Assembly: GCF_035084215.1 (NCBI RefSeq)
Contig: NC_090355.1
Location: 21,638,001-21,702,000 of the forward strand
Reading direction: 5' to 3'
Length of the DNA: 64,000 nucleotides
Source: Heptranchias perlo
Taxonomy: Eukaryota
A program made the translations under genes and the position numbers. The notes beneath the pieces were generated by a model, which was not told where the DNA came from, ran no database searches, and worked only from the letters and a program-made list of their open reading frames with translations. Of the stretch, positions 1-64,000 are shown in pieces (position 1 is the stretch's first letter; each line of letters starts with the position of its first letter).

Positions 1-135
1 AAAGTATGATCGTAAAATAACGACAGAATGCATGACTTCAAAAACTGGGACTGAATTATGTAGGTGTGTCCTGGTACAATTTTCCACACCAGCTAACCCT
101 GCTTCAACTGAAGACCATGTTGGTCCTGATTCCCT

Positions 136-354
136 GGCCCTGAAATTCCTGGGAGTTTACTCCACCAGTGCAAGATCTGCCCATGGCTCCCCCACCCCCT
201 CCCCCCGCCCCGCCCCACCCCACCGACCCCACTGGAATTTAAAGAACCATGGGAAAATGGAGCAAAATCCCTGCAGAACCGGCTTCCACCCAAAATTTCA
301 TTCCCCCCCCCCCCCAGGCCTTCTGCCCTCTCTGGCCCCTGGAATTTCGGTGCC
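136..354. mobile_element. Possible small MITE
   Basis: Imperfect 14-bp inverted ends GGCCCTGAAATTCC / GGAATTTCGGTGCC. Confidence 0.4.
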
Positions 355-584
355 CCCTGTACGCAAACACAACAGGAGACCACCTGGTGCAGTGTAATCA
401 TTTATCTTAAGTGTTTTACCAGCATCCAGTGCTGAGATGCACAACTTGTTTATAGCGGGGCCTAGGAGGCAGCATCACCACTAGCACAAATTCCACTTTA
501 CAGGCTCTAGAAAATGAACACAGTCACATTTAAAACAGAACTGGGACAAGAAAGGACTGAAGGCAATCAATCGCTTTTAGTCCA

Positions 585-895
585 ATAGGAACATAGGAAA
601 AGGAGTAGGCTATTCAGCCCCTCGAGCCTGTACCGCCATTCCCTTAGATCATGGATGATCTGTATCTTAACTCCATCTACCCGCCTTGGTTCCCTAACCC
701 TTAATACCCTTGCCTAACAAAAATCTATCAATCTCAGTTTAGACATTTTCAATTGACCCCCAGCCTCAACAACTTTTTGGGGAGAGAGTTCCAGATTTCC
801 ACTACCCTTTGTGTGAAGAAGTGCTTCCTGACATCACCCCTGAACGGCCTAGCGCTAATTTTAAGGTTATGCCCCCTTGTTCTGGACTCCCCCAC
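585..895 (-). mobile_element. CR1 3' end fragment
   Basis: AGGAACATAGGA...TATTCAGCCCCTCGAGCCTG tail, as at 57560. Confidence 0.8.
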
Positions 896-1278
896 CAATG
901 GTTCATGAAAGTAATATATTTGGCAAATTGGGTCTGACCGTTACTGCTGATTAAAGAGTAACATGACATTTCCTTGCGATCTTCTGATAATATAAAACAA
1001 ACAGAGGAAGGCAGAGATTATTGAATGTAAATATCATCTGCAGTCACACCCCTTTACTTGGGAGTACCACAGAGCCACCTTGGGCTGCCCACAAACAACG
1101 GAAGCCACTCAGAATCTATGCCCCCATTCTCCGCTAAAGAATTGCTTCTCATAATTTGCAGCAGGCACGTAACTACCGCACAGAGCTCGCCAAGAATCTG
1201 CCAAGTCTTCCTCGTCATCTGGTCGATGACAATGGTGAAAATATTAAGTGAAAAAAAAATCACCTGCATCAATTGATC

Positions 1279-1347
1279 ATGTGGAGGAGACTAGCTTCAC
1301 ACTTCAACGGCATCAAAGTGAAATACTTTTCCTCACATGAAGCAGAG
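1279..1347 (+). CDS. WDR38: WDR38 coding exon 1 ([23 protein letters not shown])
   Basis: ATG at 1279, donor GAG|GTAGGT; [10 protein letters not shown] aligns with human VKFFGQHGGE. Confidence 0.82.
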
Positions 1348-4300
1348 GTAGGTAGCAAACTACAGGGCTTAACTGTTTGTTAACCTTAGACTTTGGGAAA
1401 TTTATTGTATATTTGTTGTATATTTGTTGTACATTTTCCTGCCACAAGAAGTTGCTTGCCCCGCAGGGTTACACCAGAAATATGCCGGAAATGGCCAGGA
1501 AATTCACCCCCTATATGCGAGCTCTTCAAGTGTCAGCTCTGCCTCATCTTTAACTGAAATTATAATTTATTTACGGTGGCGTTATGGTCATACCTGTGCT
1601 CTGATGGCCTGGTGACAGTAGATTAGTAAATTTACCATCTGGTAGTTAGTCCTATTATCCAAATTGCCGATAACAAATGATGTATATGAAAGAGTTACAC
1701 CTCTTATGGGTTTTTTCCTAGCACTTGAGGCAAATTGTCACCCGTGATTCTCACCACAGAACAACACTGAATTAAGTGGGAAAAAATGGATTGATGAGAG
1801 GGATGGCAAGAAGAGGTGGCTCGCGAACCCCCAGATTTGTGCATGTGTGTGCTCATTACAATCTGTGTACAGGTTCTTTATGCACCATGGGGCAAAATTT
1901 CCATATGGTGAGTTCTGCCGCTGTTTACGCCAGTGGAAAAAGATTTGCAGATTGGAGGACAACCAGATAAGGAAGGAGCAGTGCTTGGCTCACTTGCTTA
2001 ATGCTCAGGTAACTTCACTACATGTCTCATCAATCTTTTCATGATACTTTTTAAGAGTGTCTGCAGCAGGACCCCCTGGAGCAAGCAGCCAAACACCGGC
2101 ACCCAGGCACAGAAGACGACCACCAAATTTTTCTGACTTTGACTTCCAAGACCTCCTCCAAGGAGGCAAAGCTTCCCGGGTGTCCATGCCCATAAGCCTA
2201 CCAGGAATGGCATTCCTGTCACCCGCGGGAAGGTGGCACTGGCAGCCAGCTCTCTCACCCCCTAGACAACCGACCAATGCCGCAAGAAGTTCAACAGCCA
2301 CACCATGGACAACAAGGTAACACACGGATCCTCTCCCTTTTCTTCCTGGTCCAACCTGAGCACCAGCACACGCTTCACCCTCTTAAAGCAACATGTGCAA
2401 CTAACCCTTCACAACGCACTCTGATTAAGGAGGTTCCAATTCAGGATCTTCCACTAAGTCTACCCAGCAACCATAGCAGCAATTACTTACATGCACAAGC
2501 CTAAAACCCCTTCCTCCACTTTAATAGGCTCAGGCCCTCACATCTCTTACTTCAGCTCTCCAATGCCACTTGGCGCACACTCCTCTTCTGGCAGCCTTCA
2601 CCTCATGTATTCCATCATCTCGCAGGAGAAATTGGTGCACTACGATCAGAAAAAAGCCAGTGCCTTTAAACCACTCACACCCTACTATGTACAACTGTGG
2701 CACATACACTATGACATACTCAGTAATGCATAAACAGTAATAGATATGCACATATATACCTTGTACACACACAGAAGTACATACATATATACACCATGTA
2801 GATACACACTGATACATAAACATATATACAATAATATATGTGCATATATATATCATATAGATATGCAGTAATGCATACATACATATATGTCATACATGGG
2901 CCAGAATTTGCTGTCAAAATAACGGTGAAGCTAATGGCCCTCGCCGTTATTTATGCCCAAATGCTATAGCAACTTCAGTCGAGGGGCAGAAATGCAGTTA
3001 AACTCTGATATACAAAAGTTGCTGTTTGAGATGCGCCGCTCCGCCGTTAGCTTTGCGAAAACTGCATCTCGCTGTCTGCCTCAGCAATGAAACGCATTGA
3101 ACGGCGTGAAGTTGCTGTATTTTCGCGGTAGATACAAATTAAATTCGCCACAGGAAGTTAAGTCTTGTCCATTTCAGACTAAGTACCCTTTTAATGATGT
3201 GTTAAGTGTTAATTACTGCCAATCCATCTCTCTGGCACTGAAAATTAACTATTACAAGTGTGGAGTCTCACTCCTTCGGATTTTAATTGTTGTTGGAGAT
3301 TTTAAAAATGTAAAATTTTAAATTAAAATTTTGTTTTTTTAACATTTCGTTTCTATCTTTTTTTTCTCTCTTAATCCAATCTTTCTTTCCCTCTATTTCT
3401 CTTTCTGTACCTGATTTGACATTGAATTCACCCACTCTAATTTACATTTCCTTCTCAGTCCCTGCGCTGTTAATTTCTCAATCCTTCAATCTGATTGGTT
3501 CAGGAGATACACAGTTGCTTGCCCTGTTCACTCAGGTCCCAGATGCCCTGTTTCCTTTACTGCGATGTTATCAGCTCGAACTTTTAGCAACTTGCCACGC
3601 AAAAAATTTTAAAACCGAAACGGTCAAGGGCAAGTCTAAGTAATGGCAGGCACTGTTAGATGCCTGACTACAGCAAATTATGGGCCCATATATTATGTAC
3701 ATAAGAAGCAGGAAAGTGAAACCACCCTTCCACTCCATAGCCACTAGATGGAGTCAGTGTGTAATTCCTGTATACAATATGAAGCACATGTACATAGTAT
3801 ATAAAGAAAGAACTTGCATTTATTGTGCATTTCATGTCTCAGGATATTATAAAATGATGTACATGCATAGTAATACATACAGTACATACACAGAAATACA
3901 TACACAGATGTGCACCAGGTACACACACAGTAATACATATGCACATATATACTATGTACATGTAAAGGCATAATTATGCACATCTACACCATGTTTGAAC
4001 ACAAGCACAGACAGTAATACATGTTTGCATAAGCACCATGTACATGCACAGTAGTATGAGTGCATTAACACCATATGCACAGTAATGTATACATATATAC
4101 CATGTAAATATGCAGTAACACATATCCAAATATATACATTATGCATGTATACACCACTGTACGTAAACAGTGACACATACACAATGCACCTACATAACCA
4201 TACATGCAGCGTGCACTAGTATCATGTACAAGGGCACACACAGGGACATATACAGATGCATAAGGTGAAATACACAATAAATAAAAACAATGACACAGGT

Positions 4301-7300
4301 ACTCATACGGAGTAATAGCTATAGAATGAGAGACACAAAGTGACTCATTGAATCATAGAATTTTGTGGCACACAAGGAGGCCTGCTTTCTGAAAGAGCTA
4401 TCCACTCAGTCTCATTCCCGTGCCTTTTCAAATTTTTCTTTTTCACATATTGATCCACTTCTCTTTTGAAAGCTATTGTGGATTCTGCTTCCACCATGAA
4501 GGTTGTTAGGGCATTCCAGATCCTAACAACCTCTGTGCAAAAAAAGAGTCCCCTAATCTTTCCTATCGGTCTTTTGGTGATGAACTTAAATTTATGCTCT
4601 TTAATTATTGACTCACAGACCAGCGTAAATAGGTTTTCCCAAATTATTTAATCAAAACTCCACATAATTTTGAACACCTCCATCAGTTCTTCTCTTAACC
4701 TTCTTTGGTCTAATGAAAAGAGCCCCAGTTTCTTTAGCCTCTCCTCCTAACTAAAGCTTCTCATCGCTGGGATTATCTTCTGTACCCTCTCCATGGCCTT
4801 GGAATCCTTTCTAAATGAGAGCACCCAAAACTGGACATAATATTCTAACTGCAGTCTAATGAACGACATGTATAGGTTCAACACACATTTATACACTGAA
4901 AAACCCAGCAAAGTTCCTCTCACACATGAAGTTGAGGTGTGCAATAAAAAAGCACAAAGTACAAAGAGTTGTATATTAAAGTATAATCTTTCCCCAATGT
5001 TAGGGTTTGTCCACACAAAATGGTTGCCCCTCCCCTGGTTACTAACAGGATAACCATCCAATTACAGCCATTGTTTCAGAAATTGAGGGATAATTTCAGA
5101 CTTGCAAACCTTTAAAATCGGCGGTTTCGTCCGACAGGGTGCAACAAGTATATGATGACAAATTGCTTTCAGTCCCAGGATTAGCCACTTCCCCTTTGGA
5201 TTTGGATAAAGTTTCATTAAGATGTCAGCATCTTCTGAAGAGACTCATGCAGTTTAATGGAAAAGCAGAGTACGTTCCAGAGAAAGTAATATGTAGCTGA
5301 TTGACTATCCAGGAATCCTATTTAAGATACAGATGTATGAAACAGCAAAGGCCAGTGGAGTAATGTCTAAGTACAGAAGTACACCTATGAGAGAGACAAC
5401 TATGGGCAGATAGAAAACTTCCAACGTTACCAGTATACTAGAGAAGGAGGGTCTAAATATATTCAAGATCTCCCTGATGAACCGATAGAATATTACACTG
5501 TACCAGGAGAACTGGGACAGGATTATTATCCCTCCTACAATGAGGAGAGAGATTCTTGACAGAATGCATGGAGCTGATGAAATGCCAAGAATGGGCAAAC
5601 ATATCTGTGTGGTGGCCAGGCATTAACAAGGATATCATCAGAGAGAAAGTGTCTTCATGTGAGTTTTGTCAAGGTACTAAATCAACTCAAAGAGAAGAAC
5701 CTTCGATGGCTACACCATTACCAGAGAGACCTTGGCAGAAGATTGTTGTGGTCTTATGTGAGCTCAAAAAAAACCTTGTAGTTATTGACTGTTATTCTAG
5801 ATTTCTTAAATTTACTCATCTGTCAGATATAAAAAGCTGCCACTTTGTCGGGAATCTTAGGAATACGTTAACTTGAGCTATCCTTCAGGAACTTGTCACA
5901 GATAATGCAATACAATTTCTGGCTGCAGAGTTTCAAGCATTCAGAGCTCAGTGTGACTTTGTACATGCCACTACCAATACTCATTATCCTCAGTCAAATA
6001 GAGAGACTGAGGGGCCAGTTAGGACTGCTAAAAATCCTGAAACAAGAAGATCTCTTCTTGTCCTTACTGACTCACAGGGCAATTCTGATAATATCTTTAG
6101 GTAAAGCCCAGCTTAAGATGAATATTAAAACGACAATCCCCACATTGGACAAACATCTGCAGCTAAAATGGCCAAACAAAAATAGTATAAAGCAGGCTGA
6201 CCAGCCTTCAAGGAGAACTACGAGCATTGTTTCAAGCTCCGAATGAGTTATCACCACCACAAAATGAATCTGAGCTTGAAACTCCTTCTGTTCACTTATA
6301 ATCCCCCCGTCAAATACGCTTTCCAGGTGATAGTGCTAGGCCACCAATGCAAACAGCTGAAACTTGAAAGTCCAAAGTAAGAACTTCCAGCAGCTGGATT
6401 GTGATAAGACCAATTTGTTATAGAAACGGTGATTAGTTACTAATGGCAAACTGCTGTCGCCATTGCGGAAGTCTACTCTTAAATCCAGTTGCGATGTGCT
6501 TGTTTCACCATCGGCTGAAAGAAAGGAAGATGTGGTGAGAAATACCTGTCAATCAGAGAACTAGCCACTTCAGCCTTGAGAGTCAGGTGACAGAGAAAGG
6601 AATGCTGGAAATGTTCCAGGGAGAGCCTTTGTAAACTACCTCTTGTAAAGCTCAGAACTAAAATGATGTGCATTTCTGTTTGTTGATAAATCCGTTTAAA
6701 ACTGAGATAATCCTCAGTCCAGATTTTTGATAAAGCACAATAAAAATCTATTCATTTTTTGGAAATCTACTGTGACTAAATGAAGCAGAACTGATGCTGG
6801 TACTTTGTTATGAAATAGTTTGTTTTATGCAGGTGAACCTGTGCACATTCTCTCATGATTGCCAGCTCCTATTAACAGGCTCAGACGACTGCCACATTTG
6901 TGTCTGGAATGTTGAAAATGGAAAATGTCTATTTAAAGTTAATGGTCACACAGGTACGAGATTTCAGTGACACCTTTTACCCGCTTGTAGGTATTCTTTA
7001 CGTATTTATGATTTAGCAGCTACCCATAATCTGGGATTTCACTGCAGTCTTGGCTGTACATAATTTATCAACTCTGGTTATTATTGGATGTATTTTTGTG
7101 ATCTTCAGTTTATTTTCTATCTTTATGTGTGCCTTGTTTGTTTTTCAGTGGTCTGAGTTGCCTGTACTTTGTCGCTCAATTAATACTTTTTAAAAGATTG
7201 CCTGTCATCAGTAATGTTCTTGTCTGATTCCTTTGCTAGTGAATTACTTCATTTAAAATGCACAAGCCACATTAATACCATGGGGGAAGGTTTGCTCCGG

Positions 7301-10300
7301 TTGCTATTTCTAATGCCATCATAAATCCATTCTTTTAGAATGTACTTACAATTTTGCTAGAAATGAACAGGGAAAAAAAAACCTGTCCTTGTGTTTAGAC
7401 GTCATTAATGAATAGCAACCAGAGAAATCTTTTGCCAAGAATTGTAAATGGGACCAAAGATATGAAAACCATGTGATCAGATTAATGGTGAAATAAATGT
7501 TCTGCTCTCACCGACGATGGAAATTCTACTAGTTCTATCAATTGTGAGAAACCCATAGTTTTGGGGACCTTTTGCATTAATTAGTAAAATAACATTTCCT
7601 CTCAATGATGAGATTTTGGGGCTGATTTTCATGTCGGCCCATTGTCTGTTGGGGGGTTGCATAGTTTGCACATTGCTGAACCTGGTGCATTTCTAGGTTC
7701 AGCAAAACTGCATCGAGTGCCAGATGTGATAAACATAAACATCTTCTACTTGATGATTGACCTTTAGGGGTGGGAATTTGGGTGCTGCTGCAAGTTTTAG
7801 AGGGAATTTAGCTGCTGATATCCTTCTACGAGCTCTGGAAAATGGCTGTGAGCAGCTGTGGCACCACATCTCAAGGCTAGAAAGCTGGCGGCAGCAAGTG
7901 CAGCACAGAAGGTTTCCTACCCTAGTGGGGCATTATGACAGCATTACGGCATTGGGTCAGAGGACTTGGCAGGAGTTGGCTGATCATATCAATGCCAGCA
8001 GCACTTGATGGGGGCTTCAAGAGTGTGATTGCTGTTATTGCTCAGTTCACCCACAGATCAGAGTAATAATGAGCCCAGGGGCAGGGGCAGGCAATGAATG
8101 AATGATGTTGTTGTCTCTCGTATAATGATAACACTATTCCACCACAACCTCCACCCATCTCCAATGGTTTCTCTTGTGCCAGAAAACAGGCCAGGTGCAG
8201 CTGGCCCATCTCCGAGGTCAAGCACCACCTTAATCGCAGGAGCCTCTCAGAAGCACACATCTGCCAGCCACATCAAAGGCTTCTTCCATGGGGGTTGAAA
8301 CCAAGAGAGAAGCCCAACATCAGGCAGTGCAGCCAAACACACACACAGACTGTTAGGAAGGGGAAGCACTGTGGTAGCTGCCACTAGAATCACATTTTGG
8401 ATAGTAAACTATGATGGCATTTGAGTTGCACGGTTTCATTTGTGTGGCTCAGGAACATATATGTGCAATTGAGGAGTGGTGTAGCTGGAAGATTATTAGG
8501 TTTGTTGTACAAATGAAGATCGTAATTTATTCTAGATGCCACAATATTCTCATTCAGTGCAATGCCCTTTGCATTGCCCAGTGCAATGCCCTATCAAAAG
8601 ATAGCGTGAAAACAAACCGTTCTTTTAACATTTTTTTGAACATGTATAAATAATATAATCCAATTTAGAACAATTTGCTGTAGCCACATTTACAGCTGAG
8701 AGAAAGGAGTCATCAACAGAAATGCTCAGATTAGGAGCTGCTTATTATTTGGGTTTGCTATCTAATACACTGCTAGCAAGATCGGGTCCATTTTTCTAAT
8801 GCTGCAATTGTGTCAGAATTGTTTAACGTTGTGTGTTTGGCTGGCAGTGTAATATTACATACTGTGTAATAACACTCTATGAACAGATCCTGTATGTTGC
8901 TTCCACTCCAACAGGCCCAGTGAAGGCTTGTGCGTTCTCTGCTGACTCTAAGCTCTTCGCCAGTGGCTCCTGTGATTGCACTGTACGAGTGTGGAACACA
9001 GCAACTGCACAGTGTCTGCACATTCTACAAGGTATGTGTTTGAGAAAATAGCCTGATCACAACAGTGACAGAAAATCACTCTTACCCTGCATGGTGATGA
9101 CCAGGGTTCCTACCTTTGCTCAGACTAAAACAGGACAGGGTGGCAGAGGACTGGAATCCAGACTAGGACAGGGTTTAGGCATGGAGTTTGCCATTATTAA
9201 CAAGTTCGCTAACGGCATGTGCGTATCAGGCATAAAACCAAACTTATACTCTCTAGTTTTCAAATATCAAAATTACCGAGCTGCCACTTCCAAAACTGGT
9301 TTGTCCAGTTGCAAATTAGACAGTTGCCAATTTTCTGGTTTGTTCTGTTTGAATTTTGTGGGCCTAGGGGTTTGGGAAGGGCTGTTCTTTGTGTTGTTGC
9401 TTCATTGATGGATAAATCCTAAATCACATCACTCAGATCTGTTACTATCAGCAGATTGCCATATATACAGATTAATGGAAATATGGATTTAAACATTGAT
9501 CTCTGGCCCCCAGGGCTCCATGATATGTCAAAACCATGGATACTCTTTGTATATGGAGTGGAGGGAATTTTAAATAAAAGGAGAGCTTTTAATGTTAAAG
9601 AAACTGGCATCAACAGAGCAAGCATTAACACCTGTATTTTTGCCCAGTCTCTAAAACATTTAACTGCCCTGTTTCTAGTACACAGAATGAAGATGAAGTC
9701 ATGACTAATCCAACTCCAAACTTTTAACCAACTGAATCATTTTCAATCCATTCATGTTATATAAAAAAATTCCAATGGACAAGGCCATTCCCAATTAATA
9801 GAATCCAAAGCAAATTTCCCATTTACTCCCATTGTACAAGCTCTTGATCCACTCATTACATACAGTTAAATACAAAACCCGTGCCCATGTTTTGAATGGG
9901 ATATTCCACAATTAATTCTTAGACCTAGATAAAATACAACTTTTTCCAAGGGACAGTTGAACATTTCAGACTTTTGTGTTAAATCTTTTTTTAGAATGAC
10001 TTGATGAATGAATCATAGAACCTTGTAACCTTGAAGGAGACCACTCAGCCAGCGTGCCTGTGCTGTCTCTTCGAAAGACCTATCCAATTAGTCCCATTCC
10101 CCCGCTTTTTCCTCATAGCCCTGCAAATTTTTCCTTTTCAAGTATTTATCCAATTCCTGTTTGAAAGTTACTATTGAATCTGCTTCCACCTCCCTTTCAG
10201 GCAATGCATTCCGGATCATAACAACTCACTGCATATATAAAAAAAATCTTCTCATCTCCCCTTTGGTTCTTTTGCCAATTATCTTAAATCTGTGTCCTCT

Positions 10301-13300
10301 GGTTACCAACCCTCCCGCCAGTGGAAACAGTTTCTCCTTATTTACTCTATCAAAACACCTCATAATTTTGAATACCTCTTAAATCTCCCCTTAATGTTCT
10401 CTGCACTAAGGGGAACAATCCCAGCTTCTCTAATCTCGCCATATAATTGAAGTCACTCATCCCTGCTATCATTTTGGTAAATCTCTTCTGCTTTCCAAGG
10501 CCTTGACATCGTTCCTAAAGTGTGCTGCCCAGAATTGGACACAATACTTTAGTTGAGTCCTAACCAGTGATTTATAGAGGATTAGCATAGTTTCCTTGCT
10601 TTTGTACTCTATGCATCTATTTATAAAGCCAAGGATTCCATATGCTTTTATTACAGCTTTATCGACTTGTCCTGCCACCTTCAAAGATTTGTGTATGTGA
10701 ACCCCGAGGTCTCTTTGAACAATTAAACATTATGAAGCAAAGATTTACCTAGTCACGGTCAACTTATAGAGTTCCTGGTCCCAGTTTAACCTCTATATTT
10801 AGTATTAAAAGAACATGAGTAACATAGAATTTGCGATAAAGAGTGAACATGGTATGAGTCAAGATTGGTTTAACTCGTTTTCCTGAGAGAATTTTTCACA
10901 AAATGTTATTTTGTAAAGAGATATATAAAATTTAATTAAACAACCAGATATCATTAATGTATCAGATTTTCTCAGTCCAGAATGATCCCTCTTTCCAATC
11001 AGTTTCTAAATTGGATTATATTATTGGATGTAGCTTGCTATAACTTACTCTTCTCACTGCCATAATACTATAAGATCAGAAGGTAAATACAGATGAAGGA
11101 TGCCATCTCATCTCATCCATATGGGAAAAACTAAGTCTTCTTGTCATATCGCTTAGCTGGATCTTGAATGAAACTAAGGGACGTTTGCATCCACGAACGT
11201 ACCCACAAGTTGATCGCTGTGTGAAGAAATGTTTCCTGAACTCAGTCGTAATTTGACCTTCCATCAGTTTTATTTTATGCTCCCCTTTCCTACTGTAATG
11301 ACTTACCTTGAATTAATACTCCAGGTTTACCTTTTCTATACCAGTTACTATCTTATTTGGCTCTTTAATGTCCCCTCTCGTCATCTTTCTAAACTGAAGA
11401 GTCCCAGCTTCTCCAGATGTTCCTCATAATTCAATTCTGACACTAGGAATCTTGCGGCTCTCTTCTGCACTACCTCTGCGGCTTGAATGTTGAGCCTCGA
11501 TGACCGAAACTGGACACAATACTCAAGGTGCTGTCTAATGATCCATTACGAGATCACTGCAGCAAATTACATGAAGCATGTGGTATTTTGGATGTAGTAA
11601 TAAGCTGAGAGGCTGTTTGATGAATGAAGAGGGTGGTTGTGGTTAGTGGGTTTTGCCAATTGAAATAATTTACATATTTTGATATAAAATGGCAAATGGG
11701 AAGAACATTCAAAAAAACATTTTGGATGTGGAATAGCTAAATGAGAGTGCAATTGTCAGAGGAAACATCGATGTATACATTGTAAAAAAATTCACCATCT
11801 TAAGAGTAATGAGATTTGTTGTGTTGCTTTTGAGTGAGCTGATTGGCCCCTGGGACCTACATGGTATTATTGGTCATGTGGTAAGTCTCTCCACTCTTGG
11901 GCCTCTTCTGGATCCAGCCTCTTTGATCCCTAGATACTGGCCTCACGTTTCTTGGCCCCTTGCTGCTTCCCGCCTGCTCTGCTATTAGGCCCCGTCTCTC
12001 CATTCTCATCTGTCTTCAGGACCTGCCCTCCTAGACTCAGTGTTCCTCACTTTTGCACCATTGTCCAGGCCTGCCTAAAAGCACAGATCATGTCAATGAG
12101 TGCATGCTAAAACTTACTGGCAGTGAACGCCTATAAATCCAGTTTATTAGATTGCAAAATAAACTCCCCACTGCGACTGATAAAGAAAATTAAATATCCG
12201 ACAAGGAGATTACATAAAATAACTATAATTGCTATAGAAATCTTCACAGCAATGATCACAAAAAATTACCATAGAAACTCTAACTGGATTTCAGCAAAGT
12301 CATTAGAATTACTTAAAAAGGAGCAACTGCCTACTTTTCTTTCAGGAAGTGGGAAAGGGAATGAATGGGAAAAAGAATCTGAGTCAAACTGAGATACAGA
12401 AATGTCAATGGGAGTCTACGAGAGACATGTAGAGAGAGACAAAGAGAGAAGGGGGTTCAAAAAAGTGAATGACAAGAGAAAGACAGAAAGATCAAAGCAG
12501 AAGAAATTAGATGGTAGAAAACAAACAGAGCCAGTTACAAGATGACAGCCTTTTTTTTTTCTTTGTCCACAAGCAACCCCATAGAAGATCAATTATTTCT
12601 TGATTATTTCTTCAATATCTTTGAGATAGCGCAACCAGACCCATAAAAAAACAAGCATACTTCTGGAAAAAGCACAGCCGCACGTTTAGAAGAAGCTCAG
12701 TTATGGAGGAAAGGCAAAATGAGAGAAAAAAGTTAAGGCAAGGGACAGTACATGTTATTATTGAAGTTATGCATAGCATGAAGGAAGCTGGGGTTAGTAC
12801 AAGAGGGGTCAGGGAATGGGGTAATAGAAGGCATCACCCCAGTTTTGTGCACAATTTAGCCCGAAGTGCAAAACATTTCCTGAAGTACAAGTTTCCATTT
12901 TTATGATGTCATAGATTCATCAGACTATGGTTAAGGATAAAGGAAGAAGCATAGTCCCTATAAACTATTTTAAAACTCGCCTGTCAATAACCATGCAGTC
13001 TCAATGTTTCATCAGTATTAGGGCTGCTGCTATGAAATTAAGATCAGACACAAATAAATAGAAAAATGAACTAAAATCCACACATCCAGAATTTGATGAC
13101 AATAATGAATTCAAGAATATATACAGATTTGGGTTTTAGCCAATGAATTTTTGTTTCAGCATTCAGTTTGACTTTGTACAAAAACTGATTCTAATATGCT
13201 ACAACCCAGGCCACGGAACACCATCTCGTTGATGTTGTCGTAACACTATTCTCTAACATGGTTCAATAAGCTGAGTTGTTGTTATTCTTAGGACACAGTA

Positions 13301-16300
13301 AGAGCGTGGAGACCGTATGCTTCAGCCCTGATTCGAGGCTGCTCGCGTCTGGAGGCTGGGACTATAAAGCAGTTCTGTGGGATTCAAAGGTTAGCTGTAG
13401 GCCTTTTAATTTAATTATATTTCCCATTATTGTTTTCTCCTGTCACCACACACACACAATGCTGTTCCTGTCCTGGCCCTATTGTTTACCTGCTCTCTTT
13501 GCACTAACCAGTAGCCATAATGCTGTCAATCAGGAATTAGGCCTTCTGCTTTTTTTCTAGATGATGGTGGCCTGATTGAACATTACTCTTCCATTTAAAT
13601 GTTACATTTTTCTTTAAAATTCAATCTTAAAATGCATGTTGAAAGAGTTAAAAAAAAAAGGTGGAGCTTTTCAACATTTTGGGTACTACTCAAAAGTCAT
13701 TGGAAATCAGGCAAAATTACAGCACATCAACCCAAAGCCTTTATTACACTAAATATTTCCCAGATCATCACTGCTGAAATAGCATTAATTTTACTACCTA
13801 ATAGTTACTTGTTTGATTATTAACACATGTGGCTGTTAAGTCCCAGACATGAAGCTGTTCACTACGTATGGTGAACATTAATAAAAAAAATACCAAACTA
13901 CCTTTGTGAATATAGCTTGTGCAAGTAACAGGATTTGCTGGAAAAAAATGTACTTGACTGAATGACACTATATGGTTTTAAGGATCTAATTAAGCCAGAT
14001 TCCAGCATGAATCATTTTACAGTGTTAGCCACAGCCAAATGGGGATGAGTGCTCACCACTTATGGAATAATATACAGTTTAACATGATAGCAATCACTAG
14101 CTGCTTTACAACACAAATGTAATGAAACCTTCTTGTTTGTGAGTTTCTGCAATGAATTTCAAATGTTTTAATTTGCCCAGTGAAAATGCTGAAAGGGCTA
14201 GTTATTTTCCCGAATTATAATTCTGCGATATATTTCATTACCAAAAGTGCAGTGATGATGGATCAGTTGCGTTTAGATGGTGAACAACTTTATTGGCTAG
14301 TGGGATGATTGGGATGCATAGAAACCAATTATTACATGTAACAGGTTCCAAGCTACTGAGAAATCAATACCGTAGATTTTCTGTTTGCCTGATAAACAGT
14401 GCATGCTGTCGCCCCATAGGATACACTCTACCAACACTAGGGCTCAAACACTTTGTAGGTCAGGAGAGCAATAGTGATAGGGGATTCAATAGTTGGGGGA
14501 ACAGAGAGGCGTTTCCGCGGCCGCAGTTGGGAGTCCAGGATGGTATGTTGCCTCCCTGGTGCTAGGGTCAAGGATGTCACTGAGCGGCTGCAGAACATTC
14601 TGTTCATATCTGTACCAACGAGATAGGTAGAAAGAGGGATGAGGTCCTGCAGGCAGATTTTAGGGAGCTAGGAAAGAAAATAATAAGTAGGACCTCAAAG
14701 GTAGTAATCTCCGGATTACTCCCGGTGCCACGCGCTAGTCAGTATAGAAATAGGATAGAGCAGATGAATACGTAACTGGAGAGATGGTTAAGGAGGGAGG
14801 AGTGGGACCTGCACAGAGCTGGGACTGATGTCCTCGCGGGGAGGTTCACTAGTGCTGTGGGGGAGGGTTTAAACTAATTTGGCAGGGGAATGGGCACCAG
14901 GCACCACTGGAAAGGAGAAACAAAGTGCACAAAGGATTGGGAGAGACAGATGGCACTAGAGTAAGAAATAGTAGGGCATTAGGTGGGATCAGACTAAGAG
15001 AGAAAACAAGAAGGTCTAAGATAGGTTTACAATGACTGTGTGTAAACGCACGAAGCGTGGTAAACGAGGTTGGTGAGCTGCAGGTGCAATTAGCCACATG
15101 GGAATATGATGTTGTGGCGATAATGGAGACCTGGCTCAAAAAAGGGCAGGGTTGTGTACTAAACATTCCTGGATACAAGGTGTTCAGGAAAGATAGGGAA
15201 GGAAAGAAAGGAGTGGGGGTGGTAGTATTGATTAAGGATAATATTGCAGTGCTGAAGAGAGAGGATGTCCTGGAGGGGTAAGGACGGAATCTATTTGGTT
15301 AGAGTTAAGAAACAATAGAGGTGCCATTGCACTACTGGTTGTATTCCATAGGCCACCAACTAGTGGGAAGGATATAGAGGAGCAGATTTGCAGGGAAATT
15401 ACAGAGTGGTGCAAGAGCCATAGAGTAGTGATAATGGGGGACTTCAACTATCCCAATATAGACTGGGATAGTAATAGTGTAAAGGGCAAAGAGGGGGAGG
15501 AATTTTTGAAGTGTGTTCAGGAGAACTTTCTTGACCAGTACATTTCCAGCCCAACGAGGAAGGAGGCAATGCTGGATCTGGTTCTGGGGAATAAGGTGGG
15601 CCGAGCGGAGCAAGTGTCAGTGGGGGAACATTTAGGGAACAGCGATCGTCGTATCATAAGGTTTAGATTAGCTAAGGAAAAGGACAAGGAGCACTCTAGA
15701 GTAAAAGTACTCAACTGGAGGAAGGTCGATTTCAGTGGGATGAGAACAGATCTGGTCCTGGTAAATTGGAATCAAAGATTGGCAGGCAAAACTGTAATTG
15801 AACAATGTGTGGTCTTTAAAAAGGAGATGGTTTGGGTACAATCTAGGTACATTCCCACGAGGGAGAACGGTGGGCAGCTAAAGCCAGAGCTCCCTGGATG
15901 ACAAAAGAGATAGAGAATGAGATGAAGCAGAAAAAGGGGGCGTATGACAGATGTCAGGTTGATAATACAAGTGAGAACCAGGCTGAATATAGAAAGTTCA
16001 GAGGGGAAGTGAAAAAGGAAATAAGAGGGGCAAAGAGAGAGTATGAGAATAGACTGGCGGCTAACATAAAAGGGAATCAAAAGTCTTCTATAGGCATGTA
16101 AATAGTAAACGGGTAGTAAGAGGAGAGGTGGGACCGATTAGGAGATCTACGCATGAGGCAGAGGGCATGGCTGAGGTACTAAATGAGTACTTTGCATCTG
16201 TGTTTACCAAGAAGATGATGCTGCCAAAGACACAGTAAAAGAAGAGTTAGTTGAGATACTGGATGGGCTAAAAAATGATAAAGAGGTACTAGAAAGGCTG

Positions 16301-19300
16301 GCTGTACTTAAAGTAGATAAGTCACCCGATCCAGATGAGGGAAGTAGGTGTCGAAATTGCGGAGGTACTGGCCATAATCTTCCAATCATCCTTAGATACG
16401 GGGGTGGTGCCAGAGGACTGGAGAACTGCAAATGTTACACCCTTGTTTTAAAAAAGGTGTAAAGATAAACCCAGCAATTACAGACCAGTCAGTTTAACCT
16501 CGGTGGTGGGGAAGCTTTTAGAAACGATAATCCGGGACAAAATTAACAGTCACTTGGACAAGTGTGGATTAATTAAGGAAAGCCAGCATTGATTTGTTAA
16601 AGGCAAATCGTGTTTAATTAACTTGGTGGAGTTTTTTGATGAGGTAACAGGGAGGGTTGATGAGGGCAATGTAGTTGATGTGGTGTATATGGACTTACAA
16701 AAGGCATCTGATAAAGTGCCGCATAATAGGCTTGTCATCAAAGTTGAATTCCATGGAGCTAAAGGGGCAGTGGCAGAATAGATAGGAAATTGGCTAAGTG
16801 ACTGGAAACAGAGTAGTGGTGAATGGAAGGAGGTATACAGTGGTGTTCCCCAGGGATCGGTACTGGGACCACTGCTTTTTTTGATATATATTAATGACTT
16901 GGACTTGGATGTACTGGGCACAATTTCAAAATTTGCAGAAGACACAAAACTTGAAATGTAGTGAAACAGTGAGGAGGATAGTGATCAACTTCAAGATGAC
17001 ATTGGCAGGCTGGTATAATGGGTGGACACATGGCAGATCAAATTTAACGCAGAGAAGTGCGAAGTGATACATTTTGGTAGGAAGAATGAGGAGAGGCAAT
17101 ATAAACTAAAGGGTACAATTCTAAAAGGGGTGCCGGAACAGAGAGATCTGGGGGTATATGTGCACAAATCGTTGAGTGGCAGGGCAGGTATAGAAAGCTG
17201 TTAAAAAAGCATACGGGATCCTGGGTTTTATAAATAGAGGCATAGAGTTATGATGAGGAAGTTATGATGAACCTTTATAAAACATTGGTTTGGCCACAAC
17301 TGGAGTATTGTGTCCAATTCTGGGCACCACACTTTAGGAAGGAGGTGGAGGCCTTAGAGAGGGTACAGAAGAGACTTACTAGAATGGTTCTAGTGAAGAG
17401 AGACTTCAGTTATGTGGATAGACTGGAGAAGCTGGGGTTGTTCTCCTTAGAGCAGAGAAGGTAGAGGGAGATTTGATAGCGGTATTCAAAATCATGAAGG
17501 TTGTAGGCAGAGTAGATAGAGAGAAACTGTTCCCACTGGTGGAAGGGTCAAGAACCAGAAGACATAGATTAAAGGTGATTGGCAAAAGAACCAAAGGTGA
17601 CATGAGGAAAAACTTTTTTACACAGCGAGTGGTTATGATCTGGAATGCACTGCCTGAGGGGGTGGTGGAGGCAGATTCAATCTTGGCTTTCAAAAGGGAA
17701 TTGGATGAGTACTTGAAGGGAAAAAATTTGCAGGGCTACCGGGAAAGGGCAGGGGAGTGGGACTAGCTGGACTGCTCTTGCAGAGAGCCGGTGCGGACAC
17801 GATGGGCCGAATGGCCTCCTTCCATCTTTCTATGATTCTAACGAGTATTTTGTTGATTCATTCCTTTGCTTTCACTCCCCATAAGATCCCTCTGCTCCAC
17901 GCAGTCTTTTCTGCAGGAAGGTGATTGGGTTTGAAACAGGGTGTCAGTGGAAGACAGCAATGAGGCCAGGCTTCTACGATTGATTAGAAGTAATAATGTG
18001 CCAACAATATTACTTTTACTGACTGATGGAGGGGAATATCACAGCTTCTGTGCATTGTAATGTAATGATTTATTTAGTCTCAAGATGTAGTATGATGTTG
18101 GTAAGAGTTGCTTAGATGAATAAAACCTATCCATTTTGTACAGTTAGGGGCACTAGTTTACTGTGACCAAATAAGTCAAAATTCTGACTTTATTACATGA
18201 AATCCTTGGACTTTTTCCTGGTGTTTTGGGATTTGAATTATGCAATTCCATCTATTTTCCTTTTAAAACCACAAGCCAATGGTGTTGATTATTGTATCAA
18301 TTCCGGGAGGACAGTGATGTTAAAAATTATAGTTATAGGCAATTTTAATTTGCTATTGTGACAGATGTATAAGACAGCCTAGATTCCATTTTATGTATGG
18401 GGCAGAAATACTTGTGGAGTCTGTTCTTTCACTGCTCCTGCACCAGTCACTCTAAGCTATTTCAAGTGATCTTTTTTCAACAGTTTGGCTACATCATGAA
18501 GTCTCTCCCTGGACATCGGAATGTCATCAAAACCAGTGCCTTTTCATTCAATGGAGAATATTTGGTAACCTCGTTTTCTTCATTGTTATACTTATACTGT
18601 ATAATTATACCCAGTGCACCTAGCATATTATATTTACTACTTACATTTATATAGCACCTTTTAACATTGAAGTCCCAAGGCATTTTAAATAGTGGGAGAG
18701 GGTGGGAAAAGATTAAAAATAGATAAAAAGGAATAAAGGAGTGGATGTTGAACCATGGTGCAGGATTTAGGAAAGGTATATAAAAGCTTGGTAAAACAGA
18801 TGGGTTCTGAGGTTTTTAAAGATTGAGAGAGAAATGGAGGTTTAAGTAGTGGACTTGAAGCTACTGGAAAAAATGAGCCAGCGTTCCCATTCTTGAATGT
18901 TCCCCAGTGGCCACAGCCAGAAAATGTGTGGATTTCAGATATGGACAGAATTGTGCTTGGCTGTAAAGCACCCCAACCTAAGTGCCTATCAACACTCACT
19001 GTCTGCTCACCCAAGAAGAATCGTTGAGGTACTGGATGGTGGGCACGCCTCAGGAACCACATTTAGGGCAGGGAACTGACAGGAGAAAAAAGCAAGTATA
19101 TTAAAATGTGAAAAAAGTTACAATTCAAACATTGAAATGTGAAAAGTACATTATATGGCACATCTGAAAGATTGAAAGGAAATATTTTTGATGAAACCAT
19201 TGAATCTCTTTGGTAGTAAATGTATTTATAAACTACCTGGATGCTAATCACAGCTGTTCTTGTAAAACCAGCCAGGCAATGTTTTTCAGTGCTGTATCTT

Positions 19301-21825
19301 AGAGATTCTTTCGAGTAAGCAGGTGTTCTTCTTGTACAGGCCACTGGATCCTGGGATTATACAGTAATTGTTTGGAATGTACAAAACGTGAAACGAAGAA
19401 AAACTTTGCAGGGTCACAAGGGCAATGTGAGCTGTGTTGCATTTTCTACAATTGGAATGCTGGTAAGCTGAATGGTGAAATGAAATAGAAACTGGGGATA
19501 TTAGAAATGACCAGGTTACATCCTCACTGGCTCAGTGGCTAAATCCAATGTGTGGTTCGGACCCACACAGATTAGGAAGGTCTCTGGTCTAAGCTAAACG
19601 ACTTGGATCTTGTAAGGAGTCTCACAACACCAGGTTATAGTCCAACAGCTTTATTTGAAATCACAAGCTTTCGGAGCTTTGCTCCTTCGTCAGGTGAAGT
19701 ACACTTCACCTGACGAAGGAGCAAAGCTCCGAAAACTTGTGATTTCAAATAAAGCTGTTGGACTATAACCTGGTGTTGTGAGACTCCTTACATTTGTCCA
19801 CCCCAGTCCGTCACCGGCTTCTCCACATCTTGGATCTTAGCTACGATGACAGTGGGGGCCTGACAATTGTCCTCTACTCTGCTGGGTTAGTGAAGGAAGG
19901 TAATCAATTTGGTTCCTACTTCTGATGACTTATGTTGGAAATTTGTGAAAACAAAGTGAAAACAGAATCGGTTATAATGGCCCATGGCTAAAAACCTGCC
20001 AACGCACTCCAGGCTTACAAATGAAAAATGGTCTATTGGGTAATGCACTGGAGTTACCGGTTTAACTAATTCACATTATATGAGTCAGTGCCTTCAGGAG
20101 GGGGAGATTAGAAAAACAAAATGCAAAATAGTGTAGAAAACTTGTCAACTATGGACTAACAAAATATTATTCATAACACCAATTCTGTCGAATGTACCTC
20201 TTCTGATTGTTTTATAGGCTTCGGGTTCCTGGGACAAGACCGTACGTGTATGGGATTCAAGGAATGGGATCCTGATCTTTGTCCTGGAGGAGCACACTGG
20301 CCAGCTGATGGCCCTCTCATTCTCTTCAGATGCAATTCTACTAGTGACAGCAGCAGAAGATGGAACGGTATTGTGTGAAGCTATTCATTTGAAATTGGAA
20401 TTCTTGTGTTCCATAGTCTGCATGCCTGACTCATTCTCATCTGTTCTCGTAGATTCGCGTGTGGGATTGTGAAGATGGAAAATGTAAGAAGATCCTTAAG
20501 GTAACACGACTCAGTCTTTAGTATATCTATTTGATATGATTATGAGCAGTTACACTACTTAGATATTCAAAGGTCAGTTTAACATGATTACAAATGCTTT
20601 TTTTGAACAACATTTTAAATGAGATCTGTATCTTAATTTAACATTATGACAGAATCACCAATACTTGGTAATTCTCATTCCCCCACCCCACCACCACCAA
20701 AAAAAGTTGAACCTTTAATCAGGAGATCTGTACAGAACAGATCTGTTTCTAGTTAATACCGAGGACTGTGACAAAATATAGGAAGACATTAATAAACTTG
20801 CAGAATGGGTGTGTAATTGGCAAATGAATTTCAATATAGATATGTGTGAGGTATTACATTTTGGTAGGAAGAATAAGGGGGCCACATACTGCTTGGATAA
20901 TAAGAGCTTAAATGGGGTAGGGGAGCAGAGGGATCTGGGGATACAGATACACAAATCACTAAAAGTAGCGACGCAGGTTAATAAGGCCATAAAAAAAGCA
21001 AACCAAGCACTGGGGTTCATTTCTAGAGGGATAGAATTGAAAAGCAGAGAAGCTATGTTAAACTTATATAGAACCTTGGTTAGACCACACTTGGAATACT
21101 GTGAACAGTTCTGGTCTCCATATTATGAAAAAGATATAGAGGCACTGGAGAAGGTGCAAAAAATATTTACTATGATGATACCAGAACTGAAAGGATATAC
21201 TTATCAGGAAAGGCTGAACAGGCTGCAGCTCTTTTCTCTAGAAAAGGCTGAGGGGTGACCTGATCAAGGTCTTTAAGATCATGAAAGGGTTTGATAGGAT
21301 AGACGTAGAGAAGATGTTTCCATTTGTGGGGGACTTCAGAACTATGGGCCATAAATATAAGATAGTCACTAATAAATCCAATAGGGAATTTAGGAGAAAC
21401 TTCTTTACCCAGAGAGTGGTTAGAATGTGGAACTCGCTACCTCAAGGAGTAATTGAGGCGATTAGCATAGATGCATTTAAGGGGAAGCTAGATGAACACA
21501 TGAGGGAGAAAGGAATAGAAAAATATCCTGATAGGGGTCGATGAAGTAGGGAGGGAGGAGGCTCGTGTGGAGCATAAACACGAGCATGGACCTGTTGGGC
21601 CGAATGGCCTGTTTCTGTGCTGCACATTCCACGTAATGCTATGTACTCTGATCTGACCAATGGACCTCCTTCTTTGCAGATTCTATTACCTTTTCTTTTT
21701 TTCCCTAGGGGATGTTGGACTTCATCTTTAGTTGCCAGTTTTCTCCTTCTAATACCCTTCTGACTGCAGGAACTTATGATTATAAACTGACAATAAAAAA
21801 AGGCACATTGAGTCTATCAACATAG
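1279..21825 (+). CDS. WDR38: WD repeat-containing protein 38, 9 coding exons, 307 aa; join(1279..1347,6833..6953,8915..9031,13292..13389,18484..18564,19340..19462,20218..20367,20453..20500,21709..21825)
   Basis: All introns are GT-AG with consistent phases, giving a 924-nt CDS. WD40 motifs ([66 protein letters not shown]) match recalled human WDR38. In-frame stop at 1249 precedes the ATG. Syntenic with RPL35/ARPC5L/GOLGA1. Confidence 0.92.
2898..3687. mobile_element. MITE-like non-autonomous DNA transposon
   Basis: Terminal inverted repeats GGGCCAGAATTTGCTGT / ACAGCAAATTATGGGCCC, no ORF; diverged relative at about 37450-38060. Confidence 0.7.
3690..4290. repeat. Degenerate (TA/CA)n-rich low-complexity array, continuing at 2690-2897
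   Basis: Recurring ACAGTAATA, TACACCATGT and CATATATAC units. Confidence 0.75.
4350..4880 (-). mobile_element. Degenerate CR1 3' fragment
   Basis: LEYYVQFW...ERVQK; GAATCATAGAA tail. Confidence 0.75.
5100..6250 (+). mobile_element. Degenerate Gypsy/Ty3 LTR retrotransposon pol (end of RNase H plus integrase)
   Basis: Frameshifted peptides [35 protein letters not shown] (zinc-binding), [20 protein letters not shown]. Confidence 0.85.
6833..6953 (+). CDS. WDR38: WDR38 coding exon 2 ([19 protein letters not shown]...NGHT)
   Basis: tttatgcAG acceptor, CAG|GTACG donor, WD40 repeat. Confidence 0.9.
8915..9031 (+). CDS. WDR38: WDR38 coding exon 3 ([27 protein letters not shown]...)
   Basis: ccaacAG acceptor, AAG|GTATG donor, WD40 repeat. 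Confidence 0.92.
10010..10715 (-). mobile_element. CR1 3' fragment
   Basis: [17 protein letters not shown]...YCVQFWA; GAATCATAGAA tail. Confidence 0.85.
11060..11540 (-). mobile_element. Old CR1 3' fragment
   Basis: RKHFFTQR and LEYCVQF-like remnants. Confidence 0.6.
13292..13389 (+). CDS. WDR38: WDR38 coding exon 4 ([33 protein letters not shown])
   Basis: ttcttAG acceptor, AAG|GTTAG donor. Confidence 0.92.
14455..17840 (+). mobile_element. CR1 LINE, long degenerate copy (ORF1 SGNH-esterase remnant, ORF2 APE endonuclease and RT, 3' tail)
   Basis: [52 protein letters not shown]; (TTCTATGA)-like tail; many stops and frameshifts. Confidence 0.92.
18484..18564 (+). CDS. WDR38: WDR38 coding exon 5 ([27 protein letters not shown])
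   Basis: ttttcaacAG acceptor, TTG|GTAAC donor. Confidence 0.88.
19340..19462 (+). CDS. WDR38: WDR38 coding exon 6 ([12 protein letters not shown]...[17 protein letters not shown])
   Basis: cttgtacAG acceptor, CTG|GTAAG donor. Confidence 0.92.
19520..20105 (+). mobile_element. Old SINE-like repeat interrupted by the palindromic Penelope element; related copy at about 57238-57480
   Basis: GGCTCAGTGG head; blocks shared with the 57.3 kb copy (GATCTYAGCT, ACAATTG, CTGGGTTAG, ATGAARAATGG, CCTTCAGGA). Confidence 0.55.
19611..19828. mobile_element. Non-autonomous Penelope-derived palindromic element with two hammerhead motifs (WDR38 intron 6)
   Basis: 90-bp arms at 19611-19700 and 19703-19792 (1 mismatch); tail CCCCAGTCC.TCACCGGC.TCTCCACAT shared with the 44.4-45.9 kb element; flanking direct repeat CTTGGATCTT at 19602-19611 and 19829-19838. 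Confidence 0.88.
20218..20367 (+). CDS. WDR38: WDR38 coding exon 7 ([13 protein letters not shown]...AAEDGT)
   Basis: ttttatAG acceptor, ACG|GTATT donor. Confidence 0.92.
20453..20500 (+). CDS. WDR38: WDR38 coding exon 8 ([16 protein letters not shown])
   Basis: ctcgtAG acceptor, AAG|GTAAC donor; preceded by an 85-nt intron. Confidence 0.9.
20748..21625 (+). mobile_element. CR1 LINE 3' fragment (WDR38 intron 8)
   Basis: [42 protein letters not shown]; very similar to 55325-56175. Confidence 0.9.
21709..21825 (+). CDS. WDR38: WDR38 last coding exon ([21 protein letters not shown]...ST*)
   Basis: Long polypyrimidine tract plus tAG; aligns with human GVLDVAHTCAFTPDG; TAG at 21823-21825. Confidence 0.85.
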   Translation, partial: GMLDFIFSCQFSPSNTLLTAGTYDYKLTIKKGTLSLST

Positions 21826-22259
21826 ATGATGTAACACGCACCCAACACCAAGAGGTTTCAAAAGGACACCTGATCCTTCTTAAAGAGTATTTTAATAGTT
21901 ACTCAAGCAAACCACTTTAATGTTAATTTAAGATGCAAAAATGTGTTATCAATATTAAAATATATTTTGTATGAAGTGATTCATAAAAGCCATACTACCT
22001 TGAGAGGGAGCAGTGTCACAACAGGACTTGGGTTTATATTCTAACCTCCCTACACTGGAAATGTGTGATTTCATCAGTGCTGCTGTGGAGATGTGCAGAG
22101 TGGAGGCCAGGTAAATTACAGAAATTATTTTGGGCACCTCTCACAAATGTAAAAAAAAATCTTGTTTATGGCACGCACTCCCTATTCACAATTCTTACCT
22201 CATGACTTATGGCCATACTTTCATGTCAACTTTTATGATGCAATTTTGTTTTTCCCAAT

Positions 22260-22650
22260 GTCTCACCTCTGAATCAGAAGGTTGTGGGTTCAACTCCCAC
22301 ATCAGAGAGTTGAGCCCATATTCTAGGCTGACACCTCAGTGCAATCTTTCGGCTGAGACGTTAAAACCCAGCCACCGTCTGCCCTCTCAGGTGGATGTAA
22401 AAGATCCCATAGCACTATTCGAAGAGCAGGGGGGAATTCTCCCCATGTCCTGGCCACTATTTATCCAACTAACATCACTAAAACAGATTATCTTGTCATT
22501 TATCTCACTGCTGTTTGTGGGATCTTGCTGAGCACAAATTGGCTGCCATGTTTCCCTACATTCCAAATGACTAGACTTCAAAATACTTTATCTGTAAAGC
22601 ACTTTGGAACCTCCTGAGGCCGTGAAAGACGCTATATAAATGCAAATTCT
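22260..22650 (+). mobile_element. tRNA-derived Deu-domain SINE (SacSINE/AmnSINE-like)
   Basis: B-box GGTTCAACTCC, central CTCAGGTGGATGTAAAAGATCCCA, L2-like tail GCTATATAAATGCAA; family name from recall. Confidence 0.7.
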
Positions 22651-22692
22651 TTTGGTTGCAAGCTTGGGCCATTAGGCGGCAACAAGTCTCCA

Positions 22693-25280
22693 CTTGTCCC
22701 AGACTCACCCATCACCATCCCTGGGTATGTCCTGTCCCAACGGCAGGACAGACCGACCAGAGGTGGCGGGACAGTGATATACAGTCAGGAGGGAGTGGCC
22801 CTGGAAGTCCTCAACATTTACCCTCGACCCCATGAAATCTCATGGCATCAGGTCAAACATGGGCAAGGAAACCTCCTGCTGATTACCACCTACCGCCCTC
22901 CCTCAGCTGATGAATCAGTCCTCCTCCATGTTGAACACCACTTGGAGGAAGCACTGAGGGTAGCAAGGGCACAGAATGTACTCTGGGTGGGGGACTTCAA
23001 TGTCCATCACCAAGAGTGGCTCGGTAGCACCACTACTGACCGAGCTGGCCGAGTCCTGAAGGACATAGCTGCCAGACTGGGCCTGCGGCAGGTGGTGGGC
23101 GAACCAACACGAGGGAAAAACTTACTTGACCTCGTCCTCACCAATCTACCTGTCGCAAATGCATCTGTCCATGACAGTATTGGTGGGAGTGACCACCGCA
23201 CAGTCCTCGTGGAGACGAAGTCCCGTCTTCGCACTGAGGATACCATCCAACATGTTGTGTGGCACTACCACCGTGCTAAATGGGATAGATTCAGAACTGA
23301 TCTAGCAGCTCAAAACTGGGCATCCATGAGGTGCTGTGGGCCATCAGCAGCAGAATTGTATTCCAGCATAATCTGTAACCTCATGGCCTGGCATATTCCT
23401 CACTCTACCATTACCAACAAGCCTGGGGATCAACCCTGGTTCAATGAGGAGTGTAGAAGAACATGCCAGGAGCAGCACCAGGCGTACCTAAAAATGAGGT
23501 GCCAACCTGGTGAAGCTACAACTCAAGACTACATGCGTGCTAAACAGTGGAAGCAACATGCTATAGACAGAGCGAAGCGATTCCACAACCAACGGATCAG
23601 ATCAAAGCTCTGCAGTCCTGCCACATCCAGTCGTGAATGATGGTGGACAATTAAACAACTAACGGGAGGAGGAGGCGGCTCTGTAAACATCCCCATCCTC
23701 AATGACAGCGGAGTCCAGCACGTGAGTGCAAAACACAAAGATGAAGCGTTTGCAGCCAGAAGTGCCGAGTGGATGATCCATCTCGGCCTCCCCCCCGATA
23801 TCCCCACCATCACAGAAGCCAGTCTTCAGCCAATTCGATTCACTCCACGTGCTGAAGACTTGTGCTCCAGAACTAGCTGCGCCTCTAGCCAAGCTGTTCC
23901 AGTACAGCTACAACATTGGCATCTACCCAACAATTTGGAAAATTATCCAGGTATGTCCTGTCCACAAAAAGCTGGACAAATCCAATCCGGCCAATTGCTG
24001 CCCCATCAGTCTACTCTCAATCATCAGTACTACCAAGCGGCACTTACTCACCGATGCTCAGTTTGGGTACTGCCAGGACCACTCGGCTCCAGACCTCATT
24101 ACAGCCTTGATCCAAACAGACAAAAGAGCTAAATTCCAGGTGAGGTGAGTGACTACCCTTGACATCAAGGCAGCATTTGACAGAGTGCGGCACCAAGGAG
24201 CCCTAGTAAAATTGAAGTCAATGGGAATCAGGGGGAAAACTCTCCAGTGGCTGGAGTCATATCTGGTACTGGTTGTTGAAGGTCAATCATCTCAGCCCCA
24301 GGACATTGCTGCAGGAGTTCCTCAGGGCAGTGTCGTAGGCCCAAACATCTTCAGCTGCTTCATCAATGACCTTCTCTCCATCATAAGGTCAGAAATGGGG
24401 ATGTTTGCTGATGATTGCAGTGTTCAGTTCCATTCGCAACCCCTCAAATAATGAAGCAGTCCGAGCCCGCATGCAGCAAGACCTGGACAACATCCAGGCT
24501 TGGGCTCATAAGTGGCAAGTAACATTCGCGCCAGACAAAGACCATCTCCAACAAGAGAGTCTAACCACCTCCCCTTGACATTCAACGGCATTACCATCGC
24601 CAAATCCCCCATCAACATCTTGGGGGTCACCATTGACCAGAAACTTAACTGGACCAGCCATATAAATACCCTGGCTACAAGAGCAAGTCAGAGGCTGGGT
24701 ATTCTGCAGCAAGTGACTCACCTCCTGACTCCCCAAAGCCTTTCCGCCATTTACAAGGCACAAGACAGGAATGTGATAGAATACTCTCCACTTGCCTGGA
24801 TGAATGTAGCTCCAACAACACTCAAGAAGCTCGACACCATCCAGGACAAAGCAGCCCGCTTGATTGGCACCCCATCCACCACCCTAAACATTCACTCCCT
24901 TCATCACCGGCACACCGTGGCTGCAGTGTACCATCCACAGGATGCACTGCAGCAACGCGCCAAGGCTTCTTCGACAGCACCTCCCAAACCTGCGACCTCT
25001 ACCACCTAGAAAGACAAGAGCAGCAGGCACATGGGAACACGACCACCTGCACGTTCCCCTCCAAGTCATACACCATCCCGACTTGGAAATATATCACCGT
25101 TCCTTCATCGTCGCTGGGTCAAAATCCTGGAACTCCCTAACAGCACTGAGAACCTTCACCACACGGATTGCAGCTGTTCAAGGAGACAGCTCACCACCAC
25201 CTTTTCAAAGGCAATTAGGGATGGGCAATAAATGCAGGCCTCGCCAGCGATGCCCACATCCCATGAACGAATAAAAAAAA
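22693..25280 (+). mobile_element. CR1/L2-superfamily LINE of a second family (APE endonuclease and RT remnants, A-rich tail)
   Basis: YRPP, VGDFNVHH, LDLVLTN, SDH, LDIKAAFDRV, GVPQGSVVGP, FADD; ends CCCACATCCCATGAACGAATAAAAAAA. Confidence 0.9.
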
Positions 25281-26499
25281 GTATACGTTTTTCTTTTATA
25301 TTTTATCTTTTTAAAATTTATTTTAATTCATTCCCTCCACACTCCTACCTATCCCACTCCTGGTCCCTGCTCACCAGCTCTACACTGCCCTACTTTTGTT
25401 CCGGTACTGGAAAACTTTGTTTTTAAAAACTGACTCATGCTTGAAAGCTGTGGTCTTCTCCGTGGTCCAGTACTGTTACCCCTATTAACTGGCAGCTTTA
25501 GCCACAAAAGTAGCCACTTCCTTTAAAACATTATGAACAATTCATAATGGCAGTTGTGCTAATACTGGCAAAATGGTGAAGAATGGTACCAGGGAACTGC
25601 AGGATGCACAACAGAAATGGGAGTTTTGGCACAAAGCCCAAAGCCCAAAGCCAAATGGGTAAACAACCTGAGGCAAGAAGGGAAAAGATACGGAATAAAA
25701 TGGAGGGAAATGAAAGTGCAGTTTTCAGAACAGGATTCTAGAGGAGGAAAGAAAATAGGGTGGTGGGCATTTTAGATTACACTGGCGTGTAGGGGGATAA
25801 AGGATGAGGAAGTTGTAAGGATAGCTCCAGGGAATGGGGCTATTTGGCTAAGATAATAGTGGCTCAGAGGGAAGGGGTAAGGGAATGACAGATGGGCAGG
25901 GTGGGGAGGTGATAATGGGGAGGTTAACAAGATACATAATAGGGAGGCGAGGGAACATGGAATGGGAGCAAGGATCAAGTCATCAGATAGAAGAAATAGA
26001 AGGAAACCAGTCAATGGCGGGTGAGAGGAAGGGATTGTTGCTCAAGGACAAGGCAGCAGAGGGATTAGTATGAGAAGCGACAGGACAGTGATGGGTTATG
26101 GAAGATATAACATCTCAGGACGTAGTGCAAAAGAGGGTGGAATGGCAAAGGGACTGGTAGAAATATGCAAGCTGATCAGAACAACGGGTAGGGAATGCAA
26201 CAGAGACAATGAAGAGATGGGACAAATAATGGGAGACACCAAAGCCTACAAGTGATTTATTTCCCCAAAGCCACCACTGAAAAATGCAGTTCCGTTACTT
26301 ACCAAAAGGAAAGGGAAAAAGAGCAGACAGGGAAGGAAGAGAAACAGGGGCGTACAGAAAAGACACAGAAGCAGAACACAAAAGCAAAAACAGGCAAGAG
26401 AAATGGTGCCCTAATTTACCACAAGCAAACACCTTAAGTTTCAGTGGAATCATTTGTTTAAAAAAAGCATAGAAATACATGTGGAAGTTACAATCAGGC

Positions 26500-27420
26500 C
26501 ATTTGCTTTGACCAACCTGTGTCAGTGTTAACCTTGCATGCAAGCAAATAGTTCATGGAGGGCCCTCCATCTCTTCTCGCCTGTGCTGAATTTAGGCAGC
26601 TCTCAAGGTGAATTTTACAGTGCCATCTTCCTGCTTTGTTCAAATACCCCTTTCATATCCAAGCAATGATGCAGTATCTTTTTTCATTGTAGTAATTCAT
26701 TTGGCAACCACTTGGGGAAAAGCATTCCACATAGAAATTAGTTCATGCAGAAAAGTATCATTGAAACTCCCCCCTTACATATCCTGTTTGTTTTGAGATC
26801 ACTGCTTCCCACCTTTGATTGATCTCGATTGCCATTTTGAAAATTTCACATACCTCATCCAGTCTTCAAAACAAGAACACAGCCCTCGTTGCTCTCCCCC
26901 TTCCTCGTATCTCCCACTTGTCATCCCTAGTAAATCTGCACTGCACTTTTTCCAGGCTCTATGGCAAGGAGCCCAAAACTGGACACAATATTTCAGATGT
27001 TGCTTATCCATGACAATCTACTTGTATGCTCAATCCCTCTCCATATTATCCCCAAAATCCCATTTGCTTTTTTAATTACTTTTTTTTTTAAAAAAGCCTA
27101 TCCAGATTTATGCATCTGCAAACTTGGATCCTATTGCTCCCTCACTGCATTAAGAAATTTACCATTTAACGGTATTTTCACATTGCCAAAATGTATAACC
27201 ATTTTTATATTAAATGCATCTGCTCGTTATCTGCCCGTTTTCCTAGCCTCTTTATATTCCTCCATTCTTCCTGACCGTTTAATACCTAATTTGAAAGCAT
27301 ATATTTTGACATCCACCTATCGATGACAAAGTCCAGATAGCTATATTTAATAATAGACAGAATAACAGCTGTCCCATCACTAATCCCTCAGGCGCTCTAC
27401 AACCCTGCCAGTCGGAGAAA
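26500..27420 (-). mobile_element. Old CR1 RT/3' fragment
   Basis: [10 protein letters not shown] and a decayed PQGSVLGP-like motif (PEGLVMGQLLF). Confidence 0.65.
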
Positions 27421-28760
27421 TATTTCAACCATCTCTCTTCTCTTCCCCCGCCCCGCCCCCCCCACACACACACACACACTTTTTCCCTTTGATGCCCTAG
27501 ATTTTTTCAACCACTTTCTGAAAGTGGCACATCATTAAATGCTTTTTTGGAATTGCATCTACTGCACCCTCTATCTACTTTGCCATTCCTTCCAAAAAAA
27601 AACTATACTCCAAGCACTTTTCAATCATCAGTCTGAAAATCTGGTCACCACATTCATATCCTTTTCTAAAATCAACCAACTCTGCCACAACCTAACCAAG
27701 TGTCCTTGCATCCCACTCAAAAATTCTTCTGCAAATACATTGATGCATCAATCCTTCCTTTACCCAAGGGTTTTCAGCAAATGCGAACATTTGAGGAAAG
27801 CTCTATGGATGCCAGACGCACATAAACCTTCCTCGCAAAGCATCAGCCTGCCAATTTAATTCAGGTAGTGGATGTGTTGAGCTCTCAGCCTGCACAAACA
27901 GACCAGCAATATGCTTCTAACATAACTGGGCAGGATGGATCTTCCCTTACATTAATGCCAAGGCAGAGCAATTGTCTAACAGCAGTTAGATTCTGATTGC
28001 GGTAAATCACAATCTGAGTGGAACGGGCTGCCAGTTTAATTTTAAAATGAGTTACACAAGCCATGTGCTGAAAATCACAGATTTAGTTTGAGCCAAAACA
28101 GATGTGCAACACAACCAACATTTTTTTTTTTGGTTTTGCTCAACCCATTACTAAGTTTAAGCAATGTGTTTATATGGATTTATAAGGGCAAACAATCTGC
28201 AGTAAAGGTTACTGGCAGTACTTCACTCTGCCTAGTTGCCATGGAACTCAACTCCAGTGATGTTGCATGGATTGTAGAGTTCATCAAATTGGCTCTTTCC
28301 AACTTGATTTATAATTGGACTCTTGCCAGTTTTAGTGTCAATGATACTTCACTGTGCATGCACCAGCCATCAGCATCCAATACACTTTCTTGCCTGGCAG
28401 TATCCAAACCAGATATGTCTTTAATGTCACTTCATTTTACAAGGCACTATCAAACTAAAAATACCACGTAAGCCATTTTCTAAAAAGCCAAGAGTTTATT
28501 TAATTGGTAATTTGCTTAGATTCTTTAGAGAATGTATAAGTTTGTGGGAACATACAATGATGCCTGTCCACAAACCCTCCCAGAAATGAACTACTATAAA
28601 AAGAGCTCACTCAAATCCACAGGTTTTGACAGAGGGTGCAAGATAATCACACCACTCCTTACATCCCCTCCAATTTGTTCTGACTCTCGTGTTATTGAGA
28701 AAATGTACAAAGCCTGAACCTGACAATAAAACAAATCAAAAATGAAAGGTTTTTCTTAAA

Positions 28761-28766
28761 TTTAAT
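28761..28766 (-). terminator. RPL35 poly(A) signal ATTAAA
   Basis: About 20 nt after the stop codon, followed on the minus strand by T/GT-rich sequence. Confidence 0.7.
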
Positions 28767-28785
28767 AACTTCTGTGGGAGAACAT

Positions 28786-36155
<7,370 letters not shown>

Positions 36156-36158
<3 letters not shown>

Positions 36159-36186
36159 TTTCTTGGGGCAAGCACAGGAAAGGGAG
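36156..36186 (-). promoter_or_regulatory. RPL35: RPL35 exon 1: 5'TOP/TCT-type pyrimidine start site (CTCCCTTTCCT), short 5'UTR and ATG followed by the splice donor
   Basis: Minus strand reads CTCCCTTTCCTGTGCTTGCCCCAAGAAA ATG|GTAGG, the typical layout of a vertebrate ribosomal-protein first exon. Confidence 0.85.
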
Positions 36187-36644
36187 CAACTGGGGGCGGG
36201 CTCAGCATTACCACGTGACCGGCTCTACCACCTGCACTTTATGGAGGGGGGAAGAGGGTAGAAGAGATGATCACTAATTTAAACATTTAAGTTTAAACAC
36301 CTATCAATAGCTTTTTTGAAAGATATTAGTATAATATCTTTCAGATCGTATGGTTCGAATTAAGACAGCGAAATACATACTTTTGTATTTTTTTAAAAAA
36401 AATTGCCTCCTCTCTCAGATGGTGTATTCCAAAGGTTGTTTCCGGTTCCGGGGCGAGTTTCCAGCAGGCCCAGGTTCGAGTGGAGGCAGCGAGATTGTTG
36501 GGGGGGATCGGGAAGGAGGCGATATTTTAATGCAGCCTCCGGTTAAATAGAGAGCGGGGATTCGAAGGAGAGCGATTTTTTTTTAAAAGGGAAAAAAAAT
36601 AATAATAATCCTTGGTAACACTTGATTCAATAATAAACAGGCAA

Positions 36645-36784
36645 ATGGCGAGAAACACGCTCTCCAACAGGTTCCGGAAAGTCGACATTGACGAGTACGA
36701 CGAGAACAAGTTTGTGGACGAGCAGGAGGAGGCGGCGGAGCAGCAGGGTCCCGACTCGGTGGAAGTTGACAGTCTAATCAGGCA
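36645..36784 (+). CDS. ARPC5L: ARPC5L coding exon 1
   Basis: ATG at 36645; ends at the U12 donor ATATCCTTT. Confidence 0.93.
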
Positions 36785-39700
36785 ATATCCTTTGGAAACC
36801 GGCTTCCCTCGCTCCCTCCCTCCCTCGGGGCCTCTAACCGAGCGGGCGAGAGGCGCTCTCACCTGCGGCGTGGGTGGCGGGCGGGGGCAAAGAGAAGAGA
36901 GCGGCACACCCATCCACACAGACAGACAGGGAGGCGGCGAGCGGAGGAGCAGAAAGGTGACAAGCTCTCCACCACTCCCCCACTCCCACCACAAGATATG
37001 CCGTGACACCCAGAGCCGCATCCGCTACCCCCAACTCTCTGATTCGGAACCGTTCCCGGTTACAAACCGCAGCCTAGATCCCGAGTATTAACGGCGGGCT
37101 GGGGGGCTGTGCTTCGGCGGTCCCGCGATTTAAATTGGTCGCACTAAATACTTAAAAGGATTTTTTTTTTTTGCTTGCTGTTTGTCGAGATGTCGCTTCA
37201 TTGACCACTTTTTATGAATCTGTTAATAGTCTCCCAGTCTGTTGCTCATACATACGATTTCATTGCATCTTATGCAAAAACTAGTCACTGTGGATACTTG
37301 TTCGAAGACCTTTTTATCTAAGGTTTCGGCTAAGTTGGAGACTAGGGAGTCAGTGTTCAGTCATGACGTTGAAAAGACAACCAGATCATGATGCACTCTT
37401 CATATGGATACACTTGATTAACCCCTTGTATTTTGTCTCCATAAAATAAGGGCGAGTTCACGATGCTTGCCATTATTAGTTAGTAAAAAAATCCAGCAAC
37501 TTGTGACGAAGAGGAGACACGCCATGAGTTCCAATTCTCCACAAATCGCCGGGAGCTTCCCTAATGAAGTTCATTGTGTGTCATGAAATTGCTGAATTTA
37601 CGCCGCTAATACGAATTAATTTTGCCGCATCCATTTAGGGCTGGTAATTCATGTCGTAAGGACCCTGTTAATGACGTGATTTATGGCCCTGACGTGCCAC
37701 TCAACCTTGGTGGCCCAGAAAGGGAACAATAAAATTGTAGAGTTTCATTTCGGCAAGTAGCAAATTGTTCCTCGAGGTATTTTTAAAAAAAATCTTACTT
37801 TTCCTTTTTCCCCTCGATCCACATTCTATCTCTAATTTACCCTATTTCCTTGTCTGCTGTTCACTCTGTTTATTTCTCTATCACTTTGTTTAATTGGTTA
37901 AGGAGATAGACCATTGGCCATGACATTCATGACGTCCCAGATGAGACGTTGACATTGCACCAGTAACAATTTGCAGTGCAAATATAGTGCGATCTGAAGG
38001 GTGAGGTAAAAATTCTGTTCAGGTCGCTTGCCGTGCCATTCCAGCAATTTCTGGGCCAATGTATCTGGATTTGCTGTTATATAACACCTGCAAAGGTATG
38101 CTTCCTCTCCCTTGTATCCATTTCCACTTTCCTCCCTAAAACTTGTTAAAGCTGGTAACGTGCACTAATTCGTGCAATGTTTCTTAATTGAACAAAAATA
38201 CTTTTGTAGGTGGAAAATTGTATTGTAGCCATGAAGGATTAGTAATCATCTTTTGGTTGTCAATTTTTCCAGAGATCTTGTCCTGTTCTATATAACTGGC
38301 ATAGATTTGTATCGAGTCATTCGAGTTTAGTAATTATTGGTAACAAATTGGGAATTGAAGATTTGCATATATTGGTATTTATTTGAATTTTTAAAATCCT
38401 AATGGTATTGTAATTTCTAATTCCTAGAACTGTTCAGTTATATGGTGCTTGGTTTTGACTTTCCTTGTGGTGTAAAAGGATGAGTGAAATACAGTATCAG
38501 TCTAAAAGCTAATTGTCAGTGTATAACTGATAGCAGTCGCATCATGTCCAAAACTATGTTTGACTGTGTGTAAACCTGTAACTACAGAATACACCTTGGG
38601 TTTAAATGCTTGAAATAAAACTTAGTATTATTCCTTGACCTGTAATAATGTACAGGTGACATGCTTAGTGCGTTCCATGCAGCATTAAGGAACCCTCCAG
38701 TCAACATGAAGAATCAAGCAGTTAAGGTATTTAATTAAATTAAGCTAGTTTTTCAAATTATTTGAAATGTCTGACAAACTATGTTGAATAGAAATGTGCT
38801 CAAAAATGCAGTGGCTTGTCTCCATAAATGCATTTATATATCTTGAGTAGGGAAACAGCTGCCATTAGTTTTTTTTCCACAATAAAGCACGATAATAAGA
38901 GTGACAAATATGAGTACCATAACTAAACCATTTTAATCTGGATAAATTGTTAAAATTCATTTTTACAAATAAGCTGTCTTGATGTAACTTATGATTTTAA
39001 AAAAACAGTAGTCACCCAAGCTTGATGAACCAATAGAAAATTGTACCTATACATTTGGGGGGAAAAGTCAAACTTGGAACTTGTGCTATTTTCTCACAAT
39101 TTTGCTGATAATTCTGGTTCATCACCAGAAATCTTCATGGGGTTTGGAATGTACAAAGCTATCATAGTTTTAAGTTAAATTGATTTATAGTCATCTTAAA
39201 CCTAGTTTGTAATGGCTGCTAGTTCGCATAATTATACATATAACTGGCACTATAAAGTGTTTTGCTCAGAACACAGTGGCTGAGGTGGGAAACGGAAAAT
39301 GTTGCCCTGCTGTGATAGTGGCTTTGATCGTAGTAAATAGGTTTCAGAATAGTAGAGGCAATTTTAGGACAACTATTTTCATTCTGTACTTGAGCAAAAA
39401 CGTTTACCAGATCTCATCTATCTGCACAATGGTAAATTTCCTGCAGCTATTTGACTAAAATAATATAATGGTGTTTCTGTTTTGCTGCATTAATTTAAGG
39501 GGTAACATCACCTCGCAGTTCAGAACTTTTTTGCAAGATTTCAATTAATGGCCTTTTGATTACAAATTTAAATGATCATGGTATTCCTATTGTAATCGCC
39601 CTAATTGGTGTAAGCCCCTAATATTTGGTCTGTCGTAATCTATATAAAAAAAAAATATTGCTGGATGTGTAGCAAGCTATTTAAAACATAGACCAACAAT

Positions 39701-41131
39701 ACTACTTTCTCTATTTCTAGAACCCTCAGGGAAAATTCTTCTAAGTTTGTTGTATTGTGAAAAATTCTAGTATCCAAACATGATTGTAGTTGGTCAGCTG
39801 AAGAATGAGTGAGGACAATTGGAGGCACTATATTTAAATAATTGCCAATATGTTTCATTTTAATTTTCTGCTATTTGGTACAACAGTCACAATCTGTGAT
39901 AAACAGAATATTCAATCTTGTAACATTAGGACTAGAAATCTTCATTTTTGCATGTGCAGCTTTTTTAGCATTTGAAATGTGCAAAAAGTGTAATAAAAAC
40001 ATGTAAAACACTTTGTAACTTAACCTTTTCTTTCAATTCACAGGATCGAGCACAGGGAATAGTTCTCAAAGTCCTAACATCCTTTAAAAGTAGTGAGATA
40101 GAACAGGCTGTTAAATCATTAGATAGAAATGGTGTTGACCTTTTAATGAAGTACATTTATAAAGGTTTTGAAAAACCCACAGAAAACAGCAGTGCGATAT
40201 TACTGCAGTGGCATGAAAAGGTAACTATTTGAGTTTCTTTTTGTCTTGAATTGTTTTAAGGTTTTTGCTATAGTCTTGGTTAAGGAGAAAGGCAGGTGGG
40301 TGACCTGCTACTGTGTCTCTACCAATGATGATCTGAAACGGGCTGTTGGTCATTCAAGAATCTAGCTCTCATCTGGCCTGCTATATGTAGAAATTTGACA
40401 TGGGGATGGGTGCAGGCAAGGACTCTGGCACACTTGCAGTTTCACTATGCTATGCTGCCACTCTGATCTTCAATTAATGGATAAATGAAGCAACTTATTT
40501 TGTGTAGTTGCAATTTTCCTGGCTTGTAAAATGTATATGTAAATAGTCCATGTTTAAGTTAACAATGTTTCAGTTTTGATTTAAGTGTCAGCTTGGCTTA
40601 GTCCGTAGTCAGAAGGCTGTGGGTTTGAGTGTCACTACGAAGCACATAATCCAGACCAACACTTCAGTGCAGTACGGACAAAGCTTAAGTCTTTCACACG
40701 AGTTGTTAAAAACAAGTCTTGTCTACCTGCTGAAAGACCCCATGATGCTATTTGAAGAGGAACAGGGAGTTCTAATCTTCTGGCCAACATTCCTCCATAG
40801 AGATTATCTGATGATTCATTCACTTGCTATATTGTAGGATATTGCTGTGCACAATTTGGCTGCTGTACTTCAAAAAGTATTTCATTAGTTGTGAATCACT
40901 TTGGAACTTCCTGAGAATGTAATAAGGTGCTACATACATGCAGATTTAATGTATCAAATTAGTGAACTAGTAAATACTTATTTTGCACTGCTAAATATAA
41001 TGTAAACTTGCTGTGAATGTGTAGTTGGGGGCTTTTTTTAAAACATGTTCCTTCTCCATCCCTCACAGGCATTAGCAGTGGGTGGAGTAGGTTGCATAGT
41101 ACGAGTTCTCACTGCAAGAAAAACTGTTTGA
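36645..41131 (+). CDS. ARPC5L: Actin-related protein 2/3 complex subunit 5-like, 150 aa; join(36645..36784,38654..38726,40044..40220,41069..41131)
   Basis: [26 protein letters not shown]...[18 protein letters not shown]...[66 protein letters not shown]; intron 1 AT-AC, introns 2-3 GT-AG; syntenic position. Confidence 0.96.
36785..38653 (+). other. U12-type (minor spliceosome) AT-AC intron, ARPC5L intron 1
   Basis: 5' site ATATCCTTT at 36785-36793, branch site TTCCTTGAC at 38631-38639, 3' site TAC at 38651-38653; splicing here restores the reading frame. Confidence 0.93.
37450..38060. mobile_element. Diverged relative of the 2.9-3.7 kb MITE-like element, inside the U12 intron
   Basis: Shared blocks TTAATGAYGTG, ATTGGTTMAGGAGATA, GTCCCAGATG and the terminus CAGCAA.TT.TGGGCC. 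Confidence 0.55.
38654..38726 (+). CDS. ARPC5L: ARPC5L exon 2 ([24 protein letters not shown])
   Basis: Follows branch site TTCCTTGAC and an AC acceptor; AAG|GTATT donor. Confidence 0.93.
40044..40220 (+). CDS. ARPC5L: ARPC5L exon 3 ([11 protein letters not shown]...QWHEK)
   Basis: cacAG acceptor, AAG|GTAAC donor. Confidence 0.96.
40585..40945 (+). mobile_element. Second, more decayed copy of the same SINE (ARPC5L intron 3)
   Basis: Colinear with 22260-22650. Confidence 0.65.
41069..41131 (+). CDS. ARPC5L: ARPC5L exon 4 ([20 protein letters not shown])
   Basis: ctcacAG acceptor; TGA at 41129-41131. Confidence 0.96.
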   Translation, partial: ALAVGGVGCIVRVLTARKTV

Positions 41132-41430
41132 AAAGTTATATGACACGTTAAGCTGCTGTGGACAGAAAGCTGTTGGAAAGGATATGAGGAAGCGACAGCG
41201 AAAGGGAAATATTTGAACCCATCCTTTAAAGATTAATTCATATTAAATGAAATTATTTTGAAAAACTATGTTGGAATGCTCTTTTTATCTTAATAGGTTG
41301 TGGTGGAAAGTTTGTATTACTGTATGTTTTGGCCTAGTTTGACATGCAAGGTCTTGCACACCCTCAGTTCCCTTACCATTTGTTTTTACTTTTTTGAAAT
41401 CTTTTATGAGAAACCAAATTTTGTGTGACT

Positions 41431-41863
41431 AATAAAGACATTCACACAATGGAAAAGCAATGACATGACATTGTGCTGCTTGTGTTCTAAGCGTTGGGCA
41501 TTTTACCCAGAATTCTGTTTGTGCCACATGAAGTACTGGTGAACCATAAGACTTAAGTGTCAGTACATGCAGTATTAGAATTTGTTTTATTTCTTTGGGT
41601 CACTTTCATATTTTGAGTTTCTTTTGTACAGTTATTGGGTAGACTTAGTGTGATACATATGGCAATAGTATTAGCTAAATTACCGGGGATGAATTCATTG
41701 TAAAGTGCCTGCTGCAAAATAAAGCTCTTGGATCATCTTTAGTGGACAGCTTTTTGTTGCATTATAATACATCAAAAATTTGAAGGTTTGATTTCCAATT
41801 TGTCAGAGGGAAGCAGTAAGGCAATGCCTAGATGCAACCTAGTGCACTATAAAGTTTAATAAA
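41431..41863 (+). terminator. Candidate ARPC5L poly(A) signals (AATAAA at 41431, 41718, 41858)
   Basis: Three AATAAA hexamers within ~730 nt of the stop; which one is used cannot be seen from sequence. Confidence 0.55.
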
Positions 41864-42759
41864 TCCTGTGCTGAAGGAAATGCAGGTTTGGAGTATCAGC
41901 AGAAACCTTCATGGGGTTTGAAATGTACAAAGCTGCCACAGTTTTAAGTTAAACTGATTTATAGTAATCTTAAATCTAGTTCGTAATGACTGCTAGTTCA
42001 CATAATTATGCATATAACTGGCACTGTGAAGTATTTTACTCAGAACACAGCAGCTGAGGTGGGAAATGGAAATGTTACCCTGCTGTAGTACAATACTTTG
42101 ATCATACAAAACAGCTTTGAGTAGTAGAGGTAATTTTAGGACAACTATTTCCATTCCTTAAGCAAAAACATTTACCAGAAGCATGTTTTAATGACGTTCA
42201 GTGAGAATTTATTTATGCAGATTTTTGTTTCAGCAGTATGCAACATTGCATGCATATTGTATTTGTAGGCATGACATTGCTGTTTCAAAGATTTATTAAA
42301 ACTATGAACTGGTTGATATGTATACCAAGAAAGATTGTGAAGTCTGCACTGAGGAAGGAGGGCATCAGCCTTTACATCTTTATTCCATTGGGGTAATATC
42401 CCTCTGTTCAAGTCCTATATTCTAGCAGCTCTTTTCAGCTACCCTGTTTTCATTACAAATTGGCCATGCATTTAACCTAAAAATTCAGAAAATATTAGCA
42501 GTCTTCTATAGTAAACTTTGATTTTAAACTGGTGCTTTACAGACAGTAAACAATGCAAACCAGCTGGACTGGTTTAAAGGCCATGCACACATTGACTTAA
42601 GATAGGTGATTTTTTAAAAAATGGTAGCATTGCTTCCTCAGCACCAATGCTGTTCCTAGGTACAGTAAACAGTGGTGGCTCAGGATATCTGTTTTGAGTA
42701 TGTCAGGGTCAGATTCTCTGACTGGCCTCTTTTTAAAAATTTCTTTCTCTCTTCCCCCA

Positions 42760-42966
42760 CCGCCCCTGTTGGTAGCAGTACCATCAGCTGTCAAAGCCCT
42801 ATGCTTTGAATTCCCTGCCTTTATGCAGCTCCTTACAATCCAACTCTTTGACCACCCCTCCTCAGATCTGCTTTGGCTCGGTGTCCATTTTTGGCAGATT
42901 ACACCTCTATGAAGCGCCTTGGGTTGTCTTTCGAAAGTAAAGGTGTTGCATAAATACAAGTTGTTG
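42760..42966 (+). mobile_element. L2-like LINE 3' end
   Basis: GAAGCGCCTTGGG...AAAGGTG...ATAAATACAAGTTGTTGT tail. Confidence 0.55.
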
Positions 42967-44449
42967 TCACAGTTGAAACTTGTGCTCAGGTTTGTCAGTG
43001 TATTAACACAGCAGCTGTTGTAGGTCAATGTCTACTCCTAAAGACTACAATACACAATTCACCTCAAATGATAAACCTGCTCTGTATTTTTCTGATTAGA
43101 CAGTTCCTGAAAGAAAGTTACCCAGAACACTAATAATTAATAGAACATACCACAAAACAAAGGAAACCAGGTGGTTAGGCCTGTTTGGTTAATATATTTC
43201 CATTAAAGTTAATATAATGAAATGCTGACTGTTCCTTAATTTTCCTAAAACCATATTCTACCTGCAGCAACAATTCAAGCCAAACACCATGTTCAGTTTA
43301 ATAGCTAGTGATGGCACTTGATGTAAAATTCACTAGGTGTGCACCATAAGCATAATTTGGTAAAACCAAGTTGTTTCCCTGGGATAAGCTCACTTCATAC
43401 CATGTTTAATTTGAGAACGGTGACTAAATCTTGCATCTTTTGGTTTTTGCTTCTACATCTTCCACACTCATCGTTGCCCCGACATTACTAAACTGCTTTG
43501 GGACATCCTGAGGTCGTGAAAGGCATTATATAAATACAAGTTCTTCATGGAAAGGTAATAGCAACACCATCAATAATCTAGCCCATTAATTTCAAATTCA
43601 ACATTAAGTATGTAATTTAAAACTACACTGGTAAACATTTGCTGAAAAATATTTATACAGTTGCAAGTCTCTGGAAGTCACTCATAAGTCCAGTCTAGAT
43701 TAACTACACACTATTCCAACATTGCTGTAAACTGCTCTGTACTGTGATATTTTTCCAATTGGACACAAATGCCCAAACCCTTACTACAGCTGCCCTGTCT
43801 AAGTTCAGCTAACTCAGCGTAAACCAACCTCTTGCTGTGTTTTTCTTTACTGGTATTTTAATCTTTGATTCTCTTACACTCATTCCATTCGTCATAATTT
43901 GTTTTCAGCTTTCAGGAAGACCTGAAATATTGCATTTGTGAAAATGAATAAATATAATTAGGAATGGAATTCTCTTTCCTCTTCCCTCCCTCCTCCCCCA
44001 AAATTTTTTTCAATTTTATCTTTGTATTGTGGCAACTGACCTGGTTTCCACTTCTACTATGCAAATAGGTGACCTACTTCAAGCAAGGACGATTGCTTTT
44101 TATTAGCTTAAACTCTGAATTGTCCCGGGGAGCTCTGACCAAATTTATTACACTAAGCTGACCATTACGCTGACCCTACTGGAACTATAAACTGTGATTA
44201 GCGCTATATAGATCACATTTTGGTGTGTCAGTTTATGCAGGTTTTCCAATAGGGGTTTGAACATTTAAAAAATATGCCAGCAGCCAGAAATTCATCATCC
44301 AACTGTACACAATTATCAGGCCAAACTGAATTTTGAAAGAAAAATGACACCTAGGGAGCTGGCCAATAAAAGGTTATTTGGTTAAATTCAAGATATTATT
44401 GTAAACAATTTTACAACACCAAGTTATAGTCCAGCAATTTTATTTTAAA

Positions 44450-44488
44450 TTCACAAGCTTTCGGAGGCTACCTCCTTCGTCAGGTGAA
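44450..44488 (-). ncRNA. Minimal hammerhead ribozyme motif, second (element-sense) copy
   Basis: Reverse complement of the 45777 copy; the only difference is in the stem II loop. Confidence 0.8.
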
Positions 44489-44724
44489 CGATGTGAAAAT
44501 GAAATCCTCGAAATGAAATCGCATTTATAATTCACAGAACAATGCTTGGTGAGTACAGACAGTTTTTTCAACTGCCCGTTGCCAAGGCAATCAGTGTGCA
44601 GACAGACAGGTGTTACCTGCCAGGTCACACAGAATATACAAATCACCAAAAAAAAACAACAAACAAAAAAAAAACAGAGATAGAGAGGTAGAAACATAGA
44701 AAAGACAGCAACTGACCCGTTATA

Positions 44725-45723
44725 TTAAAAACAGATAACATTTGTTCGCTGGTGGGGTAACGTGTAGCGTGACATGAACCCAAGATCCCGGTTGAGGCCG
44801 TCCTCATGGGTGCGGAACTTGGCTATCAATTTCTGCTCGACGATTTTGCGTTGTCGTGTGTCTCGAAGGCCGCCTTGGAGTACGCTTACCCGAAGGTCGG
44901 TGGATGAATGTCCATGACTGCTGAAGTGTTCCCCGACTGGGAGGGAACCCTCCTGTTTGGCGATTGTTGTGCGGTGTCCGTTCATCCGTTGTCGCAGCGT
45001 CTGCATGGTCTCACCAATGTACCATGCTCTGGGGCATCCTTTCCTGCAACGTATGAGGTAGACAACGTTGGCCGAGTCACAGGAGTATGAACCATGCACC
45101 TGGTGGGTGGTGTCCTCTCGTGTGATGGTGGTATCTGTGTCGATGATCTGGCATGTCTTGCAGAGGTTACCGTGGCAGGGTTGTGTGGTGTCGTGGACGC
45201 TGTTCTCTTGAAAGCTGGGTAATTTGCTGCGAACGATGGTCTGTTTGAGGTTGGGTGGCTGTTTAAAGGCGAGTAGTGGAGGTGTGGGGATGGCCATAGC
45301 GAGGTGTTTGTCCTCATTGATGACATGTTGAAGGCTGCGGAGAACATGGCGTAGTTTCTCCGCTCCGGGGAAGTACTGGACGACAAAGGGTACTCTGTTG
45401 GTTGCGTCCCGTGTTAGTCTCCTGAGCAGGTCTATGCGATTTTTTGCTGTGGCCCGTCGGAACTGTCGATCGATGAGTCGAGCGTCATATCCCGTTCTTA
45501 CTAGGGCGTCTTTCAGCGTCTGTAGGTGTCCATCGCGTTCCTCCTCGTCTGAGCAGACCCTGTGTATTCGCAGGGCCTGTCCATAGGGGATGGCCTCTTT
45601 GACGTGGTTAGGGTGGAAGCTGGAAAAGTGGAGCATCGTGAGGTTGTCCGTGGGCCTGTCTGTCTGCACACTGATTGCCTTGGCAACGGGCAGTTGAAAA
45701 AACTGTCTGTACTCACCAAGCAT
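44725..45723 (-). CDS. Penelope-like ORF fragment: RT thumb/C-terminus plus GIY-YIG endonuclease (332 aa)
   Basis: Motifs VVYLIRC...YIGET..LRQRMNGH...GEHF...EQKLI...GLN; no internal stops; RT catalytic core absent. Confidence 0.8.
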   Translation of the reverse strand: MLGEYRQFFQLPVAKAISVQTDRPTDNLTMLHFSSFHPNHVKEAIPYGQALRIHRVCSDEEERDGHLQTLKDALVRTGYDARLIDRQFRRATAKNRIDLLRRLTRDATNRVPFVVQYFPGAEKLRHVLRSLQHVINEDKHLAMAIPTPPLLAFKQPPNLKQTIVRSKLPSFQENSVHDTTQPCHGNLCKTCQIIDTDTTITREDTTHQVHGSYSCDSANVVYLIRCRKGCPRAWYIGETMQTLRQRMNGHRTTIAKQEGSLPVGEHFSSHGHSSTDLRVSVLQGGLRDTRQRKIVEQKLIAKFRTHEDGLNRDLGFMSRYTLPHQRTNVICF

Positions 45724-45776
45724 TGTTCTGTGAATTATAAATGCGATTTCATTTCGAGGATTTCATTTTCACATCG

Positions 45777-45815
45777 TTCACCTGACGAAGGAGGAAGCCT
45801 CCGAAAGCTTGTGAA
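45777..45815 (+). ncRNA. Minimal type I hammerhead ribozyme motif in the pseudo-LTR
   Basis: TTCAC-CTGACGA-A-GGAGG AAG CCTCC-GAAA-GC-TT-GTGAA: core boxes, 5-bp stems I and II, palindromic AAGCTT stem III. Confidence 0.8.
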
Positions 45816-48080
45816 TTTAAAATAAAATTGCTGGACTATAACTTGGTGTTGTAAAATTGTTTACAATTGTCAACCCCAGTCCATCACCGGCATCTCCACA
45901 TCAAGATATTATGGTCAATTAAAAATATTATGACCAACCACACCTTCACAAGGAAACAGCTTATTTAAGGAATAAAACATTTGGTGGAGATCTGTCAAAG
46001 GGTTATTTTGCTTCTGCCCTTCCGTCGAAGCTGAAGATGGTGTTGCTTAGACCAAATTCAACTTCTACGAGAAAGAAACTTGAATTAGTTCAAGCTGTAT
46101 TTTTACATTTCATTTTAAACAAACTTGAAAGGTCACCCCAATGAAACTTCTGGAAGTTTGCCACTTGTGCACTTATTGGCTACGCCAGGGTATGATTTTT
46201 TTCCCACGATTGCTGTCAGTGTCTGTTCGATCTTGCAAGAAAAAATATATAAAATATTAGACACCCATTGAATACCATAGCCACATTACAGTCCGTGAAA
46301 AAACAAAATAAAGGTTACCCCATGTCAACTGACAGTGGTAACAGCCAATCCCAACACAAACGCACCCTTTGAATCGCAAGTCATGATGGAGCCCAGAGCT
46401 GATCTTTTCAAGCTAACCTATCGAGAGAGGCTGGAATTTTAATACAAACTTCAACTTCCAATATATTTTCCATAAGTGCAGTAACGAATAATTGCTCAAG
46501 GAAATCACAGCAACTAAAGAATCCAACCACAATTTCAGCAAGTCTAAAGGAATTTTAATTGGAAAGTATTGCACCTACAAATTATTCCCAAGCAAACACT
46601 GGTCAGTTGCTGTATCCAATCCAGGTTCACAACACCAAGGAAGAGAAATTAGTCGCCAAGGCCAATCAATGCATGTACAAAGATTACACGCCACAGCATA
46701 TTTTTATACAAATAAAAGTGCATTAGTTGTTCATATATAACATATATATAATATATTGTGTTATATATACACACACATGTTGCTCTTGCTTTCAACAAGA
46801 ATTCCTGGTTTCACAACAATGGCAGGGTGAAGAAAATACTGATGGAACGTCATTATTACAACAGCAATGCTTTCTGCCTCTGAAAGGCTGTAAATAATTT
46901 ATGCATCCATTTTTACATCTAGTGTGTTACAACCTTGTTCCAGTTTCTATACACAATAGAGTTCCCTTTATAAAGACTCCTTTGGAATGTTTTTTTTCTC
47001 TTTTGCATTAACCCGGATATGAGAACTAACTGTACCTTCTCCTTGCCCTACTGTTTATATCAAGCATCAAATCCCTGGTTTCTGGTTCTTCCAGCACCAT
47101 TTTCACGCAACACTACTGCATTCTTACACTGCAATAAAACCACATGATAACCATTAAACAGCAACAACACATGAAAGGGATCTAAATGGTGTAATGAATC
47201 AATAACAGCATGTTGTACAATTATTTGTGTTTCTGAGAGATAAATAAATTTGAAAAAGGGCAACAGTGGTATTTTCAGATCAATAAGAGGAAAACCGATT
47301 GCAATATTTAACTTGGTCTTTTGTTTTCTGATCATCTTTCACTGGTGCAATTTCTGCCTTGCAGGTTTCCAGTTTTTACTAATCCAAATGACACCAAATG
47401 ATTCAACTGTAAACATGTAAATGCAATTTAAAAAAAAAAGATGTTCTATTTGGACCATGATACTGAGTTCAAAAGCAGCTAAGGACAGCACCGCTGGCCT
47501 CCTCCTCTGGAACAGTGGGGATGGGTGAGGGAAGGAGCATGACTGTCATTTTGCTCGAATTTTACTCCTAACCTTATGTTCTAACAGTAAGAAAGAAAAT
47601 TATAACTTAAAAAAAAAACAGATGTTTGTAAGCATTCATTAATGTTTGCCCATGAAGGAGCAGCATATATACAAAGATGTAAGAGTATGACAGCATGTCA
47701 CTTCAAACAGTGTTTCATTCAAATCAGTTCAGGACTGTATTAAAGCTACAGGACCAAAAATAATTGTACCTCTTTCACATTTAGAAACTACAGAATTTCA
47801 AATCCATAATATCTGTCCACAGTCTGCTTTTTTTCAATGAATTTCATTCCCCATAGGAGAATGTCTTCATCTGCATTTAAAAGATGCATTAATATAAAGT
47901 ACCAGTACTATTAAATACTTGTAAACAGCTGGAAAACTTGTAGTCCTGTATTAAAAACACTGCCATAACAGTGACTGAAAACACTAATAAGGATATCTTA
48001 TTATCAATAGCTGTAGTGTTCATCCAATGAGTTATGTTGATAGTTCTTTGAGTGTGCACGTTCCAGACGTTGCAATTGGT

Positions 48081-48164
48081 TTATTGCCAGTGAGGGGGAG
48101 GTCGACCCGATATTGATGGACGTACAATACCTTTAGGAGCAGGTTTTGACCCAAACCAAGACAT
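48081..48164 (-). CDS. GOLGA1: GOLGA1 last coding exon ([27 protein letters not shown])
   Basis: ctgcAG acceptor, TAA at 48081-48083. Confidence 0.93.
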   Translation of the reverse strand: MSWFGSKPAPKGIVRPSISGRPPPHWQ

Positions 48165-51100
48165 CTGCAGTGTAAACAGAATAATATTTGGTAAACAACT
48201 CGAGGTTATTCATTAAAAAACATTCTTCAAGCGCAATGATTCCGTTTCAAAGATCATCTGCTCCAGATGTGTGTATACGACCATGTCTCACTTTCAAACT
48301 GTGCATCCCACTTGCTTGAATGTGAATTAGACAAGATTTTAAATGCAGCAGTAGCTGATCTTCCCCCAACAAATTAGACATTTCACATGACAATTGCTGT
48401 TTGTAAAACATGACACAATATAGATACAAAACAATCCTTCAGTAAAAGACTAGAAACGGATAAGACTCAGTAAAGCGAGTAGAAATGGATGATGCTCTAC
48501 CTTATATTCTAAAGATTCCTTTAACATGTTCTCTTCTTCACGTGTAAAGTTAAGTAGCACGGATACCGCTCTCACCAGCTGATAGGCCTGCAACAAAACA
48601 CTTATTGTAATCTGTTTTTTTCCCCCATTTATTAGACCATTGAAAATTGTCATGCAACTTTCTACAAGAAAAAACTACTCATGTCTCAGCAAGGAAAATT
48701 ATAAACTACAATGTTGCTGTAATTCACAAATCATTTTGAATGTAAAGTTTCAGTATTTTACTATTCAAAGCAGATGTTTTAATGTTTCTAGAAACCTTCC
48801 CTAAACTTCTCAAGTTAAAATTCATTAAAGGAGTATTCCAGGATACAGTCCTACAATGGCCTTATCATTGAGCATTTTTCTGAAAATGCTCATCCGTTCT
48901 GTAGATTTTTAAAAATTACTTGCCATGTGGCACCTGGCTTCCTGATCCTGGCCATCATCTTTTTCATGTTACTGAAGCTAGCCACCAAAAGACAGCATCC
49001 CTGTGCCTAGCCTTTGCTCCCACCGGTGGAACCCCCATGGACTTTTGAGGCCTGGATGTTTTTCTGAGGCCGTGATTGAGGCAAAAGGCAGTTTGCTAAA
49101 TTAGAAAAAAGGTGACAGAATGGTAAGCTCTTTTCCAACAAAATTTTAAAAGGCAGTACAGCAAGTCACCCGTGTGCTTCTCAAGCTTTATATTTTAAGT
49201 TTTAAATGTTGGCTGTAAATGCAGTAAAGGATACTGCTAGTGATGTGAGACCACCTCTTTCTAGGTCTCACTAGACATCAAACTGCTGATATCAGAAACC
49301 ATGATCATTATACTGCAAGTTTCGGAACCTTGCAGAAGATCACACCACATCAATGCCAAATGTGTACTTTAAGCAGGGCATTAACTCTCCCAGTTTTTCC
49401 TCCGTGGGGAGTCATCCGGTCTCCATGCAATCCTTTCTTTGTGCAAGGCCTTAATTTGGCCACATCTAAAATACTGTGTCCAGTTTTGGTCCCCTCATTT
49501 GGTAGGCGATGTTAAGTCCCTGGAAAAGGTACTGGGGAGGGCCAATTGATTAATACCTATTTTAAGGGCCCTTAATTATCAACATAGGCTTAGAGAACTG
49601 GGACTTTTTACTTTGAAAAAGCATACACGCGAGGAGATATGATTGAGGTCTTTAAAATAAAGAAGGGATTAGGCTGTGTGAGCTAGATAGGCTGGGGAGG
49701 ACTGGGGGCATCAGTATAACTTAAAAAAGCATAGGTTAGATGCTATGAAGTACTTTTCACAGAGAATCATGGACATTTGGAATAGGTTGCTAGTGCGTGT
49801 GGATTCAATACAAGCTTTCAAAAAGGAGCTGGACAAGTTATAGGAGGTAGGTAGGCTACTAAGGACAACTGATATATCAGTGCGGTCTGGAGCTTATGAG
49901 ATTTCCTTTGGGTATCGGAGAAGAGTTTCCCAGAGTTTTTCCCCAAAATTGGTCTACGGTTTTTCTTTGTCTCTCCCAGAAAGCTGCATAACTATTGGGG
50001 AGGGGTGGTGTGATGGGGAGGGGTGATGTGATGGGGTTGATGGTGTATGTAGATTGCAGCATGTCAGGATGGGATAAGCTTGATGCACCAGCTGGTCTTT
50101 TCCTGTCATTTTCTGTATGTTTCACTTCTGATCCCCAGCTTAATCACCGCAGCACTGTTCTGCCTTATCATTTAAAACTATTGTAACAGATCTACATATT
50201 AACATCTATCTAACAAACACAAATAAAGGCTCTCTATTAATTACCTGCGGATTACTGCAATCATTATTAACTCACCTCAGATTCTCGTACAGACATGAAT
50301 TTGAGAAGAACGTGTTTAAGATACTCAAAATTGATCTCCCTGGAGTCATTCAGGTCTGAATTGTTTACAACTGTGCTGGAATTATTGATGCTGGCTGGTG
50401 GCTCAAAGTAAGGTCTCTCTCGGACTTCAGCAGGCTCCATTTCTGGTTTCATTTTCTTTAATTGAAAAGATTTAGTACACGTCAATCATAATGCCATATT
50501 ACAAAATCGGAAGAACTTTCTTGAGCTGTCAATATTGCTAATTTTTTCATTTGGTCTAACATGTGAAGAAACCCATCACTATGTTTGAGTTTCCAACTCA
50601 AGCTACTGAGAAATCTCTGCAGGTACAATTTCTGTTTGCCTGATATGGACATACCCCATCTACTAAAATCCAGAGAACTTAGGCACACTAAGGCAGAGCG
50701 AAGGCCTACGGACCCCAAGTATGTACAAGGCTATTGCTGGAGTTTAACCAGTTAAAATTGCACAGCTTAATAGTACAGAGTGCACTCACTGCCTAGACTC
50801 TCAAATGAAGAATGAGGACGAAGCAGTTTGTGTACGATTATTTTATAAAAACTCTCAAATAAATTCAGAACAAAATATGCTAGAGCTGCTGCCCATCAAA
50901 GCATTTCTAATATTGCCTATAGAGATGGTAAACCACAAAATTCACTTTACCCAAACAAAAACATCCTTCAACTGCTTGAACAGATAAGAAATGAAAACAA
51001 ATCAAGCTGGTTCAGATTCATCAGAACAGTTTAAAATGGGAAAACATTACTACCATCAATTTGAACCACACATGAAAGGCACGAAAGGCAAGGAGTAAAA

Positions 51101-54100
51101 AACAGGAATTACAATGGGTTTGTCAAGCAAAAAGATAAGCTCCATTAATTAGCACTATTAAATGAATTAAAACTAGGTCATGCAAAGTCATAAGAAAGTA
51201 TTCTGGGAACAATTCTCCAGACTACATTATTTCAGTATCAGGTTACAGATGTTAAGCTGCAGGCATCAGGCAACCTGTTTAGGAAGTGGCATCTGTCACA
51301 CTAACGCATGTGCAAAATATTTGTGTCATCGTTCTGACCCATTTTCTGGTTTGATCCATTGAAAAATAAACGAAATAACTTTTTTAAAAATTTAATTTAA
51401 TGCAAGAGCCTACCAGTTCTTTCTGTAGTGTCTTTTTCAGTTCTGTTAGCCTCTGTTGTAGTTGTTTAATAGTCTTTGAAGGAAGAAAAAAGATTTCAAA
51501 TATAAAATCTGCAGTGATGCTGTATACACTAAAATCATCATTTGATAAAACAATTTTGATTTAAGATTTTACCATATAAGAAAAGACATGGGAACTTCTA
51601 AGCATACATTCCAAATTTGATGGATCACTGGCTGAGGTAGGTTGAGTAATCACAAGCCTTGAAAATGAGAGAACAAACGGATCTAGCGCCTCCTCATCTC
51701 AACCAAGAAGTTTCAGCAGAACTAAGTGGTGAAGGGGTGGGGAAACATAATAACTCTCCGCCTTCACTGCAGGAATTTGTCTAGCCTCAGCCGGATTGGC
51801 AACATGATTTCCTCTGACTGGATAATCCTCACTGACGGAGGGATCCTCATGATGGAGGGGCACACCTAGCACCTCGGCACTGGAATAAACTGCTGTACCG
51901 TAAACAATAAATTGAACATGTACCTCATCCTGGGATCAAAAACGGTCATTCATAGGGAGATTAAATAAGCAATGGAGCGTGTGAGTATAGTTAATCTTGG
52001 CCATCCCAGGAATCAAAGCTGGCAAGTTGTGCTCAGGCATTTCCCAGAGACGAAAAGGCCAGAGGGCAAGTAATCCTCAGCTGCTCTCAGGCACAACTTT
52101 ACATAGAATCTACAGCACAGAAACGGGCCACTGGGCCCATATGGTCAAAGCCAGTGTTTATACTCCACACGAGCTGCTTCTCACTCCAATTACCTCTTCG
52201 CACCTGCCCCTATATTCCTCTATTTCTTTCTCCCTCATGTATGTATCAAGCCTCCCCTTAAATGTGTCAATGATATCTGCTTCAACCACTCCATGTGGCA
52301 GCGAGTTCCACATTCTCACCACTGTGTAAAGAAATTCTTCATAAATTCTTTATTTGATCTGATAGTGGCGATCTTAGTGCCTCCTTGTTCTGGACTCACC
52401 CACAAGTGGAAACAGTTTCTCCACATCAACCCGATCGAACCTCTTCATAATTTTCAAGACCTCTATTAGGCCTCCTCTTTTCCAGAGAAAAGAGCTGCAG
52501 CTTGCTCAATCTTACTGAAGAATGACATAAGTAGAGTTCTTCAATAGATCATCTGCCTTCTCAATCAGGGAATAGCAAACAGCATATGGCATGTGGAAAA
52601 ATTCAAAGGGGAAGAAGAAAAGGTCTTACTCATTTGATACACAATTTTTGCCTAGGAAATAGGGGTAGCTTAGGTGACATTTATTTGATAGCATCATGAA
52701 GTCGATTAGATAATTAGGGGGATAGATAGCGTCCTCTGCAGTCGTGACCAGGAATCCAGAAGGGTGTTTGCCTACCTGGTGCAAAGGTAAAGGATATCCC
52801 GGGGCAACTGGAGAGGAACTTGGAAAGGGAGAGGAAAGATCCAGTTGTCGTGTTCCATGTTGCGACCAATGACGTAGGAAAGAAAAGGGAGGAGGTCCTG
52901 CTAAGGAATATCAGAAGTTAGGAACTAAATTAAAAAACAGGACGTCACGGGTGGTAATTTCAGGATTACTACCCAAGCCACGTGCTAATTGGCATCGGGA
53001 TAAACAGATCAGAAAGGTGAATGCGTGGCTGAAAGACTGGTGTGGGAAGGAGGGGTTCCATTTCATGGGGCAGTGGCACCCAGTATTAGGACAGGAAGGA
53101 GCTGTACCGCTAGGAGCGTCTCCACCTGAAACGGAATGGGATCAGTGTCCTAGTGGAAAGGATAAATAGGGCTGTGGATAGGTCTTTAAACTAGTAAGAT
53201 GGGTGGAGGGCTTTGGTGAAAATAACATAAGTCTGAAGATAAAAGAAATAGGAGATGAGAGTAAAGGTCATACCAAAGTAAGGAACCAGGGTAACATAAA
53301 CAGTCAGGGAACAAATACAGTTATAGAACATAAGTACTAAATGACTGTCAAAAATAAAGTGAGGGGAACAATTATTAAAAACAAATCAAATTACCTGTAC
53401 AGCAATGTGCACAGCATCTGAAACAAAACGAGGGAACTGGAGACAATAACTTGTAGCAAAGAGCCAGATGTAATAGGGATAACTGAAACACGGCTACATA
53501 AGACAGGACTGGCAGTTAAATTTGCAGAATAGAACGTATTTAGAAAGGATAGGGAAGGAAGGGGGGTGTGGTAGCTGTACTAATTAGACACAACATAATG
53601 GCAATAGAATAAAGGGACATAAGTAAATTAAGATAGAAATAGAATCCACATGGATTGAGACAGAGGATAAGAAGGGATCAATCACATTAATAAATATATT
53701 CCTAATGGTGAAAGGAAAGTGGAGGAAGAAATACGAAGGCAAATCTATGAAATAAGTTTTTAAAAATCAAATAATAATCATGGGAGATTTCAACTACCTC
53801 CAAATAAACTGGCAAGAGACAGGGAAAGGGGAATGGAGTTTTTACAGTGTGTACATGACTCCTTTCTTACCCAGTATGTGAGAAGCCCAGCAAGAGAGGA
53901 ATCACTGCTGGATCTAGTAATGGGAAATGAAACACAGCAGATAAGAGAAGTAAGCACAGGGGACCCCTAGGCAACAGTGATCATAAAATAATAAGGTTTA
54001 AAATAATGATTGAGAAAGACATAAGCAAGACAAAGACCAAAGTAATAGGTTGGAAAAAAGCTAATTTTGAGGGGAGGTGAATGGAACTAGAAAAGGTAAA

Positions 54101-57100
54101 CTGGAAAAAAATCTTGACAAAGAGATAGAACAGCAGTGGAAAATATTTAAAACGATGATCAATAAAGTTCAGGGGAAGTATATTCCTCTAAAAAACAAGA
54201 ACAAACTAGCCAATAAAGAAACACCATGGATGAATAAAGAGATAAGGGTAAAATTGAAACTAAAGAAAAAGGCATACTCTAAGTACATAGACAATAAAGG
54301 AGAGGATGACAAAAGGGACTACGAAGAGATATGAAGAATACAGAAAGATGTCAAAAAAATTAGGAAAGCAAAACTAAATTATCATCAAGGAATATAAAAA
54401 AAAAAGTAAAGTACTACAGACACATAAATAACAAAAGAAAAATCAGGATAGGGATAGGGCCACTAAGGGAGGCACAAAACAAACTCACAGGTAATGACAG
54501 CGAAATGGCAGAAATATTGAATAGTTACTTGCCTCGGTATTTATCAGGGAGACCAACAAGGTGGGCATGACATTAGAAGAAGAGATCAAAAAAGAAAGAT
54601 AAAAAGGGTGGAGATAATTGCTAAACTAATCAAACTTCGAGAGGATAAAATTCCTGGTCCGGATGGATTGCATCCGCGCAAATTAAAAGAAGTTAGGGAA
54701 CAGATAGCAGAGGTACTGTTACAAATCTCTAAAAATTAATTAGAAAAGGGAATAGTGCAAGAGGACTGGCGGACAGCTAATGTTCTATCTCCCTTTTTAA
54801 ATATAGGAATAATAAGTCCAGGGATCTATAGACCGGTAAGCTTAATGTCGATGGTAGGAAAGGTAATGAATCTTTACTCAAAGATGTAATAGAAAAACAT
54901 CTAGAAAACAAAAATACGATAAATAATAGTCAGCACGGATTTCAGGAGGGAAAGTCATGCTTGACCAACCTTATTGAATTCTTTGAAGAAGTAACAGAAA
55001 GAATACACATGGGGAATACAGTAGATGTAATATATTTGGATTTTCAAAAGGCCTTCGATAAGGTATTGCATTATAGACTCGTGACTAAGGTCAGAGCATG
55101 TGGAGTCAGGGGACAGATAGCAGAATGGATAGCAAGCTGGCTACAAAACAGAAAACAGACAGTAAGGGTTAAGGGTATCTACTCAGACTGGCAAAAGGTG
55201 GGAAGTGGTGTTCCACATGGATTGGTGCTGTGACCACTGTTATTCACAATTTACATTAACGATTTGGACTCGGGAATTGGAAGTACAATTTCAAAATTTG
55301 CAGACGACATCAAATTGGGGGGTGTAGTTAATACAAGGAAAGAATGCGTCAAAATGCAAGAAGACATTAATAAACTTGCAGAATGAACGTGTAATTGGCA
55401 AACAAATTTCAATATAGATAAGTGTGAGATGGTGCATTTTGGTAGAAAAAATAAGGAGGTCACATCCTGCTTGGATAATAAAAGTCTAAATGGGGTAGAG
55501 GAGCAAAGGGATCTCGGGTTACAGATACACAAATCACTAAAAGTAGTGATGCAGGTTAATAAGGCCTAAAAAAAGGCAAACCACGCAATGAGGTTCATTT
55601 TTAGAGGAATAGAATTGAAAAGCAGAGAAGCAAAGAAACTTATATAGACCACACTTGAAATACTGTGCACAGTTCTGGTCTCCATATTATAAAATGGATA
55701 TACAGGCACTGGAGAAGGTGCAAAAAAGATTCCCAAGGATGACACCAGAACTGAGAGGATATACTTACCAGGAATGGCTAAACAGACTGGGGCTCTTTCC
55801 TCTAGAAAAGGCTGAGCGGTGACCTGATAGAGGTCTTTAAGATTATGAAAGGGTTTCATAGGGCAGACGTAGGGAAAATGTTTCCACTTGTGGGGGGAGT
55901 CCAAAACTAGAGGTCATCAATATAAGATAGCCACTAATAAATCAAATAGTGAATTCAGGAGAAACTTCTTTACCAAAGAGTGGTAAGAATGTGGAATGTG
56001 CTACCACAAGGAGTACGTGAGACAAATAGCATAGATGCATTTAAGGGGAAGCTAGATAAATACATGAGGGAGAAAGGAATAGAAGGGTATGCTGATAGGG
56101 GTAGATGAAGTAGGCTCACGTGGAGCATAGACACCAGCACAGACCATTTGGGCCAAATGGCCTGTTTCTGTGCTGTTAGACCCGGTAACTCGATGAAGTG
56201 ATATCAAGCAAATTGGTGTCTATTTAGAAACCAACATTTTCAAAGCACAATATCCTGTATTGTGATATATTACTTATTTCAGCACAATATCCTGATAAAT
56301 TCTTACAAATTGCAATCAAAAGCAGCCATCACCATTCAACACTTCTTATTGGATTTAATGCAACATGATATAGGAAAACTAAACATACATTTAAACATGC
56401 TGCCAAATTTCAATTTAGTAAAGCTAAATATTTTGAGACGTTTTTAAAATTGAACTCTTAAATTCTTTGAGATTGATGGTGCACATTGTAGAGCAAGCCA
56501 GTGACTCAAAATGATAAAACAGCTTTGCAGTTTATCTATTTTGAGAAGGAAACTGCAATGCTACATTAGTCATAATGAAACCTATAAACTGTAGAAATCA
56601 AGATGCAGATTGTAGATGGAAAAATGCAGATATTTTAACTGGCTAATAATATCAAGCATAAATCTAGAAAGTAACCTGTTCAAACATTATAAAACCCTAA
56701 GCAATCCTCTGCATGTGAGCCTTCTAACACATGGAGAGGTTATCAGATAAAGAGATAAAGCTTCTAAACCACAGTGACATATACATTTCCTGTGTTGCTA
56801 ACCTTGTTTTTCTCTATCAATTGTTGCTCCAAATCTTGGTTGTTCTGCTGAAGCTGCAAGGTATCTGCAATTGTCACATCTCCATTTTGCGCTTTCTCAT
56901 CATTTTCTGGGGGATTTAACTGTTCGTTGAGGGCCGTCACCTCTGTTTCTAGATCATTTACCTGCCAAAGCAATTTGCATTTCTTTGGTGCAACTCTTAT
57001 AGTTAGTGATTCACTGAAACAAAACTATGTACTGTGTTGGCTTGGATACAAAAAACAGAATTTTATAAAAGTAGAGAAGACAATAAATAAATGTAAATAC

Positions 57101-60100
57101 TGAATACATACTCTCTTACTGGAGGAAAAAAGGAACTGTTTTATCCACTTCACAACAGCAAATTACTCTGAATCTAATTCTCTTTATTTTTAAAAGTGAG
57201 TTCTAAGTATTTCTTCTTTAAATTAAAAAAAAATAAAGTCCCTGTCTATGCTGGGCTAGCTGATCTCAGCTGGATCAATGGTAGAGATGGCACAATTGGC
57301 TGCAACGTCACTGGGTTAGGGAAACTGGCCAGTGTTCCTGATCACTATCCACCAACTCCTGCTGGAAGTCTAGGCTCACATATGAAGAATGGCTACTGAG
57401 GCAAAGCATCTCTAGATGACTAGGCTATGGAACCATATTCCTGCAGGGAAACAAACTCCTTCAGGAAAAATGGGAAGGGGTGAAGGTTGGAAAAAAAATA
57501 ATAACTGCCAAGTTTTAAAAACACACCAAACAGTTGCTGGCCCATGATCAAAGCCACCGTAGGAACATAGGAACAGGAGTAGGCCATTCAGCCCCTCGAG
57601 CCTGCTCCGCCATTTGATAAGATCATGGCTGATCTGTGATCTAACTCCATATACCTGCCTTTGGCCCATATCCCTTAATACCTTTGGTTGCCAAAAAGCT
57701 ATCTATCTCAGATTTAAATTTAGCAATTGAGCTAGTATCAATTGCCGTTTGCGGAAGAGAGTTCCAAACTTCTACCACCCTTTGTGTGTAGAAATGTTTT
57801 CTAATCTTGCTCCTGAAAGGTCTGGCTCTAATTTTTAGACTGTGCTCGCTACTCCTAGAATCCCCAACCAGCGGAAATAGTTTCTCTCTATCCACCCTAT
57901 CTGTTCCCCTTAATATCTTATAAACTTCGATCAGATCACCCCTTAACCTTCTAAACTCTAGAGAATACAATCTCTCCTCAAAACTTAACCCTTGAAGTCC
58001 GGGTATCATTCTAGTAAACCTACGCTGCACTCCCTCCAAGGCCAATATGTTCTCCCGAAGGTGTGGTGCCCAGAACTGCTCACAGTACTCCAGGTGCGGT
58101 CTAACCAGGGTTTTGTATAGCTGCAGCATAACTTCTGCCCCCTTGTACTCTAGTCCTCTAGATATAAAGGCCAGCATTCCATTAGCCTTATTGATTATTT
58201 TCTGCGCCTGTTCATGACACTTCAATGATCTATGCACCTGAACCCCTAAGTCCCTTTGGACATCCATCTCTATATTATTTTTGATGCTAAGTGTGAGAAT
58301 GTGGATTTTCTTCACGCCTTCAGATCACAGCACACCACACTGCTCCCCTTGAAACAGCCCATTTGGCCTAGAGGAATCTACCATGGATAGCAGTAAGTCC
58401 TTCTAGGCCACCCTGCCCGCTGCCATTACTGTGGATGGTGGAGGAAAGGCTGGATGGACAATGAAACTAAAGCCTGGGGCTGTGACTATTTGGACCTCTA
58501 AGTGGAATGCATTACAGTACAGACTACATCAAATCAAACATGTGCCAGGTGAGTGCTGTGGCCAGGGTTTCTTGGTGAAGCAGGAAGAGCAGGCTCGAGG
58601 GACTGAAAGGAATATAGGAACAGGAGTAGACCAATGTTCCTATGGTGGCTTTGATCATGGGGCCAGCAACTGTTTGGTGTGTTTTTAAAACTTGGCAGTT
58701 TTTATTTTTTTTCCAACCTTCACCCCTTCCCATTTTTCCTTCAAGGAACGGCAATCCTGGCTCAATTTCATTGATTTCCTCCTCTTCCAAGGAAAAAGAA
58801 AATTATGCACACATCTCCTTGAAGAGTCAGCGACCTCTTATTCTTTGGCTGGCATAGGGGTCAACCACCACTGAATGGACCAGGAGGTCAATTTGCTCGT
58901 TGCAAGATTCCATCACTTATGACTTGAAGCAAAATGTGATTTTGATGATATCATCTGATGGTGCCCTGGTTAACAACCTTGAGTTTGACTCCCAATAGGC
59001 ACCATGGCATATTGCATGATAGTCCTTCACCACACGGACTGCAGCGGTTCAAGAAGGCGGCTCACCACCACCTTCTCAAGGGCAATTAGGGATGAGCAAT
59101 AAATGCCAGCCACGCCAGCGACACCCACATCCCATGAACGAATTTTAAAAAGTCCTTTGTGTACAGTCTCTGCCACAACATTCTCTTTGTAACAGATGCA
59201 AAACAAATATATACAGATAAGACCATGAAACTTTTCAAAAATATAAATCTGTGACACATCACTTTATAGCAGTAAACAGATGGGGGAAAATAATTAACCA
59301 GTGTAGCTCGCTCACTATGGCTGAATTTATATTGATCCAGAAACAATGACAGGTGACTTTACACATGGTCACTAAGAAAATAAAACCTGACCATGGTTGT
59401 GTTAAATTAAAGTGCATCCAGCCACATTGTATAGAATTAGCATGTTTAAATTGTACATGTGGCTGAGACAGAAAATAACTTACTTTTCTCTGACTGGCCT
59501 CCAGTAGTTCCTGTCTCTCAATCACCTGCAACTTGAGATCACTCAACTGGTTCTGCACTGCCCCTTCTCTTTCCGCTGTTGAACTTTTATAGGTTTCACT
59601 TTCCATTTGTTGCTGATGCAGCTGTGAAATTACAGCTTCATTATCTAGAGGAATATTAAAAAAAGATTTTCAAAGAAATGGAATGTAATTAAACATATGT
59701 AATTAAGAACCCCTCATCACTTCCACAAGTGAAGCACTATGCAATCTTAAAACTGAAACAACCACAAAATACTTTGGGGACAAAAAACATCTATAAAGAT
59801 TCATCTTTCTCTCATACTATTCAGTCTACTTTCCTGCAGACACAAATATAGAAAATATGTACTATGTGTCTATGAAAAGCCAAAGCTTTGATCCACAATG
59901 CAAAACTGTATCTTCTAATCTCTTTTAACATTCCATATCACACAGCTCCACAGCCTAGGCCTTTGCTGTTTTGTAATTAGCTACTAGAGGGTGCACAAGA
60001 GCAATCCTGGGCAAATCACAATGCAACTTTACCACATTCCTGTGGATAAGCACCTAATCTTTACTCGGCATCTCTTCCTAAACTCACCAAGAAAGCCATT

Positions 60101-63100
60101 TTATGAATAACAGCATTGGACAGTTTGAGCAATACCTGGGTTAGCGCAATCCTGAGACGAACAACAGAGTTGCCGACAACCAATTTGGTATTTTAATGAT
60201 TGTGATGCATGGATTGACTTTTTTCCTTCTAATCTATTGCATTCATATGTGGATTTCATTTTTATTTGTTCAAGTAAAATAGTCAAATGGAGCTTGTACT
60301 ATCACATCTTATCAACATTTTCCAGAGGCCACAGCTAAAGCTAATAATGAACATGTTCCCATACTTAGACCTTAAAATGCATTTCAAGGTTTATATTTTG
60401 TTTTACTATTAATTTGATTTTCTTCAGTTTTCTCTCAAATGTTGTTTTATCTTAAATCAATTATATGTTTCAAACCTTGCTTAAGTTTCTTAAAATCTTC
60501 TTCCATTTTGATTAATTCTTTATCGTTCTGCAAGACTGAAGTATTTTTTTCATCCAGCATTTCTGTCAATTTTGACACCTATCAGTGTGTAAATATAAAC
60601 AAATTCAACTCGTGTTACATTTCTTGGTACAGTTTTACCAGTTGTACAGTACAAGAACCAAATATCTTAGGCAATAGGTTATGAGCAAATGAGCATCATA
60701 ATCACAAATCCCCTTCCCTACAGGAACTGCAGGCTTTCTAATATGAAGAGGCATGGTTACAAAGTCCCTGATACTATGGACCCTCAGACAGACTTCCATT
60801 GATAAACACATGGTGGCCATGTCATGTCAATGTAAGTTCTTTCTGCAGTCAATGGTAGACCAACATTAGGACCAAACCTAACTTTGAAAAGAAACTCCTT
60901 TTATAATTTCTGGTGGTTGCTGAGTCTTGTGCTTAAATTGGTACCCTAACCCTTTAAGCTCCTACATTTCCTAATAAACACCATGCTTGCAATGTACATC
61001 TGACTCTGGTTTATACATTCCTGTATTTATTACTACATCAGTTAATGAGCTTTTAGTTAGCACAAGTTTGACATCAAAGATTACCCAACCCTCGAAGTTT
61101 GAAATATACTAGATTTTAATTATGCATGGAAATTTTTTTTTTTAAGTGCTCCAGTGTACAATGAAACAAATTGTAATTTTACAATTAAAAATACAAAACA
61201 TGTTTTCTTTCATAGGGTACCTAAAAGCCTTCCCATGGCACCAACTAAAGATATACCCTCTTGATGGTCTTATATGTACAGAAAATGTGAGATGGTGGAA
61301 AAAGTGACATGAGGAAACCCAGGTTTGATTAGGGCACTTTCAAGGCAATAGATGTAGTGGAGGTGTTTCAAAAAACAAAAAGACAGGAAAGACTATTTGT
61401 ATAATTAGAGGAATAAAGACAATGTGGTTGTTGCTAGATTTTCCATAATATTTGACCACTTATGTCGTTCTAGAGTCATTTTGCTTCAACAATTACATTT
61501 AAAAACTGCAGCTGTCCAATTAGAAAACCAGAGCAACCAAACTTTATATGGCACAAGTTTTCCTCTTTTTATCTTACAAACACTGTAAGAGGTTAACCCT
61601 CCAGGGAATATGTTCACATTGTGATTTGATGCACAACTCTTAATTTACTCAGTTTCTCTCACATATGTCAGGGAGACAATTGACTCTTTCAACATAAAAA
61701 CAAAACTATATTATTTTGTGTACCCAGAGATACTAAGGTCTTAATTCCACTTAACATTAAACATTGTGTTGGTGTAAAGCAAAGGTCTTTTGCTGAAAAA
61801 TGCAATTAAAAATCCAGTTGTTTGAAATACAATATTTTAAAATGTTTTTAATTGTGAAAACAATATTGTTTTAAAATTGTTCTGATGTTAATTATGCATG
61901 GTTGTAACAGACATAGGTTATTATATTGTAAGAACAAGCATGAAATAAGGAGGCAATTTGTTTCAAAGTCCATTACTTCCAGAAATCACATGTGGTCTAT
62001 TCTATTGTAGATGTTACCCAAATCACTTAGTGTCCTGTGGAAAGTTTCTTCAATTTTTTTCCCTTCTCACCCCCACCCTATTAAATCAAGTCGAAATCCA
62101 AAACATATGTCCAACTTTACATCCTAAATATTCATCCATGACCTTCTGCATCCTTGATTGACAAGATTGTTCCATTTAGCAAGTACTTGATCCTCCTCAT
62201 CTCTATTTATCCTTATAACTAACTTTTCTGTTCCTAATTAGCTTTTCATCCAGCTTTTGTATTAATCAGGTCGTTTTTTTTTAGTTCCACGTGACATTTT
62301 TGATCTTTTCTAACCTTCTCACCCTATATTATTTAGCTCTCCATCTTAGACCAATCTCATGGGATTGTCCCAACTCACCCTACCTGCAAGATTGTCTATC
62401 TGTTCCTTGAAATCTAGGTAACTTTTCTGCAACATGCCCACAAAATGAACAGCAAACTCTGTCTGGTAATTGCTTTAGCTGCTGGACTTATCCTTTGCCT
62501 CCACAAGATCCCACTCCAGTCTTTGGACACAGTAGAACATCACATCAAATTTAAAATATCACGCAAATTTAATTTTACAAAAGATGAACAAGCACATAAA
62601 GTAACACATATAATATTGTTATATATTTACAATAGACATCCTTCCACCTACTTACTCAAGTGGGCAAAATAACAAGACTGTAACTCTCAGAACTAAACCC
62701 ATCTTTTGTAAGTAACGTTGAATTCTAGTGTTTCATTTCCTGGAACTTTTTAACACTGTGGGAGCCTAATTAATGTAAAGTGTTTCTTGGAAATTCAAAC
62801 TGATTTTCCTCAAGTCCAGGAATTTCAGTTCTTTCCCTCAGATTTTCAAACACTCTTTTTCAACAAAACAGCTCTTTTGCAACCTGGAAAAGAGTTACCA
62901 GGACATCCTGGATTTTGAATATTCCATTCAAATTTAAACAGTATCTGTCAGTCATTACGAATGGAATTAATTACACAGCATTGTTTATGTTATTTTTCTT
63001 TCTGGCCTGTAACTGACCAGGATTTAAACTGCAGTCCCTTTTTAAAATGCTTATGTGCTGTGACTGGATTTAAAGGGATGATCACTAAATCAAAACCAGA

Positions 63101-63739
63101 CAAAAAATACCTAATTTTTTAAATCACAAATTTTAATACTAAATTTGAAGTATTTCAGTTATGATAGAATTCTAATTTCTGTTTAGATTTGCAATACATA
63201 TATTGTAGTTAAAAAGAAATAAAAAATATCAGAGGATGAAATTCTATCACTATAGAAGTCCATTAGTCCCATTTGGGTAACAAAGATGAAATTCAGGAAG
63301 TTCACCAACATTGCTGTCAATTTTTCTAGCAAAGTTGACCTCTATCTATAATATATTAAATCTGCTATGTAAGTTGCACATTTTTTAAATTAGGTGTCAC
63401 CGCTCTGACACAGTCACACTGGCAGCTAAACAGTTTGACCACTAGATGGAGCTTCATAAGCCTCAGAAAGTGCAGATTCCTACACCTATACCTACTAATG
63501 CACTCCGATGAATGTGTTTTGTCCTGACTTTCTGTGGGCAAGGCCACAGGAAATCAGCTTGTATAGTGTACCAAGAAAAGTATGCTGAAATTTTTAATAA
63601 GCATTTTATACCATGTACTGCAGCTTTAACACTATTGATCAGAACAAACCTTATGCTGCAGTTCCTCTCTCTGTTTTCTTGTCTCTTCTAAGGCTTTGGC
63701 AATTTCAACACTTACAGTTTCTCTGCTGTTTAATTCTTC
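48081..63739 (-). CDS. GOLGA1: Golgin A1 (golgin-97), 3' part only, 8 coding exons; complement(join(48081..48164,48501..48587,50276..50455,51414..51473,56803..56961,59484..59644,60476..60578,63650..63739)); 5' exons outside the window
   Basis: Coiled-coil exons followed by the GRIP domain [63 protein letters not shown]; splice phases consistent; syntenic. Confidence 0.95.
48501..48587 (-). CDS. GOLGA1: GOLGA1 exon ([29 protein letters not shown])
   Basis: GRIP domain; ttgcAG acceptor, GTAGAG donor. Confidence 0.95.
49400..49860 (+). mobile_element. Old CR1 3' fragment
   Basis: YCVQFWSP-like and GDMIEVFKI motifs. Confidence 0.65.
50276..50455 (-). CDS. GOLGA1: GOLGA1 exon (KMKPEMEP...[21 protein letters not shown])
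   Basis: Start of the GRIP domain with its conserved Tyr; taaAG acceptor, GTGAGT donor. Confidence 0.93.
51414..51473 (-). CDS. GOLGA1: GOLGA1 exon ([20 protein letters not shown])
   Basis: ttcaaAG acceptor, GTAGG donor. Confidence 0.92.
52100..52505 (-). mobile_element. CR1 3' fragment
   Basis: Reverse-complement similarity to 21230-21625. Confidence 0.75.
52710..56175 (+). mobile_element. CR1 LINE, long degenerate copy with ORF1 esterase remnant (GOLGA1 intron, antisense)
   Basis: [38 protein letters not shown]1 3' tail. Confidence 0.9.
56803..56961 (-). CDS. GOLGA1: GOLGA1 exon (VNDLETEV...QQLIEKNK)
   Basis: ggcAG acceptor, GTTAG donor; coiled coil. Confidence 0.9.
57463..58740. repeat. 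~106-bp near-perfect inverted repeat pair (57463-57568 and 58634-58740)
   Basis: Reverse-complement match with about 3 differences by eye. Confidence 0.9.
57560..58265 (-). mobile_element. CR1 LINE 3' fragment
   Basis: Open stretch [10 protein letters not shown]...[14 protein letters not shown]; tail (TTCCTATG)n. Confidence 0.9.
59022..59150 (+). mobile_element. Short 3' end of the 22.7-25.3 kb LINE family
   Basis: CCTTCACCACACGGA...GCTCACCACCACCTT...CCCACATCCCATGAACGAA matches 25153-25271. Confidence 0.8.
59484..59644 (-). CDS. GOLGA1: GOLGA1 exon ([14 protein letters not shown]...EASQRK)
   Basis: ctctAG acceptor, GTAAGT donor; phase matches the upstream exon. Confidence 0.85.
60476..60578 (-). 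CDS. GOLGA1: GOLGA1 exon ([12 protein letters not shown]...KKLKQ)
   Basis: gatAG acceptor, GTTTG donor; coiled coil. Confidence 0.85.
63650..63739 (-). CDS. GOLGA1: GOLGA1 exon ([30 protein letters not shown])
   Basis: tgcAG acceptor, GTTTG donor; resembles recalled human ALEEVRKQREE. Confidence 0.87.
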
Positions 63740-64000
63740 CTGCATTCAAACATTTGAATGTTGTTAGTGTAATTACACTATTAAAAAGTCACAAGGATCA
63801 CATTCAAATTAAGTTTATAACACCCCTAATGCTGCGAAATCTAATGCACATGTTGCACTCCAATTAAATATTTCTGCTCCTATTAATTATGGGGGAGTAA
63901 ATAATCCTGTGTAAATATGATTTGTGTTAGAGAATGAGCAGGCTAAAAATGTTGCTGAGATTTCATAGACAGGTTAATGTGAGAATTCAAGTTCAGTGCT

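What the first reader, a model, noticed from the sequence alone, without database searches (positions are those of the whole stretch)
19602..19838. Protein-free 217-bp mobile hairpin made of two back-to-back hammerhead ribozyme motifs
Seen: a 90-bp/2-nt-loop/90-bp palindrome plus a 36-nt tail, flanked by a 10-bp direct repeat. Each arm carries CTGACGA-A-stem II-GAAA-(G/A)CTT with a TCAC/GTGA stem I. Its stem II (GGAGC/GCTCC) differs from that of the 44-46 kb element (GGAGG/CCTCC) by a compensatory pair swap, which supports the RNA structure from within this window. Known: Penelope-like pseudo-LTRs carry minimal hammerheads whose palindromic stem III allows cleavage as dimers. Inference: this is either an extreme truncation-plus-inversion product or a member of a non-autonomous, retrozyme-like family mobilised by a Neptune-type element.
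Basis: partly seen in the sequence, partly recalled or inferred. Interest (0 to 1): 0.72.

Follow-up and report, generated by a model that had tools for sequence, protein, structure and literature searches.

The report
Run-off hairpin stub of Penelope retrotransposon
This 217-base hairpin is a one-off, head-to-head pair of very short copies of the end of an abundant Penelope-type jumping gene, not a self-spreading ribozyme element; both copies stop at what is likely the start of the element's RNA, a clue to how these elements insert.

Summary
The hairpin, tail, 10-bp target duplication and both hammerhead motifs are real. But its central junction occurs once in the genome. Among 100 copies of its lineage not chosen for length, tailed arms run from 13 nt to over 1.5 kb, into a Neptune-type RT-endonuclease ORF. 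It is therefore the short end of the published inverted-pLTR-plus-tail insertion of Penelope-like elements, not a retrozyme family. The two ribozymes lie on opposite strands. Any transcript holds one, predicted to be locked in a 90-bp duplex, and the host-gene-strand copy has lost its dimer palindrome. What is non-random: 43 of 100 tailed arms end in one 20-nt zone. Its sharp upstream edge sits about 29 nt after a TATA-like box and shifts about 10 nt in a lineage with a longer spacer (p=4e-8). Best reading: both cut DNA strands likely prime reverse transcription at two sites beside the ATG, both cDNAs run off the RNA's 5' end, and the ends are joined. No excess of ends at the predicted ribozyme cut; no cap signature. 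This scan found such hairpins, and suggested both ideas, on other DNA.

The parts
19602..19611 (.). left target-site duplication CTTGGATCTT (last T may also be element sequence)
   Evidence: sister copies have different duplications, mostly 12-15 nt including overlap with the element
19612..19700 (-). tail-less inverted arm: pseudo-LTR end from the inner RT start zone back to the predicted transcription start (A at 19700 on the - strand)
   Evidence: (97% to long ORF-bearing copy L062)
19661..19697 (-). minimal type I hammerhead motif with intact AGCT palindrome; predicted cut after 19665
   Evidence: features from PMC4209133
19701..19702 (.). 2-nt junction (AC) between the two arms, unique in the genome
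19703..19792 (+). sense arm, starting at the A of an initiator-like TCACTTC that lies 30 nt after TATATAT in long copies
19706..19742 (+). minimal hammerhead motif with G>A at 19735 that breaks the dimer palindrome; predicted cut after 19738
   Evidence: GAAAGCTT in 158 of 173 arms, GAAAACTT in 1
19793..19828 (+). 36-nt tail, equal to the 5' UTR that directly precedes the ORF's ATG in tandem copies
19829..19838 (.). right target-site duplication (first C may also be element sequence)
19323..19462 (+). upstream exon of the WD40-repeat host gene (the insertion is intronic)
   Evidence: Pfam WD40 E=1.6e-7; AG/GT ends read
20217..20379 (+). downstream WD40-coding exon of the host gene (3' end approximate)
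   Evidence: Pfam WD40 E=1.8e-11
44398..45902 (.). longer insertion of the same layout from a younger lineage: 1.26-kb tail-less arm with RT C-terminus and endonuclease, plus a short tailed arm

Best explanation
It is a single insertion of two head-to-head, 5'-truncated copies of the pseudo-LTR end of a Neptune-type Penelope-like retrotransposon, likely made when both strands of a staggered cut primed reverse transcription and both cDNAs ran off the RNA's predicted 5' end. Steps: (1) inferred: the pseudo-LTR is transcribed from an initiator about 30 nt after a TATA-like box, a few bases upstream of the hammerhead. (2) Shown in vitro for the anole element (PMC11167929), inferred here: the protein cuts both strands and starts reverse transcription inside the RNA at two sites that bracket the tail. 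(3) Inferred: one target end primes at the outer site beside the ATG (tailed arm), the other at the inner site (tail-less arm). At the 5' pseudo-LTR only about 90-130 nt of template remain, so both cDNAs are short, like a strong-stop product. (4) Inferred: the cDNA ends are joined with small trims and microhomology, and the stagger is filled in as the target duplication. (5) Predicted: the product lacks the TATA box and ORF and its ribozyme is locked in the duplex, so it is likely a dead end.
For: Same lineage continues into coding sequence: long copies match the 902-aa ORF at about 90% identity. That ORF has an RT (Pfam RVT_1 E=3e-10) and a CX4CX2C linker before the endonuclease. Of 100 copies, 82 have an adjacent inverted arm, mostly starting within a few nt of one inner site, and 75 of these 82 have their own target duplication. 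The tail-less arm is longer by >15 nt in 19, the tailed arm in 9, and they are within 15 nt in 54, so neither arm is always a copy of the other. A few copies have arms of different haplotype (L003, L014, L026). Ends of tailed arms: 43 of 100 in -100..-81, 3 in -125..-101, 6 in -300..-126. Tail-less arms: 41 of 75 in the same zone; both arms there in 34 copies. The edge follows the TATA box: it is 8-9 nt upstream of hammerhead C3 in this lineage (TATA 36-37 nt away) and 16-19 nt in lineage A (41-47 nt away). Arms reaching 10-21 nt: 2 of 56 vs 24 of 49, Fisher p=3.6e-8. Both window arms end exactly at the A 30 nt after TATA. TATATATA plus TCACT was also noted in a rotifer pLTR (PMC3846280). Forcing the hammerhead fold costs 57-61 kcal/mol.
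Against: No RNA 5' end was measured. A cap-derived extra G is not enriched at edge junctions (15 of 45 vs 24 of 66, p=0.84). Lineage B has a blurred edge, with ends spread from TATA+18 to +30. Sorting young arms into A or B uses the same extension score, and the two arms of a copy are not independent, so the p-value is optimistic. Arms usually share a haplotype (7 of 49 differ at two or more diagnostic columns vs 72% of random pairs), which fits one RNA primed twice but also fold-back. In the anole assay the two strands showed no difference in start site, and the D. virilis element has a TATA-less promoter. One pair of loci shares a private junction.
Confidence: 0.72

Rival explanations
1. One cDNA folds back and copies itself (self-priming, as proposed for rotifer Penelope), and the endonuclease trims the tail from one end.
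For: Proposed in PMC3846280 for head-to-head repeats (passage). Arms mostly share haplotype. Many junctions have short palindromes or microhomology.
Against: Either arm can be much the longer: 19 tail-less vs 9 tailed of 82, e.g. L061 452 vs 1590 nt and L047 449 vs 257 nt. Some copies have arms of different haplotype. The anole protein extends both strands in vitro.
Confidence: 0.12
2. Twin priming is right, but the hotspot is a reverse-transcriptase stall at the 5' edge of the folded hammerhead rather than the RNA's 5' end.
For: In this lineage the edge lies only 4-5 nt upstream of stem I. No cap signature. Lineage B is blurred.
Against: In lineage A the edge moves about 10 nt away from the hammerhead and keeps its distance to the TATA box.
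Confidence: 0.1
3. The hairpin is a member of a non-autonomous, retrozyme-like family that is transcribed and re-inserted as a unit by the Neptune protein.
For: Many near-full-length look-alikes (40 scored of 1,610 candidates). Some junctions recur: 8 of 50 loci and 73 exact hits of another. L237/L238 share a private junction, are 97.6% identical over 210 bp and have unrelated flanks.
Against: The window junction is unique; 38 junctions in 50 loci. The recurrent junction has the tail on either side and occurs with all three stem II haplotypes. There are no head-to-tail hammerhead repeats, no TATA box, and one ribozyme per strand.
Confidence: 0.04
4. Hammerhead self-cleavage creates the template end that sets the arm length.
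For: Core and palindrome are conserved across the family. An earlier scan note reports one copy starting at the cut.
Against: The cut is at -57, but the window arms run about 36 nt past it. The -60..-56 bin holds 4 tailed and 2 tail-less ends, like its neighbours. In the anole element, uncut RNA was the main substrate.
Confidence: 0.02

Closest known systems
Insertions of endonuclease-positive Penelope-like elements with inverted 5'-truncated pLTR, one-sided 30-40 bp tail and target duplication (PMC8557442 Fig. 2 legend; PMC3846280; passages read)
   Same: Head-to-head arms, tail on one arm only, target duplication, hammerhead in the pLTR, TATA plus TCACT initiator-like motif
   Different: Here both arms are only about 90 nt. 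A pile-up of ends that tracks the TATA box is not described in the passages read.
Anolis Poseidon element PAc in vitro (PMC11167929; main text read, supplements not)
   Same: Two internal RT start sites bracket the tail; both DNA strands are cut and extended
   Different: PAc starts 111-118 nt inside the ORF, here beside the ATG. PAc is Poseidon clade. Joining into an inverted insertion was not shown.
Minimal type I hammerheads of metazoan PLEs (PMC4209133; results and discussion read)
   Same: Extra base after A9, G10.1-C11.1 pair, 4-bp stem I, palindromic stem III; pairs on opposite strands 100-700 bp apart were noted there
   Different: Stem II is 5 bp (7-8 bp in the Schistosoma motifs there). 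One arm has lost the palindrome.
Non-LTR retrozymes (bioRxiv 10.64898/2026.07.22.740005; part 1 of 5 and passages read, supplements not seen)
   Same: Protein-free, PLE-derived, type I hammerhead
   Different: Retrozymes are head-to-tail tandem repeats with two or more hammerheads in consecutive units; this is one inverted pair with variable junctions.
LINE-1 twin priming and LTR-element minus-strand strong-stop DNA (recalled, not read)
   Same: Second target end primes a second cDNA, giving an inversion; a short cDNA runs off the RNA 5' end
   Different: Here both start sites are fixed and internal, both cDNAs can cover the same sequence, and the run-off products are integrated.

Membership tests
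EN+ Penelope-like insertion | sequence is the pLTR of an element with an RT plus GIY-YIG ORF | tested here: met
   long copies of the lineage run into the ORF at about 90% identity; RVT_1 hit; the endonuclease got no Pfam hit and was judged by its VY..YIG motif
EN+ Penelope-like insertion | inverted 5'-truncated copy, one-sided 30-40 nt tail, target duplication | tested here: met
Neptune clade | CX2-5CxxC linker between RT and endonuclease | tested here: met
   CHGNLCKTC in L141-L144; definition in PMC8557442; shared with Nematis
Neptune clade | placement in an RT phylogeny | not tested
   no reference set fetched
minimal PLE hammerhead | CUGANGA and GAAA core, extra base after A9, G10.1-C11.1, stem I | tested here: met
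   N7 varies (C 80, G 80, T 8 of 173) while the rest of the core is nearly fixed
minimal PLE hammerhead | palindromic stem III for dimer formation | tested here: inconclusive
   met on the - arm (AGCT), not met on the + arm (AACT)
minimal PLE hammerhead | self-cleavage | not testable with these tools
   predicted blocked by 57-61 kcal/mol in the full hairpin
non-LTR retrozyme | head-to-tail tandem units with at least two hammerheads | tested here: not met
   one motif per strand; no tandem unit
non-LTR retrozyme or SINE-like family | copies inherit one fixed structure and junction | tested here: not met
   one possible exception, L237/L238
non-LTR retrozyme | circular RNA intermediate | not testable with these tools
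   only contig-level runs of uncertain type were offered

The most novel reading that the evidence does not exclude
Penelope-like elements make a strong-stop-like cDNA. Reverse transcription starts about 90-130 nt from the RNA's own 5' end on both cut strands, so a third of insertions are pairs of run-off products that record the transcription start to the base. A hairpin transcript primed the same way would regenerate itself exactly, because the two cDNAs would anneal, which may explain the twin loci L237/L238.
Probability: 0.5. Interest if true: 0.6.

Novelty: new member of a known kind. Interest (0 to 1): 0.33.

Why it matters
The element itself is one of thousands of dead stubs in this genome and matters little. 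The population of stubs bears on an open question, how Penelope-like elements integrate and why they leave inverted repeats with a one-sided tail. It gives base-level predictions (RNA start at TATA+28..30, a different start site for each target strand) that the existing in vitro system and 5'-end sequencing can test, in a genome that holds many intact, near-identical ORF copies.

Tried and rejected
Rfam: no hit at gathering score; E-value mode gave only generic hairpin families. Pfam found no family in the 345-aa window ORF. Cap signature at run-off junctions: not enriched. Peak at the predicted ribozyme cut: none. Sequencing runs: no RNA holder listed; the four best runs were contigs of one sample and uncertain type, covered the repeat but not the host exons, and cannot show starts, so no conclusion. 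The first BLAST-type search is biased to 217-nt look-alikes and was not used for length statistics. Segmental duplication for L237/L238: flanks are unrelated; gene conversion was not excluded. Paper searches for a described palindromic PLE mini-family, twin priming or strong-stop in PLEs gave no paper whose title or abstract start states this; most subscription papers and Repbase are not covered.

Full report
Observation. The window holds two 90-nt arms at 19611-19700 and 19703-19792, 99% complementary and 2 nt apart, inside a 10-nt direct repeat at 19602-19611 and 19829-19838. The 217 nt between the repeats fold at -168.4 kcal/mol, z = -29. Hammerhead cores start at 19710 on + and 19693 on -. 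The one arm mismatch (19735, G>A) changes GAAAGCTT to GAAAACTT on the + arm. Rfam reports nothing relevant. The site lies between two WD40-coding exons of a + strand gene. The genome is 3.25 Gb; earlier scan notes call it a shark (not tested here).

Parent element. The arms match the ends of the 44-46 kb element at 82-88%. That element belongs to a young lineage with 31,333 exact hits of a 27-mer and intact ORFs. The 902-aa protein has an RT domain and the CX4CX2C linker that marks Neptune and Nematis. In tandem copies the tail runs straight into the ATG. The window's own lineage has 3,723 exact hits of a 26-mer spanning the arm end and tail. Its long copies continue through a 3' UTR into the same ORF at about 90% identity, so the lineage is not protein-free.

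Family or by-product. The 28 distinct loci fetched from the best look-alikes have fixed outer ends but many different centres. To avoid length bias I took the first 100 of the 3,723 matches (all on contig C1; 1.5-3.5 kb upstream each, only 200 nt for L105). Tailed arms range from 13 nt to over 1.5 kb. Eighty-two have an adjacent inverted arm, and 75 of those have a target duplication of their own. The window's junction occurs at one locus. Of 1,385 hits per strand with back-to-back cores, the first 50 loci show 38 junctions, the commonest in 8 (hand count). A frequent junction built on a TGA overlap (73 hits) has the tail on the right in 14 and on the left in 6 of the 20 fetched, and occurs with all three stem II haplotypes, so it forms repeatedly. 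Against this, L237 and L238 share a private junction with unrelated flanks, one possible case of re-mobilisation or conversion. The layout of inverted pLTR, one-sided tail and duplication is described in PMC8557442 and PMC3846280 (passages), and opposite-strand hammerhead pairs in PMC4209133.

The hotspot. Ends are not uniform. Measured from the base after CTCCTTACATTT, 43 of 100 tailed arms end at -100..-81, 3 at -125..-101 and 6 at -300..-126. Forty-one of 75 tail-less arms end in the same zone, and 34 copies have both arms there. Long copies show TATATAT 36-37 nt before hammerhead C3, with an initiator-like TCACT 30 nt after it. Both window arms end at that A. I then read 90 of the first 100 matches of the young 27-mer. 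These contain lineage A (TATA 41-47 nt before C3) and lineage B (38-40 nt). From 192 arms I set aside 43 long reference arms, exact duplicates and 4 arms extending 45 nt or more. Arms reaching 10-21 nt upstream of C3 were 2 of 56 in the old lineage and 24 of 49 in A (Fisher p=3.6e-8). In both lineages the edge falls at TATA+27..30. Lineage B (32 arms) peaks at +30 and +35 but spreads up to +18. Caveats: A/B sorting uses the extension score, and paired arms are not independent. A cap-derived G was not enriched (15 of 45 vs 24 of 66), and no usable RNA data were available. D. virilis Penelope uses a TATA-less promoter (abstract and passages), so the promoter type is not general, although a rotifer pLTR has TATATATA and TCACT.

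Two primings or fold-back. The anole protein cuts and extends both strands and starts at two internal sites that bracket the tail (main text). Here the tail-less arm starts near one inner site and the tailed arm at an outer site beside the ATG. Either arm can be the longer (19 vs 9 of 82 by more than 15 nt), which one fold-back direction cannot give. Arms usually share a haplotype (11.6% difference at diagnostic columns vs 40.5% for random pairs), with a few clear exceptions. This fits two primings, mostly on one RNA or one source locus. Self-priming as proposed in PMC3846280 remains a rival.

Ribozyme. The motif meets the minimal-hammerhead features of PMC4209133 (results and discussion). Across 173 arms, stem II occurs as GGAGG/CCTCC, GGAGC/GCTCC and GGAGA/TCTCC, but also in 22 uncompensated and 14 G-U forms. 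In the hairpin each strand carries one motif, and its complement is transcribed first. Forcing the fold costs 57-61 kcal/mol. The copy on the host gene's strand lacks the palindrome. Arm ends show no excess at the predicted cut, -57, in line with uncut RNA being the main substrate in vitro. The retrozyme definition (tandem units with two or more hammerheads) is not met. Supplementary figures of these papers were not seen and may show similar short insertions.

Verdict. This is an ordinary by-product of a known class, seen many times by this scan. The idea that fold points mark the RNA start and the two-ended priming idea were also noted there; I had written both down before looking and do not count those notes as support. 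The added value is the lineage-shift test and the junction statistics. I did not find the run-off reading in titles or abstract starts of my paper searches, which miss most subscription journals. Interest 0.33.

Noticed in passing
L237 (G000:C1:84426343) and L238 (G000:C1:85752994): Two hairpins 1.3 Mb apart share an unusual junction found nowhere else, are 97.6% identical over 210 bp, and have unrelated flanks: re-mobilisation of a whole hairpin, or gene conversion.
   Followed up: partly
window 44398-45902: Insertion of a very young lineage: 31,333 exact hits of a 27-mer, all 128 scored ORF matches at 100% identity, and several loci with a complete 918-codon open frame. Likely recently active.
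   Followed up: partly
window 19777-19792 and 45851-45867: A small stem-loop just before the tail keeps pairing through different sequences in the lineages (TGTAAG/CTTACA, GTACG/CGTAC, TGTAAA/TTTACA): a candidate structure for the inner RT start site.
   Followed up: no
L062 and L126, just after the ORF stop: An insert of about 85 nt, absent from L110 and L069, begins with CTGACG and a GAGTC/GACTC stem; it looks like a degenerate second hammerhead (judged by eye).
   Followed up: no
window 19323-19462 and 20217-20379: Exons of a WD40-repeat gene on the + strand; the hairpin would form a 90-bp double-stranded RNA in its intron.
   Followed up: partly
window 36609-37091 (+): Frame containing [23 protein letters not shown], resembling the first exon of an Arp2/3 subunit ARPC5-like gene (name recalled).
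   Followed up: no
window 15242-15901, 20782-21258, 22618-25274, 29587-30504, 57641-58324: Many decayed LINE-like endonuclease and RT frames (CR1/L2-type by recalled resemblance).
   Followed up: no
L173-L181: Several young insertions occur as identical repeats inside duplicated minisatellite-rich sequence near C1 3.9-4.0 Mb; exact duplicates were dropped from arm counts.
   Followed up: no
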